Program-made: the position numbers and the translations under genes
Notes under the pieces: model-generated
The model's database searches: none
Told to the model about the DNA's origin: nothing
The model's input: only the letters and a program-made list of their open reading frames with translations
Shown here: positions 1-64,000 of the stretch, piece by piece
How positions within the stretch are numbered: position 1 is the stretch's first letter
Layout: each line of letters starts with the position of its first letter
Sequence record: OP953026.1
Length of the DNA: 64,000 nucleotides
Direction: 5' to 3' (one strand)

Positions 1-32
1 AGCTTCACTATTGAAAAGCTACTTGTATAATA

Positions 33-50
33 AGAGCCCTTCGGGGCTCT
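33..50 (+). terminator. intrinsic terminator hairpin
   Basis: AGAGCCC-TTCG-GGGCTCT followed by T-rich tract. Confidence 0.85.
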
Positions 51-80
51 TTCTATTTCGCAATTAGGTATCTGTATTAA

Positions 81-515
81 ATGGATAAGTATCCTATTCT
101 ACAAGCTATGTCTAAAGAAGAGGCATTTAGACTTTTAGACATACAAGGTGAGTTTAGAAAAACTCAAATGAAAGAAAGGTATTGGAATGAGGAAACTGGT
201 CTATGGTGGTGGGAACAACATCCCGATGTGAAATTAAGGATAGTTGCCGCCTGCAATAGATGGAAGGATGTTTATTTCATTGCAGCGAGGCATTCATCAA
301 TCATAATGACTCAACAACAGCTAATGTATGGTGGTCTTAAGGTATTGCATGAATATGCAGGAGATGATCATGAACAAGGTTTTATTGATCAGTATGAAAA
401 CTTCCACTCTAGGGAAGAAGCAGTAATTATCGCTAAGAATAATAATCAGTTATATCGAGCTGAATTAGAAAATAGATTAGTAACTAAATATTTATTTAGT
501 GAAGACCTATATTAG
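81..515 (+). CDS. conserved phage hypothetical protein
   Basis: 144 aa ORF; RH and EQGFIDQ..FxSREEA..IA...LFSEDLY motif recalled from phage hypothetical proteins. Confidence 0.8.
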   Translation: MDKYPILQAMSKEEAFRLLDIQGEFRKTQMKERYWNEETGLWWWEQHPDVKLRIVAACNRWKDVYFIAARHSSIIMTQQQLMYGGLKVLHEYAGDDHEQGFIDQYENFHSREEAVIIAKNNNQLYRAELENRLVTKYLFSEDLY

Positions 516-545
516 GTTTCCAATAATTTAAATAGGAATATAGCT

Positions 546-1202
546 ATGCTAATGAATGAAATTATCGATATTCTAGAAGGAGGGAAAGAGAATATTCTCT
601 TAACTAACCATCTAGGTAATGGCAAATATTCCAATGCGGGTAATGCAATGGCTGCATCATATGCCATTGCGGCACATACTGCTGTTGGTCAATTGCGAGA
701 TGGTTCAGGAAAACCTTACTGGCATCATTTATTACAAGTAGCTGAGATGGCGCAATTATTCGACCTATCTCACGCTGCTTATAAAGCAGCATGGTTACAT
801 GATGTAATTGAGGATACTGCTGTAACTGCTTCTGATCTAACTAAACTATTCTCAATCCCTGTTGTTAATTTAGTAACTGAACTAACAAATGTAACTTACG
901 AAGGTAATCGTAAAACTAGGATTAGTTTACAACATGAAAGACTTTCTCGCATTTCATGGAGTGGTCAATCTCTTAAGTTACTAGATTCCATTTCAAACAT
1001 GTGGTCGATTGTTAATGATAAGCCTGATTTTGCTGAACTGTATCTGACTGAGAAAGCTCAACTAATCAGTAAGTTAAATAATTGTCACCCCGCTATTAAA
1101 GATCTGGCTATATCTGTTCTCTATGGCAGGTGTACTATGGTTGGTGGGGATGCACTAAAAGAATATAATAAACTATTTTCTGATAATGAAATTGTATGTT
1201 AA
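546..1202 (+). CDS. RelA/SpoT-type HD domain protein (small alarmone hydrolase / MESH1-like)
   Basis: AH..Q.R..SGKPY..H, AAWLHDVIEDT and LKLLD..SN motifs; no synthetase domain. Confidence 0.85.
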   Translation: MLMNEIIDILEGGKENILLTNHLGNGKYSNAGNAMAASYAIAAHTAVGQLRDGSGKPYWHHLLQVAEMAQLFDLSHAAYKAAWLHDVIEDTAVTASDLTKLFSIPVVNLVTELTNVTYEGNRKTRISLQHERLSRISWSGQSLKLLDSISNMWSIVNDKPDFAELYLTEKAQLISKLNNCHPAIKDLAISVLYGRCTMVGGDALKEYNKLFSDNEIVC

Positions 1203-1220
1203 AATAATTACTTAATATAC

Positions 1221-1240
1221 ACCCTCCCTTCGGGGAGGGT
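1221..1240 (+). terminator. intrinsic terminator
   Basis: ACCCTCCC-TTCG-GGGAGGGT plus TTTT. Confidence 0.9.
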
Positions 1241-1279
1241 TTTATTTATCTTTTTTTGTATTTAAACTATTTAAAAAGC

Positions 1280-1287
1280 TATATTAC
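1280..1287 (+). promoter_or_regulatory. phiKZ-type early promoter
   Basis: TATATTAC after TTTAAA elements, upstream of RBS and ORF. Confidence 0.85.
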
Positions 1288-1320
1288 AAATATGAATTTA
1301 ATAACCAAGAGGGCAATACA

Positions 1321-1584
1321 ATGACTGAACGTTTGAAATCCGTATGGTGCGCTTGCAGCTTACTGCGTGAACGCTGGAGACACATCCAAGACATTGCTGT
1401 CGGGGATGAACATCATGTCATAGTAAAAAACGATATGCTGATGGTGTTTCGTGGTCAAGTACCGGTAGGTAGCATGTACCGGGGTGACAGTGACCCACTC
1501 ATCTACGAGGGTGGTGCACTGGAAGAATTTACTAAAGTTGTATTGGATTTAGAATTCAATACTCGTGGTGAAACCAATAGTTAA
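1321..1584 (+). CDS. early hypothetical protein
   Basis: 87 aa, GAGGG RBS, first gene after early promoter. Confidence 0.8.
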   Translation: MTERLKSVWCACSLLRERWRHIQDIAVGDEHHVIVKNDMLMVFRGQVPVGSMYRGDSDPLIYEGGALEEFTKVVLDLEFNTRGETNS

Positions 1585-1610
1585 TAAAATTAATTTTGAG
1601 GTAATTCATT

Positions 1611-2018
1611 ATGAAATATGTAATTGCATTTATGTTGTCTATTGTAACTATCACTGCTAACTCGGCTGTCATGTACACTAATCGTGATTCATGCATCGAG
1701 TTTGTAAAACAGGCAGATGAATTGTTTGTAAAAGGTGCATCTGTAACTGAAGTGCAAATGAAGACTTATGAAAGGATTCATTATATCCTTAATAACACTA
1801 AAGATCTAAAGACCAACCAGTCTAAAGTTGAAGAACTCACTGGTCTATTTTACCTATGGTCTAAGGTAGATAAAATGGCAATTGAGGCAAGTTTGCCACG
1901 TGCAACAAATGCTGCTAAAGTCTATAAGACCACTCCTGAGAAATTCATCATTGATGGTTATTTCCAGCGTTGTGTAGCGGCAGGTGCGTTTGAAGCAAAA
2001 CCACTTACTCTAAAATAA
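1611..2018 (+). CDS. secreted two-Cys helical protein (paralog 1)
   Basis: signal peptide ending ANS-A; Cys near N-terminus (RDSC) and C-terminus (QRCV); GAGGT RBS. Confidence 0.85.
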   Translation: MKYVIAFMLSIVTITANSAVMYTNRDSCIEFVKQADELFVKGASVTEVQMKTYERIHYILNNTKDLKTNQSKVEELTGLFYLWSKVDKMAIEASLPRATNAAKVYKTTPEKFIIDGYFQRCVAAGAFEAKPLTLK

Positions 2019-2030
2019 TGGAGGTACAAC

Positions 2031-2390
2031 ATGCTTAAGAATTGGCTATTATTCCTTTTCCTGCCAATCCTGTCCATTGCATGTCAGCCTGCCCACGCTG
2101 TAGAAGTGGGTATTACTAAGAAATCATGTAATGTGGCAGTAAATCTTTCACAAAAAGCAACTGAGCTTTATGATAAGAACCTATCCCAATTTGAGATAAT
2201 GATGCAGTTAGACATGATCTCTCGTAAGGATATGGATGACTTAGAGTTCTATGCAGGTACCGTATATGCTAAATTAAACTTAGTTGATATTCGCGTAAAT
2301 AAACGAAAAGGATTTACCAATGGAGCTATTCTAGATAGGCTAGCTGAAAACTGTGTTGAAGCAATTGGTACTAAATTTAACTTGGAGTAG
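2031..2390 (+). CDS. secreted two-Cys helical protein (paralog 2)
   Basis: signal peptide ending AHA; TKKSC ... ENCVEAIG. Confidence 0.85.
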   Translation: MLKNWLLFLFLPILSIACQPAHAVEVGITKKSCNVAVNLSQKATELYDKNLSQFEIMMQLDMISRKDMDDLEFYAGTVYAKLNLVDIRVNKRKGFTNGAILDRLAENCVEAIGTKFNLE

Positions 2391-2393
2391 AAT

Positions 2394-3188
2394 ATGGTTA
2401 GTATTTATATTGTCATTATACTCATGGCTATGCTAGCTGCATTGACATGTGGTAATTTGGTAGATAGCTGGGTAAGGCCAGCTATTCTAAAGTGGTTAAA
2501 TGATGATGTCGCTATTCATTTCACCAATGCTACCTGGATGGTTGGGGGGATCCCTAATAGTGTTCCAATGCAACTAGGTAAAGCTGTTTGGTTACCCAAA
2601 TACGTGGGTGACGGAATACGTCTTTATATCACGGCTGATGAAATAAAATTTGGATGGAATGGTAAAGAAAAAGATGCTTTAGCACGAGCCATTGTTGAAG
2701 TTATCTTTATTGGTAAAAATCCAAATAGTAAACTTCTTGAAGTAAGTATTAAACCTATTTGGTTACACCCTTCTATCCAAAAAGAAAGTTTCTATTTAAT
2801 GTTTGATTGGGAAAAGCTTTATACAAAAAATGAAGAGATGCGTATTTGTTGGAAGACAATACGTCACACTTTTTTCTATGGATTCCTAGGTTTGCTATTT
2901 GGCGGTAGTGCCAATGCAGATAACCTTGTATTAACTGAACGTGGATGTGACCAATATGAAGCAATGGTGAGAACTATTGCATCTAAAGCTTATATTGGAT
3001 TAGATCCAGTTATGGGTAGGGAATTCATTATTAATGATCCTGATATGTTAAATGCCCGTGAGAAAGCACAACGTAATACCCGTATCATTATCGATATGGT
3101 GGAAACTGGACAAGAACCCAAAGACATTGCATTATGGATGAATACTCAATGTAAACAAGAAGCAGTGTCAAATTTAATCAAACAGTGA
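2394..3188 (+). CDS. two-TM membrane protein with C-terminal two-Cys domain (paralog 3); possible gp241-position gene
   Basis: N-terminal TM, internal signal-like segment ending SANA, TERGC ... TQCK; internal ATG at 2838. Confidence 0.75.
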   Translation: MVSIYIVIILMAMLAALTCGNLVDSWVRPAILKWLNDDVAIHFTNATWMVGGIPNSVPMQLGKAVWLPKYVGDGIRLYITADEIKFGWNGKEKDALARAIVEVIFIGKNPNSKLLEVSIKPIWLHPSIQKESFYLMFDWEKLYTKNEEMRICWKTIRHTFFYGFLGLLFGGSANADNLVLTERGCDQYEAMVRTIASKAYIGLDPVMGREFIINDPDMLNAREKAQRNTRIIIDMVETGQEPKDIALWMNTQCKQEAVSNLIKQ

Positions 3189-3201
3189 AAAAGGCATAGA
3201 T

Positions 3202-3585
3202 ATGAAAAGAAATTTTGAAGATGATCACGTGGTAATGGCAGTGGAAGTATATGAGAAACTGAAAGAAGCTGCTGCTTATTCATTACACTCTTCTGAAATT
3301 AGTAAGATCGAACGACATATGCGTAAGTTTAATCGTGTTCAACGCGATAAACATATTGAAAATATGCATATGGAAATGCTTGAGAAACGCGAGGCTATTA
3401 GAAAAGCAAAATCTTTCTTTTCTCAAAATGCCGGTAAAATTGGTTGCGTAGTAGATAGGCTTGTCAAAGTATGTGAAGTGTATAAAATGGATAAGTCTAT
3501 GGTGGTTGTTGAGTTTCTCCAACATAAATCTAAAATTAAAGTTCCAGTAAATCCTGAAAAAATTACTATTCTTACCATTAAATAA
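3202..3585 (+). CDS. hypothetical protein
   Basis: 127 aa ORF in operon. Confidence 0.8.
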   Translation: MKRNFEDDHVVMAVEVYEKLKEAAAYSLHSSEISKIERHMRKFNRVQRDKHIENMHMEMLEKREAIRKAKSFFSQNAGKIGCVVDRLVKVCEVYKMDKSMVVVEFLQHKSKIKVPVNPEKITILTIK

Positions 3586-3602
3586 ATGAAGAAGGATTTA
3601 AA

Positions 3603-4058
3603 ATGAAAAATGTAATTGCAGCAGCTTTCGCTGGTCTCATTGCCATTACCGGTATCATGTTCAATACCGCAATGGCTGAAATCAAGATTGGTAAAAAAGA
3701 TGCTCAACTCACTGTGCAGTCGTGTGCAATGGTTGAAACCATTACTAAACAAGCTGTATTTCGAATGAGTGAAGGTCATAGCGCAGATGAAGTTGGTGTG
3801 CTTATGCTCAACAACTCTGCTAAACTCAAAGATGAGTTGGATACCAATAATTGGATTGCGTTAACATTCGTATTCAATAGTCTTAATAAAATCAATAATG
3901 ACCTTAACAGTAAAGAGATCCATGATTATATCCGTAGTCAAGGTTACAATGTGACTACTCCTAATCTGGCAGCTTTTATCAGCGGGTATTATGGCAATTA
4001 CTGCATGAAGCATATTGGTGAGAAATTCACTCACATGGTAATTGTTGAACTCATTTAA
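3603..4058 (+). CDS. secreted two-Cys helical protein (paralog 4)
   Basis: signal peptide ending AMA; TVQSC ... NYCMKHIGEK. Confidence 0.85.
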   Translation: MKNVIAAAFAGLIAITGIMFNTAMAEIKIGKKDAQLTVQSCAMVETITKQAVFRMSEGHSADEVGVLMLNNSAKLKDELDTNNWIALTFVFNSLNKINNDLNSKEIHDYIRSQGYNVTTPNLAAFISGYYGNYCMKHIGEKFTHMVIVELI

Positions 4059-4090
4059 TTCATATCGAATACTTTCAAAAGGAAAATAGG

Positions 4091-4468
4091 ATGAAATACG
4101 TCTTCTCGCTCATTATCACTATGGTAGCAATGTCGGTTAATGCACAACCCGTAACCGTGTCATCTTGCTACGTGCTGCACAGCTTGGCAAAGAATATGGT
4201 TCAATTCTACACTAATGGCGGTGAGCCATTGGAGATGTATGCAATACTGCAAGATGAACTATCCATTGCCATAGATAAAAACCAGAGTGATAAGGCACTC
4301 GCTATTAATATCGCATTGGATAATGTCGATGTAATATACCAAAATCTCACTGATCCCGCACTTAAGCTTTTGGCAAAGAGCGAGGGAAGTGATCTTGGTG
4401 AGATGCTGACTGAAAAACTCAGTAATGGGTGTTTCAATATAGTCGGCGAGGAGTTGTATGATAACTAG
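4091..4468 (+). CDS. secreted two-Cys helical protein (paralog 5)
   Basis: signal peptide ending VNA; TVSSC ... NGCFNIVGEE. Confidence 0.85.
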   Translation: MKYVFSLIITMVAMSVNAQPVTVSSCYVLHSLAKNMVQFYTNGGEPLEMYAILQDELSIAIDKNQSDKALAINIALDNVDVIYQNLTDPALKLLAKSEGSDLGEMLTEKLSNGCFNIVGEELYDN

Positions 4469-4697
4469 AATCATCCTAATTGTTGCATGGGTATGGGTAA
4501 TCTCTCTTATGGGAATGATTACGTATGTTCTTTATGATACGTATCAATTTCGTAAGAAATTAGAAATGCCTGTTGTAGAATGGGAAGATAAGGCGAAGGA
4601 CACTCCTGTTAAGAAGTGTCCAGATGAAGTATTATTCGCTGAAGACCCAAAGGATGGCAAACTCAAAATGGGATGCCCTGAGAGTTATAAGAAATAA
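4458..4697 (+). CDS. small membrane-anchored protein with Cys pair
   Basis: N-terminal TM helix; two Cys in C-terminal part; GGAG RBS. Confidence 0.8.
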   Translation: MITRIILIVAWVWVISLMGMITYVLYDTYQFRKKLEMPVVEWEDKAKDTPVKKCPDEVLFAEDPKDGKLKMGCPESYKK

Positions 4698-4700
4698 TTA

Positions 4701-4718
4701 GAGGACCTTCGGGTCCTC
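4701..4718 (+). terminator. intrinsic terminator
   Basis: GAGGACC-TTCG-GGTCCTC plus T-run. Confidence 0.9.
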
Positions 4719-4779
4719 TTTTTAACCGACTGGACGGTTAAAACTAGGTGGGATAAATTAAACTATTTGAGGAAATCTA

Positions 4780-4887
4780 ATGCAACTTAGTAATGAACTT
4801 TTCTATGTGGGTATGGTAGCTGTATCAATGTCAATCGGTATGCTATTTAGCTATATTTACCACACTCATAAGAAAAAATATAAATAA
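4780..4887 (+). CDS. 35 aa single-TM peptide (not in ORF track)
   Basis: GAGGA RBS; [35 protein letters not shown]. Confidence 0.65.
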
Positions 4888-4896
4888 AGTCATAAA

Positions 4897-4916
4897 CCCT
4901 CTCCCAAAGGAGAGGG
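4897..4916 (+). terminator. intrinsic terminator
   Basis: CCCTCTCC-CAAA-GGAGAGGG. Confidence 0.8.
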
Positions 4917-4943
4917 CTTTTACATTAAATTTTTTTTGAAATC

Positions 4944-4951
4944 TATATTAC
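4944..4951 (+). promoter_or_regulatory. early promoter
   Basis: TATATTAC. Confidence 0.75.
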
Positions 4952-4990
4952 ACTAATACAACATTAAACTATTAAATAGGTAATTAAAAA

Positions 4991-5365
4991 ATGAATGAAA
5001 ATATTAAACGCTCATTTATTGGTATGCCACTGTCTATCAATATTGGTAAAGATATTGATTTATCAATGTATGAACGAATTGTATTTGTATCACAAGTAGA
5101 TAAAAATGATATAAAATACTTTGTTTATAAATTAAATAAATCCAAATTTAAACATGAACCAAATGTAGTTAATTACGCCGAAACAGATAAGGATATTATT
5201 ATTTATCCCCCGCTTGATTTCATTCAGACAATTAATGAATATTATCGAGTATCATTGGAAAATGAATTTATGTGTCATCCTGTTATTCTAAAAGCAGATG
5301 ATAGTAATAATCAAGAAGTATTTTTGAAAACTATTAAAATGGTACATGAGTATGTCGATGAATAA
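4991..5365 (+). CDS. hypothetical protein
   Basis: 124 aa ORF after promoter, AGGT RBS. Confidence 0.8.
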   Translation: MNENIKRSFIGMPLSINIGKDIDLSMYERIVFVSQVDKNDIKYFVYKLNKSKFKHEPNVVNYAETDKDIIIYPPLDFIQTINEYYRVSLENEFMCHPVILKADDSNNQEVFLKTIKMVHEYVDE

Positions 5366-5813
5366 CTGCGCATTTATTAATTTAAGGCAACGTTTAGTTA
5401 ATGATAAACTAACCTATGTGATTCATCCCATAGTGAAGGTTTATGATTTCACTAGAAAGGCTATTAGACAATTAACTGATTTTGCTATTTTAGATAGTTA
5501 TAACTTCCCAGAGGAAACTTCCAATATTAGTGTTCAGCCAACTATCACAGATGATACTAATAATAGAAATTCTTTGATACATCTTGGGGTTATAGAAGAG
5601 CCTGATTTTGGACCAACTAGATTATACGCCATCTTAGATAGAGAAATCAAAGATGATTCTAATCTAATTGAAACAACTGATGATGGCTGGTATACATTGG
5701 ATGAGTTAATTCTAGTTGAAGACGATATGGATGAATTCGCGCGACTTATTGTTCAGTACTTGCGAACTATTCCGAGGAAGCCACAATGGTTAACTTCGAC
5801 AAAAGATGTTTAG
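5346..5813 (+). CDS. degenerate NUDIX-like protein (tentative)
   Basis: ITDD.N....IHLGV...GWYTLDEL...DEFARLI resembles the COG4112-type NUDIX C-terminal pattern; no intact Nudix box. Confidence 0.4.
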   Translation: MSMSMNNCAFINLRQRLVNDKLTYVIHPIVKVYDFTRKAIRQLTDFAILDSYNFPEETSNISVQPTITDDTNNRNSLIHLGVIEEPDFGPTRLYAILDREIKDDSNLIETTDDGWYTLDELILVEDDMDEFARLIVQYLRTIPRKPQWLTSTKDV

Positions 5814-6016
5814 AAATAGAGCCTAATCAGTTAGGTTATGTATTTACAAAGATCGGTTGGGAAATATGTGTTACTATTGGCATACGACATATATGTGCTA
5901 AAACCTATTATACAGTGTATTCACTTAATGATAAATGCATTTATTACATTGAGCATTCAGCGCAATTTACTAAACGCATAAAACCAAACTATATACAAAG
6001 GTTTCATGTTCTATGA
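5786..6016 (+). CDS. hypothetical protein
   Basis: 76 aa ORF, ATGA overlap with next gene. Confidence 0.6.
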   Translation: MVNFDKRCLEIEPNQLGYVFTKIGWEICVTIGIRHICAKTYYTVYSLNDKCIYYIEHSAQFTKRIKPNYIQRFHVL

Positions 6017-6699
6017 TCAATACAACCGATAAAACTATAGTTGGTATAGGATTTGAAACAAAGGTTTCAGATTCACCGATTGAACAACCTGTAAAGAAAA
6101 CTAAGACTCCTAAGATAAATAAACAAAAAGAATGGGAGAAAGTAGATGATCCGAGAGAATATACAAAAGAGGAACAAACTTCTCTCTTTGTAAATTGGCT
6201 TCAAAGCACACGTAATTACTGGCATAAACAGTATACCGATACTCAAAATACAGATAAGGCACTATCTATCAGAGATATGCTTGATGGATTTATATATAGC
6301 ATCGCAGCTGGCCTAGATGGCAATGATCCAAATATACCCGGATTCAAACTTATACCTAATGTTACTCAAGAGGATATTGACTACCTAATAAGTATTGGTG
6401 AGAATTATTGGCCAGTAAACCCAGTTGAAAATTTAAAAGATAATATCCGTGCAAAGTGTGATGCAGTTGATATTTCTGGTAATCTACGTTATCAAGTTTC
6501 TAAGACATTTACGGAACCTTTCAAAGGACCACATGCACTATTGAACCATTTCCTTAGTTTAGCAGGTGAGAAACCTGTTAAGTATTACTCGGGTAATTTT
6601 ACGCAAGAGCAACTTGCTATGTTAGTAGAAAAAGCTAAAGAAAAAGCGGAAAAGATACAATCACAAATAGCTGATGATATCAGTCGAATAATGCGTTAA
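6013..6699 (+). CDS. hypothetical protein (paralog family A)
   Basis: LDGNDPNIPGFKLIP ... DISGNLR shared with 6744-7118. Confidence 0.85.
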   Translation: MINTTDKTIVGIGFETKVSDSPIEQPVKKTKTPKINKQKEWEKVDDPREYTKEEQTSLFVNWLQSTRNYWHKQYTDTQNTDKALSIRDMLDGFIYSIAAGLDGNDPNIPGFKLIPNVTQEDIDYLISIGENYWPVNPVENLKDNIRAKCDAVDISGNLRYQVSKTFTEPFKGPHALLNHFLSLAGEKPVKYYSGNFTQEQLAMLVEKAKEKAEKIQSQIADDISRIMR

Positions 6700-6743
6700 T
6701 GAACTAATAAATTTATAAGCTACTGATAACAAGGTATGTAATT

Positions 6744-7118
6744 ATGATCTATTTTGAAGGCGATGGTAATGTTAAACCTGTAACACAGGAACAAGTTAAA
6801 GAACTATTTATTAGTAGTGTTGTCAATATGCGTGATAATGCTATCAATAACTCTAAACTTGATCAATTTACAGAGCCAGCTGATCGGGACAGGGCTGTAG
6901 CAGATAGTGTCATTACAGGCATGCTAGATATACTAGATGGCAATAATGACGATTGCCCAGCGTTTCATTTAATTCCAGCAGTTGGTGAGGAAGAATATTT
7001 AGCGGCTGTAGAAGCAGGTGCTGATTATATCCCTTATGATGATGGTAGTGATAATTATCAACCATTAGATTTAGCTGGTGAACTACGAGATTATTTTATC
7101 TTTGTTAATAGGGGTTAA
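6744..7118 (+). CDS. hypothetical protein (paralog family A)
   Basis: LDGNNDDCPAFHLIP ... DLAGELR. Confidence 0.85.
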   Translation: MIYFEGDGNVKPVTQEQVKELFISSVVNMRDNAINNSKLDQFTEPADRDRAVADSVITGMLDILDGNNDDCPAFHLIPAVGEEEYLAAVEAGADYIPYDDGSDNYQPLDLAGELRDYFIFVNRG

Positions 7119-7120
7119 TA

Positions 7121-7555
7121 ATGGCTGATATAGTAATTGCACTAATCCTGTCAGCAATTATTGTTTATCTAATTAATATTTTTAAACACCCAAAAATAAT
7201 TTATGCCAATAGTGTAAATGATAATGTCTTCATTGTTACTGGTTGCTCTTATATATCTGAAAATAATGAAGATGGTACATTAACAACTTTTTCACCTAAA
7301 TTAAATAATAGGTTAATAATTGATTTAACTAAAGGTCAACCCAATAAAGACTTTTATATTTCAGTATTAGATAACACACTTAAATTCCATCACACTGTTG
7401 ATGAAATTATCACAGCTAATAAATGGGAAGCTTTATTTAAAATTAGCATAACTAAAGAGGATGTGTGTATCTCAGGAATACCTCTTAAAAATAAAAATAT
7501 AAAATGTAATTTACACTGGGTTATAGCACCAAGTAAAATGGTGAATAAATTGTAA
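7121..7555 (+). CDS. membrane-anchored hypothetical protein
   Basis: N-terminal hydrophobic helix. Confidence 0.75.
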   Translation: MADIVIALILSAIIVYLINIFKHPKIIYANSVNDNVFIVTGCSYISENNEDGTLTTFSPKLNNRLIIDLTKGQPNKDFYISVLDNTLKFHHTVDEIITANKWEALFKISITKEDVCISGIPLKNKNIKCNLHWVIAPSKMVNKL

Positions 7556-7568
7556 TAGTTATTATAAT

Positions 7569-7589
7569 GCCCTCCCATTGCGGGAGGGC
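7569..7589 (+). terminator. intrinsic terminator
   Basis: GCCCTCCC-ATTGC-GGGAGGGC. Confidence 0.85.
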
Positions 7590-7628
7590 TTATATTTTAT
7601 TTTTTTGTATTTAAAGCATTTTAAACAG

Positions 7629-7636
7629 TATATTAC
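7629..7636 (+). promoter_or_regulatory. early promoter
   Basis: TATATTAC with TATTTAAA/TTTTAAA upstream. Confidence 0.85.
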
Positions 7637-7679
7637 AAATGTGATAAAACTATCTAAATTGCAAATAGGTAAATCAATT

Positions 7680-8039
7680 ATGTTGGACTATGCTTTGGAA
7701 AAGTGTCGTGAAATCCCTTATGTAAAACATCGTCAACGTGTTTATTCAGTCATTACTGATAAACGTGGTAGGATCATTAGTGAAAGCCAAAATATGTATG
7801 GTAAAACACATCCTGTTCAGAAACGTTATTCTCTAAAAGCAGGATTGTCCGATCTACGTTGTGAGATGCATAGTGAGTTGCGCTCTATCATCCTCTCCAA
7901 GGGAAAAGGATATAGGATCTATGTTGCACGTGTCGGCGCTGATGGTAGGCCACTGGATGCATACCCATGCCCCACTTGTCAAATGGCAATTAATGACCAT
8001 GGCAAATTAAAAGAGGTAATTGTATCTATTGGTAAATAA
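7680..8039 (+). CDS. zinc-dependent cytidine/dCMP deaminase-fold protein
   Basis: HxE (MHSE) and PCxxC (PCPTC); start moved to ATG 7680 (AGGT RBS, downstream of promoter). Confidence 0.8.
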   Translation: MLDYALEKCREIPYVKHRQRVYSVITDKRGRIISESQNMYGKTHPVQKRYSLKAGLSDLRCEMHSELRSIILSKGKGYRIYVARVGADGRPLDAYPCPTCQMAINDHGKLKEVIVSIGK

Positions 8040-8084
8040 TAACACTATAGTTAATTTAATTATTTATTTAAAAAGGAAAATACA

Positions 8085-8615
8085 ATGCCTAATGATTATT
8101 TAAATAATAAACCATCCAAATATCTTAGGAGGATTCACCTTACAGCAAATGGTACACTGACTACAACTGTAGAAGCATGCCTAGAATATCAACCAGTTAG
8201 TGATGTCCATAAGTTTTATCCTTACTTCAATTTTACACCAGCAGAACTTTGGAATATATTTTCTGAATCTAGTTCTAATGTATTAACTATTTTTGGTAAA
8301 CCTGATACCAGTAAGTCAAACCTCACTAGAGAAATGCTGAATCATCGAGGCTGGGACGATAAAATTTATTTAGTTGATCGGTCTGATGTTTTAGAACATC
8401 CTGAATTTGCTAATCTCATTAGAGATTTTCCAAATGGGTCTATTATTATTGCCGAGGATGTTGATAACGTAGTGCGTACACGCACAGGTGGTAATGGTGT
8501 TATGGCAGCTATCCTTAATGCCAGTGAAGGAATTGCCAAACGTAATATCAAATTAGTCATCACCACTAGCCTACCAGTACTTAAGGATACTGATGTAGGT
8601 GTTTTGATGTTCTAG
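8085..8615 (+). CDS. truncated/degenerate AAA+ ATPase
   Basis: degenerate Walker A GKPDTSKS, Walker B IIIAEDVD, AILNASEG; lacks lid region. Confidence 0.6.
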   Translation: MPNDYLNNKPSKYLRRIHLTANGTLTTTVEACLEYQPVSDVHKFYPYFNFTPAELWNIFSESSSNVLTIFGKPDTSKSNLTREMLNHRGWDDKIYLVDRSDVLEHPEFANLIRDFPNGSIIIAEDVDNVVRTRTGGNGVMAAILNASEGIAKRNIKLVITTSLPVLKDTDVGVLMF

Positions 8616-8635
8616 AATTTAATTAGGATCAAACT

Positions 8636-9055
8636 ATGAAAAATAAACGTCTAGTTGAAGTAGCAAAATATGCTTATTGTCTGGTTGGTGGACTTCCTAA
8701 ACCAGAAGAAATGGATGAGGCTGAAAAAGAGTATTGGGCATCTATACCAAGTGTGGATATTAAATTAGCTTCATATTGGAAAATGGTCCCACCACCACTA
8801 TATGACCTAGTGATGAAATATAGTGAAACTGATTACGAAAGGTTTTATCCTCATCCTGGTGGCCCTTCTCTTAACACTGATGAACTTGAAACATTCAGGA
8901 TTCCAGGTGAAGATGAGGGCGCACTTATTTGGCGCGATGTCTGCATTACTTGGTATAAACGACCAGGGCGTTGCATGTGTGTTTCACGCGACATCACAGA
9001 TTATGAACTCGCGCAACTTGAATTGGAACTTATCAAGGCTATCGCAAAACCATGA
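8636..9055 (+). CDS. hypothetical protein
   Basis: 139 aa, AGGA RBS. Confidence 0.8.
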   Translation: MKNKRLVEVAKYAYCLVGGLPKPEEMDEAEKEYWASIPSVDIKLASYWKMVPPPLYDLVMKYSETDYERFYPHPGGPSLNTDELETFRIPGEDEGALIWRDVCITWYKRPGRCMCVSRDITDYELAQLELELIKAIAKP

Positions 9056-9186
9056 CTGTATATTTCGAAGGCGCTGGTGAACCGCGTGCAGCCACATTCA
9101 GTGAAGTACGTGATCTGTTTGTAGACGCGGTGAAAAGCAATCGATATTTCCGATGGATTAGTCGATTATTTCAAACTGGTGAATAG
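9052..9186 (+). pseudogene. 44 aa truncated paralog of family A
   Basis: MTVYFEGAGEPRAATFSEVRDLF aligns with MIYFEGDGNVKPVTQEQVKELF (6744). Confidence 0.55.
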
Positions 9187-9256
9187 TTGATGAACTACAG
9201 CATCATCTAAACTCCCATTCTTGTGAGGATATCTCTACGTTCGATAAGGTTAACAC

Positions 9257-9469
9257 ATGAATGATCAAGCTGATCTATTGATCGAGTATTATAAATCACG
9301 TGGTCTTGGTGGCGTAATGGCTACTCATAACCTTCATACTCAGATCAATGAACATCACACTATCTATGGTGGTGGTTGGACTGAGGAAACAGAGAAGGCT
9401 GCCAAATCTATCCGCCGTCGGATGAACCGTAATTCCATCGTAGAAATAAACGTGTGGAAGAAGAAGTAA
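9257..9469 (+). CDS. hypothetical protein
   Basis: 70 aa, AAGGT RBS. Confidence 0.7.
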   Translation: MNDQADLLIEYYKSRGLGGVMATHNLHTQINEHHTIYGGGWTEETEKAAKSIRRRMNRNSIVEINVWKKK

Positions 9470-9509
9470 TTTATTCATATTTTTTAATCCAACTAAAAGG
9501 AAATTGTAA

Positions 9510-9743
9510 ATGCAACATGTAACTGTAAAAACTATGAACTCTGGACTGAAAGTTATTGATCTGGATGGTATCCGACTCAAAGACAAAAATATTATCCAGC
9601 TACGTTCTATTATGAATCACGATGCTGCAAAGCAATCATCAGCTTTCATGCATCACGATAGCCAATTCAATAATGTACGTATTGAATTTTGGCGCGAACC
9701 ATCAGCGCGAATTATCTCGCTGATTAAAGATGCGGTCGCATGA
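9510..9743 (+). CDS. hypothetical protein
   Basis: 77 aa, AAAGGAA RBS. Confidence 0.8.
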   Translation: MQHVTVKTMNSGLKVIDLDGIRLKDKNIIQLRSIMNHDAAKQSSAFMHHDSQFNNVRIEFWREPSARIISLIKDAVA

Positions 9744-9770
9744 CCGCTTTCTTTCAAGAAGGTAACTAAT

Positions 9771-10049
9771 ATGTCTATCTCTGATGTAGTATTTGAAGCT
9801 GCTGTCAAAAGTGGCGTTAGTCTTGAACACCTTGATAAAGAAGAACCTATTCTAAAAATTCGCTCTGTTAAAGAAAGTGATGGATGGGATATCATCCTCT
9901 ATTATCCTGGTAAGATTACCAAGACTGTGAAACTACTATCAAGCGATGTAGCTGGGTCAGATGCATCAAAGTTTATTGAACATGTATTTGGAGATGTTCA
10001 ATTTGCTAAAGAAGCAGTACGCAATGCTGAAGGCATTGTAATAAAATAA
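9771..10049 (+). CDS. hypothetical protein
   Basis: 92 aa, AAGGT RBS. Confidence 0.8.
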   Translation: MSISDVVFEAAVKSGVSLEHLDKEEPILKIRSVKESDGWDIILYYPGKITKTVKLLSSDVAGSDASKFIEHVFGDVQFAKEAVRNAEGIVIK

Positions 10050-10075
10050 TCAATCTGGAAAAAAAGGAAATATAA

Positions 10076-10495
10076 ATGTATATTGATGAAAAGTACTGGG
10101 CTCATTCTGTAAAAGCTATGGATAACAAACATCCAGTTTTGATGAATGTGCATGGTCTTCATTGGTGTTCACCATCTTTGGTTAATTGGAGCCTAACTGC
10201 TGTCAAACGGGATGGGTCACTTTCATCAAAAGAAGTGTTTGATATCACTAGCAAATATGTCAGCCATCTCATTGATCATGAAGTTAAAATCGTTAATGAT
10301 CAATTGGTCTACCTGATCAAAAATAATCTGATTAGTGGCATTACTGAGCTTGATGATGGTTTCTTTGTATTTGCAAATATTGATGGCGAGTCATGGTCCA
10401 TGCATGTTGTAATTGAATGCTTGATGGAACATGAAGAAGATTGGGAAAAACTCGCTGCCGTTAAGTACAATGAGTTGACCATTTCTGCATTCTAA
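10076..10495 (+). CDS. hypothetical protein
   Basis: 139 aa, AAAGGAA RBS. Confidence 0.8.
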   Translation: MYIDEKYWAHSVKAMDNKHPVLMNVHGLHWCSPSLVNWSLTAVKRDGSLSSKEVFDITSKYVSHLIDHEVKIVNDQLVYLIKNNLISGITELDDGFFVFANIDGESWSMHVVIECLMEHEEDWEKLAAVKYNELTISAF

Positions 10496-10509
10496 TTAAT
10501 TATGAAAAT

Positions 10510-10527
10510 GGGGGTCTAAAGACCCCC
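10510..10527 (+). terminator. terminator hairpin
   Basis: GGGGGTC-TAAA-GACCCCC. Confidence 0.7.
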
Positions 10528-10573
10528 TATCTATTTAATAGAATGAAACTAATCTTAATAATGGTGAATACTA

Positions 10574-10870
10574 ATGAATAAATATTACCATTTGAAGAAA
10601 CAGAAGGATGCTACATGGACAATTGAATTTCTAGGAAAGATGCGTAATTTTAAATTCAACCATGTAACTAAAAATAAAAATAGTTGGGTTAGCATGGGTA
10701 TTGAAGGTTATCCAGCACTTAAATTTAACTGTGATGGATTTGGTAGATTAGAAAGTATTCAACCCATTGATGATGATTTAACCATCGATGAAATATTTAT
10801 TCCACGTAAACATTCTGTTTCACAGTGTATCGATATAACAACACTTTATATGGGTGGTCAATGTGACTGA
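10574..10870 (+). CDS. hypothetical protein
   Basis: 98 aa ORF. Confidence 0.75.
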   Translation: MNKYYHLKKQKDATWTIEFLGKMRNFKFNHVTKNKNSWVSMGIEGYPALKFNCDGFGRLESIQPIDDDLTIDEIFIPRKHSVSQCIDITTLYMGGQCD

Positions 10871-11300
10871 GATAATATTAGTTATTTTATCATTGTTTGT
10901 TCTTTCAGTCATAACCGGCTATTGTATAACCCGGTTAGAGAAAACCGAAGATATAGCCTATTATGTTAAATCAATTACGTATTACTTAGGTGAACCCGGT
11001 GATACATTTTTTAATAGTGAACCCAAAGTAATACAGCTGGATAACCCTGTAAAACTAGTTTTCACTAATGAACCAGTTCAAATAAAAACACTTTATTTAG
11101 ACCTAAATAAGAAAGAATTATACCTTAATCATCCCGAACATGCTTGTATTGTGATGCGTGTTATTTTCTTTTTAAATTATCATAACCAGAAAAAACTCAT
11201 AGGTTATTCAGATGAATACTATCATGACAATGAGTATGTTGATAGTGAGTTTGATATGACCATAAAGAAAATTAGCGTAGAATGCTATAAAGGTTTATAA
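10854..11300 (+). CDS. membrane-anchored hypothetical protein
   Basis: N-terminal TM. Confidence 0.75.
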   Translation: MVNVTEIILVILSLFVLSVITGYCITRLEKTEDIAYYVKSITYYLGEPGDTFFNSEPKVIQLDNPVKLVFTNEPVQIKTLYLDLNKKELYLNHPEHACIVMRVIFFLNYHNQKKLIGYSDEYYHDNEYVDSEFDMTIKKISVECYKGL

Positions 11301-11336
11301 TGGTCAATTTTATAGACCATCAATCAGGAGTTAATA

Positions 11337-11768
11337 ATGAGTGTTCTACAACCGCTAGGAAGTTTCCCAGTATATAAGAAAACTATTGGTGAAACTCGAT
11401 TTCTATTAGACCATGATGTTGCTATCAGTATGGTTACAACTGAGCAAGGTAGTTTTATGACAGCCCCACTGAAAACAGATGGGGTAGAGTTTAATCTATC
11501 TGAAGTCTTTGGTGATTACAAAAAATTTGATAATGTGATTGTAGATAAACTCTACTATCGTGATTTATCTGGTAAAATGCAGTCAAAGGTAGTGCCAACT
11601 ATCCCTCAGCTTTATAAAGACATGGCTGTATTCAAAAGTGGTTATACCACTAAAATAAATAATCTCCGTTGGGGTTATTGTTTAACTATTAAAAATGATG
11701 GTACTGCAAAAATTTGGACAGATGACAATAGTCCTATTTGTGGTGTGTCAATTCGTTTCACAATGTAA
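11337..11768 (+). CDS. hypothetical protein
   Basis: 143 aa, AGGAG RBS. Confidence 0.8.
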   Translation: MSVLQPLGSFPVYKKTIGETRFLLDHDVAISMVTTEQGSFMTAPLKTDGVEFNLSEVFGDYKKFDNVIVDKLYYRDLSGKMQSKVVPTIPQLYKDMAVFKSGYTTKINNLRWGYCLTIKNDGTAKIWTDDNSPICGVSIRFTM

Positions 11769-11778
11769 CGTCATAATG

Positions 11779-11796
11779 GCCTCCCTTCGGGGAGGC
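11779..11796 (+). terminator. intrinsic terminator
   Basis: GCCTCCC-TTCG-GGGAGGC plus TTTT. Confidence 0.9.
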
Positions 11797-11830
11797 TTTT
11801 ATATCCTTTTATATAAACAGGTATATTCAA

Positions 11831-12133
11831 ATGAAAATGAATGATAAGGTAATCAAATCGACTCAGTATATGTTGGATAATACTGATAAATTCATAAGTG
11901 CTGTTTTCTCTGGTGAGGATCGATACATTGATGCATGCGCTGGTCTGGTTGCTGCACATGGGGATAAAACTGAACAGTATCGTTATATCTGGGAAGAAGC
12001 TGGATTGGACTTTAACAAAGCCCAAGTAATATATTTTCTAACGTACACCAAATTACTAGGTGATACTCCTAAACATATGTCATGCCAATGGGTTATCGAT
12101 AACTATAATAAATATAATAAACTATTACCTTAA
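11831..12133 (+). CDS. hypothetical protein
   Basis: 100 aa ORF. Confidence 0.75.
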   Translation: MKMNDKVIKSTQYMLDNTDKFISAVFSGEDRYIDACAGLVAAHGDKTEQYRYIWEEAGLDFNKAQVIYFLTYTKLLGDTPKHMSCQWVIDNYNKYNKLLP

Positions 12134-12218
12134 TACGGGGTAATAGTTTATTATAATAAAATTTAAAGTTATATAACAACCATGCCAAATAAAATAAATA
12201 TTATCTGAGGTATCACAA

Positions 12219-12371
12219 ATGGAAGGAATGAAATATGTAGCATTGTTTTTAGTTATAGCGGTTTTAGGTAGTACGCTAATTGGTATTAATAAAATTATCA
12301 ATATAGGTGATATCGATGGATACCGATCAGAAAAAGAAAGAATCACCGAAATTCAATCCTATCATAAATAG
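12219..12371 (+). CDS. 50 aa membrane/secreted peptide (not in ORF track)
   Basis: GAGGT RBS; MEGMKYVALFLVIAVLGSTLIGINK... Confidence 0.6.
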   Translation: MEGMKYVALFLVIAVLGSTLIGINKIINIGDIDGYRSEKERITEIQSYHK

Positions 12372-12427
12372 CATCTTTAACAAGTCATGGCTGACTGAAG
12401 AGAAGAGTTGTAAAGAGGTAAAAAGAA

Positions 12428-12730
12428 ATGAGTTCAACAGTGAGCTGTCTAGCAAACGCGCTAGCTAATGGTATTAGTCTTATCGCTAAGAATAAAGTTC
12501 AAGTTGGTATGATTCTACAAGCAACACAGGATATTTGGATCATGCGTACTTGTAAAAAGAATGGTTATCTAGAATGGAAGTTTGCCGATGAAGGAGATGA
12601 CCTAACCGTATTAGGCGTTGATGAGGGTAATCCCGAAGGCGGCTTTAGAGTTTTAAATGCCGACAATTATAATCAAATTGAAACTGTACAATGTACAGAT
12701 ATGGATGATATTCTTCACGCATATAACTGA
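12428..12730 (+). CDS. hypothetical protein
   Basis: 100 aa, GAGGT RBS. Confidence 0.8.
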   Translation: MSSTVSCLANALANGISLIAKNKVQVGMILQATQDIWIMRTCKKNGYLEWKFADEGDDLTVLGVDEGNPEGGFRVLNADNYNQIETVQCTDMDDILHAYN

Positions 12731-12738
12731 GGTGGTAT

Positions 12739-12951
12739 ATGTCAAATTCATTTAAAGCCGGTGACAAAGTTGTAGTCAATACAGATATTATTAATAGCAC
12801 CGGTGAATGCGGTTATGATCTTACACTATGTAAAGCTGGTACTGTAGTTATAATCGAATCTGTTAATGGAGACCATCTGTTAGTTTATCCATCTAATAGT
12901 GGTCCTAGTAATGGATTTTATGTTCATCTACATCAGGTTAATGCACAATGA
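12739..12951 (+). CDS. small SH3/KOW-like protein (tentative)
   Basis: FKAGDKVVV ... AGTVVII ... FYV beta pattern; similar to 14814-15053. Confidence 0.55.
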   Translation: MSNSFKAGDKVVVNTDIINSTGECGYDLTLCKAGTVVIIESVNGDHLLVYPSNSGPSNGFYVHLHQVNAQ

Positions 12952-13325
12952 AACTTGAATGCATAAGAGATACTGCACAGATCTTCTACAGTAAAAGAGC
13001 TTTTATAAAAGGTGATTATATTGGTAGCGAATATCATATTTACCAATTACTAACCCATCTTCATCATCGTATCGTTAATACACTTATTGAAATATATGAT
13101 GATGATTCACTAGCTGATGTGCTAAATAAAAGTCCTGATGATATTATCATCATGTTCTCTAAACATGCGACTAATGCGTATCAGCATTACAAAGTTCTTC
13201 GCCAAAATATAAATGCTAAGATTGAAGAAGTAAATGCATCACGAAATAGGTATACCCTGTGGTCTAACTTAGTAGAGGATATTCTTAAGTTTAGACTATA
13301 TTGCAGTAAACTAAAGGTGGGTTGA
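12948..13325 (+). CDS. hypothetical protein
   Basis: 125 aa, ATGA overlap. Confidence 0.75.
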   Translation: MKLECIRDTAQIFYSKRAFIKGDYIGSEYHIYQLLTHLHHRIVNTLIEIYDDDSLADVLNKSPDDIIIMFSKHATNAYQHYKVLRQNINAKIEEVNASRNRYTLWSNLVEDILKFRLYCSKLKVG

Positions 13326-13326
13326 G

Positions 13327-13689
13327 ATGATTGAATTTAATGCGACTGAAGTGGAAATGCTTGTTAAAACAGTTACTGGTGATTTATTTAACATCACCTA
13401 TGGCGCACATCCTGCTGAAATTAATTGGATGCTTAAAGCAGATGTTGCAATGTTGGATGCATGGTTTGCTAAGGTTTATCAGTTTGGTATGTCAAAGCAA
13501 ATCCCATATGCCAGTATCCCATTTACCAATCTAGTGGATGTGTCAATTGAGTGGCTATTCCAATACATGGCCAATCTGGCAGCTAACCTAGGTGATTTTG
13601 AAGAGGTCCAAGAACCTATTTTCAATATCATCAATAAGATCCATTCAATGTGGTTAGTTTATGATAAGTATTCATGGACTGGTAGCTAA
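13327..13689 (+). CDS. hypothetical protein
   Basis: 120 aa ORF. Confidence 0.8.
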   Translation: MIEFNATEVEMLVKTVTGDLFNITYGAHPAEINWMLKADVAMLDAWFAKVYQFGMSKQIPYASIPFTNLVDVSIEWLFQYMANLAANLGDFEEVQEPIFNIINKIHSMWLVYDKYSWTGS

Positions 13690-13732
13690 TACTTGACCGT
13701 CCAATTAGATAGTTATAGGACGGGAATTAACC

Positions 13733-14068
13733 ATGTTTATAGTTGATGATAAGTGTTATAGTTGGTCAAGTACTTCGCACGGTCGTGGGAAAAGAAGCGA
13801 AATAGTTGGAGCAGGTGTTTATGTTATTGAACACATTGCAACTGGGAAGTATTTGGTAGGGCTTTCAAAGACTGTTAGTAATGAAGTTGATAAACATATC
13901 GCTGCATTACGTAATAATAGTCATCAAAATAAGGCAATGTTAGGTTTAGTACATCGGGACATGGATTTACGTTTATTAGAATATCCCATTAGTAAGGTTA
14001 GTGATCAAAAAGCACTTATTGCTAAGATCCGAGCCACTACTGAACCTAAATATTTAATGCTTAATTAG
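13733..14068 (+). CDS. stand-alone degenerate GIY-YIG domain protein
   Basis: GVYVIEHIATGKYLVGLS ... H...L..N.H.NK; catalytic Arg appears absent. Confidence 0.65.
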   Translation: MFIVDDKCYSWSSTSHGRGKRSEIVGAGVYVIEHIATGKYLVGLSKTVSNEVDKHIAALRNNSHQNKAMLGLVHRDMDLRLLEYPISKVSDQKALIAKIRATTEPKYLMLN

Positions 14069-14085
14069 GGAGGGTAATACCTCCC
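14068..14085 (+). terminator. terminator hairpin
   Basis: GGGAGG-GTAATA-CCTCCC plus TTTT. Confidence 0.75.
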
Positions 14086-14114
14086 TTTTCTTATATAAGA
14101 AAAGGAAATATACA

Positions 14115-14801
14115 ATGAGTAATCCATTAGTTATCAAATCGGCAAGTGATCTAGTAGAACCAAAAGAGATAGATTACAAAGCACCTATTTTTAAGGCCAG
14201 TCACGAATATGAATCTATTCGTGAGAATAGCAGACAGTTAATTGAAAAGCAAATGAAACTATCCAAAAAACCTTTTGCCGTGGTTGAACGAGAAGGTGAT
14301 ATTGGTTCCAATGTTGTTTATTACACGTGTGGATGTAATAAAGAAGATCCACTCTTTCCTGAACTGGTGATCACTGCCTGCATTACTAAGGAATCGGCAG
14401 TAAATACCTTTTACGCCATTTTTGAAAAATTAAAAGAAGTGAAACAGATCACGGGTGGCGTAGAGATTGCAGATTTACTGAGTGCATTTGAAGAAGATCA
14501 ACGGATGGGACGCCAACCTAAATTTGGTATTCGCCTAATTGATACTCGTCAATTTGTATATGGTTTTGGTGGTAAACTCCACGCATACTACAATATGGAT
14601 GACTATTATAACCAATTGCCCATCTGGCAAATTCTCATCAGTGATATTGAAGGATTCCTACCCACTGATAGTGGTTATCTACAAACAGTTTGTCCGCAGT
14701 TTCTTCTAGCCGATAAACCTTTCGGACAAGCTGGTAATATCTATCCTACTGACATTTTTAAAACTATGAAATGTCGTCCTTCTGCAACAGTTATTCATTA
14801 A
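14115..14801 (+). CDS. DUF4262-like protein
   Basis: YYTCG...PELVITA and WQILISDIEGFLPTDSGY motifs resemble DUF4262. Confidence 0.55.
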   Translation: MSNPLVIKSASDLVEPKEIDYKAPIFKASHEYESIRENSRQLIEKQMKLSKKPFAVVEREGDIGSNVVYYTCGCNKEDPLFPELVITACITKESAVNTFYAIFEKLKEVKQITGGVEIADLLSAFEEDQRMGRQPKFGIRLIDTRQFVYGFGGKLHAYYNMDDYYNQLPIWQILISDIEGFLPTDSGYLQTVCPQFLLADKPFGQAGNIYPTDIFKTMKCRPSATVIH

Positions 14802-14813
14802 GAGGTTAATATA

Positions 14814-15053
14814 ATGCGTGAGTTTCGTACTGGTCAATATTGTATTACTAAAATTGATATTCCTCATCCAAAACCCAATGCATTAACTGGCCCAACTTAT
14901 TTAACAGCTGGACAGCAGTGCCAAATTATCGTTTATGATCCATCGAAAACACCTTCTACTGGTATTCGTAAAGAAGGTGAAAACTTTGCAATGGTTTATG
15001 TAGACGAATCTGCACTAATTGCTGATCCATCAAAACCGGTTCCAACTCTATGA
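14814..15053 (+). CDS. small SH3-like protein (tentative)
   Basis: FRTGQYCIT ... AGQQCQII ... VYV; GAGGT RBS. Confidence 0.6.
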   Translation: MREFRTGQYCITKIDIPHPKPNALTGPTYLTAGQQCQIIVYDPSKTPSTGIRKEGENFAMVYVDESALIADPSKPVPTL

Positions 15054-15409
15054 TATTTAAATTCTTTGATGTTAATGGAGAGTATGATCCACGTAACTTG
15101 TGGTTGCCCGCTGAACGTCAGCTATATATCTCTATTATTAATCCAGAGGGCCATGAGGTGCTCTGGTATGCTAGAAAACCAGGCACTAATGTAGCTATGT
15201 TGACACCTAAGCGAGATGATTATGAACTTGTAAATTGTTCAAATATTCTGAAGGCTAGGGATGTTCTATTGGTTAATCATGAGGCTGGTTCAGTAGAAAA
15301 AGCATTACGTTATTTTGACTTACCTGTTAAAGGTAAATATAAATTAGCAAGTCGTACATGGGAATGTAGTGAACTATTCACTCTTCAATTTATTGAATAT
15401 AATTTTTAA
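15050..15409 (+). CDS. hypothetical protein
   Basis: 119 aa, ATGA overlap. Confidence 0.75.
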   Translation: MIFKFFDVNGEYDPRNLWLPAERQLYISIINPEGHEVLWYARKPGTNVAMLTPKRDDYELVNCSNILKARDVLLVNHEAGSVEKALRYFDLPVKGKYKLASRTWECSELFTLQFIEYNF

Positions 15410-15423
15410 ATAGGTAATTATAA

Positions 15424-15945
15424 ATGGCTCTTATTTGTGGATATGGTGAAAATGCCGTGCTATTTGGTGGCGATGTTGATGTAGTCGACTATGCGATGTC
15501 TCAAAGAAAATATACCTTAGATAATAAATTCATTATCCGTGGTATCGCTGTTATGAGTGCTGATAAAGAAGCGCGACATAGTTTCTGCCGAGCTAATAGT
15601 GAGCTGTTTCTTAGCCATCGCACAAAAGACTATAATGTAATCACACAACAATTCCAAGAATCGGTTAATAATTATAAAGTGATGGTTTACATTGTATTCG
15701 ATGACGAACTAGCCGTCTTTGTACCGAATACACCAATCACTGTACTGAATTATAAAAATAATCCAGATGGAGTTACTGTGATTAATAAAGGTTTCCGATA
15801 TAAACAAAGGGAGAGGCTTAAAGTTCTCATTAAAACATATCACGATGATCTATTGTTATTGGCTAAGAATATTGCAGATAATTCATTGAAAGATGTTAAT
15901 CAACTAACTGTCTTTAAAGACGGAACTACCCAACGGTTTATTTAA
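15424..15945 (+). CDS. hypothetical protein, possibly degenerate Ntn-hydrolase fold
   Basis: ALICGYGENAVLFGGD resembles HslV-type N-terminus without the nucleophile. Confidence 0.6.
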   Translation: MALICGYGENAVLFGGDVDVVDYAMSQRKYTLDNKFIIRGIAVMSADKEARHSFCRANSELFLSHRTKDYNVITQQFQESVNNYKVMVYIVFDDELAVFVPNTPITVLNYKNNPDGVTVINKGFRYKQRERLKVLIKTYHDDLLLLAKNIADNSLKDVNQLTVFKDGTTQRFI

Positions 15946-15956
15946 GGTATCTTTAC

Positions 15957-16256
15957 ATGACCACTAAACAACAGCGCATTACCTATCACTATCATTGTAA
16001 AGGTCTTAAACAGACATATCACCCAGTCATTGGTAAAGATGGGGAATTGAAACTGTCTGTACTTACACCTGATAATATTTATAGTCAATATCCATTATAC
16101 GAGGATGTAGAAGATGAAGCTATCGATAAATTATGCGATCAGGTAGAACTACTACTGAGAAAAGAACTTGTGGGTGTAATTGCTATTAAATATAATGTCG
16201 ATTATCTAGCTACCCCTGGTGAGAAATTAAAAGAAGTATATAGACTCGTAATTTAA
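15957..16256 (+). CDS. hypothetical protein
   Basis: 99 aa, AAGGT RBS. Confidence 0.75.
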   Translation: MTTKQQRITYHYHCKGLKQTYHPVIGKDGELKLSVLTPDNIYSQYPLYEDVEDEAIDKLCDQVELLLRKELVGVIAIKYNVDYLATPGEKLKEVYRLVI

Positions 16257-16269
16257 TAATGGTATAATT

Positions 16270-16287
16270 GCCCTCCTTCGGGAGGGC
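16270..16287 (+). terminator. intrinsic terminator
   Basis: GCCCTCC-TTCG-GGAGGGC. Confidence 0.85.
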
Positions 16288-16314
16288 TTCTATTTCGTAA
16301 AAAGGAAAATACAA

Positions 16315-16755
16315 ATGAAAGCGTTCATCCCAAAATGGCGCCAAGACCCAAATAACGTTGACCATAAGTATGGTTATGAACTGAATGCATACACCTCTGT
16401 TTCTGGTACTCGCGTCTTCATCGAACGTCGTGTTGAATACTACAATAAGAAAAAGAAACAATGGTGCGATGAAACAATTCAAGTAATTCATCTTGGTAAA
16501 CTGAATTGTTATATTTGGAAACACTATCCAGTTATCAGTTTCAGAGATGTTGGTGTAATCTACGGTCGGTTAGAATTTGATGAACTAAAGAAAGTAAATA
16601 AACTTATTCAGAGTTCAAATTCCGTATCTATTGAACTGATGGAATCTATTTCAAAAGAATATCAGGTTTATATCACAGCTGTAATTAATAACATCAAATA
16701 TGTGTTCAGCCCTGAACGTACTTATGTATCTGATGAGGGTTACGTAGATGACTAA
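16315..16755 (+). CDS. hypothetical protein
   Basis: 146 aa, AAAGGAA RBS. Confidence 0.8.
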   Translation: MKAFIPKWRQDPNNVDHKYGYELNAYTSVSGTRVFIERRVEYYNKKKKQWCDETIQVIHLGKLNCYIWKHYPVISFRDVGVIYGRLEFDELKKVNKLIQSSNSVSIELMESISKEYQVYITAVINNIKYVFSPERTYVSDEGYVDD

Positions 16756-17210
16756 AGCAACTACTAATATCGTAATACAAGAGAAGCTTAAAGAACTCCG
16801 TCATAATAGTGATTGGATGTATTACATGACTTCCCAGTTCACTAACTGGATGTCAATGACTCCAGGTGCACTGAATTATAAAAAACAACATGACACCAGA
16901 TGAGTATTACGAGCATCTGGTAACTTGGCGGGTGATGACTGAGGATCTAATCCGAGTTCGTAAATCAATTGGTATCAGTATGTCAGGTATGATTAGTGAT
17001 ACACTAACACATCTTGATGTAAATGAAGTAATGTGTGAGTTCAGTGTATCAGCTAAACTACGTGTTCATCGCAATCATTGGAAAACCAATATGCTTTACT
17101 TGGGTCTTGACTGCGGTGATCATCTATGGCGTCCTAAAGAACGAGTATTCGTAGTTGGTCAAACGGAATGGTCTCGTTTCCGCGATGCTATTGTCAATGG
17201 TGTTTACTAA
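16748..17210 (+). pseudogene. gene apparently split by frameshift at A6 (16880-16885): 51 aa ORF 16748-16903 plus 106 aa ORF 16890-17210
   Basis: removing one A joins both in frame; downstream ATG has no SD. Confidence 0.5.
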
Positions 17211-17242
17211 GTGATTCCTTTATGTATTTAGGATAATTAAAA

Positions 17243-17755
17243 ATGGCAAAAACACTCCGTGTAGTACGTGTCCGTGATGGGATCGTTGATAGTCTTAATA
17301 ACGATGGTCTATGGGTTAACAAACATACCTTTTGTATGGAAGAGGTATGGGAAGCCCACAAACAAACAACCCAATTCCAGTCTTACAACTGGGGGACTAT
17401 GTACTTCGTTAGTGAAAATGATGTAGCATGTAATCCATATCCTCATCATCAATACCGTGAAGTATGGATCTGTCAACGAGGTGTGCAACAAAAACTAGAA
17501 CTATGTGAGGATTTAGAATCCGGTATAGTTGGGGATGATCATGTTGTAGTTATTATGACTACCACGGATGGATTAGATTATAGTTTTGTGAGTGGTGTGT
17601 ATGGCGACCGTATTAACTACAGTCCTTACTATGGTGATGCCATTTCTATACCTTGTACCAATAATCAAGAAGCAGACGATGTCTATCATATTCTAGCTAA
17701 AATGGCTAATGGCATAAGTCTATCTGTTCCTCTAGTAATGAAGCTGATTAAATAA
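17243..17755 (+). CDS. hypothetical protein
   Basis: 170 aa, AGGA RBS. Confidence 0.8.
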   Translation: MAKTLRVVRVRDGIVDSLNNDGLWVNKHTFCMEEVWEAHKQTTQFQSYNWGTMYFVSENDVACNPYPHHQYREVWICQRGVQQKLELCEDLESGIVGDDHVVVIMTTTDGLDYSFVSGVYGDRINYSPYYGDAISIPCTNNQEADDVYHILAKMANGISLSVPLVMKLIK

Positions 17756-17762
17756 AGGAGTA

Positions 17763-18128
17763 ATGATTATGGATTATAAATGGCATGATAAGTTCATTAT
17801 AGAAATTATTAGTAAAAGTTGTAAAAAAGATGGAATTGGTAAAAGTTACTTAGTGCGTAAAGATTGGAGAGATGTTAATCAGCGTGATTACGCCATTCTA
17901 TCACGTATTGGTTTCCATGATGCTCTTTTGCTTGATGAACATGAAGTCGAATACTATTTGAACAATGTAGCATTTGATATCGCAAAGGCCGTATGGGAGT
18001 CTGAAGGTAAACCAAAAGATACTGATATGCATATTCGGGCATTGCGCGTAGATATGGATAGCCTATCTAATAGATTCAAGATATATACTGATATAAAACT
18101 AGATATGGATAAGCACCGGAAATCGTAA
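17763..18128 (+). CDS. hypothetical protein
   Basis: 121 aa, AAGGAG RBS. Confidence 0.8.
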   Translation: MIMDYKWHDKFIIEIISKSCKKDGIGKSYLVRKDWRDVNQRDYAILSRIGFHDALLLDEHEVEYYLNNVAFDIAKAVWESEGKPKDTDMHIRALRVDMDSLSNRFKIYTDIKLDMDKHRKS

Positions 18129-18168
18129 AAGATATCCATCGTATACATTTATTAATAGGAACCTACAA

Positions 18169-18525
18169 ATGCAACTAGATAAAGACAAATTGAAAGAATT
18201 GGTAAATATCATTGAAGAGAATACACGCCTTAAAGGTAAAGTATTCCACCAGGAAACCTACTCCAGTATTCATGGTGAAATAGAGGTTCGCAGTTACGCT
18301 GGTAATTTCATTTTCTATAAAAATCATACTACTGAACAATATGCAATGTTCAATGTAGAGTTTGACACACATGGTAAGGTAGTTAGATTCATAGCACCTG
18401 CACTATTACGTGCGACTATTATTTGGGAATTGAACGAAGAACCAGAATACTACAAAATCAACATCGAGCAAATGCTGATCGAAGCAGTAACCAATCACTT
18501 CAATACTGCCACACTACTACCTTGA
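18169..18525 (+). CDS. hypothetical protein
   Basis: 118 aa, AGGA RBS. Confidence 0.8.
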   Translation: MQLDKDKLKELVNIIEENTRLKGKVFHQETYSSIHGEIEVRSYAGNFIFYKNHTTEQYAMFNVEFDTHGKVVRFIAPALLRATIIWELNEEPEYYKINIEQMLIEAVTNHFNTATLLP

Positions 18526-18571
18526 AGTTAATTGATAACCATAACTCTTATAAAGCATAGTGGATTTTATT

Positions 18572-19087
18572 ATGAATAAACCAGAATTACTTTACCATGG
18601 TTCTCTTTATAAACAAGATGAATTAATGCCAGGATTTAAAAGATCTGGTGAACTTGTTATGTGGGATGGTATTGAGTCTAACCAATACCTATATGCAACG
18701 TCATCTGAAAAAGATGCATCTTATTTAGGTATTGGTAGCGCTATCGAAAAGTTATTTGATAGTGATAGATATGCTACTGTTGATAGGGATATTACAATCT
18801 ATTGTCAAAATAATATCGATAAAAGTGATATTTTAAAAATGGTTGTGTATGTTTATACCATTCCATTTAGGGACTCTGACAAATGGATTAAGAATAATAA
18901 TCCTCACAATAGCATTGATACTGAGTGGATTACGAAAAACACTATCCATGATGTTACTGTAAGGAAATTAGATATTGGTGAATTTTTAAAAGGTGCTCGC
19001 TTAACTGTCACTAAAGCACCAGTGGATGTTGATCCATTAAACATCATGTCACAATATCGTTCAGTAACAGAGCGTTATCTGTTTTAA
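18572..19087 (+). CDS. putative ADP-ribosyltransferase-fold protein
   Basis: LYHGS...LMPG ... YLYAT ... VYVY ... EW; Arr-like pattern; start moved to ATG 18572. Confidence 0.5.
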   Translation: MNKPELLYHGSLYKQDELMPGFKRSGELVMWDGIESNQYLYATSSEKDASYLGIGSAIEKLFDSDRYATVDRDITIYCQNNIDKSDILKMVVYVYTIPFRDSDKWIKNNNPHNSIDTEWITKNTIHDVTVRKLDIGEFLKGARLTVTKAPVDVDPLNIMSQYRSVTERYLF

Positions 19088-19102
19088 TTAAATAGGTTAA
19101 TT

Positions 19103-19567
19103 ATGTATCACATATCGACAGTATACCTTGGGGATTATGTTTTATTAAGGCCATATATTCCAAGTAATAGAGCTGATGGCGAAGACAGTGTAACCAACCG
19201 TATATGTGTGGCCCCATCAGTTATTGAATGTATTGCAGCTAAAAGCGGGAGTTATGATATCGATCTTAATTTACTTGGTTCTAAATCAACTATTTACGCA
19301 TACCGAAGTAATTCTACTGACTACATTATAGGAAATGTACCTGATCAAAAACAATATAGGGAACACTGGTATTTAAAACCAACTTTATTTGCGTATGTTG
19401 GCTCTCTGCAATTATTAGAGACTGGGGTGATTAAGGTAAGTAGTGAAGTCGATATGTATTCTAAATTAATGGTATCACATCGGTTAAACTACTTCAATAA
19501 TATTATTAGTAAAGAAGAACTAATACACCATTGGCATATAGAGGCTTTATCTATTTTAAATGGTTAG
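19103..19567 (+). CDS. putative ADP-ribosyltransferase-fold protein
   Basis: YHIS...LRPYIP...ED...RICVAPS ... IYAY ... VPD...REHW. Confidence 0.5.
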   Translation: MYHISTVYLGDYVLLRPYIPSNRADGEDSVTNRICVAPSVIECIAAKSGSYDIDLNLLGSKSTIYAYRSNSTDYIIGNVPDQKQYREHWYLKPTLFAYVGSLQLLETGVIKVSSEVDMYSKLMVSHRLNYFNNIISKEELIHHWHIEALSILNG

Positions 19568-19587
19568 ATCATAATTTATTTAAGATC

Positions 19588-19595
19588 TATATTAC
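19588..19595 (+). promoter_or_regulatory. early promoter
   Basis: TATATTAC. Confidence 0.8.
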
Positions 19596-19622
19596 AAGTG
19601 TACTATCAATAAACTAATAGGA

Positions 19623-19985
19623 GTGATACAAGTGGATTTTATAATTGAAATTATCGATAATCCCAATAGTGATACTGCGTTGTATGTTTATGATTATTGG
19701 GGTACCCTAACTACGGTTGTGGGTAATGCAAAAACCCTGGCAGAAGCATATAGTTTTAAATATTCATCCATTGACAGCATTGAAAAATTAAAAGCTGTCA
19801 TTGGTAAAAATATCGAATGCATTTTTAAAGAAATGCATGATCAATCGAATAAGGTAATTCGTGTTAATATCGTAAAAGTAGATCTAGAGAATAAGATTAT
19901 TAGTAAGCGCATCGAAATTGTAAAAAGCTATAGTGTTATCAATAGTGATGGTGAACTTATTCTAATCACAGATGTAGTACGGTAA
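19623..19985 (+). CDS. hypothetical protein
   Basis: 120 aa, AGGAG RBS, GTG start. Confidence 0.75.
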   Translation: MIQVDFIIEIIDNPNSDTALYVYDYWGTLTTVVGNAKTLAEAYSFKYSSIDSIEKLKAVIGKNIECIFKEMHDQSNKVIRVNIVKVDLENKIISKRIEIVKSYSVINSDGELILITDVVR

Positions 19986-20026
19986 TTGAATAAATAATTC
20001 ATTAATTTAACATAGGTGATATAACC

Positions 20027-20875
20027 ATGGCACGTCGTTCTAATAAAATTCGTATTGGTTTTAACGTATCGCTTAAAGCGCTTGAACGAAATGGATCTGA
20101 TGTAATTAAACTACATGATGACATCATATCTTGTTTTAGTGAACTATATCAAAATTACGTAAAAATTGATACAACTACTGACAAAGATGACAAATCACTA
20201 AAACAAGGCATTATTGATGTCGTGGTGTATGTCGATCTAAATACAGCGAACCAAGCCATTCGTTTTAAAGGTATTAGTGATCTGGTAAACCATCTACAGT
20301 TTAATGTAATGGCGAATGATGTTATCGTCGATACAAGTGAATATATTCAGCCTAGCCATATGTCATATATCGAAGATGGTCACCTGAATATGTTAGTGCG
20401 TCGAGAAGGTAAAGAGGTTATCAAAACCATTTTCACTGATGAATATGGTGTTGATCCACTAGTTAATAATGGATCAATAGGAGATGGATGTAGTGTTTCC
20501 GGGATCTATCTAATCGGTGAAGAAAATCGGGTTAATAAACTGGCACGTATTGTTTCTAACAACATTCGCAACGGAGAGTTTAATTTCAAGACCGAAATAG
20601 GTATCCGTAAATTCTATTGGAGTGTACTCGGAAAACCAAGTGCGCAATTTAAGTACATCCACAATGAAATATGGAACCGTAATAGTTTCTATGTGGATAC
20701 ACTGATTAAGCTAACCAATGGCAAAGTTTATAGCTATGCTAAGAATGGTTTTGTTGGTGGACCTACTGAACTAGAATTCCATTATTATGGTGTAACTGAT
20801 CGAGAAAATTGGGATAATGCGTCAGACAATTTCCTATATCAGGAATTCGAGCAAAGTTGGTCTGTAAAAATCTAA
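20027..20875 (+). CDS. hypothetical protein (paralog family B)
   Basis: LIGEENRVNKLARIV similar to VFGERSKVNYVVKQV in next gene. Confidence 0.85.
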   Translation: MARRSNKIRIGFNVSLKALERNGSDVIKLHDDIISCFSELYQNYVKIDTTTDKDDKSLKQGIIDVVVYVDLNTANQAIRFKGISDLVNHLQFNVMANDVIVDTSEYIQPSHMSYIEDGHLNMLVRREGKEVIKTIFTDEYGVDPLVNNGSIGDGCSVSGIYLIGEENRVNKLARIVSNNIRNGEFNFKTEIGIRKFYWSVLGKPSAQFKYIHNEIWNRNSFYVDTLIKLTNGKVYSYAKNGFVGGPTELEFHYYGVTDRENWDNASDNFLYQEFEQSWSVKI

Positions 20876-20882
20876 TACATAA

Positions 20883-20900
20883 AGGGCTCTTCGGAGCCCT
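20883..20900 (+). terminator. intrinsic terminator
   Basis: AGGGCTC-TTCG-GAGCCCT plus T-rich tract. Confidence 0.85.
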
Positions 20901-20931
20901 TTATTTTTTCTTTATTTGGCAGGAATATAAA

Positions 20932-21717
20932 ATGCATCGTCGAACTATGTACAGATTTAGCTTATCATATTCCAATAAACTTATTAATAATAACCCACTT
21001 GGTTTTACAGTCGAGAGTTATCTTGAAAGCTGGTTTGACAAACTCAAGTGTCGATTAACTAAAGGTTATACCAAAAGCCATGCTATTCATTTTCGTGGAA
21101 GTTGGAAATACTTTGAATTAGATCAATATAAGAACAATGCTTTCTTCAATCAATATCACATGGTGATGCAGTCACTAGAAGATCTAGAAAGAAAGATTAG
21201 TGGAGTGATTGGGTTAAGTATCAAAATCACTAAACCAGAACGACATTTATTTCATGTTCTATTTAACCATGAAAAGATTATTCTATCCCCTAATGGCATT
21301 ATCTTTGATGTACGTGTTCCAAAACACACCGTGATAGCTAATCCTGATGTTATGGGATATCGTAATTGCAATGTAGATAAACTGACGGTATTTGGCGAGC
21401 GCTCTAAAGTTAACTATGTGGTTAAACAAGTACGTTATGCCTTAAAGCAGAAAGGGGTGACAACTGTTGCCAATAGTTCAATGACTCGTTTTTTATATGA
21501 CCTATTTCATCCAAAATACAGAGACAATCAAATTTATAACTACGGCATGACTATGTCTGATGTTTATGTAATGGCCGTATTCAAAAATGGGTATACGGAA
21601 ATCTATGGTAAAGATGTAGGTGAAATATTTGAAAGTCATACTCTAGATTTTCTAGAACGTGAATACATGATCTGTGGACAATATTTTCCTAAGCTATCCA
21701 GAGGGATGCTAGTATGA
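20932..21717 (+). CDS. hypothetical protein (paralog family B)
   Basis: start moved to ATG 20932 (AGGA RBS, after terminator). Confidence 0.8.
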   Translation: MHRRTMYRFSLSYSNKLINNNPLGFTVESYLESWFDKLKCRLTKGYTKSHAIHFRGSWKYFELDQYKNNAFFNQYHMVMQSLEDLERKISGVIGLSIKITKPERHLFHVLFNHEKIILSPNGIIFDVRVPKHTVIANPDVMGYRNCNVDKLTVFGERSKVNYVVKQVRYALKQKGVTTVANSSMTRFLYDLFHPKYRDNQIYNYGMTMSDVYVMAVFKNGYTEIYGKDVGEIFESHTLDFLEREYMICGQYFPKLSRGMLV

Positions 21718-23240
21718 TTATAGAAACCTTATTGCAATATTACGCCATGTTCATCGATATCTCTCAGAAGAATATGGTTATGGGTGGAGCTATCGGAATG
21801 GCAATTGGTGGTTTATTCTGGACCACTCTAAGAGGCTTACCAAGTAAACTAGCTAGGTTCGCATTAAATCAGTTTACAGTTAGTCTACATATTACCAACA
21901 TGGGTAATGGGCTGAACGAGAAGAACTTTGATTGTTTCATGGAATGGTATATTAAGCAGCCATTAGCTGGATTTAATCGACGTTTTTCAACTAATGTTGA
22001 TGAGCAAAGTTATAGTGCAACTAAACAGAAAATTGGTGTTGGTTTTGGCTTACATTTCTTTCTGTTTAAAGGTAGGTTATTCTGGTTTGTAAAAGCACGC
22101 CGGGATAGTCAAAATGCCAGTCGAGATCAAATGGATATTACTATCCGTGGATTATCTAGGAGTAGTAAACTAATTATTGATTTAGTAGATGCTTACCATT
22201 GGCGCCCAAATGAAAGGGGTCTGACTATTTCACATTGGGATGGTAACCGTTGGGGCAATGAGATTGAAGTTACTAAACGCGATATCAACACGGTGATTTT
22301 GCGTAAAGAGATCAAAGAAGAATTCCTTAATAAGATTGAAGAATTCTATTCTGATCGGAAATGGTACGATGATCGTGGACTACCCTATAAATTCACTTGT
22401 GTTCTAACAGGTCCTCCTGGTACTGGTAAAACCTCAATCAGTAAAGCGATTGCCTCACATTTTAATAAAAATGTTAGTGCACTGTCATTAGCCTCTATGA
22501 CCAATGATAGTCTTAGGCGGGCATTTACTACACTACCTAAAGGTAATATTCTTCTAATTGAAGATTTCGATGATACCCCGGCAGTTAAAGATCGTGTTTT
22601 AAATGATCCTGTAAAACTAGATAAAGAGATAAAGGAATTAGAGAGGAAATATTCTTTTATTGATTTAATTGAAAAATATCCGTCTGCATGGGTTGATCTT
22701 AAAGATGACTATGAAGGATACTCTGTAGTTGGGTTTAATGACACCATCTATATCTTTGATGAAAATAGCGATGATCAAGGTTTTGGGATAAGTGCTTATG
22801 CTATGGCTGAACTGGGTGTTTCAAAATGGGCCGATGAAAAAGATCCATTATTTACCACAATTCGCCGATGGTGGAAATTAAAGAAGTGCATGAAGAATGG
22901 AATCACGTATGAACAACCAGCTAGCGGATTAACTTTGTCAGCTCTATTAAATGGGCTAGATGGCATTGTTCCACTAGATGAGACTATGACCATTCTAACT
23001 ACAAACCATCCTGAGAATATTGATAAAGCACTTCTAAGGAAAGGTCGCGTTGATTACATGGTGGAGATTCCATATCTACGAGATCAAGAAGTTAGGGAGT
23101 ATATTAAACTAATGTTCCCTGACTTCGATATTCCTGAAGATATCAGATTTAAAGATCAGCCAGGGTGTGATGTAATGGCGGCTTTTTCAAATAACCGTTA
23201 TGACCCTAATGCTTTTATCAATAGTCTATTGAAATATTAA
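21714..23240 (+). CDS. BCS1-like membrane AAA+ ATPase
   Basis: N-terminal TM; GPPGTGKT; LLIEDFD; LTLSALLNGLDG; TTNHPENIDKALLRKGRVD. Confidence 0.9.
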   Translation: MIIETLLQYYAMFIDISQKNMVMGGAIGMAIGGLFWTTLRGLPSKLARFALNQFTVSLHITNMGNGLNEKNFDCFMEWYIKQPLAGFNRRFSTNVDEQSYSATKQKIGVGFGLHFFLFKGRLFWFVKARRDSQNASRDQMDITIRGLSRSSKLIIDLVDAYHWRPNERGLTISHWDGNRWGNEIEVTKRDINTVILRKEIKEEFLNKIEEFYSDRKWYDDRGLPYKFTCVLTGPPGTGKTSISKAIASHFNKNVSALSLASMTNDSLRRAFTTLPKGNILLIEDFDDTPAVKDRVLNDPVKLDKEIKELERKYSFIDLIEKYPSAWVDLKDDYEGYSVVGFNDTIYIFDENSDDQGFGISAYAMAELGVSKWADEKDPLFTTIRRWWKLKKCMKNGITYEQPASGLTLSALLNGLDGIVPLDETMTILTTNHPENIDKALLRKGRVDYMVEIPYLRDQEVREYIKLMFPDFDIPEDIRFKDQPGCDVMAAFSNNRYDPNAFINSLLKY

Positions 23241-23263
23241 TATACTAAAAAGGAATCTGTAAA

Positions 23264-23452
23264 ATGAGTCTACTCAACATTCTAAATACCGTTGCGGCTG
23301 CTAATGGTAGGGAAGTAGATGATTTTAATATCACCTATTTAAACGATACGGATGTGTCATCTAGTTATACCTCATTTCGATATCGGTATGTTGATGAGGA
23401 TCGTATTGCACATATTTTCATTGTTTCTGAAAAAATCGAACAGGTTCGCTAA
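23264..23452 (+). CDS. hypothetical protein
   Basis: 62 aa, AAAGGAA RBS. Confidence 0.7.
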   Translation: MSLLNILNTVAAANGREVDDFNITYLNDTDVSSSYTSFRYRYVDEDRIAHIFIVSEKIEQVR

Positions 23453-23600
23453 TTTGTATTGTTGGCAAAACTAACTGGTTACAATGTAACTGTAAATACA
23501 TGTATTTAATTTTGAAAACATACTGGAGTTATTGATGTATTGAGTTGAAACTCAATAATAACTCCTACTTTAATTTAAAAAATACAAAAGGAATATTTCC

Positions 23601-24254
23601 ATGGCGTCAATCATTAGTCTACCTTTTATCAAACTAGTAATCAGCCGTAATAATAATTACACTGTTAACCATCAGTCAGGTGCTGATAATGTACCTCATC
23701 TATGTGTTAAAGTAAAACATTCTAACGGTTATGCCTGGTTCGGTATTATCATTGTTGATTATGAAAAACGTACCAGTGGTTGGACTGAAGAAGAATTCAA
23801 TGCAGTTGTAACTCGTTTCCATGAAGCAATGAATTCTCAATGTGATATCCAACGATTAGAAACAGACATTAACCGACTAATGGATTCCATCCAAGATGTT
23901 GTTACTGGTCGGAAACGACCAACCCTATTCGGCGGTGATAGTAATGACTTCATTCAAATGCATCTTCAAAATAATATCCAACTTGATATTTATCGGAATG
24001 AAATTAACGAAGATACTCTAACCTATGGTGGGTATCGTGGTAAAGTAAGTCTTCGCCATGGTTATGATGAATACAGCTTCTTCCTGTATCATCGTGGTAT
24101 TATTCTAAACCATTACATCGATGCAGAGATTGCTAAAGAGCTAATTGAAGATGCTCTTAATAAGACTTTCCCGGAGATTACTTATCTACCGCGAGCCACT
24201 GTCGAACCTACAGCAGTGGAACGCACTCGTAATAGACATCTGGATAAAAGTTAA
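23601..24254 (+). CDS. hypothetical protein
   Basis: 217 aa, AAAGGAA RBS. Confidence 0.85.
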   Translation: MASIISLPFIKLVISRNNNYTVNHQSGADNVPHLCVKVKHSNGYAWFGIIIVDYEKRTSGWTEEEFNAVVTRFHEAMNSQCDIQRLETDINRLMDSIQDVVTGRKRPTLFGGDSNDFIQMHLQNNIQLDIYRNEINEDTLTYGGYRGKVSLRHGYDEYSFFLYHRGIILNHYIDAEIAKELIEDALNKTFPEITYLPRATVEPTAVERTRNRHLDKS

Positions 24255-24255
24255 A

Positions 24256-24669
24256 ATGACTAGTCAACTTATCGTAGTTGATTTACAAAACCCTAGAAAT
24301 AAACATATATACAGTGAATTAACTCATGAACACCCTAGAACAATAACATCACATCTAGTTGAAGAATTAGATGATTTTGATGTTCATCAATATTCATACC
24401 AAGCGGAGTATAAATCTGGGATTGATCTTAGATTAATATTCTTTTGGGATGGACCATACACTGAACCAAGAGAAGAAGGTTACGAACCAACTGATCTAGA
24501 GAAAAGGTGTGTGAAGTTGTGTAGGCAATATGAGGCTGCGATTAACGGGCAATTATCTGTAGTTGATCACTCTCGGTTCCGGACGGTGTGTACCTTCAGA
24601 TCAGATAATAGTTTACCAACAACTTTAGACTGGATTCATAAAGAACCCCCATCTAAAGAGGTTGTGTAA
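24256..24669 (+). CDS. hypothetical protein
   Basis: start moved to ATG 24256, immediately after the previous stop. Confidence 0.7.
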   Translation: MTSQLIVVDLQNPRNKHIYSELTHEHPRTITSHLVEELDDFDVHQYSYQAEYKSGIDLRLIFFWDGPYTEPREEGYEPTDLEKRCVKLCRQYEAAINGQLSVVDHSRFRTVCTFRSDNSLPTTLDWIHKEPPSKEVV

Positions 24670-24695
24670 AAAATAGTAAAAGAAATACACTATTC

Positions 24696-24790
24696 TATGT
24701 AGTTCCTTTACGATTGCTCTTTTATCTTAGTTTCAGTTTTGCTGAAGAAGTACCAATGAGATACCCTCCCCTGATCGGGGAGGGTTTTTG
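24696..24790 (+). ncRNA. candidate sRNA C (late promoter to terminator)
   Basis: TATGTAG start motif, no ORF, TTCAG/CTGAA hairpin, terminator 24763-24785. Confidence 0.45.
24763..24785 (+). terminator. intrinsic terminator
   Basis: ACCCTCCCC-TGATC-GGGGAGGGT plus TTTT. Confidence 0.85.
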
Positions 24791-24810
24791 ACATCTAAGA
24801 GGAAAATATA

Positions 24811-25191
24811 ATGTGCAAACAACATCGTGTAGTATCTATGAAAGTTACATGCACGCAAGCTCGCTATCCGATCGGTCTGTGCGATCTCGGATTTGATAAT
24901 GCTGCTGATGCTCGGCAATATCTACTAGATGTCGTCGAGTACAATATGGATCGTCTCCACCCACAACATGCTAATACATTCCAGCTACAAAATCTACAAG
25001 ACGGGTTCGTAGTATCCTACGATATCGAAAAAGATGGATCCGTTTATCTTCGGTTAACACTGGCGGCTGTAGCTTATCAATCAATCGATCTTGAGTTGGG
25101 GGTTACCGTTAAAGAAAATGAAGGGATCAGTGTTGTAATCAAAAATTGGATCAATGGTGATTATACTGCGGGGAACAAATACTTGCAGTAA
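24811..25191 (+). CDS. hypothetical protein
   Basis: 126 aa, GAGGA RBS. Confidence 0.8.
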   Translation: MCKQHRVVSMKVTCTQARYPIGLCDLGFDNAADARQYLLDVVEYNMDRLHPQHANTFQLQNLQDGFVVSYDIEKDGSVYLRLTLAAVAYQSIDLELGVTVKENEGISVVIKNWINGDYTAGNKYLQ

Positions 25192-25196
25192 TACCA

Positions 25197-25320
25197 TATG
25201 TAAAGAATACCCAAATCGGGATCTCCCGGACTATCTCCCTTCAGCGTTCCCGTCCGCAAATGAAGGTGCCGCCGAGATCCCACCTATTGATAATGCCCTC
25301 CCTTCGGGGAGGGCTTTATT
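25197..25320 (+). ncRNA. candidate structured sRNA B
   Basis: TATGTA start motif; GGGATCTC/GAGATCCC, CCTTCA/TGAAGG and GCG/CGC nested stems; terminator 25295-25313. Confidence 0.6.
25295..25313 (+). terminator. intrinsic terminator
   Basis: GCCCTCCC-TTC-GGGAGGGC plus TTTATTT. Confidence 0.85.
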
Positions 25321-25357
25321 TCGCTTAAGCCTATTTATTTTATTATAAGGGGTGAAA

Positions 25358-26089
25358 ATGACATATATCGTAAATGATGGTAAAGTCATGATTGCAGACT
25401 GCCTATTAATTGAGCGGAATAATGCAACTGATAGCATTGGGCGACTTCCAGTATTAGATAACGGTTATATTGATCTAACTGCTAAAGCTGAAGGTGTAGA
25501 TGTATATTACAATGATTGCCACAAGATAATTTTTCATCCGACTGTTACTTGGCAAGGCAAACGTGTTAAAACTATGGCTTTTGCTGGAACTATAGATAAT
25601 GTTTATGATCTATTGAATGCCCTTACCGCAGGTGTTGATTTAGCTGATTGGTTTAAAGTTGAAGTAAATATCTTGCCAGTCATAGAACGCAGGTTGTTTA
25701 ATGGTAATACTTCTATGATGTTCACTATGGAGAATGGTGACATATATACAGTTATTCTTAAAGACATGGGTATCAACATCACCAAGAAAGATTGGGCTCA
25801 TTTGGGTAGTGGTGTAGATGCAGTTAATAGTGTACTTGAGTTTATCCCTAATTGTAATGATAATGGATCAACCAAACTAACTGCACTTGAAGCATTTGCT
25901 ATTGCATGTGCACATACTACTACTGTAAGTCGTAAATTTGATTATTACATCCATGCTACAGGTGAGTACAAGCAAAATCAAGAACTATCAACTAAACAAC
26001 TAAAATGGATACTAGCGCGCATTCAAAAGCGGATGGATCTTACCCGCATTTTCAATGACCGCGAATATGCCAATAACATATGGGGTTGA
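25358..26089 (+). CDS. Ntn-hydrolase (HslV/proteasome beta-like) peptidase
   Basis: M-T-YIV..G..MIAD, K, MAFAG, LGSG, ALEAFAIA; ATG 25358 leaves Thr as the N-terminal nucleophile. Confidence 0.7.
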   Translation: MTYIVNDGKVMIADCLLIERNNATDSIGRLPVLDNGYIDLTAKAEGVDVYYNDCHKIIFHPTVTWQGKRVKTMAFAGTIDNVYDLLNALTAGVDLADWFKVEVNILPVIERRLFNGNTSMMFTMENGDIYTVILKDMGINITKKDWAHLGSGVDAVNSVLEFIPNCNDNGSTKLTALEAFAIACAHTTTVSRKFDYYIHATGEYKQNQELSTKQLKWILARIQKRMDLTRIFNDREYANNIWG

Positions 26090-26094
26090 TTTGT

Positions 26095-26610
26095 ATGAGT
26101 AATTCTAATATGGATATGCTATATTACACTAATGTAAATTGGGAGCAATATTTTCATCATGTGAAACAACGTGCAGATGATACTGTTAAAGTAATGTATA
26201 AACCTGAATATGAAGATCTTATTGATGAAGCATGTAGACCATTGATTAAATGGTTTAACCAATTCACCAATATTGCAACTATTTATTGTTGTTCAGGCCA
26301 TGTTGATGAAGAAACTGGTGGTAGCCCTGGATACATTAGTCTTTTATTTAAAGACACTAATGCAGAGAATTCTGCAATGCGTTTATTACGTGAAGCAATG
26401 TGTAAGGGGCGTGAGTGTAAGATCCCATTCGAAATTGAACTGGGGGCTTATTTCGGGCATCTACATGAGACCATTGATCAGAATCACTGGGTCGCCAATC
26501 TAGTCATCCGCACCAATAGCTACAAACGTAAAAATACGTATGATCGCTATTGGCATCGTCTTTACAACATCATAACAACATGTAATACTGAAGGTTTATA
26601 CACCGTCTAA
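26095..26610 (+). CDS. hypothetical protein with TIYCCSGH motif
   Basis: LIKWFN...IATIYCCSGH...GYI; TYW3 N-terminal-like pattern; start at ATG 26095. Confidence 0.7.
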   Translation: MSNSNMDMLYYTNVNWEQYFHHVKQRADDTVKVMYKPEYEDLIDEACRPLIKWFNQFTNIATIYCCSGHVDEETGGSPGYISLLFKDTNAENSAMRLLREAMCKGRECKIPFEIELGAYFGHLHETIDQNHWVANLVIRTNSYKRKNTYDRYWHRLYNIITTCNTEGLYTV

Positions 26611-26629
26611 AAAAATCTGAGATAATTTA

Positions 26630-26779
26630 ATGAATGATATTAAAAATACATTATTAGTTAGATTAAAGAGGAAACAAAAAGCTAAGCGTATAGATAAATT
26701 ACAAAGACTAGGTTTATGGTTTATTCTATTGCTATGTGTATCTAATCTATTTGTCCAATTAATAAAAGGTATATTCTAA
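26630..26779 (+). CDS. 49 aa basic, C-terminally TM-anchored peptide (not in ORF track)
   Basis: fills the gap exactly up to the next ATG. Confidence 0.55.
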   Translation: MNDIKNTLLVRLKRKQKAKRIDKLQRLGLWFILLLCVSNLFVQLIKGIF

Positions 26780-27460
26780 ATGGTAGAAAAGCTCAGTTTT
26801 GCTGATATATTTAAGATGGCTAAAGAGGAAAATGTTAAGCTTGAATTGCATTGTCTAATTGGTACTCGACCAGTTAGGGGTCTTATTAAAAGTTTAAACT
26901 TTAATTCAATCAGACCTGATATATGTGAATCTGTTAATTTATATGTAAATGTATTTTCTAAAGTAGTAGAGGCTAGAGTAGATCTATCAAGTACTACTGC
27001 TGATTATGGTTGCTGGAGAATGACGCCAGAAACTAAGAATTATGTAGATAGTAAATATAACTTACCAGAAAAAATTGATATCACTAATCCAGATATCGTT
27101 AGGAGTAATATTAATTATTACCTCAGTTTACCTACTAAGGAACGCACTGAGTTATTTAATAAAATAAATAATCCTAATGTCATTGAGGCAATAAACAAAG
27201 AATGGTCTAAAATGGTTGTAGAGTATTATCAATTTGAGATCGATTCGTTTATTGGATTAATTGATTTCGATCATGTCCTTATCAGTAAGTTCATGGTATT
27301 TAACTGGATGGATGATCTGTTTGAATATGCTTTAAATATCCCATTAAAACAAACCAATACAGTAAATGAAGGCACCTGTTGCTTACTGGTTCACAAAGAT
27401 AAAAAGGCAACATATACCCATTTTACTGATATTAAAAATCTTATCAAAGTAAGTGTATAA
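26780..27460 (+). CDS. hypothetical protein
   Basis: 226 aa ORF. Confidence 0.8.
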   Translation: MVEKLSFADIFKMAKEENVKLELHCLIGTRPVRGLIKSLNFNSIRPDICESVNLYVNVFSKVVEARVDLSSTTADYGCWRMTPETKNYVDSKYNLPEKIDITNPDIVRSNINYYLSLPTKERTELFNKINNPNVIEAINKEWSKMVVEYYQFEIDSFIGLIDFDHVLISKFMVFNWMDDLFEYALNIPLKQTNTVNEGTCCLLVHKDKKATYTHFTDIKNLIKVSV

Positions 27461-27472
27461 TTACGGCATAAA

Positions 27473-27494
27473 CCCCTCTCCGTATGGAGAGGGG
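27473..27494. terminator. bidirectional terminator at convergent junction
   Basis: CCCCTCTCC-GTAT-GGAGAGGGG. Confidence 0.85.
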
Positions 27495-27520
27495 ATATGT
27501 CTTTATTTTTTTATTTAAAC

Positions 27521-27910
27521 TCACTTAGAAAAATCTTCTACTGGAATATCATCCAGCCAATCATTAAGTAGTTTAAATTGATGAGGGTGTTGCATCTTAG
27601 TAACTTTACCATACTTAACACTAACTGCTTTACCAGTAGACACGGCAAGATCAACTAGTTTCTTTTCATATGCATTAAACTCATCATACCACCGAGTATG
27701 AATAAGTTTTGCTAGGCGATCGTAAGCCGTCTTTCGATAATGATCTTCTTGTTCGCGACGCTGTTCGTCAAGTAGTTCTTTTTGACGTTGTTCTTGCTGA
27801 CGCTTTTCTTCTTCCTTTTTCTCTTTCTCTAGTCGTTTCTTCTCAGCAAAATATGATAGAACCGGTAGTTTGAAAAGTAGGCTTAGAAGTAGTTGAAAGA
27901 ATTGTTTCAT
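27521..27910 (-). CDS. amphipathic N-terminus / coiled-coil protein
   Basis: start moved to MKQFF (GAGGA RBS); charged coiled coil. Confidence 0.8.
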   Translation of the reverse strand: MKQFFQLLLSLLFKLPVLSYFAEKKRLEKEKKEEEKRQQEQRQKELLDEQRREQEDHYRKTAYDRLAKLIHTRWYDEFNAYEKKLVDLAVSTGKAVSVKYGKVTKMQHPHQFKLLNDWLDDIPVEDFSK

Positions 27911-27990
27911 TAGTATTTCCTCAGTTTGATTAAATAGATAATTTACAAATGGCAATCCGCCTAGTTACATACTAGATAGCTGTAAGTATT

Positions 27991-28401
27991 TTAATCCGTT
28001 ACAATGTCTGGATAACGTTCATCAATTAATGATTTTCTATATGCAAACTCACGCACCTCTGCTTCTAATTTTTCTTTAGTTGCATCTGTAGCACCGATCA
28101 CAATAATTGAATCATTATTAATTGATAACTCTACGTCATTATCTTTTCCAAATACTAATTTAAAAACAGTATTTAATTCATCTAATTGATCTTGAACGGT
28201 TACTGTATCATCATGGATTGCCCTAGACGGTTCCTCTAATAGACCCTCTAGCACTTTATAAGACTTTATAAAAAGAGTATCATTAAAATCTTCTTTTAAC
28301 CATGTTAATTCAAGTGTATATAAATCAACCACTCTATTAAGATTTGAAGTAGTTATATCTGTTTTCCATTCATAACCTAGATAGTTAGTTTCATTACTCA
28401 T
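27991..28401 (-). CDS. hypothetical (possibly virion) protein, gp293-like
   Basis: 136 aa, AAGGAG RBS, upstream TATGTA late motif. Confidence 0.8.
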   Translation of the reverse strand: MSNETNYLGYEWKTDITTSNLNRVVDLYTLELTWLKEDFNDTLFIKSYKVLEGLLEEPSRAIHDDTVTVQDQLDELNTVFKLVFGKDNDVELSINNDSIIVIGATDATKEKLEAEVREFAYRKSLIDERYPDIVTD

Positions 28402-28443
28402 TATAAACTCCTTTGATTAATACATATTAAATAATCTGGAGTA

Positions 28444-28620
28444 TTATTTCTTTGTAATGCGATAACCAACTGACCATAAATCTATACGGACGAAACCTTT
28501 TCCCTCATGTTGACCGTATAAACATACACGTAACATTCTATTACCTGGCTTCATATCAATTCGTGTTACCTCAAATTTATTAGTAATGTATTCTTGGATG
28601 ATAAATAATAGATGACTCAT
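28444..28620 (-). CDS. 58 aa hypothetical protein (not in ORF track)
   Basis: AGGA RBS; MSHLLFIIQEYITNKF... Confidence 0.7.
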   Translation of the reverse strand: MSHLLFIIQEYITNKFEVTRIDMKPGNRMLRVCLYGQHEGKGFVRIDLWSVGYRITKK

Positions 28621-28651
28621 TTTATATTTTCCTGATTAATGACAAACATAA

Positions 28652-28671
28652 GCCCCTCCATATGGAGGGGC
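28652..28671 (-). terminator. terminator hairpin
   Basis: GCCCCTCC-ATAT-GGAGGGGC. Confidence 0.8.
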
Positions 28672-28749
28672 AATATGATTTACTGAGTCTTTCGCGTTCA
28701 ATCCCATCCTAACTAATATATTTAAGAATAGTTTAAACCTCAGTAAATT

Positions 28750-28826
28750 TGGTGCCGCCACTCCGAATCGAACGGAGGACCTACGCATTACAAGTGCGTT
28801 GCTCTACCTAGCTGAGCTATAGCGGC
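28750..28826 (-). tRNA. tRNA-Thr(UGU)
   Basis: full cloverleaf, anticodon TGT, encoded CCA. Confidence 0.95.
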
Positions 28827-28909
28827 GGAATCTTCTACATATAGTGTATATGAAAGTATTATTTTATTTATTATAATAAATAAAGTTATATTCAAACATA
28901 TTTAAACAG

Positions 28910-28917
28910 TATATCAT
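28910..28917 (+). promoter_or_regulatory. early promoter variant (TATATCAT)
   Basis: same TATTCAAA..TATTTAAACAG context as canonical promoters. Confidence 0.6.
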
Positions 28918-28973
28918 TAACTTGATATTACTAAAAGTAATATTTTCTATTAATTGTAAATAGGATACTAAAT

Positions 28974-29111
28974 ATGAATATTGATCCAAAAACTCTTGGC
29001 ATTATTATTAGCACCACTATTGGCACCGTAGGTGCTCTTATTCTTACGTATGGTATTGCGAGAGCAGTACGTTGGAATAATAAACCTGATGTAAAAGATG
29101 TAGCAGAGTAA
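28974..29111 (+). CDS. 45 aa single-TM peptide in its own transcription unit
   Basis: AGGA RBS; MNIDPKTLGIIISTTIGTVGALILTYGIARAVRW...; own promoter and terminator. Confidence 0.7.
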   Translation: MNIDPKTLGIIISTTIGTVGALILTYGIARAVRWNNKPDVKDVAE

Positions 29112-29121
29112 GATAACATAA

Positions 29122-29144
29122 AGCTAGCCCATTAGGGGCTAGCT
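29122..29144. terminator. terminator at convergent junction
   Basis: AGCTAGCCC-ATTAG-GGGCTAGCT. Confidence 0.8.
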
Positions 29145-29168
29145 CTTATATTTATTTTTTTATTTGTT

Positions 29169-29798
29169 TTAACTTAGAGTACTATAATAAATAAATTTAG
29201 TTAATTCATCTTGTTGCTCTTTGATTATATTATTTTTCGTTTGTTTAACATTAATGTAATATTCAATAAATAACCAACGTCTATCATGTTTGGCTAAGTC
29301 TTTGAATTCAATTTTCTCAAATCGCCATGACTGTACAGTAGTCCTAATGAGATTACCGGATTTATTGATAATATACCCTTGCATGGTGTTAATTTGATCA
29401 TCGATAGTAGGCGTTGGTAAAAATATCAAATAAACACCATCTGTATTTTTAGTGTGCATACTTTTTAATTTATACATCATTGGGTTAAAGTATTCATCAC
29501 TTTTATGATAATCGCTTAATTCTAACACAGCATCAATCATCATTTTAGCGCTTTCAGTAACACCAACATTTAGTAAATAATCATTAAGCTCTTTTAATGA
29601 ATTATCTGTAAGTGATGCATCTATGTGTTCTTCACTTATAGGTTCATTATAAACTAGTTTATTAATAGTTGAATTAACAATATTTAGCCTATCGATATCA
29701 TAAACTGCTAGTGTTTGTTTACCAACATTTATTTTTAAGTCTTTACCTGATTCATTGATAAAATCATTTAAATCTACTTCAGTAAAATGAAAAGCCAT
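29169..29798 (-). CDS. hypothetical protein
   Basis: 209 aa, AAGGT RBS. Confidence 0.8.
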   Translation of the reverse strand: MAFHFTEVDLNDFINESGKDLKINVGKQTLAVYDIDRLNIVNSTINKLVYNEPISEEHIDASLTDNSLKELNDYLLNVGVTESAKMMIDAVLELSDYHKSDEYFNPMMYKLKSMHTKNTDGVYLIFLPTPTIDDQINTMQGYIINKSGNLIRTTVQSWRFEKIEFKDLAKHDRRWLFIEYYINVKQTKNNIIKEQQDELTKFIYYSTLS

Positions 29799-29957
29799 TT
29801 TTATACACCTTTATGTTTTCCGTAGTGTTAAATTTTATTAACACCCGGTTTCAAGTTGAGTTATGTGTAGAACTAATCTACAAATAATATTAACTCTATG
29901 TATAATTTTACTTATAAATAGACCACTCTATATAGAGGGGTATTAAGTCATATAAAG

Positions 29958-30053
29958 TTATTTTAGTGTGGGTCTAAATACAAACATTACGTCTACTTCA
30001 TCAGTTGGGTCGACATCATATTCTGTCCCAGTATTATCAATCGCAACCAACAT
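29958..30053 (-). CDS. 31 aa acidic peptide (tentative)
   Basis: GAGGA RBS; MLVAIDNTGTEYDVDPTDEVDVMFVFRPTLK. Confidence 0.4.
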   Translation of the reverse strand: MLVAIDNTGTEYDVDPTDEVDVMFVFRPTLK

Positions 30054-30055
30054 TC

Positions 30056-30178
30056 TCACATTCCTCGGTAAAGGGCTTTATGTGATTTAGATAGGCGAGT
30101 GATAAAATACCTAAATGCACTGAGATATTCTCTGATAAATCCTTTACCTTTATTAAAATTATCACCTACATGGACCAT
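30056..30178 (-). CDS. 40 aa peptide (tentative)
   Basis: MVHVGDNFNKGKGF...; abuts the next small ORF. Confidence 0.3.
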   Translation of the reverse strand: MVHVGDNFNKGKGFIREYLSAFRYFITRLSKSHKALYRGM

Positions 30179-30269
30179 TCAATCACTTTTATGTAGCTTG
30201 ATTTCAATCAATTAAAGGGTATAACGAATGTAATGTATTTATACACGAATATAGTTATCATAAGCTCAA

Positions 30270-30560
30270 CTACTTGGGGTAAAAGAGTGGACGGAGATCA
30301 GTCTCATGGTATTCATCTTTGATATGGGAAAAGTACTTATTGAAATTATCCACACTATACGAAGTTCTAAGCCCATTTGGCCAAATCACTAACATGTCAC
30401 CAACTTCGAATGCCGTGATCATAGCCTCAAAGTCTTTTATGTTTACATGATCATTACCAAGTTTCACGAATCGACATGCACGGAAACCACATTCCCAGTC
30501 AGACGACATCCATTGACCAGCCTCAGTAATCAGCTTTGCACGAACTAATGTCTTAGCCAT
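30270..30560 (-). CDS. hypothetical protein
   Basis: 96 aa ORF. Confidence 0.8.
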   Translation of the reverse strand: MAKTLVRAKLITEAGQWMSSDWECGFRACRFVKLGNDHVNIKDFEAMITAFEVGDMLVIWPNGLRTSYSVDNFNKYFSHIKDEYHETDLRPLFYPK

Positions 30561-30738
30561 ACTTGGTACCCCAGTTTATCGTTTTGTCGAGAAGAGCTTG
30601 ACTAGGTCGTTTATTACGAATCTGATTCTTAATAGACTCATTTAGCTCTTCCATCGTTTTCCGAACTTTAACTAATCGTTCCTTTTGTTCATTTGTAGGA
30701 ACACTACTAACTATATCTTGCAATGCTTTAAGTGACAT
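30553..30738 (-). CDS. hypothetical protein
   Basis: 61 aa, AGGT RBS. Confidence 0.7.
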   Translation of the reverse strand: MSLKALQDIVSSVPTNEQKERLVKVRKTMEELNESIKNQIRNKRPSQALLDKTINWGTKYG

Positions 30739-30799
30739 GTCTTTACCCTATTTGTATTCAGCTATAAGATTCAACTACTGGGTACTTTTACAAGACGAC

Positions 30800-30825
30800 A
30801 TAAAGGCAGCATTAGCTGCCTTTAT
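30800..30825 (-). terminator. terminator hairpin
   Basis: ATAAAGGCAGC-ATTA-GCTGCCTTTAT. Confidence 0.8.
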
Positions 30826-30869
30826 AGTTTACATAGTAGTGAAATATAACTAAATCTAAAACTATGAAT

Positions 30870-30945
<76 letters not shown>

Positions 30946-31106
30946 AGAATTATGGCGATTTTATATTAGAGATGAGTTACTGACAACCTAATATAGATAT
31001 GTAATAACTACATATTATTACAATCTGAGTATTATTTATTTCTTGTTATGACATTATGTAAATAACGTGTAGTTAATCTTATTAGAAACTATCAAAGTTA
31101 CTAATT

Positions 31107-31619
31107 CTAACTAAAACGAACCACCATTACCTCTGTACCAAAAGTATCTGCAACCCACTGGTTAAATTCTTTATCAGTGATACCGCGTAGGTTCAGATTA
31201 AATGAGGCATTGTCAACAAGAATATATTTTACAGACGATATTAATTCTTCTTTAATATCTTTTTGAATAGATGATTCCTCAGGTTGATGAATATATTTAC
31301 GGAGTTGGTGTGTAATTAAACAAGAAACAATATTATCTTTAGCATTCTGGAACTTAGCCAGTACAGCCTGTTTAATTTTATCTTCTACAAATACAGCTAG
31401 ACATTCGCCAGGATGACGATTAGCAAACTCAATCAATGCAGTTGTACTACCACATTGCCGACCTACAAATAATCCAACAGTCCTGTATTCACGAATAACA
31501 ATATGACCAATAGAATTAGATCGATAATTAACCCAGTTCTCATTCGTTTTTTGAATTAAAGCATCTAGGATATCTTGGTACTTTACAATAGTTCTTACAA
31601 ACTGATTAGAGTTAGTCAT
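31107..31619 (-). CDS. degenerate P-loop NTPase-like protein
   Basis: EYRTVGLFVGRQCGSTT (Walker A Lys replaced by Ser) and YILVDN. Confidence 0.6.
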   Translation of the reverse strand: MTNSNQFVRTIVKYQDILDALIQKTNENWVNYRSNSIGHIVIREYRTVGLFVGRQCGSTTALIEFANRHPGECLAVFVEDKIKQAVLAKFQNAKDNIVSCLITHQLRKYIHQPEESSIQKDIKEELISSVKYILVDNASFNLNLRGITDKEFNQWVADTFGTEVMVVRFS

Positions 31620-31903
31620 AATAGACTCCTTTATTACAATGTAGCATAGATTCAGTTTTTTAACTGGAATTAAATGCCGATTTTGAAAAGGTGATAAAAC
31701 CTTTTCTCATCTATAAATGAATTTATAATAGTAACAATGAATATAACCAGGGGTGGCAAACCCCTGGCATTTAGACACACTCTATAATAAGTTCTACCAC
31801 CGAGTGTGTTTAGTGGATAGATTTAAGAATACTTTATTATAGTACTCTTACATAATATCATCGTGCCAGTATAATTATCTAAATAGTTATAAATATTATT
31901 ATT

Positions 31904-32911
31904 TTAATCAATGATTAATGGTGCTAGTTTTACCTGATAGATACCTGATAACAATTGGCTTTTCAACATATATGCTCCACCACCAACTGGCATTTTAGAT
32001 CCACCTACAATGATCATGCTATTATCCGGACCTTTAGCTATAGATGAAATATTAAGGAATCCGATACCTAGTTCAAATGGTTCAGCCCATTTCCGGCGCC
32101 TAATATTAAAACGTTGTGCAAACATTTTAGTTACACCGCCGACATCAACAGCGTTAAGGTAATTAAAATAGTCCCCATCTACATAACCATTACCTTGCCA
32201 GATTGTTCCTTTATCAGCAGGTATAATCATCCAAGGTGTTTGCTCCCATATTAAGGTAGTTGCATTATATCGATAAACTTCAAGATTAGGTATGTTCTTT
32301 GTATTATCCCAACCACCAAAATGGTAAAAGTAACCATTATAAAAGAATAACTGTTGACCTGAACGAGCACCACCTGAATAGTCTTGCCCGCTAAGCCAAG
32401 ACTTACTTGATGGTTTTAATCGCATTGCGTTTACGCCAATTGGGTTAACGCATAGAATAAGATCATTACCATCTGATGCGGAGGCTGTGCCCCAAAGTGG
32501 TACGGGACCACTATATCGCTCAACCCTATTGCCTGTAGCTATATCAAAATGTTGTATAAAGTTAGATGTTCCCGTACCACCATTACCAGCCGAGTTCCAT
32601 CCAGTAATACCGCCATAAACAATAAAGTTATTCTTATGTAATGTCCCAAATCCTAAAGATACCCCTGGTAAGAATGTTCCAGAAGCAGTTGCACCTATAT
32701 CGGCAAATGGCGATATGGTAAAACGTCTGAACACAGTTGCAGCTGTTTGTCCTTCAGTATGATGACCAGATCCAACATACAGTGTATTTCCATCCACATA
32801 TGACATTGTACCAGCTAACGCTACAGGTAGATCACCTAATTTAATAATTTCATTAAATCCAACCAAGGGTAACTCTTCGCCTATATCTGGTGATAATAGT
32901 AATTCAAACAT
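31904..32911 (-). CDS. Kelch/beta-propeller protein (paralog 1), probably virion-associated
   Basis: repeated YxxGG(W) blades; MFELLL N-terminus; TATG late motif upstream. Confidence 0.8.
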   Translation of the reverse strand: MFELLLSPDIGEELPLVGFNEIIKLGDLPVALAGTMSYVDGNTLYVGSGHHTEGQTAATVFRRFTISPFADIGATASGTFLPGVSLGFGTLHKNNFIVYGGITGWNSAGNGGTGTSNFIQHFDIATGNRVERYSGPVPLWGTASASDGNDLILCVNPIGVNAMRLKPSSKSWLSGQDYSGGARSGQQLFFYNGYFYHFGGWDNTKNIPNLEVYRYNATTLIWEQTPWMIIPADKGTIWQGNGYVDGDYFNYLNAVDVGGVTKMFAQRFNIRRRKWAEPFELGIGFLNISSIAKGPDNSMIIVGGSKMPVGGGAYMLKSQLLSGIYQVKLAPLIID

Positions 32912-32961
32912 GAGTATATTCTCAAGTAATACAGTTAAGTCATAAGATAAACGGTAACGGC

Positions 32962-32989
32962 ATAAAGGCAGCCAAATGGCTGCCTTTAT
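32962..32989 (-). terminator. terminator hairpin
   Basis: ATAAAGGCAGCC-AAAT-GGCTGCCTTTAT. Confidence 0.85.
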
Positions 32990-33063
32990 AAGGTGTAAAG
33001 ACTGTTACCAATACTAAGGTACCCTGCCCCTCTGTGAGGTTCTAGCATTGGTGTACGTAACAC

Positions 33064-34077
33064 CTACTTATCACTTGGTGGTAGTGGAGCAGGAAGGATG
33101 AACTTGTATATTTCTGTCTTCGTTTCTGCCTTTCTACCGAACGGTGGGTTAGTCGAGCCCAACGGAATTGAACATCCGCCAACCAGATACAGCTCTCCTT
33201 TATTACCAACCACACCGGTCGCGTTGCGATAGCTAATACCCGTATCAAAACGAATAAATCTTTTACCAGACACATCATAGCGAACCGCACCGAGTTTACT
33301 ACCACTCCAGCTAATATAGCTGAAGATACCTTCATGGTAGTTACCGGCGCCCTGGTTACCACCATGGTATTCGGTAGGTAATATATCGTACACTTCCCAC
33401 AATTGTGTATAAATCGACATTCTCATGATTGTCGTCATTGCTGTCCCAGCATCGAATTTCGCCAGGTGATCCGGATTTGATGCAACACTGGATCCCCATC
33501 CACCCATCACGTAAATGTAGCCTTTATGTTTGAATATAAAAGCACCACTTAGACTAGCAGCAGGAAAGCCTTTCGGGCTGTTATGATAGACGCCATCGGT
33601 TGTGTAATAACCGAACTGATTACTATCGTGGAATTGGACGTAAATTCTGTTGTTATCTTCGTCAAATACCGTGGAGTTACCATAGTTCCCACGAGGAGTG
33701 CTCCAACCAAGATTAGTTATAGTCTCCGCAGAAGCATCTATGGCATGGACCACGCTAGAACTCCAGCTACCATTAGACCTACCGTTGATTAAATAAACTC
33801 TACCAGTTCGTGAGTCTTGCGCTGGATTCGTATGATAGATGTAGTTGCTTAAATTCTTATTATTCTCAAACGTACCATCTAATTTAAACCTGCGTAATCC
33901 TGGATCACTAGAACTAACATCTGTACCGCCACCCTTAACGAATAGTTTATCGTTCCAAATATAAGGGATAGAACCATGTAACGGAATATCCAGGTCAGCT
34001 ATTTTTTCATAACCGATATATTGTACTAATTCAACTGGCTTTATTTTACCACTAGTTGCTAATAGTAATTCAAACAT
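33064..34077 (-). CDS. Kelch/beta-propeller protein (paralog 2), gp298-like
   Basis: LFVKGG, IYVMGGW, LYLVGG; MFELLL N-terminus. Confidence 0.85.
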   Translation of the reverse strand: MFELLLATSGKIKPVELVQYIGYEKIADLDIPLHGSIPYIWNDKLFVKGGGTDVSSSDPGLRRFKLDGTFENNKNLSNYIYHTNPAQDSRTGRVYLINGRSNGSWSSSVVHAIDASAETITNLGWSTPRGNYGNSTVFDEDNNRIYVQFHDSNQFGYYTTDGVYHNSPKGFPAASLSGAFIFKHKGYIYVMGGWGSSVASNPDHLAKFDAGTAMTTIMRMSIYTQLWEVYDILPTEYHGGNQGAGNYHEGIFSYISWSGSKLGAVRYDVSGKRFIRFDTGISYRNATGVVGNKGELYLVGGCSIPLGSTNPPFGRKAETKTEIYKFILPAPLPPSDK

Positions 34078-34131
34078 GAGTGTGCTCTCAAGTAAATCAT
34101 TTTAATTCATAAGATAACCCATGGCAACATA

Positions 34132-34155
34132 AAAGAGTAGCCGAAGCTACTCTTT
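34132..34155 (-). terminator. terminator after tRNA pair
   Basis: AAAGAGTAGC-(TTCG on - strand)-GCTACTCTTT. Confidence 0.85.
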
Positions 34156-34161
34156 AGAATA

Positions 34162-34237
<76 letters not shown>

Positions 34238-34243
34238 ATTAAA

Positions 34244-34320
34244 TGGCGCGCCCAAGGGGACTCGAACCCCTGACCACCCGCGTGACAGGCGGGTATTCTA
34301 ACCAACTGAACTATGAGCGC
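34244..34320 (-). tRNA. tRNA-Asp(GUC)
   Basis: cloverleaf, GTC, CCA. Confidence 0.95.
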
Positions 34321-34372
34321 AAACGTATGGACATGACTTCCTACATAGTATTACATAACCAGTAATATTTTA

Positions 34373-34720
34373 TTACGGGCGATCAGTCCAGTGCTTGAAA
34401 TAGTTACCATCCTTGGGACGATCGTACTTAGCAAGAATATTTTTAAGTTCTTCGCCGGACAACTTAATACTATCGCCTACTGGGCTATCCAGTTCAGGGC
34501 AAGGTTCAGTTTTACGTGTAATGATTAAATTATCAGTCCCATCTTTGAAGATAAAGATAAACTGCGTTTCATTAGCACTAATCTTTTTCTTAACGCAATG
34601 CTTTACTTCTGGATGTTTCTTGTGGATCGCTACAAAAGATTCAACAAGAGTTAGCTTTATAAACTCAGGGCTAATAAATGTGAAATATACAGCGCTCTGC
34701 GTTGGGGTTAGATGATCCAT
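34373..34720 (-). CDS. hypothetical (possibly virion) protein, gp299-like
   Basis: 115 aa, GGAG RBS. Confidence 0.8.
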   Translation of the reverse strand: MDHLTPTQSAVYFTFISPEFIKLTLVESFVAIHKKHPEVKHCVKKKISANETQFIFIFKDGTDNLIITRKTEPCPELDSPVGDSIKLSGEELKNILAKYDRPKDGNYFKHWTDRP

Positions 34721-34722
34721 AT

Positions 34723-35028
34723 TTACTCCGTATGTTTGAGATAGGCTTTAACTGCTTTAAGACCTTTATTAAAGAACATAGCTTCAACATAAGTAATGTT
34801 ACTTACATCCTCGCCGATAAGTTCCCATTTGATGCAACGTGTAACAGCGTTGATTGTAATATCTAATCCGTTTGGGAATAGGGTTACTTCATCGGTCAGG
34901 TGAATCCAATCGGGAGCCTTCGCTCCATTACGTAAACGGGGACTAAAAGTAAGATTATAAAGTGTTTGTAATGGTTGTCTCAATAGTTCTTTTTGTTCTT
35001 GATGTTCCATGTATTTTCCTAGAGACAT
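34723..35028 (-). CDS. hypothetical protein
   Basis: 101 aa ORF. Confidence 0.75.
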   Translation of the reverse strand: MSLGKYMEHQEQKELLRQPLQTLYNLTFSPRLRNGAKAPDWIHLTDEVTLFPNGLDITINAVTRCIKWELIGEDVSNITYVEAMFFNKGLKAVKAYLKHTE

Positions 35029-35240
35029 TTAAAAATATAAATAGAATGGTTATCTCTTTCGGTTATCTTTAGAGTATTCTCATTTCGAATAACTTCAAGA
35101 GACTTGTATTTATGTTCCAGAATATCCAGATGAGAAATACACTGTTCCCTATTTTCAAATAGGATATTACTTTCATTAGTCGAAATGAAACCAAATAATC
35201 CAACTTTGATAGATAATACCAACATTATTACTGTATTCAT
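35019..35240 (-). CDS. small protein with N-terminal hydrophobic segment
   Basis: start moved to MNTVIML (GAGGA RBS, after terminator). Confidence 0.7.
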   Translation of the reverse strand: MNTVIMLVLSIKVGLFGFISTNESNILFENREQCISHLDILEHKYKSLEVIRNENTLKITERDNHSIYIFKCL

Positions 35241-35266
35241 GTTTTCCTCAATGAGACAGTATAAAA

Positions 35267-35284
35267 CCTCCCCCAAGTGGGAGG
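35267..35284 (-). terminator. terminator hairpin
   Basis: CCTCCC/GGGAGG stem with TTTT on - strand. Confidence 0.75.
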
Positions 35285-35292
35285 CTAGTATA

Positions 35293-35369
35293 TGGTGGGC
35301 CCAGCAGGACTTGAACCTGCGACCAAGCGATTATGAGTCGCCTGCTCTAACCAACTGAGCTATAGGCCC
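35293..35369 (-). tRNA. tRNA with CAU anticodon, probably tRNA-Ile2 (lysidine type)
   Basis: GCAGGCGACTCATAATCGCTTGGTCGC matches the ileX-type body as recalled. Confidence 0.85.
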
Positions 35370-35376
35370 TTTTTAT

Positions 35377-35670
35377 TTATTCTGGTAAGAATGTTCCATC
35401 TTTTTGACGGACTAATACACCTGACCATTTGAATGTATTTGTATCACTAGCAGGGCACTCTCTAATTACATTGGTTCTAAATGTGCCATGTGGATAGGTT
35501 ACAGTGAATGTAATATGGTTATTACAAACATGTAATACAGAAGACTTTGCTTCTGTTAGATAGTGTAAGCCTTGAGCTAATTGAATATTAGTTAATTCAG
35601 GGTCACTAAGAATAGCGTAAAGAGCTGTTCCTATAATTTGATGTTCCCATGATATCCATTTATTATCCAT
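35377..35670 (-). CDS. hypothetical protein
   Basis: 97 aa, AGG RBS. Confidence 0.75.
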   Translation of the reverse strand: MDNKWISWEHQIIGTALYAILSDPELTNIQLAQGLHYLTEAKSSVLHVCNNHITFTVTYPHGTFRTNVIRECPASDTNTFKWSGVLVRQKDGTFLPE

Positions 35671-35691
35671 CCTATTTACCTATTATTAAAA

Positions 35692-35767
35692 TGGTCGGAG
35701 TGGGGAGACTCGAACTCCCGACATCCTGCTCCCAAAGCAGGCGCGCTACCAACTGCGCTACACTCCG
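35692..35767 (-). tRNA. tRNA-Pro(UGG)
   Basis: cloverleaf, TGG, CCA. Confidence 0.95.
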
Positions 35768-35776
35768 TATTTAAAT

Positions 35777-35861
35777 TGGTGCCCGAAGTCGGATTCGAAC
35801 CGACAAGACCGTAGCCGGAAGATTTTAAGTCTTCTGTGTTTACCAATTTCACCATTCGGGC
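35777..35861 (-). tRNA. tRNA-Leu(UAA)
   Basis: cloverleaf with long variable arm, TAA, CCA. Confidence 0.95.
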
Positions 35862-35919
35862 ATTGTGCTTCAATACATAACATGTAATGCTAGGTATTTT
35901 ATTACAACTTATTTTAAAT

Positions 35920-36372
35920 TCAACGTGGCCATTGTAAAGAAGTTATCTTATTACCATTAATGTAGACATCGGTCACTTCGCACCAATCATTAATTCTGTG
36001 TTCAATAATTGGAACATCATTTCGGCCAGCCACTCCAATCATATTCCATTTAACATAAATATTCATTAGATCAATTGTTAATTTCTCTTTTATGAGTTTA
36101 GGAGAAATTAATTTAATATTATTAATGTTAAAGAAGTAATTATTAACTTCTTCTAAATATTCATTAGTATTAGTAGTACTAACTTTGCCTTCATGTTCAA
36201 GTGAGGATGGTTTATTCTGATTTACAATATTGCTCACTAGACTTCTTAAAACGGCACTTGCCCTACCAGCTTCGCGTCTTTTATACTTATCATAGTCTTT
36301 TACATTAGCTGCAATTTTATCAAATTCTTTTTGGGCATAGATTAGCCCTGGTAAAAGTTCATTTTTGATCAT
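35920..36372 (-). CDS. hypothetical protein
   Basis: 150 aa ORF. Confidence 0.8.
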   Translation of the reverse strand: MIKNELLPGLIYAQKEFDKIAANVKDYDKYKRREAGRASAVLRSLVSNIVNQNKPSSLEHEGKVSTTNTNEYLEEVNNYFFNINNIKLISPKLIKEKLTIDLMNIYVKWNMIGVAGRNDVPIIEHRINDWCEVTDVYINGNKITSLQWPR

Positions 36373-36424
36373 TTTATAATTACTCTATGTTGTTTATACA
36401 TATTTTAATATACATACGTAAAAA

Positions 36425-36573
36425 CAAAATATAAAGCCTCCCCGAAGGGAGGCGATATATCGTCATTAATGCCCAGCAAAGAGTTTTACTCTCTGGGAGC
36501 CAGTTGGAAGGGGGACTGGCTCCGATCTATTATGACTAATGTAGAAACAAGGGGGAGGGATTATTTCTACATA
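36425..36573 (-). ncRNA. candidate sRNA A with C-rich anti-SD loops
   Basis: TATGTAG start motif; three hairpins (loops UCCCUCCCCC and CCCCCUUCCA); UUCG terminator 36436-36453. Confidence 0.65.
36436..36453 (-). terminator. intrinsic terminator
   Basis: GCCTCCC-TTCG-GGGAGGC then TTTATATTTT on - strand. Confidence 0.9.
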
Positions 36574-36585
36574 ATATTAGATACA

Positions 36586-38526
36586 TTACTGGTAGTTTTC
36601 ATTACCCATTGCTAACCTACCTTTTATAGACCGATCTACCCATTTTGCGGCGGCCTCCATGATATCAATGAATGAGTGGTATTGCCGCATTTTATTAACT
36701 TCCATCACATCATCATCAATCCCAGGGCCAAAGCATGCGAATAACAAATCATTCCAATCATAGTAATCGATACCAGCTATTGGACTAGGGTTATCCAACA
36801 TATCGTAGATTAGTCCTTCCAGTGGATCTGGTAAATCAGGGAACTTGAAGCTAAGAGTTATCTGACGTTCCAATGCCGATATAATTAAGTTCATGGCCTT
36901 AGCTGCTTCTTCTTCAGTAAGAGCTTTGAGTTTACTATCAGTAGATGGATATTTCGCGACCACGGTGCGAGGTGAATTATAGGTACCCTTACCTGTAATA
37001 GTACCGGCAGGCCATTTAACACTAGTCTTGAATCCAGCACGTGCCTTGTCTACGATAGCCTTTGCTTCTTTGTATACGTTAGCGTCTAGGTTATGTGCAT
37101 TCTTAATGAGTAGATCCAATGCAGGTTTAGTCTTCTGCCTGTAAGACTCCATTTCGCGATTAGACTTTTCTTCGAGTTTGAAGAATGGTTCTACTGCACG
37201 AATGGCATCCTCGATACTGACTTTACCATTAATACTCAGTACGTTAGCTATACCATTACTATTGATATCGCCAGTAACGAATACCTGCTTATTAAGCCAT
37301 TGTGGATTGCCAAATGTAGATTCTAGTTGTTCCAGAAATCCTCTTGCACTGGACGATGAACGCCAGATACGTTTCTGATCACCTCGATTAGAAATGCCAA
37401 GAACTTTTTTGATTGAATCGATAAGACCTTCATTTGAGACTTGTATAAAACCGGGAGTATTAATGATGGACTTCTCTACATACCCGCCACGAATAACCCG
37501 ATTTATAAAACCATTAAGACCACTACCAGTTTCGGCCATATCTTTCATGATTTCTATATTCGTTTCACCGGCACTTTGGGCATTGTATAAATAATAAGAA
37601 CCATCTTTGAATTTCAGTATAATCCAGTCATCCCCAGTTAGATATGAATCAATATTACTATCATTCATACTTTGATATTTAATGAATTCTGGATTAGTAC
37701 TTAATACTTCTTCAATGAATTCTTCTAATGCCGCAGAATTATTAATAGCATCAACCGGTAGAATTTCACCATCAATGGGTTCAGTAGTTGGACCAGTAAC
37801 AATGGCAGGTAACGGATCCTCCTCTACAATAACAGTTTCTTCCACTGGTAGAGCACCACATGAAGCATCAATTAGTTTATTAAAACTACTAATGATCTCA
37901 CCAAGTGCTACAAGAACTGCTGGCTGTTCAACTTGTTCAACTTTAGCAATACCAGTTTCTGTAAATTCTTCAGTGATTCGGTTATAAACTTCTACTAGTT
38001 GGTTAGTAAGTTCTGCTACTTTTGGCAGAGTCTGCTTAGACAGAGGTTCAACTACAGTTGTATCTGCTTCAACAAAAATAGAATCATCTTCTTCTAAACG
38101 GCTAGTATTAGCTGAGCCAGCTGTGAAGTTATAAGGCATATCTTGAATTACTTCATTAATTTCAGATGCCTCCATATCTTCATTTAGACGACCACTATAA
38201 GTACGCATCATACCTTCTGCTTCTTTAATAGTGGAATGCGCTAAGCGTCCCCAATCACCACGCATAATACCGCGCTCGGTAAGACCGCGTGCAGCTGAAC
38301 CAAGATCAATAGGTTCTTCAATAAATGATTGTTCTTCAACCCACTCTTCATTACTGTAACATTCTTTTAGAATGGTTTTAAATTTAGTACTAAAGGGTTG
38401 TAGAATCTTTTTATCTACTTGTTCAACATTTGTTTTAAAGTGTTCTAGACTTGGTGTAGCTTTTGAAGATACTTTTTCAGTACCGCTATATAGCGTACGG
38501 TTTAGGAAGTTTAGCATTTTATTCAT
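36586..38526 (-). CDS. internal head protein, gp303-like
   Basis: 646 aa acidic; (S/A/G)xE prohead-protease sites (VSNE|GL, MGNE); recalled phiKZ gp303 N-terminus. Confidence 0.75.
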   Translation of the reverse strand: MNKMLNFLNRTLYSGTEKVSSKATPSLEHFKTNVEQVDKKILQPFSTKFKTILKECYSNEEWVEEQSFIEEPIDLGSAARGLTERGIMRGDWGRLAHSTIKEAEGMMRTYSGRLNEDMEASEINEVIQDMPYNFTAGSANTSRLEEDDSIFVEADTTVVEPLSKQTLPKVAELTNQLVEVYNRITEEFTETGIAKVEQVEQPAVLVALGEIISSFNKLIDASCGALPVEETVIVEEDPLPAIVTGPTTEPIDGEILPVDAINNSAALEEFIEEVLSTNPEFIKYQSMNDSNIDSYLTGDDWIILKFKDGSYYLYNAQSAGETNIEIMKDMAETGSGLNGFINRVIRGGYVEKSIINTPGFIQVSNEGLIDSIKKVLGISNRGDQKRIWRSSSSARGFLEQLESTFGNPQWLNKQVFVTGDINSNGIANVLSINGKVSIEDAIRAVEPFFKLEEKSNREMESYRQKTKPALDLLIKNAHNLDANVYKEAKAIVDKARAGFKTSVKWPAGTITGKGTYNSPRTVVAKYPSTDSKLKALTEEEAAKAMNLIISALERQITLSFKFPDLPDPLEGLIYDMLDNPSPIAGIDYYDWNDLLFACFGPGIDDDVMEVNKMRQYHSFIDIMEAAAKWVDRSIKGRLAMGNENYQ

Positions 38527-38581
38527 GTCTACTCTCTCGTTGATGACTGTTAATAAGAGTGCTATAGAATTGTTAGCATAA

Positions 38582-38603
38582 ACCCTCCCAATTAAGGGAG
38601 GGT
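38582..38603 (-). terminator. terminator hairpin
   Basis: ACCCTCCC-AATTAA-GGGAGGGT. Confidence 0.8.
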
Positions 38604-38611
38604 CATTATGT

Positions 38612-39025
38612 CTACATTATATCTCGTGTACCATCATTCATTTCAACAACAGTGACTTTATCACCAACCTTTGGTTTTTCATTGGTAACTGTTTGAACCA
38701 TGTACTGCTTGCCATCTGTATTAACAATCAGTTTACATTGAAATGTTTCAGTAGCACTAACATTATTACCGACTGCGCCGCCTGCGGCACCACCGATTAA
38801 ACCACCTACCCAACCTCCAGATTTACCAAAGATTGCTCGACCTAACACAGCGCCTGCGGTGGCTCCAACCGCACCTCCAACAGTAGTGCCGACAACACTA
38901 CTATCTTTAGCAACTAGCTGACATTCTGAATGTGCAATAATACCATCTGTAGTTGATTTTACTTCAGTTGCTGCAAATAGGACAGTGGACCACATTAAAA
39001 CTACGAATGCGATAATCTTAATCAT
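38612..39025 (-). CDS. secreted glycine-zipper 2TM protein (YcfJ/SlyB/17-kDa antigen-like)
   Basis: signal peptide; GTTVGGAVGATAGAVLG...GGLIGGAAGGAVG; C-terminal PKVGDKV. Confidence 0.85.
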   Translation of the reverse strand: MIKIIAFVVLMWSTVLFAATEVKSTTDGIIAHSECQLVAKDSSVVGTTVGGAVGATAGAVLGRAIFGKSGGWVGGLIGGAAGGAVGNNVSATETFQCKLIVNTDGKQYMVQTVTNEKPKVGDKVTVVEMNDGTRDIM

Positions 39026-40185
39026 AAGAAGTCAACCTCAAATTCTTCTTCTTCACCAACATCATTTACAACGTTGACCATGTAATCAGGCTTCTCTTCT
39101 TCCTGAGGAGATGCTTGGGTTGATGAAATATCTAGGTAGTCTTCCATATAAAGAAGTGGGTTCTTCTCTGGCCAAACAAAATCAAATCCAGCTGATTCTT
39201 TAAACTCCACTTGATACTGTTCTACAACATCATTTTCAATACTTAGGAATGTTGCTGCGGCATTAGCATTGAAAAGTACCCAGTTAATAAGTTTAGTCGC
39301 ATTAACACCAGTTAGTTCACGACCTTCAGAGAATAGATAATTAATCCAGGTAACTTCAGTCTTTACAATTTCCCATAGTAGTTCAATGATTTTATCTTTA
39401 CATTGACTGTAAGCGAGTTTACCGCGTTCAGTTGCCAGTAGTGCACGAATAACTTCTTGTCCATATTGTGCATGGATTTCGAATTCGTCTTGGGCAATTT
39501 TCTTAACAGCGGCTGCAATTTGCTGGAATGCACCAGTACGACCAATAGCAAAGGTTACTGCAAAGGATGCCATGAACTGGATACGTTCTAGGAAATATAG
39601 AGCGATGAAGAACATGAATACTTTATTGTAAAGTTCTTGATCATTGGGTACCTGATTAAGAGCATACGCATGAACTGCGTCATGTGCTTCACCCATAGTG
39701 CGGGCTACTGCAACCATTCGTTCTTGTGCTTCTTCTACCCTAAGAATTTCGTCTAGAATAACTTTAGGATCTTTAAAGCTATTACGTACAATTTCAGAAT
39801 AAGTTAAAGCATGTACGTCTTCATTATCATTAATACGTACATATCCCGCCCATACTCGTGAATCTGTCATGACAGGTGATAGAATATTAACAATGGAACG
39901 ACTGGCTACAGAGTCAGCTTCCCATTGCCAGGCCAGTGTCTTAATCATCATGTCATAAGTTGATTTATCACACGTTTCAAATTCTACTAGACAAGTGGAA
40001 AAGTCAAATTCTAGCTCATCCCAATCAAGCATCTTTAGACGCTTATATAGCTCCCACATTTTAGGATAATGAGTGTGGATTGAATCTAGTAGACCTGGAT
40101 CATCTCCAAGAATAATTTCCGGTAGATGATAATCACTCTTAGCAACATTGAAGATTTTCTTTGGTAGTTGAGATTTAGTAGACAT
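39022..40185 (-). CDS. nrdB: ribonucleotide reductase class Ia beta subunit
   Basis: W..DE, EDVHALTY, LERIQFMASF, DEFEIH di-iron ligands, C-terminal Y. Confidence 0.95.
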   Translation of the reverse strand: MSTKSQLPKKIFNVAKSDYHLPEIILGDDPGLLDSIHTHYPKMWELYKRLKMLDWDELEFDFSTCLVEFETCDKSTYDMMIKTLAWQWEADSVASRSIVNILSPVMTDSRVWAGYVRINDNEDVHALTYSEIVRNSFKDPKVILDEILRVEEAQERMVAVARTMGEAHDAVHAYALNQVPNDQELYNKVFMFFIALYFLERIQFMASFAVTFAIGRTGAFQQIAAAVKKIAQDEFEIHAQYGQEVIRALLATERGKLAYSQCKDKIIELLWEIVKTEVTWINYLFSEGRELTGVNATKLINWVLFNANAAATFLSIENDVVEQYQVEFKESAGFDFVWPEKNPLLYMEDYLDISSTQASPQEEEKPDYMVNVVNDVGEEEEFEVDFL

Positions 40186-40253
40186 ATCAGTTCCTTTACA
40201 ATTTAAAAATATTTCTTACAATAAATAATAGAGGTTAGTATAAATTGGGAATA

Positions 40254-40279
40254 ACACCCTCCCAATTAAGGGAGGGTGT
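40254..40279 (-). terminator. hairpin between nrdA and nrdB
   Basis: ACACCCTCCC-AATTAA-GGGAGGGTGT. Confidence 0.7.
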
Positions 40280-40285
40280 ATACAC

Positions 40286-42574
40286 TTAAAGAGTGCACGA
40301 ACCGCCTGCACACCCAACTTCAGTATTAGTTACCTCAACAGCACGTTCAAGTGATTTAATATCAAGTCCTGCTGCTGTTTCTAGATTTACATAATACCGG
40401 GTTTTCATTCCACGTTTCACCATGTAGAAGTGATTACCTAGCATTTCATTAGAAGAGATCTTTTCAGAACCTACAATGCGTCGGTAGAGGTCCGCACTGA
40501 TTGTTTGATCAGTCCACTTTTGAATAATGGCATAGCAATCGATAAGATCTTTAGTGGGGATATCATAAGCTGATTCATACACATAGGAGTCATCATCTCC
40601 ATATGGAGCAGCCCATAGCACACGTGCACCATTATCAGTCTTATTAAGAATTAGGCGACGTACCGGGTATGGACCATTAGTTGACCCTAGTGCCTTAGAT
40701 GATGCTTCACCAGGCATGTATGCAGCTAGTACGGAGTGTGCAATACCACCATTCTCCTTAATTTCTTTCTCTAGCTCATCCCATGGATAAAGTTCTTCAA
40801 AGCCACCTTCAATGATAGTATCCACTGACTTATTATAAGTCTTACGTGGAGTCCATCCCTCTGGCCATTTAGTCTTATGAATCCAAGGCGCATTCCCGCG
40901 TTCTTTAGAAATCTTAAGTGACGCCTTGATAAGGAAGTACATATGCCGTTCAGCAATGAAGTGGATTTCAGCTTTACCAGCATCGCTGCTATATTTAAGG
41001 CCAGCACGTGCCATATGTGTGGCTAGACCCATGATACCAACACCAGCACTCATTCGATTCTTAGCGGTTAGTGCAAGGTGTGGGAAAGCATACTCTGCAT
41101 TAAGGATACAATAGTCAATCATCTTAAGTGCGTAGTAAGCCGCCATTTCATAAGTTTGCTTATCAGGAACGTTATCCACTGCAATAGCAGCCAGTGAACA
41201 AGTAGCAATCTCACCGCGCCCGTGATCCTCACTAGAATAAAGATCTTCCATTCGATAGTAAGGCTTAGTGGGTTCTGCGATTTCAAGGCATAGATTAGAA
41301 CTGTAAATAGGTTCTTTAAATGGTGTATGATGATTGAGTTCATCAATTTGAGCTGAATAGATGGTTCCAGTCTCATATGCTTCAACTAGCATTGATTTGA
41401 GAAGATCCCGAGCATTTACATAAGTTTTCTCAAATTTAGGATCCGCTTCATATTTTTCATAAAGCTTAATAAACTTATCAATATCACCACTATAGAAAGC
41501 ATCATGTAGATCTGGAGCAGTAAATGGATTGAATACAAAGATCATGCCATCTTTCTGAGCCGCTTTCTTAGCAAAGAACTTATTACTTAGGAATGCATAG
41601 TGAAGATCACGGTTCTTCCTATCCTCAGTAGAACGTGGATTACGTAGCTGAGTAATCATATCTGCTTCAGGATCGAAAGCACTGTAGTAACACGTAACAG
41701 CACCACCTCGACCATTTTGTAGGTTAGCCCTTACTGCTTTACCAATTACATCGATGTATGGTTTCTTACCTTGGTGAATGATTAGGCCATTACGGATAGG
41801 ATCACCAATTGACCTAGTCATTAAGTTAACACCAATACCTGCTGATGATTGGGTCATGATGTTAGCAATATAATCGCCCATTGCCAGTGATACACCATTA
41901 TCACCAGAAGCAAATAGGCAACATGATGCAAAACCACGAAGCTTAGTACCTAGGTTAACGTAGTTAGGTGTTGGCGCACTAAGAATTTTATTAGAAAGTA
42001 GTTTATAGTAATTCTCCACATGAGTCATGCGAGTTTCAGCTGGCTCTTTTTCAGCTAGAGCCATTGCCATTCGCATATATACAAACTGGGCAGTCTCATA
42101 TTCTTGACCAGTTTTACGATTACGTAGAGCATACTTTCCACGAATGTGATGAAGTGAAAAATGCGGACAAAGTAGGTCAAGATCGTGATCAATGATCTTT
42201 TCAATCTGAGCGTATTCTTTACTACTATAATCTAATTTAACAATGATACCATCTTTACGCATCCTGGTTTGAAGCGCTTTAACAGTTGGGATGCCATTTA
42301 GACCATAGAACTTCTTACGAAGATAAATCGCATATAGTCTACCAGCCATTAGATAATAAGACCATGTCTTACGATTTAAACATTCTTCAATAAGTTGTAA
42401 TTGTAGTTCTTGTGATGAAGTTTTATCACCAAGAGCTTGAACAGCATCCATCACAACACTACTCCAATCCACCTTATCGCCAAGATGTTGGGCTGCCCAT
42501 TCACCCCAACCATTAATCTTAGCAGGTGAGTATGCTTCTTCAGTACCGTCTAGTTTAATGATAGTTTTTAACAT
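40286..42574 (-). CDS. nrdA: ribonucleotide reductase class Ia alpha subunit
   Basis: TP..N, ASCC, SNLCLEI, ATCSLAA, TRYY, C-terminal CxxxxC; start probably MLKTIIK at 42574. Confidence 0.95.
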   Translation of the reverse strand: MLKTIIKLDGTEEAYSPAKINGWGEWAAQHLGDKVDWSSVVMDAVQALGDKTSSQELQLQLIEECLNRKTWSYYLMAGRLYAIYLRKKFYGLNGIPTVKALQTRMRKDGIIVKLDYSSKEYAQIEKIIDHDLDLLCPHFSLHHIRGKYALRNRKTGQEYETAQFVYMRMAMALAEKEPAETRMTHVENYYKLLSNKILSAPTPNYVNLGTKLRGFASCCLFASGDNGVSLAMGDYIANIMTQSSAGIGVNLMTRSIGDPIRNGLIIHQGKKPYIDVIGKAVRANLQNGRGGAVTCYYSAFDPEADMITQLRNPRSTEDRKNRDLHYAFLSNKFFAKKAAQKDGMIFVFNPFTAPDLHDAFYSGDIDKFIKLYEKYEADPKFEKTYVNARDLLKSMLVEAYETGTIYSAQIDELNHHTPFKEPIYSSNLCLEIAEPTKPYYRMEDLYSSEDHGRGEIATCSLAAIAVDNVPDKQTYEMAAYYALKMIDYCILNAEYAFPHLALTAKNRMSAGVGIMGLATHMARAGLKYSSDAGKAEIHFIAERHMYFLIKASLKISKERGNAPWIHKTKWPEGWTPRKTYNKSVDTIIEGGFEELYPWDELEKEIKENGGIAHSVLAAYMPGEASSKALGSTNGPYPVRRLILNKTDNGARVLWAAPYGDDDSYVYESAYDIPTKDLIDCYAIIQKWTDQTISADLYRRIVGSEKISSNEMLGNHFYMVKRGMKTRYYVNLETAAGLDIKSLERAVEVTNTEVGCAGGSCTL

Positions 42575-42918
42575 TGTTAATTTCCAATTGTGAGTCGTAA
42601 GTTCATGTGAAAAAGTATTCAACATATCTTTAGATCAACTAAGTATTTTTACGACCCATTTTAAATGAATTTAGTTGATCTATTGTAAAAGCATATTATG
42701 GTACATTGGATATCTTTATCTTAAAAACCTCTGTAGCCTTAGTGCCTTAAGGGTTACAGCTATATAGTCCAATATCGTTCTACCATGCTATTTAAGAGCT
42801 TTAAATAATAACCCACTATGTACCCTTAGGTTTTATTTTATCAACAATATAGCTTAAAATAGAAATATACCTAAGTGCTTTTTACTATACTACTATTATT
42901 TATCGGAGTTAATTAAGA

Positions 42919-43308
42919 ATGTCTTTTTATCTACCGAAATACACCGATCCAATTGAAGCAATCGAATGGAAAAAGAACGGTGATATACCTGGTGATGGCG
43001 TTATCAATAATATCAACCAAGGTGCTATTGTTGGTTATGCTATACCTACTAAAGAGTCTACTCTTAGTAATGCGATTTGCCCATTATGTAATCTAACTGA
43101 ATCTAGCCATGGTATTTTACGTGTGGGTTCAGATAAAGATAAAATTGTCTGTCCGGGTGATTTTATTATTTTAATTCGTAAAAATAATGGACGTATATTA
43201 GATTACAAATTAATGCGTCAACGTGAATTTAATAAACTTTATCAACTGGTAACAAAAGAGGAAGCTAAACAATGGGCAATGATGTTGGATCCAGAAAAGA
43301 AGGACTAA
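42919..43308 (+). CDS. zinc-binding phage protein, gp1-like
   Basis: IEAIEW..NGD ... CPLC...H ... VCPGDFII ... F..LY. Confidence 0.75.
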   Translation: MSFYLPKYTDPIEAIEWKKNGDIPGDGVINNINQGAIVGYAIPTKESTLSNAICPLCNLTESSHGILRVGSDKDKIVCPGDFIILIRKNNGRILDYKLMRQREFNKLYQLVTKEEAKQWAMMLDPEKKD

Positions 43309-43856
43309 AGTTATATGAAGCTTTAGTTGAGGATATAATCATCACCAATGATCTTGGTACTGGTCTTCGACCATCTCTTAATATAATCACTAGTGATGGT
43401 GTAACTAGGAATGTTACATTTGATCAACTTGAGAATTTTATTAAAGTTATAAAAGCCACGCATGATACGCAAACTGTTGGCACTCCATTACAATGGTGTA
43501 TTTACAGGTATGCTCCTAATTTAGTTAAAGCTCGGTATATTGCAACTAGTTGGAAAATAACTGTAGACCATGTTAAAAAGACTTTGAATTTTCAAGGTAC
43601 TTTAAATCACGAAGGTACTGTAATTGATCATCCTAACTATGATCCAGATATTACCGCAAGAGAACTAATGTTCGATGAAACTATTACTGATTTTAGTCGA
43701 TTTGAACAAATTGCTCTGTCTGGAAATATCGCTAACTTTAAAGAAGAATTCAAAATGATGAAATATAGTTTTGACTTTAGTTACATTATTGAAGTTAGTA
43801 ATGGCATGACTAGACTCAAGGAGTTAGCTAATGATCAAACTGGATTATCAGATTAA
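43272..43856 (+). CDS. gp2-like protein (possible ChmB, nuclear-shell associated)
   Basis: position two genes upstream of DHFR and size about 190 aa; ChmB assignment from recalled gene number only. Confidence 0.45.
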   Translation: MGNDVGSRKEGLKLYEALVEDIIITNDLGTGLRPSLNIITSDGVTRNVTFDQLENFIKVIKATHDTQTVGTPLQWCIYRYAPNLVKARYIATSWKITVDHVKKTLNFQGTLNHEGTVIDHPNYDPDITARELMFDETITDFSRFEQIALSGNIANFKEEFKMMKYSFDFSYIIEVSNGMTRLKELANDQTGLSD

Positions 43857-44337
43857 ATCAGAAGTCAATCATCTATTAAATAGATTATTAGTTAAAAACT
43901 TAGATGGCACTGTTTATTTTAGAACAACTATTAAAGAAGACGATTTAAAAGACTTACCTGTTAATCTGATTAGCCTACAAGTACTTATAAATCTATTGAT
44001 AGGTTATGAAGGACTAGATATTACAACTAATATTGAGGAATTCACACAGCAGATTAGTCTGATTCTTTGGGACATGCCCATACTAGAAAAAGGCGAAGTG
44101 GAATACCTCTATATTGAACAAGATATTAAGTTGAATGAATTAGTTATTAAACATAAAAGACCTGGTGTATTAATTGATGAGAAAGTATATGGTGAATTAA
44201 CGCTATTACAAATGGCTCAAATTAATTACCTATTAGCGTCTACATTTAAGTTTAAAACTAATTTCACTTGCTGTAGTTGGGCTATTGAATTTAAAGATAA
44301 TGAAGTATCTTGTAAATTCTGGCCTAAGGAAAATTGA
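43831..44337 (+). CDS. hypothetical protein, gp3-like
   Basis: 168 aa, AGGAG RBS. Confidence 0.8.
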   Translation: MIKLDYQIKSEVNHLLNRLLVKNLDGTVYFRTTIKEDDLKDLPVNLISLQVLINLLIGYEGLDITTNIEEFTQQISLILWDMPILEKGEVEYLYIEQDIKLNELVIKHKRPGVLIDEKVYGELTLLQMAQINYLLASTFKFKTNFTCCSWAIEFKDNEVSCKFWPKEN

Positions 44338-44858
44338 TGGCTATTAAATTAATCGTTGCCCATGACCTAAATGGTGTCATTGGATATAATAATCTATTAC
44401 CTTGGCATATACCTGAGGATTTAGCTTTCTTTAAAGAAATGACAACTGGTTGCTGTGTTATCATGGGTAAAAATACTTTCTTATCCTTAGGTAGTAAACC
44501 GTTACCTAATCGTAATAACATTGTTGTATCATCAAGTTTATATCGTAACGGTAATTACCCAGTATCCTGTGATAATAAATTAGGTGTACTCCCTAATCTA
44601 AGTGCAGCTGTTATTTATGCCACTCATTTCAATAAAGAAACTGGAAAGGATGTATGGATCATTGGCGGTTCTCAACTTTATAAAGAAGTCATTGAAAAGG
44701 ATATTTTAGACGAAATGTACATTACTACTGTCAAGATGGAAATCGATAATAGTAGTTGTGTTTATTTCCCTAAAGAAATCATTAAATGGGATAAATGGAA
44801 ATCAACCATTATTAAAGAAACTGACCTATGTACATATACCCATTGGATTAAAACATAA
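44337..44858 (+). CDS. folA: dihydrofolate reductase
   Basis: LIVAHDLNGVIG...LPWHIPEDLAFFK, VIMGKNTF, PLPNRNNIVVS, IIGGSQLY. Confidence 0.95.
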   Translation: MAIKLIVAHDLNGVIGYNNLLPWHIPEDLAFFKEMTTGCCVIMGKNTFLSLGSKPLPNRNNIVVSSSLYRNGNYPVSCDNKLGVLPNLSAAVIYATHFNKETGKDVWIIGGSQLYKEVIEKDILDEMYITTVKMEIDNSSCVYFPKEIIKWDKWKSTIIKETDLCTYTHWIKT

Positions 44859-44862
44859 TAAT

Positions 44863-44884
44863 AGCCTTCCCCCAGGGGAAGGCT
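44863..44884 (+). terminator. terminator hairpin
   Basis: AGCCTTCCC(C)/(G)GGGAAGGCT then TTATG. Confidence 0.8.
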
Positions 44885-44915
44885 TTATGTCATGTATTCA
44901 AATGTATTTAAAGGG

Positions 44916-44923
44916 TATATTAC
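44916..44923 (+). promoter_or_regulatory. early promoter
   Basis: TATATTAC. Confidence 0.85.
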
Positions 44924-44974
44924 AAAGGTGAATTAAATACAGATTATTCTATTTATTATTGAGGGGTGCAGTCC

Positions 44975-45379
44975 ATGAAAAACACTAAGAAAACAACTTA
45001 TAATGCTATCGATCTAAATAAATTAAGTAAAGATATGTTCAGTGGTAGTAGGACCTGGGCAGCGGTTGAGTTTGCAATAAGTTGTGCAAATGAGTTAATG
45101 GAATTAAATAGTAAAGGAAATATTATTTTATTTGATAACGATATTGTCGACAAAGTTGAATTTGAACTTAAGATCTATGATTGGTATGATGCACCACACG
45201 GATGTTATCTTTATAGATCTTTATGGAAAAATACTCAGGAAATTGTCTTTGGTGATAATGTAAACAAAGATGGAAGACTTGTATTGACTAAAAAAGAAGT
45301 ACGTGAATACTTTTCAAGATTCAAAATTTTCCGTAGTGTCATGTACTTATCCAATAGTATTAAAAAGTTAAAAGGGTAA
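44975..45379 (+). CDS. early hypothetical protein
   Basis: GAGGGG RBS favours ATG 44975. Confidence 0.75.
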   Translation: MKNTKKTTYNAIDLNKLSKDMFSGSRTWAAVEFAISCANELMELNSKGNIILFDNDIVDKVEFELKIYDWYDAPHGCYLYRSLWKNTQEIVFGDNVNKDGRLVLTKKEVREYFSRFKIFRSVMYLSNSIKKLKG

Positions 45380-45419
45380 CCCTTCCCTACTGATAATACA
45401 TTCAAACCATTTTAAAGCG

Positions 45420-45427
45420 TATATTAC
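45420..45427 (+). promoter_or_regulatory. early promoter
   Basis: TATATTAC. Confidence 0.85.
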
Positions 45428-45473
45428 AAACTTGATATTAAACCTTTAATTAATGTAAAAAGGAATCTATACC

Positions 45474-45989
45474 ATGTTCGAAATTAAATTTGCTAAAAAA
45501 GAACAATTTCCTGGCCGTGGTCACTGCATCGAACTTTATGGTGATTATGTCACCGAGCGTGTATGGTATGCAGTGAAACAAATGGTTGAATGCAACATCA
45601 CCAATCACGAGTTTTATAAAGCAAAAGAAGGTTTCAGTGTATTCTTCCAGGGTGGACATGATAACCCTCATGGGAAATGGATCCTTCTGGAATTCTGGGT
45701 AGATGATATCGAAAAGACCCGTGAGTTCGTTCGTCTCTTGACCGTCACTATTAATCGAGTATTGGTGGAGCGCTTTACTCAAATCTGCATTAACCCTAAT
45801 CAAATGGGTTATGCAGATGGGGCAGGTGCGTATGTTGCACTTGGTGAAATCCATAAAGAAACTGGATGTCGTGTTAATTGGGGTAGTCCGACTACACTTA
45901 TTACCTTCTATCCTGAAAATAACCTAGAACATCGGAAGGTACTCGACTTGTGTGAAACCTTCGAACTCCCTGTAACTAGCTGGGAATGA
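45474..45989 (+). CDS. early hypothetical protein
   Basis: 171 aa, AAAGGAA RBS. Confidence 0.85.
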   Translation: MFEIKFAKKEQFPGRGHCIELYGDYVTERVWYAVKQMVECNITNHEFYKAKEGFSVFFQGGHDNPHGKWILLEFWVDDIEKTREFVRLLTVTINRVLVERFTQICINPNQMGYADGAGAYVALGEIHKETGCRVNWGSPTTLITFYPENNLEHRKVLDLCETFELPVTSWE

Positions 45990-46243
45990 ATGGAGAATTA
46001 AATACCATGTATATAGTTATCCACAGAGACGAGTCTGAAAGACATGAACTGACTGTAGGTAATCCTAAAGATCTTATCGCAATCTTAGTCATTCTGGAAA
46101 ATAGCGATAAAGTCATCGAATATAAAGTTATCGATTCAGATGCTGGTGTAGTCAAGGACTTTAGATACTCGTTTGGTTGGGGTGACGGGTTCTTCACTAA
46201 AAATGTAAAAGATAATTTTAACTGGAATAAATCGAGTAAATAA
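45986..46243 (+). CDS. hypothetical protein
   Basis: 85 aa ORF. Confidence 0.7.
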   Translation: MNGELNTMYIVIHRDESERHELTVGNPKDLIAILVILENSDKVIEYKVIDSDAGVVKDFRYSFGWGDGFFTKNVKDNFNWNKSSK

Positions 46244-46245
46244 TA

Positions 46246-46455
46246 ATGACTGAGCAAAAGATTAGTAGTGAAGCTGTATCTGCATTTATACGTTCTCGGG
46301 GCGATCATGTTTGTTCCATTCGTGATACGATGCACGTTTATGTCGAATCTGATGAGGTGATAGTCAAGATTATAGATAATAACTCAGGTGGTTCAGCAAC
46401 ACACTACTCAGGTTGTGATGTAAACAACTTTGAAAGAATGTATGGTTCCGCCTAA
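46246..46455 (+). CDS. hypothetical protein
   Basis: 69 aa ORF. Confidence 0.7.
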   Translation: MTEQKISSEAVSAFIRSRGDHVCSIRDTMHVYVESDEVIVKIIDNNSGGSATHYSGCDVNNFERMYGSA

Positions 46456-46464
46456 TGAAATACA

Positions 46465-46482
46465 CCCTCCCTTCGGGGAGGG
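46465..46482 (+). terminator. intrinsic terminator
   Basis: CCCTCCC-TTCG-GGGAGGG. Confidence 0.85.
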
Positions 46483-46534
46483 CTTTATTATTAATACGCA
46501 CATATTTTTTTTAATATAGTAATTGGAGTTTATA

Positions 46535-46867
46535 ATGTTTAATAAGAACTTTATCAATGGTATTCAAATTCTTGTAACCGCCACCACTGTTACCACTGCT
46601 ATAATTAAATTAGTAGAGGCATATGACAAGTTAAGTGAAGAAAGAGCTGCTACAGATGCATGTAAAAAAATACATGTAGAGATTCAAAAACTAACCAGCA
46701 CGTTTATCGAACAAGATATACCCAATGAAGAACGTTGTGTTAAACTGCGCAAGGCTGTTGATTCACTAATTAATAAACATTGTTCTAAATTGACAGGTCG
46801 TAGGCGACTACGTGCTGTTGCTGAAATCACTCGACATGTAGATGACTATTGTCGGATATGGAAATAA
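46535..46867 (+). CDS. hypothetical helical protein
   Basis: GGAG RBS favours ATG 46535; resembles 48156-48554 in layout. Confidence 0.75.
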   Translation: MFNKNFINGIQILVTATTVTTAIIKLVEAYDKLSEERAATDACKKIHVEIQKLTSTFIEQDIPNEERCVKLRKAVDSLINKHCSKLTGRRRLRAVAEITRHVDDYCRIWK

Positions 46868-46894
46868 AAAATACATTCAAACCTATTTAAACAG

Positions 46895-46902
46895 TATATT
46901 AC
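46895..46902 (+). promoter_or_regulatory. early promoter
   Basis: TATATTAC. Confidence 0.85.
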
Positions 46903-46947
46903 AAAAGTGTAATTAAACCTATTAAATTAGTAAAAAGGAATCAAACC

Positions 46948-47208
46948 ATGGCAACTTTCCTGACTTTCAAATCTGACGAAGACTTGGAGAAAGAAGCAAT
47001 CCGCCGTGCACGTGCTATCATGGGTTTCCGTGGTGACCGTGATGCAGCTACTCGTCAGGTATGCATCAATCCTGTACGAGGTCAAGATTACCGTAACTGG
47101 TTGTCCCATAGTGCTACTTGGAAAGATGGTAACATTGTTGTTGATGAAGATAGCCTCATTGAGCTGGCCCGTGCCATCGTTGATGAGACCTATCTGCACG
47201 ATATGTAA
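46948..47208 (+). CDS. early hypothetical protein
   Basis: 86 aa, AAAGGAA RBS. Confidence 0.85.
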   Translation: MATFLTFKSDEDLEKEAIRRARAIMGFRGDRDAATRQVCINPVRGQDYRNWLSHSATWKDGNIVVDEDSLIELARAIVDETYLHDM

Positions 47209-47261
47209 TACCGATAGCTTATCTCAATAACCTCGAAGCAGTCTAATCAAAGGAAATCATC

Positions 47262-47417
47262 ATGAAAGCAATTGCCCTGGTTGTCGTTGGTATGGTATTC
47301 GGTGGTCTGTTCATCAATGCCAACTATGACAATGGTTCTAAGACTACTGCTCAAGAAGAAGTTGTACTGGGTCATCGCATCGCCCCTAATGGCGTTGAAA
47401 TTCTCGTTACCAAATAA
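47262..47417 (+). CDS. 51 aa secreted/membrane peptide (not in ORF track)
   Basis: AAAGGAA RBS; MKAIALVVVGMVFGGLFINA... Confidence 0.75.
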   Translation: MKAIALVVVGMVFGGLFINANYDNGSKTTAQEEVVLGHRIAPNGVEILVTK

Positions 47418-47443
47418 TCACCGCTATTAAATGGAGAATAATT

Positions 47444-47794
47444 ATGCTTAAAGATAATGTAGTCATCCTCGTCTGCGATCTTGTTGAAGAAAATGGCAAA
47501 ACTGTACGTGAGAATAATTTGGCTAAAAACCATAATATCGCTATTGGTGAGTTGGTAGAAGATGTACATTCAGGCACCCGTCTTTATGTTTTTGGGTATG
47601 GACGTGATTGCGACGGCACACCATTATATCACCTTACTGCCGATAGAGATATTATTGGTGAAGAAATAAATCAGGGTATTCCAGATCTTAAGAAAGAACA
47701 TATTGAAATATGGTTAGATGGAATTACCTATGGTAAAATTCTTTGGAACTATTCTTCTGAAGATAATCTGCGTGTTGTAAATTATTTAGTGTAA
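47444..47794 (+). CDS. conserved phage hypothetical protein
   Basis: HNIAIGELVE...RLYV...RDCDGTPLY motif. Confidence 0.8.
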   Translation: MLKDNVVILVCDLVEENGKTVRENNLAKNHNIAIGELVEDVHSGTRLYVFGYGRDCDGTPLYHLTADRDIIGEEINQGIPDLKKEHIEIWLDGITYGKILWNYSSEDNLRVVNYLV

Positions 47795-47808
47795 ATAAGG
47801 GTATAAAA

Positions 47809-48150
47809 ATGGAAGAGTCCGTAGCAATTAAAGTAGTCGACGACTTGCGCCGTCCGAATATCGTTGCTCGCATGAATGGTAAACTAGTCTACCATGCTCG
47901 TAACGTAGAAATAGTAGAAGGTAAGGATCTATGGCCGAACCGCACTGACGTAGATGGTGTTCGTGTACTGGTCGGCGAAACCTTCCTTAACGGTGAATGG
48001 GTACCCCTGCGTAGTTCTAGTCTGGTTAACGTAGATACTGTTACCGGTGTATACGAAACCCTCAACTCCGTTTACCTTGCTCCGGATCTTCTGGGAAGTC
48101 TCTCGGTTGGTCCCGATGTCTTCAATTCGGATGCTACTCTGAAAGGGTAA
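47809..48150 (+). CDS. early hypothetical protein
   Basis: 113 aa, AAGGGT RBS. Confidence 0.85.
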   Translation: MEESVAIKVVDDLRRPNIVARMNGKLVYHARNVEIVEGKDLWPNRTDVDGVRVLVGETFLNGEWVPLRSSSLVNVDTVTGVYETLNSVYLAPDLLGSLSVGPDVFNSDATLKG

Positions 48151-48155
48151 TAATC

Positions 48156-48554
48156 ATGAACTTCATTAAAGAAAATGCACTGGGACTCGGTCTCATTGTA
48201 GTTGCTGTTACCTCTACCGCAGTAGCAGCTATTCTGGCAGTAAAGGCAACTTACAAAGAGGAAGGCCCGACCGAAGTACAACAGATCGAAAACAGTATCT
48301 CGGACATCCTGATCGATAAGATCTCGACCTACCGCAACAGCGAACAACATCGCAAGCTGGTAAGTCGTATTCGTCGTGATCGCAATATCACAACGGAAGA
48401 GTTCATCAGCCGTATCCAGTTGGATATCGCCATGAACGTCCTGCCGGAAGTAGAAGTACTTCTGGAATCGCATCGTGACCAGGTAACCGAAGAAGAATTC
48501 GAACGCCTGGTAGCCAACCTTCAACACTTCGTACAACGGATCATTGCCAAATGA
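48156..48554 (+). CDS. membrane-anchored helical protein
   Basis: N-terminal TM. Confidence 0.85.
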   Translation: MNFIKENALGLGLIVVAVTSTAVAAILAVKATYKEEGPTEVQQIENSISDILIDKISTYRNSEQHRKLVSRIRRDRNITTEEFISRIQLDIAMNVLPEVEVLLESHRDQVTEEEFERLVANLQHFVQRIIAK

Positions 48555-48727
48555 AAGTAAAGATCGGAATGGGATTCATTGCAGTACTGATGGGTATCGC
48601 TGCCGCAGGTGGTGAGTTCTATTACGATCTCACTAAACCTGAGGGCAATGTATCTAAAGAGTGGTGCCAACACCCGGCTAAGCCGAAATGCACCATGTAC
48701 GCATTCAACGTCAAAGAGGACAAGTAA
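48551..48727 (+). CDS. 58 aa membrane peptide with Cys pair (not in ORF track)
   Basis: ATGA overlap; MKVKIGMGFIAVLMGIAAAGG...WCQHPAKPKC. Confidence 0.75.
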   Translation: MKVKIGMGFIAVLMGIAAAGGEFYYDLTKPEGNVSKEWCQHPAKPKCTMYAFNVKEDK

Positions 48728-49330
48728 ATGGAACAGCGTCTCCTGAAAGCTTTCAAGAACATGGATCCCGTGTTCACGCAGAAACAGCACAACGAGTTGA
48801 TCGATCGACGCGGTGCCGACATGGGTTTGACTGTTAAGGTCGACGCCATGCTACTGTTGATCAAGAACGACCCGGTCAAGTACAAAGACCTGGAAACCAA
48901 GATCATCGAAGACGCCATCGCCTTCATAAAAGGTGAGCGTTCCTCCGATATCGCCCTGGGCCTGTTCAACAAGATGGTCTATCAGGACGAAGGTCCCGAT
49001 GCAGTCGGCTTGTTGGAATATGCCAAAGCCGCCGAGTACATGTGCACGCACGTGGATGAATCCTGTGCATGGGTCAATACGTACCGTGATAAGCTGAAGT
49101 CTTTCATGGTCACTTTCACCTCTCAGTGCATTGGCAATGCTCTGGTTCGTTCTGAGCTGAGAACTCTTCAAGCTCAAAACTACAACATCGCCAAGCAAAA
49201 CTTTCGCAACATGAGTAAACCTGCCCCTGAAGGCACCGTAAAGGAACTGGCTGAAAAATACGGTAAGTCCATTTCGGAAATCCGCCGTATGAAAGCTGAA
49301 GGTCGTCTTGGGGAACTGACCCAGGAATAA
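48728..49330 (+). CDS. early protein with C-terminal HTH, gp13-like
   Basis: TVKELAEKYGKSISEIRRMKAEGRL. Confidence 0.8.
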   Translation: MEQRLLKAFKNMDPVFTQKQHNELIDRRGADMGLTVKVDAMLLLIKNDPVKYKDLETKIIEDAIAFIKGERSSDIALGLFNKMVYQDEGPDAVGLLEYAKAAEYMCTHVDESCAWVNTYRDKLKSFMVTFTSQCIGNALVRSELRTLQAQNYNIAKQNFRNMSKPAPEGTVKELAEKYGKSISEIRRMKAEGRLGELTQE

Positions 49331-49331
49331 T

Positions 49332-49358
49332 AGATGGGTCTCTTCGGAGACCCCATCT
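49332..49358 (+). terminator. terminator hairpin
   Basis: AGATGGGTCTC-TTCG-GAGACCCCATCT. Confidence 0.7.
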
Positions 49359-49425
49359 CAATGTGTCTTGGAAAGGATGCATTGAGATGTACTCAACTAA
49401 ACCCAAATGTAAAAAGGAAATTACC

Positions 49426-50538
49426 ATGAAACAATATCGCGAACCCACCACCCGTCTGACCAAAGAAAAACTGGAATGGGTTATCGAACGTCGCAAGGAA
49501 CGTAAAGCCGAGAGCCCCTTCGGCCGCGCTCATTTCCCTGCTGGTACCCGTGCAATCTTCGAGTCCTGTTCTCTCCGTTACCTGGATGAGAATGAACGTG
49601 TGTATCCTGGACAGCGCTACGAGACATTCGAAGCTACTGTTCTCGGCGTTGTGGCCAATGGTCATAACAGTTATGTCGCTATTCTGGACATGCCCTGTGA
49701 TCTTACTGAAAGCCGTAACAAGGCAATCAACGTCAGTTGGTGCCGTGGTATTGTATCGCGCGGTGAAGGTAATTTCACCTGGTTCAAAGAAGAGTCAACC
49801 GAGTATGATCGCAATCATGGTTGGAACATCCGTGAGAAACATCCGACTGTTCGTTGGGCAGAAGGTCCTCGTCCTACTAAAGTACGTAGCCTTACCTGGG
49901 CAGAGGAATTCGATTATAACCGCGCAGTAGATCCGGTATACATCGAAATCAACAAACATCACAGTCAGTACTATATCACTGACATGCGTTCGTTTGTGAT
50001 GTTCACTCTTCGGGAACATCCTGCTTATGCAAACTCGTTTAAAGATCATCTGCACAAACTGGACAAGCTAGTCATGGCGCTGTACTCCGATCCGACTATC
50101 AAAGCAGCTGAAGTAAAGCTGTCTCGCTACTCTGTTAGCTGGTTGATCAGCAAGAAGAAGTTCCATAAAGTCCTGCAACGCCTGCTTCCGTTCTACAAGA
50201 CTTCTCGTCGTAAGGCGCAAGAAGAAGACGATAAAGCAATTAGCGAGATGTATGAGGCTGAACTGGACCGTGACCTCAGTGAACAGTATGGTGAGTCTGA
50301 TGATACCTCGGATGAATCAAGCTATTCATGGAATGACAGCACGCCCCTGGATGATGATGATCTGAATGTGTTTGATATGTACGACGACTCGGCATGCTCG
50401 CGTGAAATCAGTGATGATGTTCAACCCAAAACTATTGGTGAACTCCTGCGTGAAGCAATGGAGAACCCTGAAGAAGAGAAATCCAAATTAGTTATTGGAA
50501 GTATGGAAACTCTTTCTAAAGCGGTTATCATCAAATAG
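49426..50538 (+). CDS. gp14-like early protein (reported ribosome-binding factor in phiKZ)
   Basis: 370 aa from ATG 49426 (AAAGGAA RBS); gene order and size match recalled phiKZ014; basic N-terminus, acidic tail. Confidence 0.65.
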   Translation: MKQYREPTTRLTKEKLEWVIERRKERKAESPFGRAHFPAGTRAIFESCSLRYLDENERVYPGQRYETFEATVLGVVANGHNSYVAILDMPCDLTESRNKAINVSWCRGIVSRGEGNFTWFKEESTEYDRNHGWNIREKHPTVRWAEGPRPTKVRSLTWAEEFDYNRAVDPVYIEINKHHSQYYITDMRSFVMFTLREHPAYANSFKDHLHKLDKLVMALYSDPTIKAAEVKLSRYSVSWLISKKKFHKVLQRLLPFYKTSRRKAQEEDDKAISEMYEAELDRDLSEQYGESDDTSDESSYSWNDSTPLDDDDLNVFDMYDDSACSREISDDVQPKTIGELLREAMENPEEEKSKLVIGSMETLSKAVIIK

Positions 50539-50553
50539 ATTACACGCAATAAT

Positions 50554-50571
50554 GGGAGTCTTCGGACTCCC
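50554..50571 (+). terminator. intrinsic terminator
   Basis: GGGAGTC-TTCG-GACTCCC plus TTTTATTTT. Confidence 0.9.
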
Positions 50572-50642
50572 TTTTATTTTCTACATCGTAATATTTTTTT
50601 ATTTAGCAATATATTCATAAACTGTAAAAAGGAAGATATCTC

Positions 50643-51644
50643 ATGATCATCAATGCAACCATCACTCGCGCAATGTTGAGTGCTCAAACTACAGAATCAT
50701 CGCTTCTGTTTATTCTGACACACCTACATGGCAGTCCAGATGCTACTTCGTCGGATATGAACGACACCAAGCGCATTCTCGCCTCTAATGATCCTCTAAG
50801 TACCCTGTGGCAATGTGGTTGCCATTTGGTCGTATCGGAAGACGAACGCTGGTTCATTTCTCCATTCGGTGATACTGTACGCCTGGCATACCAGCACAAA
50901 GTACGTGGTAGCTGGATTACTTTCGGCATAGACCTGTTCGATCCGGAAGAATCCGAATCGGTACTATTGGCTATCCGTAGGCGGCTCCGCACCGGTTTCC
51001 CAGCAGATGAACTTGAAGTTAACTGTGGTATCAAAGGTTACCTCGAAGAAAGTTACGAGGTCAACGGGACCGGTTTGTGGAGCGTAGGTCGGATCATTCT
51101 GGCTCTGCATCCCACCAGTCCTTTCCGTTTTGCTACTCTGGAACGTTTGTACGAGATTGCTAAGTTCCATAAGAACTACGCTGACATCGTGGATAATGTC
51201 GGGATCAATCATGATCGTAATTACCTGAATAACATCGTTGATGGAAAATGGGTGGTCGAAGAGAAAGATGCTCAAGCTGTATTGAACAGCTACTTCACTT
51301 CGATGCTGAAGTTATTCTTCGACCGTGGTTTCTACTATCAGGACACTATCGATGGCGGTAGGATCGATGTTCGTAGCAATGAAGGATCGTACTACCTCAT
51401 TGGTGGTAATGCCACTGTAAATACCATCAATATCACTTACCTCAGTGCTAACAAAATAGAGATTCGTGATGGAGAATGGGAGTTTGCTTGGGACTGCAAC
51501 AATACCGAATACTTCCCCATTGAAAATCCGGTAGATGCTCTGCTTGGTTTCCACAAGCGTGTAGGCCAGGAACATATCTACATGGCTTCTGGTCTGGGTA
51601 CTAGCCTGGAAGACATCCACAAGGTCCAACATACTCTAAAATAA
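50643..51644 (+). CDS. early hypothetical protein
   Basis: 333 aa, AAAGGAAG RBS. Confidence 0.85.
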   Translation: MIINATITRAMLSAQTTESSLLFILTHLHGSPDATSSDMNDTKRILASNDPLSTLWQCGCHLVVSEDERWFISPFGDTVRLAYQHKVRGSWITFGIDLFDPEESESVLLAIRRRLRTGFPADELEVNCGIKGYLEESYEVNGTGLWSVGRIILALHPTSPFRFATLERLYEIAKFHKNYADIVDNVGINHDRNYLNNIVDGKWVVEEKDAQAVLNSYFTSMLKLFFDRGFYYQDTIDGGRIDVRSNEGSYYLIGGNATVNTINITYLSANKIEIRDGEWEFAWDCNNTEYFPIENPVDALLGFHKRVGQEHIYMASGLGTSLEDIHKVQHTLK

Positions 51645-51656
51645 GGAAAATTAATT

Positions 51657-52136
51657 ATGTCGTATAGCTTAGGTATTGTCACTCGCAATAAGTCGGCACT
51701 GATTGTCACCAATGATTACAAATATGATGAGTTCGTTCTACTAAAACCGACCAGTGGTCTCAAGGTAGAAGGTCAGTTGGTGCAATTGGTCTGTATCTGT
51801 TTCGGTGACAAGGAAAAGCGTTCTCTGACTCACAAGATCATGACCAATGCTGAACAAGCAGATTACACCAAGGAAGACATCCTGGCTATGATGAAGGAAC
51901 ACGGTGTAGAACTGCGAGTGATCACTGATAAGGCAGTTCATGTATTTCAGTACATTCGTGATGTGGCTATCCATGGTGTGGTTGATTCCAATAACACCAC
52001 CTTCTGGTTCGGCGACACGGAACACCGAAAATTGTTTTATCCGTATTGCGGTATTGAAGGTAAATCTTTTCATCATGCCCATCGTGATAAAGAATTGTGT
52101 CGGGTATTTGAGTTTGTCGCTGTAATCAATTGGTAA
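51657..52136 (+). CDS. hypothetical protein, possible degenerate Ntn fold
   Basis: SYSLGIV...LIVTND and KVEGQLVQLVCICFG resemble 25358-26089. Confidence 0.65.
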   Translation: MSYSLGIVTRNKSALIVTNDYKYDEFVLLKPTSGLKVEGQLVQLVCICFGDKEKRSLTHKIMTNAEQADYTKEDILAMMKEHGVELRVITDKAVHVFQYIRDVAIHGVVDSNNTTFWFGDTEHRKLFYPYCGIEGKSFHHAHRDKELCRVFEFVAVINW

Positions 52137-52142
52137 CGATAT

Positions 52143-52168
52143 AAATACCCTCCTTCGGGAGGGTATTT
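52143..52168 (+). terminator. intrinsic terminator
   Basis: AAATACCCTCC-TTCG-GGAGGGTATTT. Confidence 0.9.
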
Positions 52169-52192
52169 ATTTTGTGATTAGAGGAATAAAAA

Positions 52193-52336
52193 ATGGTAGG
52201 TTATCGTATTATTGCTTTTAATGGTACTCAGTGGGAATCTCCGAGTGGGTACACCATTCAGCAAGCGGTGAATGAGTTCCTAAAGAAATATGATTTACAT
52301 GAATTAGATATTCGCAGTATTACCGCATTACACTAA
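52193..52336 (+). CDS. 47 aa peptide (not in ORF track)
   Basis: GAGGA RBS; MVGYRIIAFNGTQWESPSG... Confidence 0.65.
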   Translation: MVGYRIIAFNGTQWESPSGYTIQQAVNEFLKKYDLHELDIRSITALH

Positions 52337-52364
52337 ATCCAATTTTAAATAGGAATACGTATTA

Positions 52365-52757
52365 ATGAATTATAATGCAGAGAAATATGCCGCACTGCTA
52401 GTTTCAATTGCAGCAAACATTGACACTGTAAATAAACTCACCAAAGAAATTTTATCGTCTTCTGATAATAGGGATTTTCTCTATGATGTGCATCAAATGA
52501 CTGACATGTCCCTCGCCAGTCTTCATACGCATCTAACTAAAGAAGTCGAAAAGTTGGTAGAAACAATGGATCTAGTTAAAGATGGTCTATATGTCCAGGA
52601 TGTTGAACTCATTAAGGGTAAGGGAAACTGGCGACATATCGCGGATAATGAACCTACCATCAACGCTATTAAAGCACTGCGTAAACACATTGGCGAAATC
52701 AGTGCATTAGAAGCTAGAACTGTTGTTAAAGGTTACAAGGCAGGTGTCTTAAAATAA
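52365..52757 (+). CDS. protein with C-terminal ribosomal L7/L12-like motif
   Basis: INAIKALRKHIGEISALEARTVV resembles the KIxxIKxVRxxTGLGLKEAKxLV pattern. Confidence 0.6.
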   Translation: MNYNAEKYAALLVSIAANIDTVNKLTKEILSSSDNRDFLYDVHQMTDMSLASLHTHLTKEVEKLVETMDLVKDGLYVQDVELIKGKGNWRHIADNEPTINAIKALRKHIGEISALEARTVVKGYKAGVLK

Positions 52758-52819
52758 CATCGAATAGTATTAAGTCTATCTTCTAGGAGGTATACTTAAT
52801 AAATCATGAGGAAAATATA

Positions 52820-53149
52820 ATGTCCAATATGAAAAAATCTAGTTTGAAAGAATTCTTCGAACATATCACTCAGGCTGATCCATTTAATCCTTATTCCTTC
52901 ATCTACTCCAGACCTATACAATACATTGGTGAAGATAGCGAGTACGCACTACATGTTACGTATGTGCATGGTGCAGCTTACATTGAAGGTCTTGTTGGCC
53001 ATGAAGGAATCAGAATCAATGTATTCTACAATAAACTCCAAGGTATTCAACTTTGGACATACTTTGATAACGAACCTCGTGTTGATTCATGGCCGTATTA
53101 TCAAGTTGATGCAGCTTTAGAAGAAATCATCCGCCTAACTAAACTATAA
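52820..53149 (+). CDS. hypothetical protein
   Basis: 109 aa, GAGGA RBS. Confidence 0.8.
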   Translation: MSNMKKSSLKEFFEHITQADPFNPYSFIYSRPIQYIGEDSEYALHVTYVHGAAYIEGLVGHEGIRINVFYNKLQGIQLWTYFDNEPRVDSWPYYQVDAALEEIIRLTKL

Positions 53150-53169
53150 ACTCTATTTATAAAAAATAG

Positions 53170-53388
53170 GTGAAGAAAATGATCTATCTGGGATGGTTTA
53201 CCATTATCTTTGTTACAATGAGTCTATGTCTGTTTTATGTATTTTGTCACCGTAGTATTCGTGAATCACACCCAGGTGTAATAGAAAAACAGACTACTCG
53301 AAAAATTGTTATTTGGGCTGGTATTCTATTGGCACTCGCTTACTTAAATGAAATCAGCCGAGTCTATATAGAGCAGATGGTAACCTAA
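53170..53388 (+). CDS. small two-TM membrane protein
   Basis: two hydrophobic segments. Confidence 0.7.
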   Translation: MKKMIYLGWFTIIFVTMSLCLFYVFCHRSIRESHPGVIEKQTTRKIVIWAGILLALAYLNEISRVYIEQMVT

Positions 53389-53445
53389 ATATTCAATAAC
53401 TCCGAAATAATCAAAACTATTTAATATATCAAAAGGAATATTTCA

Positions 53446-53733
53446 ATGTTCGAAACTCAAGTCGCTCTTACTGATGAACTCAAACAGACTTTTGATCAGA
53501 TGACTCAAGAATTCATCCGTGAAAAAGGTTACATCACTTGTGAATTCTCGATTCAACAAAAATACCTCGTGGCAGCGCACGACTACGTTTATGTGAAAAA
53601 CCGCGAGCTGCCTTCGTATGGAATGTGGCGTATCTTCAAATGCGAGGCATGTATCAGCCATAATGTGGATCATCCTTATCATGTCGAAATCTTGGCACTG
53701 GCGGCCATCGATACGAAGGAACACAATATCTAA
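53446..53733 (+). CDS. hypothetical protein
   Basis: 95 aa, AAAGGAA RBS. Confidence 0.8.
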   Translation: MFETQVALTDELKQTFDQMTQEFIREKGYITCEFSIQQKYLVAAHDYVYVKNRELPSYGMWRIFKCEACISHNVDHPYHVEILALAAIDTKEHNI

Positions 53734-53783
53734 CAACTGGAAGATAATCATAATGTCCAACATACTAAATGTGAGCCCACCGT

Positions 53784-54089
53784 GTGGGAACAAGAGAAGT
53801 GATTAACATTAATCATGATCTACCTATCTGGATATTACTACTGTTAAGTACAGCTACATCATTCATCTACGCCTTTGTAAAAACCTTTCAACAAAGAAAC
53901 ATCTTTCATGGGTACAAAAAAGCTGCTTTCTTCACCTCATGGGGTATCAGTACCCTTGAGTTGACCACCATTGGACTATTTGTAATAGTGGGTCTTCCTG
54001 CTATCATATCCAGCGGTCTAGGTGGTTCGATAGGCGTCGTGTTGGCAATGACGTTCCATGATAAGATTTTTCGTAAAACAACAGAATAG
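53784..54089 (+). CDS. three-TM membrane protein (DUF5698/UPF0316-like)
   Basis: F.YAF.K.FQQRNI..G ... GLGGSIG...AM..H.K. Confidence 0.65.
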   Translation: MGTREVININHDLPIWILLLLSTATSFIYAFVKTFQQRNIFHGYKKAAFFTSWGISTLELTTIGLFVIVGLPAIISSGLGGSIGVVLAMTFHDKIFRKTTE

Positions 54090-54100
54090 GAAAAAACATA

Positions 54101-54439
54101 ATGTCTAGGAAACTTGGAAAGAAACATCCTCGCAATCATCACGAAGATGCAAAGAAATACGAAACTCGGCTACGTACCGAGAAAGCTGAGTTGGCTAACT
54201 GCCGGCTTGGTCAACTGTACTCGGTTCGAATCCTGAATGATAACTGCTTCTTGCGTAATCGATTCATGTGTCAGGAACAAGATATGTTCGATCCTCTTCG
54301 CTTGACCCGTGCTAAACGAGAACGTTATTTCAAAGGGGAGCGTTACTGGCTAAATGCCAACGGCGCTAAGTTCATCCGTTCCGATTATGAAAAGAACTGG
54401 GCCAAAAACAAACGTAAGGAGATGGCCAATGAGCAGTAG
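54101..54439 (+). CDS. basic hypothetical protein
   Basis: 112 aa, AGGA RBS. Confidence 0.8.
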   Translation: MSRKLGKKHPRNHHEDAKKYETRLRTEKAELANCRLGQLYSVRILNDNCFLRNRFMCQEQDMFDPLRLTRAKRERYFKGERYWLNANGAKFIRSDYEKNWAKNKRKEMANEQ

Positions 54440-54569
54440 TTATAATCCACCGGTGGACACCGTTGATGTCCTCCATATCGACTGCGAGTATGAAAAGTTC
54501 TCGTTTGGCAAGTTGTTCCAACGAATGATCGATCATTTCGGTGTTCGAAACTCAAGGCGTTCTTACTGA
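54429..54569 (+). CDS. 46 aa peptide
   Basis: AAGGAG RBS; MSSSYNPPVDTV... Confidence 0.55.
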   Translation: MSSSYNPPVDTVDVLHIDCEYEKFSFGKLFQRMIDHFGVRNSRRSY

Positions 54570-54826
54570 TGAACTCTAACAAGCTACGAGGGATACTGAC
54601 TGACCTCGGTATACTCCCACCTCGCTTTGTTGAGAGCACCGATATCCGTGTCGGCAACTTCCGATTTCAGCGCTGGAAAACCCAGGTCCTCAAACCTGCT
54701 GCTCCTGGTTATCGGAAGTGGATTGACGTGGGTAGGTTAGAATGGGTGGAGGTTAAATACCACCTCAACAAATTACTTAAAGAGAATAATCTCAATATCC
54801 AAGAAGAAAGTAATCGGTCTGGATAA
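54569..54826 (+). CDS. hypothetical protein, possibly frameshift-truncated (alternative end 54911)
   Basis: TGATG coupling; a start-less +1 frame runs on to 54911. Confidence 0.7.
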   Translation: MNSNKLRGILTDLGILPPRFVESTDIRVGNFRFQRWKTQVLKPAAPGYRKWIDVGRLEWVEVKYHLNKLLKENNLNIQEESNRSG

Positions 54827-54922
54827 CCTCCGGAAGCTCCTGTCAGATCAACTCAACCCGCCACGTCAGTTAACAGACGCTGTACGCGAGAAAAATCTTC
54901 ACAGCAAGTAACGATATAAGGC

Positions 54923-54940
54923 CCCTCCCTTCGGGTAGGG
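54923..54940 (+). terminator. imperfect terminator hairpin
   Basis: CCCTCCC-TTCG-GGTAGGG. Confidence 0.6.
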
Positions 54941-54972
54941 ATTGTCTATTCATTTCTTAACAGGAAATTCTA

Positions 54973-55308
54973 ATGGAAGACTTCAAAGAAATCGAGATTT
55001 ACAGTATGACGTTCATCGACCATTCGGAAAATGCTTCTCGTGTAGTGATTGCACAGATCACTACTTTGGATGATCGTACTGTTTACGGGGTAATGGAGGT
55101 CAATGGTTTCGGCGGTCAGGCCACTACTAATCTGCGTCGATTCGAACAGAACCGTCAACACGCTCGTTACTTCTTCACCAAGTCGGTAGCCACTGCTCAC
55201 GCCGAGGCTTACGTCAAGTACCTGAATGACGACATGGTCGAACAAGACTACCTCGACATGAATACTGGCTATAACTACGCCGAATTCATGAACATGGTAA
55301 ATATCTGA
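54973..55308 (+). CDS. hypothetical protein
   Basis: 111 aa, AGGA RBS. Confidence 0.85.
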   Translation: MEDFKEIEIYSMTFIDHSENASRVVIAQITTLDDRTVYGVMEVNGFGGQATTNLRRFEQNRQHARYFFTKSVATAHAEAYVKYLNDDMVEQDYLDMNTGYNYAEFMNMVNI

Positions 55309-55385
55309 GGTCATCATGGACAAGATGCATTCAATCTTCGAGTTCAGTAACAAGACCATTTGTAGCTGTTAAAGGAAATTAACTC

Positions 55386-55601
55386 ATGTCAATGAAAATG
55401 TATAATGGTCCTTATGGTAATTATAAGGCTGGTACTTATGGAGCCGTATTAAATGCATTGGCCGAACAAGAAGGTCGACCACTGACGTGGATCGACCAAC
55501 ATGTACTTGGTCAGGGTAAGCTGTTGAAGCGGAGTGATGAATCTATCATTGTGGCCACCTGGGAATGGCATGATAATGAAATCGTTTTCAATTTTTCCTA
55601 A
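55386..55601 (+). CDS. hypothetical protein
   Basis: 71 aa, AAAGGAA RBS. Confidence 0.8.
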   Translation: MSMKMYNGPYGNYKAGTYGAVLNALAEQEGRPLTWIDQHVLGQGKLLKRSDESIIVATWEWHDNEIVFNFS

Positions 55602-55632
55602 ACTCAGTAAAGAAGGTCGAGACGGCATAAAA

Positions 55633-55667
55633 GGAATTCCCACTGGCCGCTAAACCAGTGGGGTTCC
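55633..55667. terminator. long terminator hairpin
   Basis: GGAATTCCCACTGG/CCAGTGGGGTTCC; TTTTATG follows on - strand. Confidence 0.7.
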
Positions 55668-55791
55668 AAACAGCGCATTCGCGACTACACTGTCAGTAGG
55701 TATCATCCAAGAGAACTGCGGATTAGCTACTTACCTATCATGGGTATTTTCGCTAGCAGTATTATAACAACACCGTACGTTCTGAAAAGAT

Positions 55792-55819
55792 TAGCCCTCC
55801 TGTCGCACCAGGAGGGCTA
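55792..55819. terminator. terminator-like hairpin
   Basis: TAGCCCTCCTG-TCGCAC-CAGGAGGGCTA. Confidence 0.7.
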
Positions 55820-55884
55820 TATGTCGTCAAGTTTAAGCTTGACATTTTTGCCCAAAATGGGCTTTCTTGCAGAGGAGACTTCGA

Positions 55885-56151
55885 ATGAAAGTCTTTGAAA
55901 CAAGTTCCAGACCTGATCCAATTTATGGATACATGTCTGGTTTAGAAGTAACAGCATTCAATGGTAAGCCACTAGTCTACGGACGAAATGAGCTAATCAA
56001 AATTGCTGTATATGATAATAAAACTTTCCTAGGTTACATTGGCGATGGTCAGCTTGTAAACAAGATTTCCGATGCTAAATGGATTGACGGATCGTCTAAC
56101 TATCATATTAATTCTAACTCCAGTAATCTTTTGTTCGCTAGAGTTGCTTAA
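55885..56151 (+). CDS. hypothetical protein
   Basis: GAGGAG RBS favours ATG 55885. Confidence 0.75.
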   Translation: MKVFETSSRPDPIYGYMSGLEVTAFNGKPLVYGRNELIKIAVYDNKTFLGYIGDGQLVNKISDAKWIDGSSNYHINSNSSNLLFARVA

Positions 56152-56158
56152 CTTCAAA

Positions 56159-56183
56159 TACCCTCTTCATTGCGAAGAGGGTA
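56159..56183. terminator. bidirectional terminator
   Basis: TACCCTCTTC-ATTGC-GAAGAGGGTA at convergent junction. Confidence 0.85.
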
Positions 56184-56205
56184 ACGTATTATTATTTTTT
56201 TTTGT

Positions 56206-58359
56206 TTAATACCAACTATTTCTAGAATATCTGTTAATACGCACTCTACGTGTACGCTCTGTACGAGCTTGATTTAACATGGCATCAATACCTACACCAC
56301 TGCTATCATCAATATTAACACGTTTAGACAATTGTTTCAAACGCATTTCTAATTTAGCTGCAATCATCGGGTTCTTTTCACCGCGAAGCTGTTCAATTAT
56401 CTCTTCAAATTCTTTGCGACCTTGCTGTTCTTTCTCTTCATGATATTTTTCAAGTTGACTTGGTTCTTTATCACGTAATTTTGATTTACCTAAGATGGGA
56501 ACATTGATACCATAATAAGATAAATTCTTACCTTGTATTAATAACCAATGAGCTAATAATAATGATACCACTAAGTCATCATGGTTCCCCTTAGCATGGT
56601 CAATTCTACCATTACGGATAGTAAGTGCTAATAACTCCGTGCTAAGTGGTTTATCATAGATGGTCCTTACCCCATAATGCATTGCTGATGGTAATGCCAC
56701 CTTAAATAGATTATCACGAGAATACTCGCCAGTACCTGACGTTGCATAGCCAAAATAACGTTTAAACCTATCATAGAACGATGGTTGTCTTGTTGATAAC
56801 GGAGTTTGAATGTCTCTGAAATCATTTTCTCTTTCTGATGATTCATTGACAATTCTGTTAAAGATACGCCGGAATGGATCTACTCCTTTAGTATGTAGAA
56901 TCAAGATAACATGGTCAATTAACGATATACCTATTGATTTACGTTCTGGTATCCAAAGAATATTAGGATATCTCAATAGCATTGTTGCAAAGAAATTACC
57001 CATTGATGGCACTGATGATTCATTGTATCTACCAACACACATAACCTCATGTGTTTCTACGTCAACTACAACTGTGCCAGTGGCGTCATTATCTTCACCA
57101 AGAAGTTCAGATGGGTCGGTACCCATAACGAACCTACCCTTCATCATCCGTGAGGCTACTTCATCTTTTGGTATATACCAACGAAGTGTATAACCATCAT
57201 CCGTGATTTCTGTCCAGCTTGGCTCACGCATATTGTTTTTAAGTTTATCTTTCTCATCTGATGATAAGGGTGAACCTTCACCACCAACTGTCCAAATATT
57301 GAAGAAGTCCCTATCGGCAATTTCACCGAATGAACCTGATTCACGAAGTGTGTTATATAACCACTCATCGGTACGTCCTAATTGACGGTGGTTAAATGCA
57401 CCATAAACTAGAGGTTTCTTTCCAGTAGTGCCTTTTTCTACAACACGATGTAGAGTTTTCTGATCTGGTAGATCAAAGAATTCCTCTGACCATGGGCAGC
57501 CACCTGTTAAGAAGTGATATGCAAATTCACCATCACGGGTAGTGATGTTACCAGCTGTAGTTGTATAGATGTTACCATAAGGCTGGTTCTCACGGCGAGC
57601 TTCATCACGAGCTGCTGAACCTGACGCAAGTGCAACAGGTAGTGAAACACCAATTAAATTAATATATGCAAGTTCGTCAAAGTGCATATTTGGTACTGTA
57701 AGACCACGACCTAATTTATCAGCTGCGTTAACATCATTTCGACCAACAGCTGTTAGATACCTATTACCTAATCTAATACATGTCATCAATTCGGAGTTAT
57801 CCGCATCTAATGGATCAGTATAGTGGATATACTCTGGTAACAAATCACGCATTACTTTTAGACGCTCGATGTTAGCATTGCGTAGTTTGTTATCTTTAGT
57901 AATAAGGTTAATCTTAGTGTTCTCACCCCAGATATACATCATGCCTGTATTGAGCACGTCAGTTGATACGGACTTACCTGTCTGACGAGGCTGTAATAAA
58001 CCAAAATCTACGTGATTGAAATAACACCAGAATAAAGCAATATTACCACGGTTAGCTTGGAATGGAATTGGGTTATTACCCGAGTTAGGGGGGATTCTTG
58101 CCACTTCCCTAAAAAAATACCAAGGATTATATTTGCATTCCATGTTAATACGAAACTTCATTTCTTCGCTAAGATTAGGGTCATATGGATCCACCCCAAT
58201 TAAACCTTGGTCCAATATAGCTAGTATAAATTTGTAATTTTTAATACCCATCTTTTTATAAGTCAAGGCTAACTTTATAAAAGATTTATTTTTAGTAGTA
58301 AGATCAACACTAGCGCTGTAGTATTTATCCCAATCACTATTGAAAAGTATAACGTCCAT
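56206..58359 (-). CDS. terL: terminase large subunit (gp25-like)
   Basis: CKYNPWYFF, PRQTGKS Walker A, HFDE Walker B, TTTAG, GTDP nuclease motif, HDDLV. Confidence 0.95.
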   Translation of the reverse strand: MDVILFNSDWDKYYSASVDLTTKNKSFIKLALTYKKMGIKNYKFILAILDQGLIGVDPYDPNLSEEMKFRINMECKYNPWYFFREVARIPPNSGNNPIPFQANRGNIALFWCYFNHVDFGLLQPRQTGKSVSTDVLNTGMMYIWGENTKINLITKDNKLRNANIERLKVMRDLLPEYIHYTDPLDADNSELMTCIRLGNRYLTAVGRNDVNAADKLGRGLTVPNMHFDELAYINLIGVSLPVALASGSAARDEARRENQPYGNIYTTTAGNITTRDGEFAYHFLTGGCPWSEEFFDLPDQKTLHRVVEKGTTGKKPLVYGAFNHRQLGRTDEWLYNTLRESGSFGEIADRDFFNIWTVGGEGSPLSSDEKDKLKNNMREPSWTEITDDGYTLRWYIPKDEVASRMMKGRFVMGTDPSELLGEDNDATGTVVVDVETHEVMCVGRYNESSVPSMGNFFATMLLRYPNILWIPERKSIGISLIDHVILILHTKGVDPFRRIFNRIVNESSERENDFRDIQTPLSTRQPSFYDRFKRYFGYATSGTGEYSRDNLFKVALPSAMHYGVRTIYDKPLSTELLALTIRNGRIDHAKGNHDDLVVSLLLAHWLLIQGKNLSYYGINVPILGKSKLRDKEPSQLEKYHEEKEQQGRKEFEEIIEQLRGEKNPMIAAKLEMRLKQLSKRVNIDDSSGVGIDAMLNQARTERTRRVRINRYSRNSWY

Positions 58360-58460
58360 ACACTGCCCTTTAAGGTACTTATTTTAATGTGCCATAATAA
58401 AGCCGTATTGAACGGCAATTGTAAAGTATAGTCTCATATGGATAATGTGTTAAAAGACGT

Positions 58461-58497
58461 TATAAAGCCCCCTAGGTGGTTCCTAGGGGGCTTTATA
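58461..58497 (-). terminator. terminator hairpin
   Basis: TATAAAGCCCCCTAGG-TGGTT-CCTAGGGGGCTTTATA. Confidence 0.85.
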
Positions 58498-58498
58498 T

Positions 58499-63829
<5,331 letters not shown>

Positions 63830-63957
63830 TACCGCTACTCCTTAAATGGATAGTAAAAAATAACTAGTATGGTCAACTATGATTAATATCTATGATTGAC
63901 TGTTAGTTAACACTCATAACATCGAGTTCAAAGCTCCAACTTGGGAGAATCAAAAAG

Positions 63958-64000
63958 ATGGCATATTACAACGCTGTCCCTAGGGTTGTGTTTAATGGTA
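63958..64000 (+). CDS. tail sheath protein (gp29-like), 5' partial
   Basis: MAYYNAVPRVVFNG matches recalled phiKZ gp29 N-terminus; TATG motifs upstream. Confidence 0.85.
   Translation, partial: MAYYNAVPRVVFNG

Follow-up and report, generated by a model that had tools for sequence, protein, structure and literature searches.

We analysed a 64,000-nt stretch of the sequence record OP953026.1, here called the window, and report on a structured RNA element in the 166-nt gap between PHIKZ288 (24811-25191, + strand; stop codon 25189-25191) on its 5' side and PHIKZ289 (annotated at 25358-26089, + strand) on its 3' side. The window comes from a phiKZ-type (Phikzvirus) genome. Over 1.2 kb around the element, it shows 100% identity to several Phikzvirus isolates and 99.4% to phiKZ, and the RNA region itself is 100% identical in the window and phiKZ. 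Window coordinates are converted to those of AF399011 by adding 237971. The GC content is 53-57% over 25200-25319, compared with about 30-40% in the surrounding DNA, and the GC-rich island that the initial annotation had described in AT-rich DNA between TATGTA and a terminator was thus found in place. The hairpin element occurs once in the window and once in each of 46 Phikzvirus genomes. gp288 was found in Phikzvirus alone, and our literature search found no paper naming PHIKZ288 or PHIKZ289.

Results

The promoter of the element, P130 (25177-25200, + strand), is of the phiKZ middle type, with an ATACTT box at 25179-25184 and the TATG at 25197-25200, and it overlaps the stop codon of gp288. 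The P130 region is unchanged across Phikzvirus, the single change lying just upstream, at 25176. Transcription starts at 25201, and a single-stranded 5' leader of 17 nt (25201-25217; unpaired probability at least 0.94) precedes a 64-nt irregular hairpin, domain 1 (25218-25281). A single-stranded linker (25280-25294), composed of CCACCUAUU (25280-25288) and a variable A/U-rich part, leads to the terminator T119 (25295-25321), which consists of an 8-bp GC stem with a TTCG loop (25295-25314) followed by UUUAUUU, the 3' end of the RNA being at 25321. All these features are on the + strand, and T119 was detected by a terminator consensus scan.

ONT-cappable-seq of phiKZ (Putzeys 2024, microLife; PMC10914365; bioRxiv 10.1101/2023.10.13.562163, Tables S3-S7) is the source of the transcript data. 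It mapped TU198, a 120-nt + strand RNA with its TSS at 263172 (25201 in the window) and its TTS at 263292 (25321 in the window), which is the same object as the RNA at 25201-25321 (PMC10914365). These published ends agree with the discrete RNA of some 120 nt that the initial annotation postulated between TATGTA and the terminator. Taken together, the published mapping and the terminator scan show that the RNA is initiated separately and ends at a defined point, an intrinsic terminator. In Table S7, TU198 is listed as a "5'UTR-derived" ncRNA candidate of PHIKZ289 with an RNAfold value of -46.60; unlike several of its neighbours in the table, it carries no validation or Northern blot entry, and the paper gives no structure analysis, homologues or function for it (PMC10914365). 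P130, at 263172, was classed as a middle promoter; TU195 and TU197, which start from P128 and P129 (gp287-288), also end at T119; and PHIKZ289, with no promoter of its own after T119, is reached by read-through of that terminator (PMC10914365). Because the transcripts from P128 and P129 cross the hairpin and end at T119, the element is also the 3' UTR of PHIKZ288 transcripts. For such units, two outcomes were described, either a short RNA or read-through into a long transcript, and short products were stated to predominate in this class, a statement not specific to the TU198 locus (PMC10914365). The phiKZ dRNA-seq paper does not mention the RNA, nor does the Grad-seq paper, in which two other phage ncRNAs are reported.

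Several other features were observed in the window. The terminator family CCCTCCC-TTCG-GGGAGGG plus CTTTAT repeats at 1222, 7570, 11779, 25296, 46465, 54923 and other positions, and early-promoter blocks ending in TATATTAC are also repeated (for example, at 1254-1288, 7603-7637, 44890-44924 and 45394-45428); for this reason, queries containing the terminator find several places per genome in blastn. PHIKZ290 (26080-26610, + strand) gave a sub-threshold Pfam match to a TYW3 methyltransferase (E 0.0014; 18.4 bits against a cut-off of 27). Seven tRNA genes (Thr, two Asn, Asp, Met, Pro and Leu) lie on the - strand at 28750-35861, at least 3.4 kb downstream of the hairpin, and the two tRNA-Asn copies are 96% identical. 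ARAGORN placed all seven of its tRNAs in this region and none at the hairpin, where cmscan gave no tRNA match either, and we rejected a tRNA relic as the origin of the element. A weak match of our covariance model over the tRNA-Met (35253-35390, E 0.14) was insignificant.

RNAfold of 25197-25325 (+ strand) gave an MFE of -46.6 kcal/mol (z -3.89), which none of 200 dinucleotide shuffles matched. Every stem and loop listed in the initial annotation was recovered in this MFE structure: an outer stem (GGGAUCUC at 25218-25225 with GAGAUCCC at 25274-25281), a middle stem (CGG at 25227-25229 with CCG at 25269-25271), an inner stem (CCUUCA at 25238-25243 with UGAAGG at 25261-25266) and an apical stem (GCG at 25244-25246 with CGC at 25255-25257). 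These are the four helices of domain 1, for which the MFE fold, covariation and the folds of homologues all speak. Its asymmetric internal loop region (25229-25239; unpaired probability 0.78-0.97) has ACUAUCUC (25230-25237) on the 5' side and UG (25267-25268) on the 3' side, and its apical loop, UUCCCGUC (25247-25254), comprises 8 unpaired nucleotides. A GGUGC segment (25265-25269) contains the UG bulge, flanked by the last two inner-stem pairs and the first middle-stem base. A single fold dominates the ensemble, with pairing probabilities of about 1 in the stems and about 0 in the loops. The hairpin alone has a folding energy of -23.9 kcal/mol, and the terminator is a separate hairpin that folds independently of domain 1.

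The initial annotation had also suggested a switch in which AUCUC (25233-25237) pairs with GAGAU, and this suggestion did not stand. Both sequences are present, but the forced pairing gave -39.4 against -46.6 kcal/mol, 7.2 kcal/mol worse than the main fold, and the partners are not conserved. In homologues, the outer 3' strand is GAACUCC, GAAUUCC, GCACUCC or UGACCUC, so that the switch pairing is impossible in them. An antiterminator was rejected on two grounds. Constrained folds showed no mutually exclusive pairing, the hairpin persisting when the 5' arm of the terminator was blocked, and the comparison of homologues showed that the terminator sequence evolves independently of the hairpin.

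Within the genus, we compared the window with the T2P/U5/U1B clade. The hairpin is identical to the T2P clade at 62 of 64 positions (97%), and the stretch from the promoter end through the leader and hairpin (25192-25281) at 87 of 90 nt, where the divergence of the flanking genes gp288 (82% identity) and gp289 (79%) would predict about 18 changes. Identity to the same clade is 75% for gp290, 70% for the terminator, 69% for the region before the start codon and 62% for the linker (from 25282). The terminator stem is kept in the T2P clade by compensation, with CUCUCC/GGAGAG in place of CCCUCCC/GGGAGGG. Across all Phikzvirus records, we counted five substitution events, one each at 25209, 25210 and 25273 and two at 25259; every one falls on an unpaired position, two are within the 5' leader (25209 and 25210) and none is in the two C-rich loops. 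This conservation, together with the pattern of substitutions, argues for selection on the sequence of the hairpin, beyond the mere presence of a hairpin. As judged from sequence comparison, a changeable terminator beside a fixed hairpin is the pattern expected of a functional core plus a generic terminator.

A second published ncRNA candidate of phiKZ lies upstream at 24700-24789 (+ strand; 89 nt). It is described as "5'UTR-derived" of PHIKZ288 and runs from the early promoter P129 to the terminator T118. This candidate is 100% identical in the T2P clade, and the intergenic region 24255-24810 is 97.5-100% identical there while its flanking genes diverge.

Beyond the genus, gp289 has homologues (39%) in the Pseudomonas syringae jumbo phages Psa21 and D6, and upstream of these genes we found a TATG-type start, a hairpin, the CCACCUAUU tail and an intrinsic terminator. 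The stems of the Psa21 and D6 hairpins differ from those of phiKZ, and the loop sequences are the same. Further copies were found in IMG/VR contigs with a three-motif pattern, and one in RVTF4 by blastn. In all homologues of this short form, in which the terminator directly follows the hairpin, an A(A/G)TA(C/G)T box recurs about 25 nt 5' of TAT(G/A)T. We then ran a covariance model built from 11 sequences on the syntenic loci of further phages. PS119XW (55.5 bits, E 2e-9), Phabio (45.8 bits) and PhiPA3 (34 bits, E 1e-4), none of them a training sequence, matched as independent members at 34-55 bits; the window, itself a training sequence of the model (R1), scored 116.7 bits (E 5e-23). PA1C, phiLBG22 and HPP-Temi also matched. 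The model found no copy in the one 201phi2-1 locus examined, and a marginal match in Viktualia (21.6 bits), which overlaps an annotated CDS, was not counted.

IMG/VR searches with gp289 alone and with an exact 21-mer of the hairpin returned PA7 only. A looser three-motif pattern gave 19 loci in IMG/VR, among which the PhiPA3 copy alone passed the model. A scan of metagenome and genome collections with an outer-stem pattern gave three matches in GC-rich bacteria with no shared interior, which we regard as chance. The initial annotation had made its proposal depend on structural conservation in other Phikzvirus genomes; the structure proved to be conserved, and to covary, well beyond Phikzvirus. 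From these comparisons, several Pseudomonas jumbo-phage lineages share one structured RNA family, which we define by the four-helix hairpin, GA..AUCUCCC, U.CCCG in an 8-nt apical loop and the GGUGC bulge region.

Covariation was scored in two alignments. In the MAFFT alignment A4, of 11 sequences, scored with the structure proposed in this analysis, 92.6% of cells pair, compared with 36-47% when the partners were slid by 1-3 columns; compensatory double changes were seen in 12 of 21 pairs, and the covariation score was 0.54 against at most 0.10. In A9, an alignment of 16 sequences that was fitted to the model and leans to it, 91.9% of cells pair (36-44% in the shifted controls), 16 of 21 pairs are compensatory and the covariation score is 0.675 against at most 0.13; independent lineages are few in both alignments. 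Several pairs occur with three or four Watson-Crick types. The pairs 25225-25274 and 25243-25261 of the phiKZ fold are lineage-specific. Folded alone, each homologue adopts the four-helix architecture of domain 1, with an internal loop of 8/2 nt and an apical loop of 8 nt. The covariation of the stems indicates that the hairpin is held by selection on RNA structure. Invariant in A9 are GA..AUCUCCC in the internal loop, U.CCCG in the apical loop, GGUGC and some positions of the CCACCUAUU tail; the tail is kept in all short-form members and varied in PhiPA3, PS119XW-like phages and Phabio. The invariant C-rich loops would fit a role in recognition.

Around the element, a gp287 homologue and then variable genes precede the RNA; after it come, in some members, a small membrane-protein ORF, and then homologues of gp289 and gp290.1 in that order. 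A gp289-family gene is found downstream of the RNA, either directly or after one to three genes, in 14 of the 16 aligned members (about 9 of 11 distinct lineages); those of PhiPA3 and PS119XW are distant gp289 relatives (hhalign probability 98.4 and 98.7). All short-form members have the same layout of promoter, conserved structure, intrinsic terminator, and SD and start codon within about 10-40 nt. Two members bear on the question of cis or trans action: the IMG/VR contig L020 (IMGVR_UViG_3300044878_000087, 1860-2330) keeps the RNA and the small ORF without gp289, and Phabio (L032 6786-7970) has the RNA with unrelated genes downstream and no gp289 homologue. Small hydrophobic proteins of 56-77 aa, absent from Phikzvirus, are encoded between the RNA terminator and the gp289-like gene; their ORFs are at L013:1334-1504, L014:1286-1504, L025:2143-2376 and L020:2015-2203 (- strand), in Psa21, D6, RVTF4 and the IMG/VR contig.

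gp289 homologues occur in at least six jumbo-phage lineages, and their N-terminal Met-Thr is invariant. A structure model of gp289 (mean pLDDT 68) matched 20S beta subunits and Anbu in Foldseek (E 4e-6, TM 0.45-0.5), and the predicted protein looks like an Ntn-hydrolase of the proteasome-beta/HslV/Anbu type. At the sequence level, gp289 has a weak PHROG match (phrog_1040, E 5e-5) and none in Pfam and PDB.

In the PhiPA3 and PS119XW group, no terminator directly follows the hairpin, so that these phages would make no free 120-nt RNA. There the hairpin opens a GC-rich leader some 390 nt long (PS119XW, L030:6363-6735; PhiPA3, L029:6231-6610), which ends in an intrinsic terminator immediately ahead of the gp289-like start. 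The leader is strongly structured (z -5.4), shares blocks including GCUUUCGGUGU, UCUCUCCG and AAGUUACGACG, and had no match in an Rfam search. An RNAalifold consensus for this long form was set aside; some hairpins look shared, and the alignment is too unreliable. The Phikzvirus isolate KEN49 (vB_Pae3705-KEN49, PP456877) has about 285 extra nt at the same junction of hairpin and terminator (L003, about 1640-1930). This segment is unique among the 46 Phikzvirus genomes, has two short CDSs across it in GenBank, and matched nothing in Rfam, nor any other phage record. Resemblance to the PhiPA3 extension is confined to roughly the first 36 nt, where 31 of 36 positions agree (z 6.5). We do not claim homology of the whole segment because an nhmmer profile of the PS119XW/PhiPA3 extension did not detect the rest of it. 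The segment may be a retained ancestral long form or a gained insert.

Discussion

We regard it as highly probable that the element is a real, functional and transcribed structured RNA. The most likely reading of its function, to which we assign a probability of about 0.45, is that of a riboregulator for which, as we infer, the invariant loops are the means of action. Transcription by the phage non-virion RNA polymerase starts at 25201 from the middle promoter adjoining the gp288 stop codon and covers the 17-nt leader and the 64-nt four-helix hairpin. Most transcripts would stop at T119 (3' end 25321), and this termination would leave an abundant 120-nt RNA, with the read-through molecules becoming gp289 mRNA. 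The hairpin may then serve as a sequence-specific recognition platform, and the 120-nt RNA would present its invariant C-rich loops to a partner, for which a G-rich RNA segment or an RNA-binding protein of the phage or the host is a candidate. The generic, freely evolving terminator would only release and stabilise the RNA.

Action of the RNA in trans, to which we give slightly less than an even chance, is favoured over gene-specific cis control because the RNA persists where the downstream genes differ. As for seeds and targets, the loops are invariant and unpaired, and their complements are not enriched in the 64-kb window, GGGAGAT being rare if anything; perfect complements of accessible segments are at or below the chance level there. 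The anti-SD role raised in the initial annotation is conjectural, and for the downstream RBS it was rejected, since only 3-5 bp can form there, inconsistently among homologues.

The main rival, which does not exclude a riboregulator acting in trans, is a cis-acting leader or attenuator for the operon of gp289. By binding to the hairpin, a small ligand or a factor from phage or host would alter read-through of the terminator, which lies just 5' of the gp289 ribosome-binding site, and thereby time the expression of the proteasome-like protein, the 120-nt RNA being a by-product of the OFF state. We consider this possible but distinctly less probable than the riboregulator. The conserved structure does precede the same gene family, with L020 and Phabio as exceptions, as is expected of riboswitches and attenuators. 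The layout of promoter, structure, terminator and SD is common to all short-form members, and a gp289-family gene follows in Phikzvirus, Psa21, D6, RVTF4, several IMG/VR contigs, PhiPA3 and PS119XW, where the upstream genes differ; such a linkage, in 14 of 16 aligned members, is what a cis-regulatory leader would look like. The two transcript modes of the source paper (PMC10914365) and the lack of a promoter for gp289 after T119 also agree with a leader, and the PhiPA3 and PS119XW hairpins, having no direct terminator, speak against a free RNA acting in trans. However, mutually exclusive terminator/antiterminator pairings did not appear in the constrained folds, where hairpin and terminator fold independently. 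The terminator diverges freely whereas the hairpin is fixed, and thus there is no co-conserved complementarity between them. Moreover, L020 and Phabio keep the RNA without a gp289 homologue, and transcripts of the upstream operon that carry the hairpin still end at T119.

A purely structural hairpin with no specific partner would protect the 3' end of the gp287-288 mRNA, the 5' end of the gp289 mRNA or both from nucleases, or would insulate adjacent transcription units. The great stability of the fold, including that of the hairpin alone, would suit such a stabiliser, which we nevertheless hold to be unlikely. It requires pairing rather than sequence, yet what varies across genera is the stems, with the loops, the 2-nt bulge and the 3' tail invariant, and the neighbouring terminator, which is truly generic, drifts (62-70% identity).

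The chance of a processive antitermination RNA, similar to HK022 put or Bacillus EAR, in which the nascent hairpin makes the phage polymerase resistant to terminators, is smaller still. The element is promoter-proximal, has conserved loops and no alternative pairing, and is followed by a terminator and then by genes, all of which would be expected of such an RNA. Nevertheless, the transcripts that carry the hairpin (TU195, TU197 and TU198) end at the very next terminator. A single hairpin also differs from the two-stem architecture of put. Short products predominate in this class, as stated for the class and not for the TU198 locus (PMC10914365). Finally, a small protein ORF or a DNA-level palindrome in place of an RNA gene is very improbable: an ORF of 64 aa (25154-25348, + strand) does span the element and several GenBank records annotate a hypothetical protein CDS, but its reading frame runs through the terminator, the spacing of the invariant motifs varies by 9, 12, 13 and 15 nt among homologues so that no frame is kept, the stem changes are compensatory rather than synonymous, and the start and end of a + strand RNA have been mapped (PMC10914365).

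Among known phage RNAs, the gp182-5'UTR sRNA of phiKZ with sRNA005 of 201phi2-1, conserved in EL and PhiPA3 (PMC11512511), is similar to the present RNA in being a jumbo-phage small RNA that is terminated just after its promoter, precedes a conserved gene and crosses genera. It differs in locus, sequence and fold and lies upstream of a tail gene, and the parts of the source that were accessible base its conservation on alignment and single-sequence folding, with no covariation statistics in those parts (PMC11512511). Transcription attenuators of bacterial 5' leaders, both riboswitches and protein-dependent ones, also have a conserved structure between a promoter and an intrinsic terminator upstream of one gene family, but the phage RNA has no competing terminator/antiterminator folds and no Rfam family, and it survives the loss of the downstream gene. 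In Firmicutes, RsaE/RoxS and RNAIII combine stable hairpins and unpaired C-rich (UCCC) motifs with a following intrinsic terminator, and motifs of this kind pair with G-rich Shine-Dalgarno regions. The phage RNA, by contrast, has no target found in the window and weak complementarity to the downstream SD, and its host is Gram-negative. HK022 put and the Bacillus EAR are promoter-proximal structured RNAs with conserved loops ahead of terminators; in the phage, the hairpin transcripts stop at the next terminator, and the architecture is different.

The Rfam search by cmscan that the initial annotation had recommended assigned the element to no family. The best matches were Phe_leader (18.5 bits, GA 55) and rnk_pseudo (18 bits), and the matches of the window were driven by the terminator, with E about 4 (Rfam 15); the loci of KEN49, PhiPA3, PS119XW and Phabio gave nothing in Rfam. 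The protein sponge and the RNAP decoy named in the initial annotation are likewise conjectures, and neither Rsm-sponge nor 6S-like features were present. As a sponge for RsmA/CsrA, the 120-nt RNA offers two GGA sites, at 25228-25230 (CCGGAC, at a stem/loop junction) and at 25219-25221 (paired in the outer stem), and none in the hairpin loops, which are C-rich. As a 6S-like decoy of RNA polymerase, a 64-nt hairpin with an 8/2-nt internal loop stands against a duplex of about 180 nt with a large bubble, and there is no Rfam match to 6S.

Our literature search found no paper describing the RNA family, which also has no Rfam match. Thus, the transcript itself is known from published work, but its place in a conserved family that is supported by covariation and occurs in a long and a short form appears to be new. 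Beyond the listing of TU198, the present analysis contributes the island of conservation, the family across genera, the covariation and the long form.

Conclusions

Regulatory RNAs of strictly lytic phages are known largely as lists of candidates, very few of which have comparative support. One candidate of phiKZ, the model nucleus-forming jumbo phage, now has a fold backed by covariation, invariant nucleotides that can be mutated, and natural variants (short, long, and with or without the downstream gene). The conserved neighbour of the RNA is a proteasome-like protein that is itself uncharacterised. We suggest, tentatively and as a rather unlikely case, that domain 1 could be the core of a new class of riboregulators in nucleus-forming jumbo phages, a module recognising protein or RNA that, in PhiPA3 and PS119XW-like phages, makes up the 5' domain of an RNA of about 390 nt and that is functionally tied to the operon of the proteasome-like (Ntn-hydrolase) protein. 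If this were true, the 120-nt RNA of phiKZ would be the smallest version of a larger and so far undescribed RNA machine or sensor of phages. If the element is only a leader, it would be among the first conserved cis-regulatory RNA elements described for a phage-encoded multisubunit polymerase. A conserved middle-phase RNA could also bear on the control of expression across the nuclear shell, or on host RNA-binding factors.

Follow-up and report, generated by a model that had tools for sequence, protein, structure and literature searches.

A conserved small RNA of jumbo phage phiKZ with two C-rich, anti-SD-like loops: a candidate base-pairing RNA

Introduction

The Pseudomonas aeruginosa jumbo phage phiKZ encodes a small RNA that holds out the heptamer UCCCCCU in the apical loops of two stable hairpins. 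The RNA corresponds to a transcript that has already been mapped and seen on northern blots. Its two loops are fully accessible in the predicted ensemble, near-invariant among related phages, unique in the phage genome and not matched to the ribosome-binding sites of the phage itself. Loops of this kind are used by several bacterial RNAs, among them Xanthomonas sX13 and H. pylori HPnc5490, which we take to be RepG. By analogy with these, we propose, with a probability of roughly 35%, that the phiKZ small RNA might be a trans-acting, chaperone-independent base-pairing RNA that binds G-rich sequences of the host.

The RNA was first noticed as a candidate in a stretch of 64,000 nucleotides from record OP953026.1 (the window), where its hairpins were described from the letters alone; below we refer to that description as the original prediction. 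Here, we combine folding, comparison among related phages, searches for targets and homologues, and the published transcript maps to ask what this element is and which of several functions best fits it.

Results

The small RNA is a published phiKZ transcript that heads an accessory operon

The window derives from a phiKZ-type P. aeruginosa jumbo phage: the 1 kb around the small RNA shows 100% identity to several phages, fnug and PaZh_1 among them, and 99.9% identity to the phiKZ reference, whose coordinates are those of the window plus 237579. The genes PHIKZ303 and PHIKZ302 are separated by 213 nt, and it is there that the small RNA lies. The features of the locus, in window coordinates, are:

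36586..38526, minus strand: PHIKZ303, virion head protein; the gene upstream of the small RNA
36570..36573, minus strand: TATG, late-type promoter core of the non-virion RNA polymerase (nvRNAP) of the phage; inferred start at G36570, 16 nt past the gp303 stop
36430..36570 (phiKZ ~274009-274149), minus strand: small RNA (TU237); published length with the 5' end inferred from the TATG
36539..36572, minus strand: hairpin 1; arms 36572-36561/36550-36539, loop 36560-36551; from sequence and folding
36496..36523, minus strand: hairpin 2; arms 36523-36515/36504-36496, loop 36514-36505; from sequence and folding
about 36497..36472, minus strand: hairpin 3, bulged, with an A-rich loop; from folding, and the least well supported element
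36420..36453, minus strand: intrinsic terminator (published T131); stem-loop 36453-36436, GCCUCCC-UUCG-GGGAGGC, then UUUAUAUUUUGUUUUU
35920..36372, minus strand: PHIKZ302; the first gene entered by terminator read-through

The ONT-cappable-seq map of phiKZ by Putzeys et al. 2024 (Microlife) contains an intergenic transcript of 141 nt, TU237, which arises from a start site of its own and stops at the terminator T131, upstream of PHIKZ302; its length and abundance were confirmed on a northern blot, where a read-through form was detected too (PMC10914365). The small RNA discussed here is TU237, an already reported phiKZ RNA, and its own start site, the 141-nt species and the blot bear out the view in the original prediction that it is a discrete RNA and not merely the 3' UTR of the gp303 mRNA. 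Putzeys et al. list it as one of 17 phiKZ '5'UTR-derived ncRNA candidates' and propose no function for it, and the text of their paper makes no mention of C-rich or anti-SD loops (PMC10914365). Earlier dRNA-seq and Grad-seq studies of phiKZ, which sampled early infection, did not report the small RNA.

Late promoters of phiKZ follow the consensus (-3)TATG(+1), with transcription starting at the G (PMC7618050). The promoter core of the small RNA, TATGTAGA, matches the characterised late promoter p119L in all of its 8 nt, and TATGTAG is invariant in 9/9 haplotypes; judged by its sequence, then, the promoter looks late. Since late promoters start at the G of TATG, the 5' end would be at 36570, and counting 141 nt from this G leads to ~36430, a position within the U-tract, in agreement with the published length. 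No terminator lies between the stop codon of PHIKZ303 (36586) and the small RNA, and the first one that the PHIKZ303 mRNA meets is the stem-loop at 36453-36436. This arrangement is that of type I 3'-UTR-derived sRNAs, which have a promoter of their own and share their terminator with the upstream mRNA. The small RNA has both, namely a promoter past the upstream ORF and a terminator in common with gp303, and it resembles these RNAs also in starting just past the upstream stop codon. At the same time it is the leader of gp302, and its terminator both ends the gp303 mRNA and lets some transcription pass into the gp302-tRNA operon.

PHIKZ302 is followed on the same strand by tRNA-Leu, tRNA-Pro, gp301, tRNA-Met and further tRNA genes. 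A second TATG (36402-36399), invariant among the haplotypes, could from its sequence be the own promoter of gp302. The tRNAs of phiKZ need nvRNAP (PMC12571901), which agrees with a TATG-driven gp302-tRNA operon. An orf302::Tn derivative of phiKZ adsorbs to strain Env201 and yields no progeny or plaques there; its authors name gp302 a defence inhibitor and mention polar effects as a general limitation (PMC12676376). The insertion in this mutant lies downstream of the small RNA and upstream of the tRNA genes. The small RNA heads this accessory module, which is probably an anti-defence module.

Two rigid hairpins present genome-unique C-rich loops

All the elements that the original prediction had described, namely two long hairpins, a third bulged hairpin and a UUCG terminator with a U-tract, are present in place on the minus strand. 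The stem of hairpin 1 (AUGUAGAAAUAA/UUGUUUCUACAU) has 12 bp, including one U.G pair, when it is read in the sequence from the TATG at 36573, as had been predicted; this count does not carry over to the transcript, where the start at 36570 leaves 10 bp. Its loop, UCCCUCCCCC, is a pyrimidine stretch of 10 nt. Hairpin 2 has a stem of 9 bp (GGAGCCAGU/ACUGGCUCC; -14.6 kcal/mol) and likewise a 10-nt pyrimidine loop, CCCCCUUCCA. Hairpins 1 and 2 are 36 nt apart, and hairpins 2 and 3 overlap by 2 nt. The U-tract of the terminator is interrupted; like the 3' ends of other C-rich-loop RNAs, it would thus serve Hfq poorly as a 3' module.

This hairpin architecture exceeds chance. The fold of the 228-nt region has a z-score of -7.3, with 0 of 200 shuffles as stable, and the 141-nt RNA by itself has a z-score of -5.9 and a minimum free energy of -51.6 kcal/mol. 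In the ensemble of the 141-nt RNA, each base of both loops is unpaired with a probability of 1.00, so that the CCUCC of loop 1 is indeed fully single-stranded, as had been claimed. The original prediction had taken this CCUCC as the seed; the loop is anti-SD-like as stated there, and the heptamer UCCCCCU, which is present in both loop 1 and loop 2, describes the seed better. The 141-nt RNA is 28% C as against 19% G. With two stable hairpins, each presenting a single-stranded run of at least four C in its apical loop, it shows the structural hallmark of the C-rich-loop sRNA class.

These hairpins stand apart in the 37%-GC, 280-kb phiKZ genome, where C5 runs are rare, with 20 and 35 of them on its two strands. 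A genome-wide scan yielded 65 hairpins with CCCC-containing loops, nearly all of which have stems of 6-7 bp and mixed loops, and many of those checked are intragenic. Only hairpins 1 and 2 among the 65 couple a stem of at least 9 bp to an almost purely pyrimidine C5 loop, and the same scan recovered no paralogues of the small RNA in phiKZ. It follows that the other short terminated transcripts among the 17 of phiKZ, such as the PHIKZ221 5' UTR and the gp298/297 intergenic RNA, which it otherwise resembles as a leader RNA, are without a long-stem C-rich-loop hairpin; the gp298/297 RNA differs further in its long A/U-G/C terminator stem.

The small RNA is a conserved island in Phikzvirus

The small RNA was found in 47 GenBank records, all of Phikzvirus. 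These are represented by nine haplotypes from this one genus with identities of at least 87%, and the comparison is accordingly of shallow depth. A 'distant' blastn search returned only terminator-like fragments outside Phikzvirus, and the syntenic site of 201phi2-1, past its gp303 homologue, is without C-rich hairpins. A pattern search of IMG/VR recovered only PA7; a loose two-loop pattern gave 120+ matches there, among which BLAST indicates that only a PA7 contig resembles the small RNA. None of the 96 short matches from a metagenome scan is a true homologue by BLAST.

In 35/47 of the phages, the C-terminal part of gp303 (past residue ~506) cannot be aligned with the product of the gene in the window, and the region corresponding to window positions ~37400-36600 is only about 50% identical in these 35 phages. 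Homology comes back within a few bases of the promoter. On the other side, the gp302 protein of the T2P / U5 / U1B / phi9_PA9 group is 68% identical, and the DNA of the small RNA in that group is 98-100% identical. In these comparisons the small RNA forms a conserved island between mosaic flanks.

The few changes within it are informative. Stem 1 displays one compensatory replacement of an A-U by a G-C pair, by which the haplotypes are split 4 vs 5. Stem 2 has two one-sided changes in PA7 (MZ444140), both of which yield G.U pairs on the minus-strand RNA only. Hairpin 3 shows one change from G.U to G-C, and one of its basal pairs is broken (C-G to A-A) in MZ444140. The terminator stem is invariant, and the length of the U-tract differs by 4-6 nt among the haplotypes. 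Because the wobble variants form pairs solely in the minus-strand RNA, RNA structure rather than DNA structure appears to be what is kept. We also considered a DNA-level cruciform or protein-binding site; this is disfavoured, since the stem variants would be A.C mismatches on the other strand.

The loops themselves have undergone one change each across the nine haplotypes, in both cases a C>U replacement that can still pair with G. The change in loop 1 is confined to the phiKZ reference record, where it reads UCCUUCCCCC, and that in loop 2 to MZ444140; consequently, the CCUCC core is present in every haplotype examined except the phiKZ reference record. The original prediction had named conservation across Phikzvirus as a check, and near-invariant loops are what the 47 records contain. 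The combination of conserved loop motifs with a covarying stem, again a trait of the C-rich-loop class, is thus seen among nine haplotypes of one genus. As a whole, the pattern of sequence variation supports hairpins 1 and 2 and suggests constraint on the sequences of their loops.

The ribosome-binding sites of the phage are not targets

We surveyed the start regions of the 369 annotated phiKZ start codons, counting Shine-Dalgarno (SD) motifs at -20 to -4. The numbers of genes with each motif are:

AGGA: 140/369
GAGG: 93/369
GGAG: 64/369
GGGG: 9/369
GGAGG: 8/369

GGGGG was found in none of the 369 start regions (-25 to +5). Given the rarity of GGAGG and the lack of GGGGG, a C5/CCUCC seed would largely spare the messages of the phage, as the original prediction had argued for an anti-SD seed. 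Duplex energies of the loops against the phiKZ start regions were no better than those of 400 composition-matched shuffles. An extended loop 2 did marginally worse than its shuffled versions: sites at or below -12 kcal/mol numbered 1 as against 8.9 +/- 4.4, and 1.5% of the shuffles were as low. The 16S anti-SD, used as a positive control, was enriched, with 52 sites reaching -8 kcal/mol or lower where 23 were expected from shuffles, 4% of which scored as high.

The best complements of loop 1 in phiKZ are the 3' arms of phage terminators (consensus CCCTCCC-TTCG-GGGAGGG), which are locked in hairpins, and a genome-wide duplex scan of phiKZ returned only such terminator 3' arms and the antisense strand of the small RNA itself. 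Early top matches to gp188, gp193, gp196 and gp178 (GAGGGAUUA) were discounted because the pairing bases lie inside stem 1. Anti-SD pairing in cis with gp302 was likewise set aside, as the start region of that gene offers no G-run and nothing beyond a weak GAG. The phage ribosome-binding sites are not targets. Accordingly, if the loops do pair with RNA, their partners are to be expected in the GC-rich host, which agrees qualitatively with the host bias put forward in the original prediction.

Convergent likeness to C-rich-loop RNAs of bacteria

Searches of Rfam at permissive thresholds revealed no family near its gathering score. A match to STnc100 covers the terminator only, and one to alpha-r14 amounts to architectural resemblance, not membership. 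The alpha-r14/cuckoo RNAs have 2-4 hairpins, each with an anti-SD-like CCUCCUCCC loop (PMC4615179). The phiKZ small RNA shares with this family (RF02344) tandem hairpins with anti-SD-like loops on variable stems, and the two loops of the model align onto both loops here; however, the score of 19.7 bits falls well short of the gathering score of 58.8, and the loops read UCCCUCCCCC and CCCCCUUCCA rather than CCUCCUCCC. As the alpha-proteobacterial host clade is unrelated, the resemblance to the cuckoo RNAs is convergent.

The closest functional parallels are found elsewhere. Loop 3 of Xanthomonas sX13 and the H. pylori HPnc5490 loop both have UCCCCCU as their motif (PMC3771888). sX13 is a 115-nt RNA of a GC-rich host, with three stems bearing 4C/5C apical loops, that represses mRNAs with G-rich motifs near the start codon; repression requires both the C-motifs of its loops and the G-motifs of the targets, and Hfq is dispensable (PMC3771888). 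Like sX13 and HPnc5490, the phiKZ RNA is highly structured, with several stable hairpins and C-runs in apical loops, and it carries UCCCCCU in both of its loops. Unlike sX13, with which it has no sequence homology and which is absent from its Rfam matches, it is a phage-encoded RNA, which a phage polymerase synthesises within the phage nucleus, probably at a late stage. The S. aureus Rsa RNAs with the UCCC-motif, Listeria LhrC and mycobacterial 6C/B11 are reported to pair redundant C-rich loops with G-rich ribosome-binding sites independently of chaperones (PMC2790875, PMC4132741, PMC6486639). By analogy of architecture, we place the S. aureus UCCC-motif RNAs, LhrC and 6C in the same convergent class as the phiKZ RNA; they differ from it in being chromosomal regulators of stress or virulence with mapped targets, and they have no homology to it.

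Among phages, a parallel is offered by the species 1 and 2 RNAs of T4 (rnaC, rnaD), which are stable small RNAs from the T4 tRNA cluster with unknown function. The phiKZ RNA is similarly a stable small RNA that a lytic phage encodes together with tRNA genes. In contrast to the T4 RNAs, which are processed from tRNA precursors, it is delimited by a start and a terminator of its own and precedes the tRNA genes. Taken by analogy, these comparisons suggest that the phiKZ small RNA is probably a new, phage-encoded member of a known functional class of C-rich-loop RNAs, to which sX13, HPnc5490, RsaE, 6C and the cuckoo RNAs belong and which does not constitute a homology family.

Discussion

A base-pairing RNA directed at the host?

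We envisage that nvRNAP would transcribe the small RNA from G36570 until the intrinsic terminator ends it ~141 nt later. Two rigid hairpins would then keep the 10-nt pyrimidine loops, with their UCCCCCU heptamers, permanently single-stranded. These loops could seed G-C-rich duplexes with runs of G or with stretches that resemble GGAGG, as a rule within or close to ribosome-binding sites, and such pairing might block translation or alter the stability of the paired RNA. As the AT-rich phage has almost no G-runs at its own starts, the partners would be expected among the transcripts of the GC-rich host, or of a competitor, and not among phage messages. Action in trans, targets in the host and an effect on translation are all features that the RNA would have if it works as its bacterial analogues do.

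Several points speak against a base-pairing role. The best complements in the phage are its own terminator 3' arms, with start regions unenriched relative to shuffled loops; and synthesis of the RNA takes place in the phage nucleus, probably at a late stage. By the late phase of phiKZ infection, host mRNA has largely been replaced and little of it remains. The late-looking promoter, the nvRNAP-dependence of the tRNAs and this scarcity of host mRNA together weaken the case for a role in general host shut-off. Export of the small RNA to the cytoplasm would be expected from the tRNAs encoded with it. Moreover, as phiKZ has 17 similar promoter-proximal terminated leaders, abundance alone is no sign of a function in trans.

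A bolder version, which we regard as a long shot, is that the RNA, exported late, discriminates by base composition: its C5 seeds would find partners throughout the 66%-GC host transcriptome and essentially none in the 37%-GC phage transcriptome, making it a host-selective repressor of translation or stability. Alternatively, under the same long odds, it might serve as the RNA arm of a gp302-tRNA anti-defence module, in which it would silence a defence message induced in the host.

Other explanations

The main rival, which we consider possible though not probable, sees the small RNA as a by-product of a leader or attenuator: a strong late promoter and a leaky terminator would set the transcription of the gp302-tRNA operon and end the gp303 mRNA, and the 141-nt RNA would be a stable terminated leader whose hairpins protect its 3' and 5' ends and bind no targets. 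This is the published reading: Putzeys et al. see TU237 as premature or conditional termination in the 5' UTR of PHIKZ302 with read-through transcripts; 34/42 such terminators in six phages behave alike, and phiKZ has 17 leaders of this type (PMC10914365). The location of the RNA at the head of an operon with a host-specific defect on disruption (PMC12676376) and the need of the downstream tRNAs for nvRNAP (PMC12571901) also sit well with it. However, folding provides no alternative antiterminator structure. Blocking the 5' arm of the terminator costs 12.3 kcal/mol, and the sole substitute fold pairs loop 1 with the terminator 3' arm; we hence reject an antiterminator fold, the best non-terminator fold being worse by that same amount. 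Nor do the riboswitch and leader families of Rfam give any match near threshold, so that by folding and Rfam the RNA does not behave as a riboswitch or attenuator leader; factor-dependent antitermination might nevertheless occur. The invariant second TATG could furthermore supply gp302 with its own promoter, and the leader explanation accounts for neither the near-invariance of the C-rich loops amid diverging flanking genes nor their uniqueness in the genome.

Three further explanations concern what the RNA might bind or encode. As a decoy or sponge, it could use its loops to titrate or recruit an RNA-binding protein of the host or the phage, such as ribosomal protein S1 or a factor of defence or anti-defence tied to the adjacent gp302-tRNA region. 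The display of one motif twice on rigid stems is a typical sponge layout, the loop sequences are conserved, the locus adjoins a gene needed on Env201 (PMC12676376), and the phage offers no convincing RNA targets. We nonetheless think this improbable and purely conjectural; neither loop has a GGA (RsmA) motif, and the sole A-rich, ARN-like stretch is within stem 1. The original prediction had also raised the titration of host Rho by C-rich RNA. To load, Rho requires some 60-80 nt of C-rich RNA that is free of structure. The loops are locally C-rich and the excess of C over G in the RNA points the same way, but only 2 x 10 nt of C-rich sequence are single-stranded and the rest is stably paired, so that nothing rut-like is present; transcription of phiKZ is, in addition, independent of the host RNA polymerase. 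A Rho decoy is therefore very unlikely. Just as slim are the chances of a small protein. The original prediction saw no ORF, which is correct for the window, and in 5/9 haplotypes an A>G change introduces an AUG at 7 nt from the 5' end, which opens a frame of 32-33 codons (MIPPPRF...). This AUG is absent from the other 4/9 (the window, phiKZ, 124.01 and T2P), has no SD and lies inside stem 1, where the A>G change is matched on the opposite arm and the stem is kept. In MZ444140 the frame shows ~6 non-synonymous changes vs 1 synonymous change and a shifted stop codon. Since this is not a coding-like pattern of substitution, we reject coding potential.

Significance

What is new here is the recognition, in an RNA known as a transcript, of two genome-unique, conserved UCCCCCU seed loops of the sX13/HPnc5490/cuckoo type that are not aimed at phage start sites. 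In the literature that we searched, we found neither a reading of the structure of this RNA as two UCCCCCU seed loops nor, for small RNAs of strictly lytic jumbo phages, any reported function. The small RNA is no new kind of system, and the hypothesis that it offers on a model phage is cheap and clear. The coupling of an abundant, validated RNA with the seed motif of a well-understood bacterial mode of action means that the hypothesis can be tested by mutation of the loops. Should the base-pairing role prove false, the RNA would be one more terminated leader. Should it prove true, it would point to control of the host at the level of RNA, exerted by a phage that transcribes its genes with no need of the host RNA polymerase. 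Such a result would also bear on whether small RNAs get out of the phage nucleus. phiKZ serves as the model for these nuclei and is considered for use in therapy.

Boundaries and promoter of the small RNA gene

The 141-nt small RNA TU237, located between the gp303 and gp302 genes, borders on a stretch of strong divergence, which covers the following feature:
Window 36590-37450, minus strand: gp303, C-terminal part

In 35 of the 47 Phikzvirus records, gp303 is unalignable to the window gene past residue ~506, and the nucleotide identity across window ~37400-36600 is about 50%. After this divergent C-terminus homology picks up again within a few bases at the small-RNA promoter, and the 5' edge of the small RNA gene is a mosaic junction. 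Comparison of that promoter (window 36573-36590) with the characterised late promoter p119L (phiKZ 117590-117625) revealed that both have TATGTAGA at the start site and an AATGTAT element upstream; the spacing differs, being 7 nt for the small RNA as against 12 nt for p119L.

Five haplotypes have an A-to-G change in stem 1, the arms of the first hairpin (paired sites at window 36564 and 36549), accompanied by a U-to-C change such that the stem is kept. The A-to-G change gives rise to an AUG, located 7 nt from the 5' end, which opens a frame of 32-33 codons that starts with MIPPPRF, a polyproline run; the frame looks non-coding and we regard it as a curiosity.

Possible partners of the C-rich loops

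Several elements in phiKZ resemble or complement the C-rich loops of hairpins 1 and 2 (loop 1 and loop 2):
phiKZ 3738, 120606, 152942, 221806, 237245 and 263270: examples of terminators with a CCCTCCC-TTCG-GGGAGGG hairpin
Window 32900-33075, minus strand: gp298/gp297 intergenic region
Window about 31350-31380 (phiKZ 268934-268957), minus-strand RNA: 9-bp hairpin with the loop GGGGGU on the mRNA strand, inside gp296 (HNH endonuclease)
Window 36503-36510: CUUCCAA, 3' half of loop 2

Across the whole phiKZ genome, this near-identical hairpin is common to many terminators. Since the sequence of loop 1 (CCCUCCCC) is that of their 5' arm, it could pair with their 3' arms, were these ever open, at a predicted energy of about -15 to -19 kcal/mol. 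The gp298/gp297 intergenic region holds the other published phiKZ ncRNA, 3'UTR_PHIKZ298, re-annotated to phiKZ 270595-270485, which folds into a long stem of the terminator type. Directly upstream lies a G-rich stretch, GAGGGGCAGGG, complementary to loop 1 but for one mismatch. The gp296 hairpin has the longest stem among the G5-loop hairpins found on a transcribed strand, and is a conceivable candidate for a kissing partner of the C5 loops of the small RNA. The CUUCCAA of loop 2 appears to match the bacterial tRNA-Gly(UCC) anticodon loop; no tRNA-Gly is encoded by the phage here, and the likeness is probably a coincidence.

Relationship to gp302

The downstream gene and the segment preceding it comprise:
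Window 35920-36372: gp302
Window 36399-36402 and 36413-36416, minus strand: a pair of additional TATG motifs, located past the terminator and ahead of the start of gp302

Searches of gp302 against Pfam gave no match, and its only family assignment is to a PHROG family of unknown function. An orf302::Tn phiKZ is reported to fail on strain Env201, and gp302 has been termed a defence inhibitor in that study, where the insertion may also have acted through polarity on the tRNA genes (2025 preprint, PMC12676376). In the T2P/U5/U1B/phi9_PA9 group gp302 is only 68% identical, and the small RNA upstream of it and the tRNA genes downstream are at least 98% identical.

Among the nine haplotypes compared, the distal TATG (AAAUAUGUAU) is invariant and the proximal one varies. 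The invariant motif may be a gp302-proximal promoter of the phage non-virion RNA polymerase; if it does serve gp302 in this manner, the small RNA would be a separate gene.
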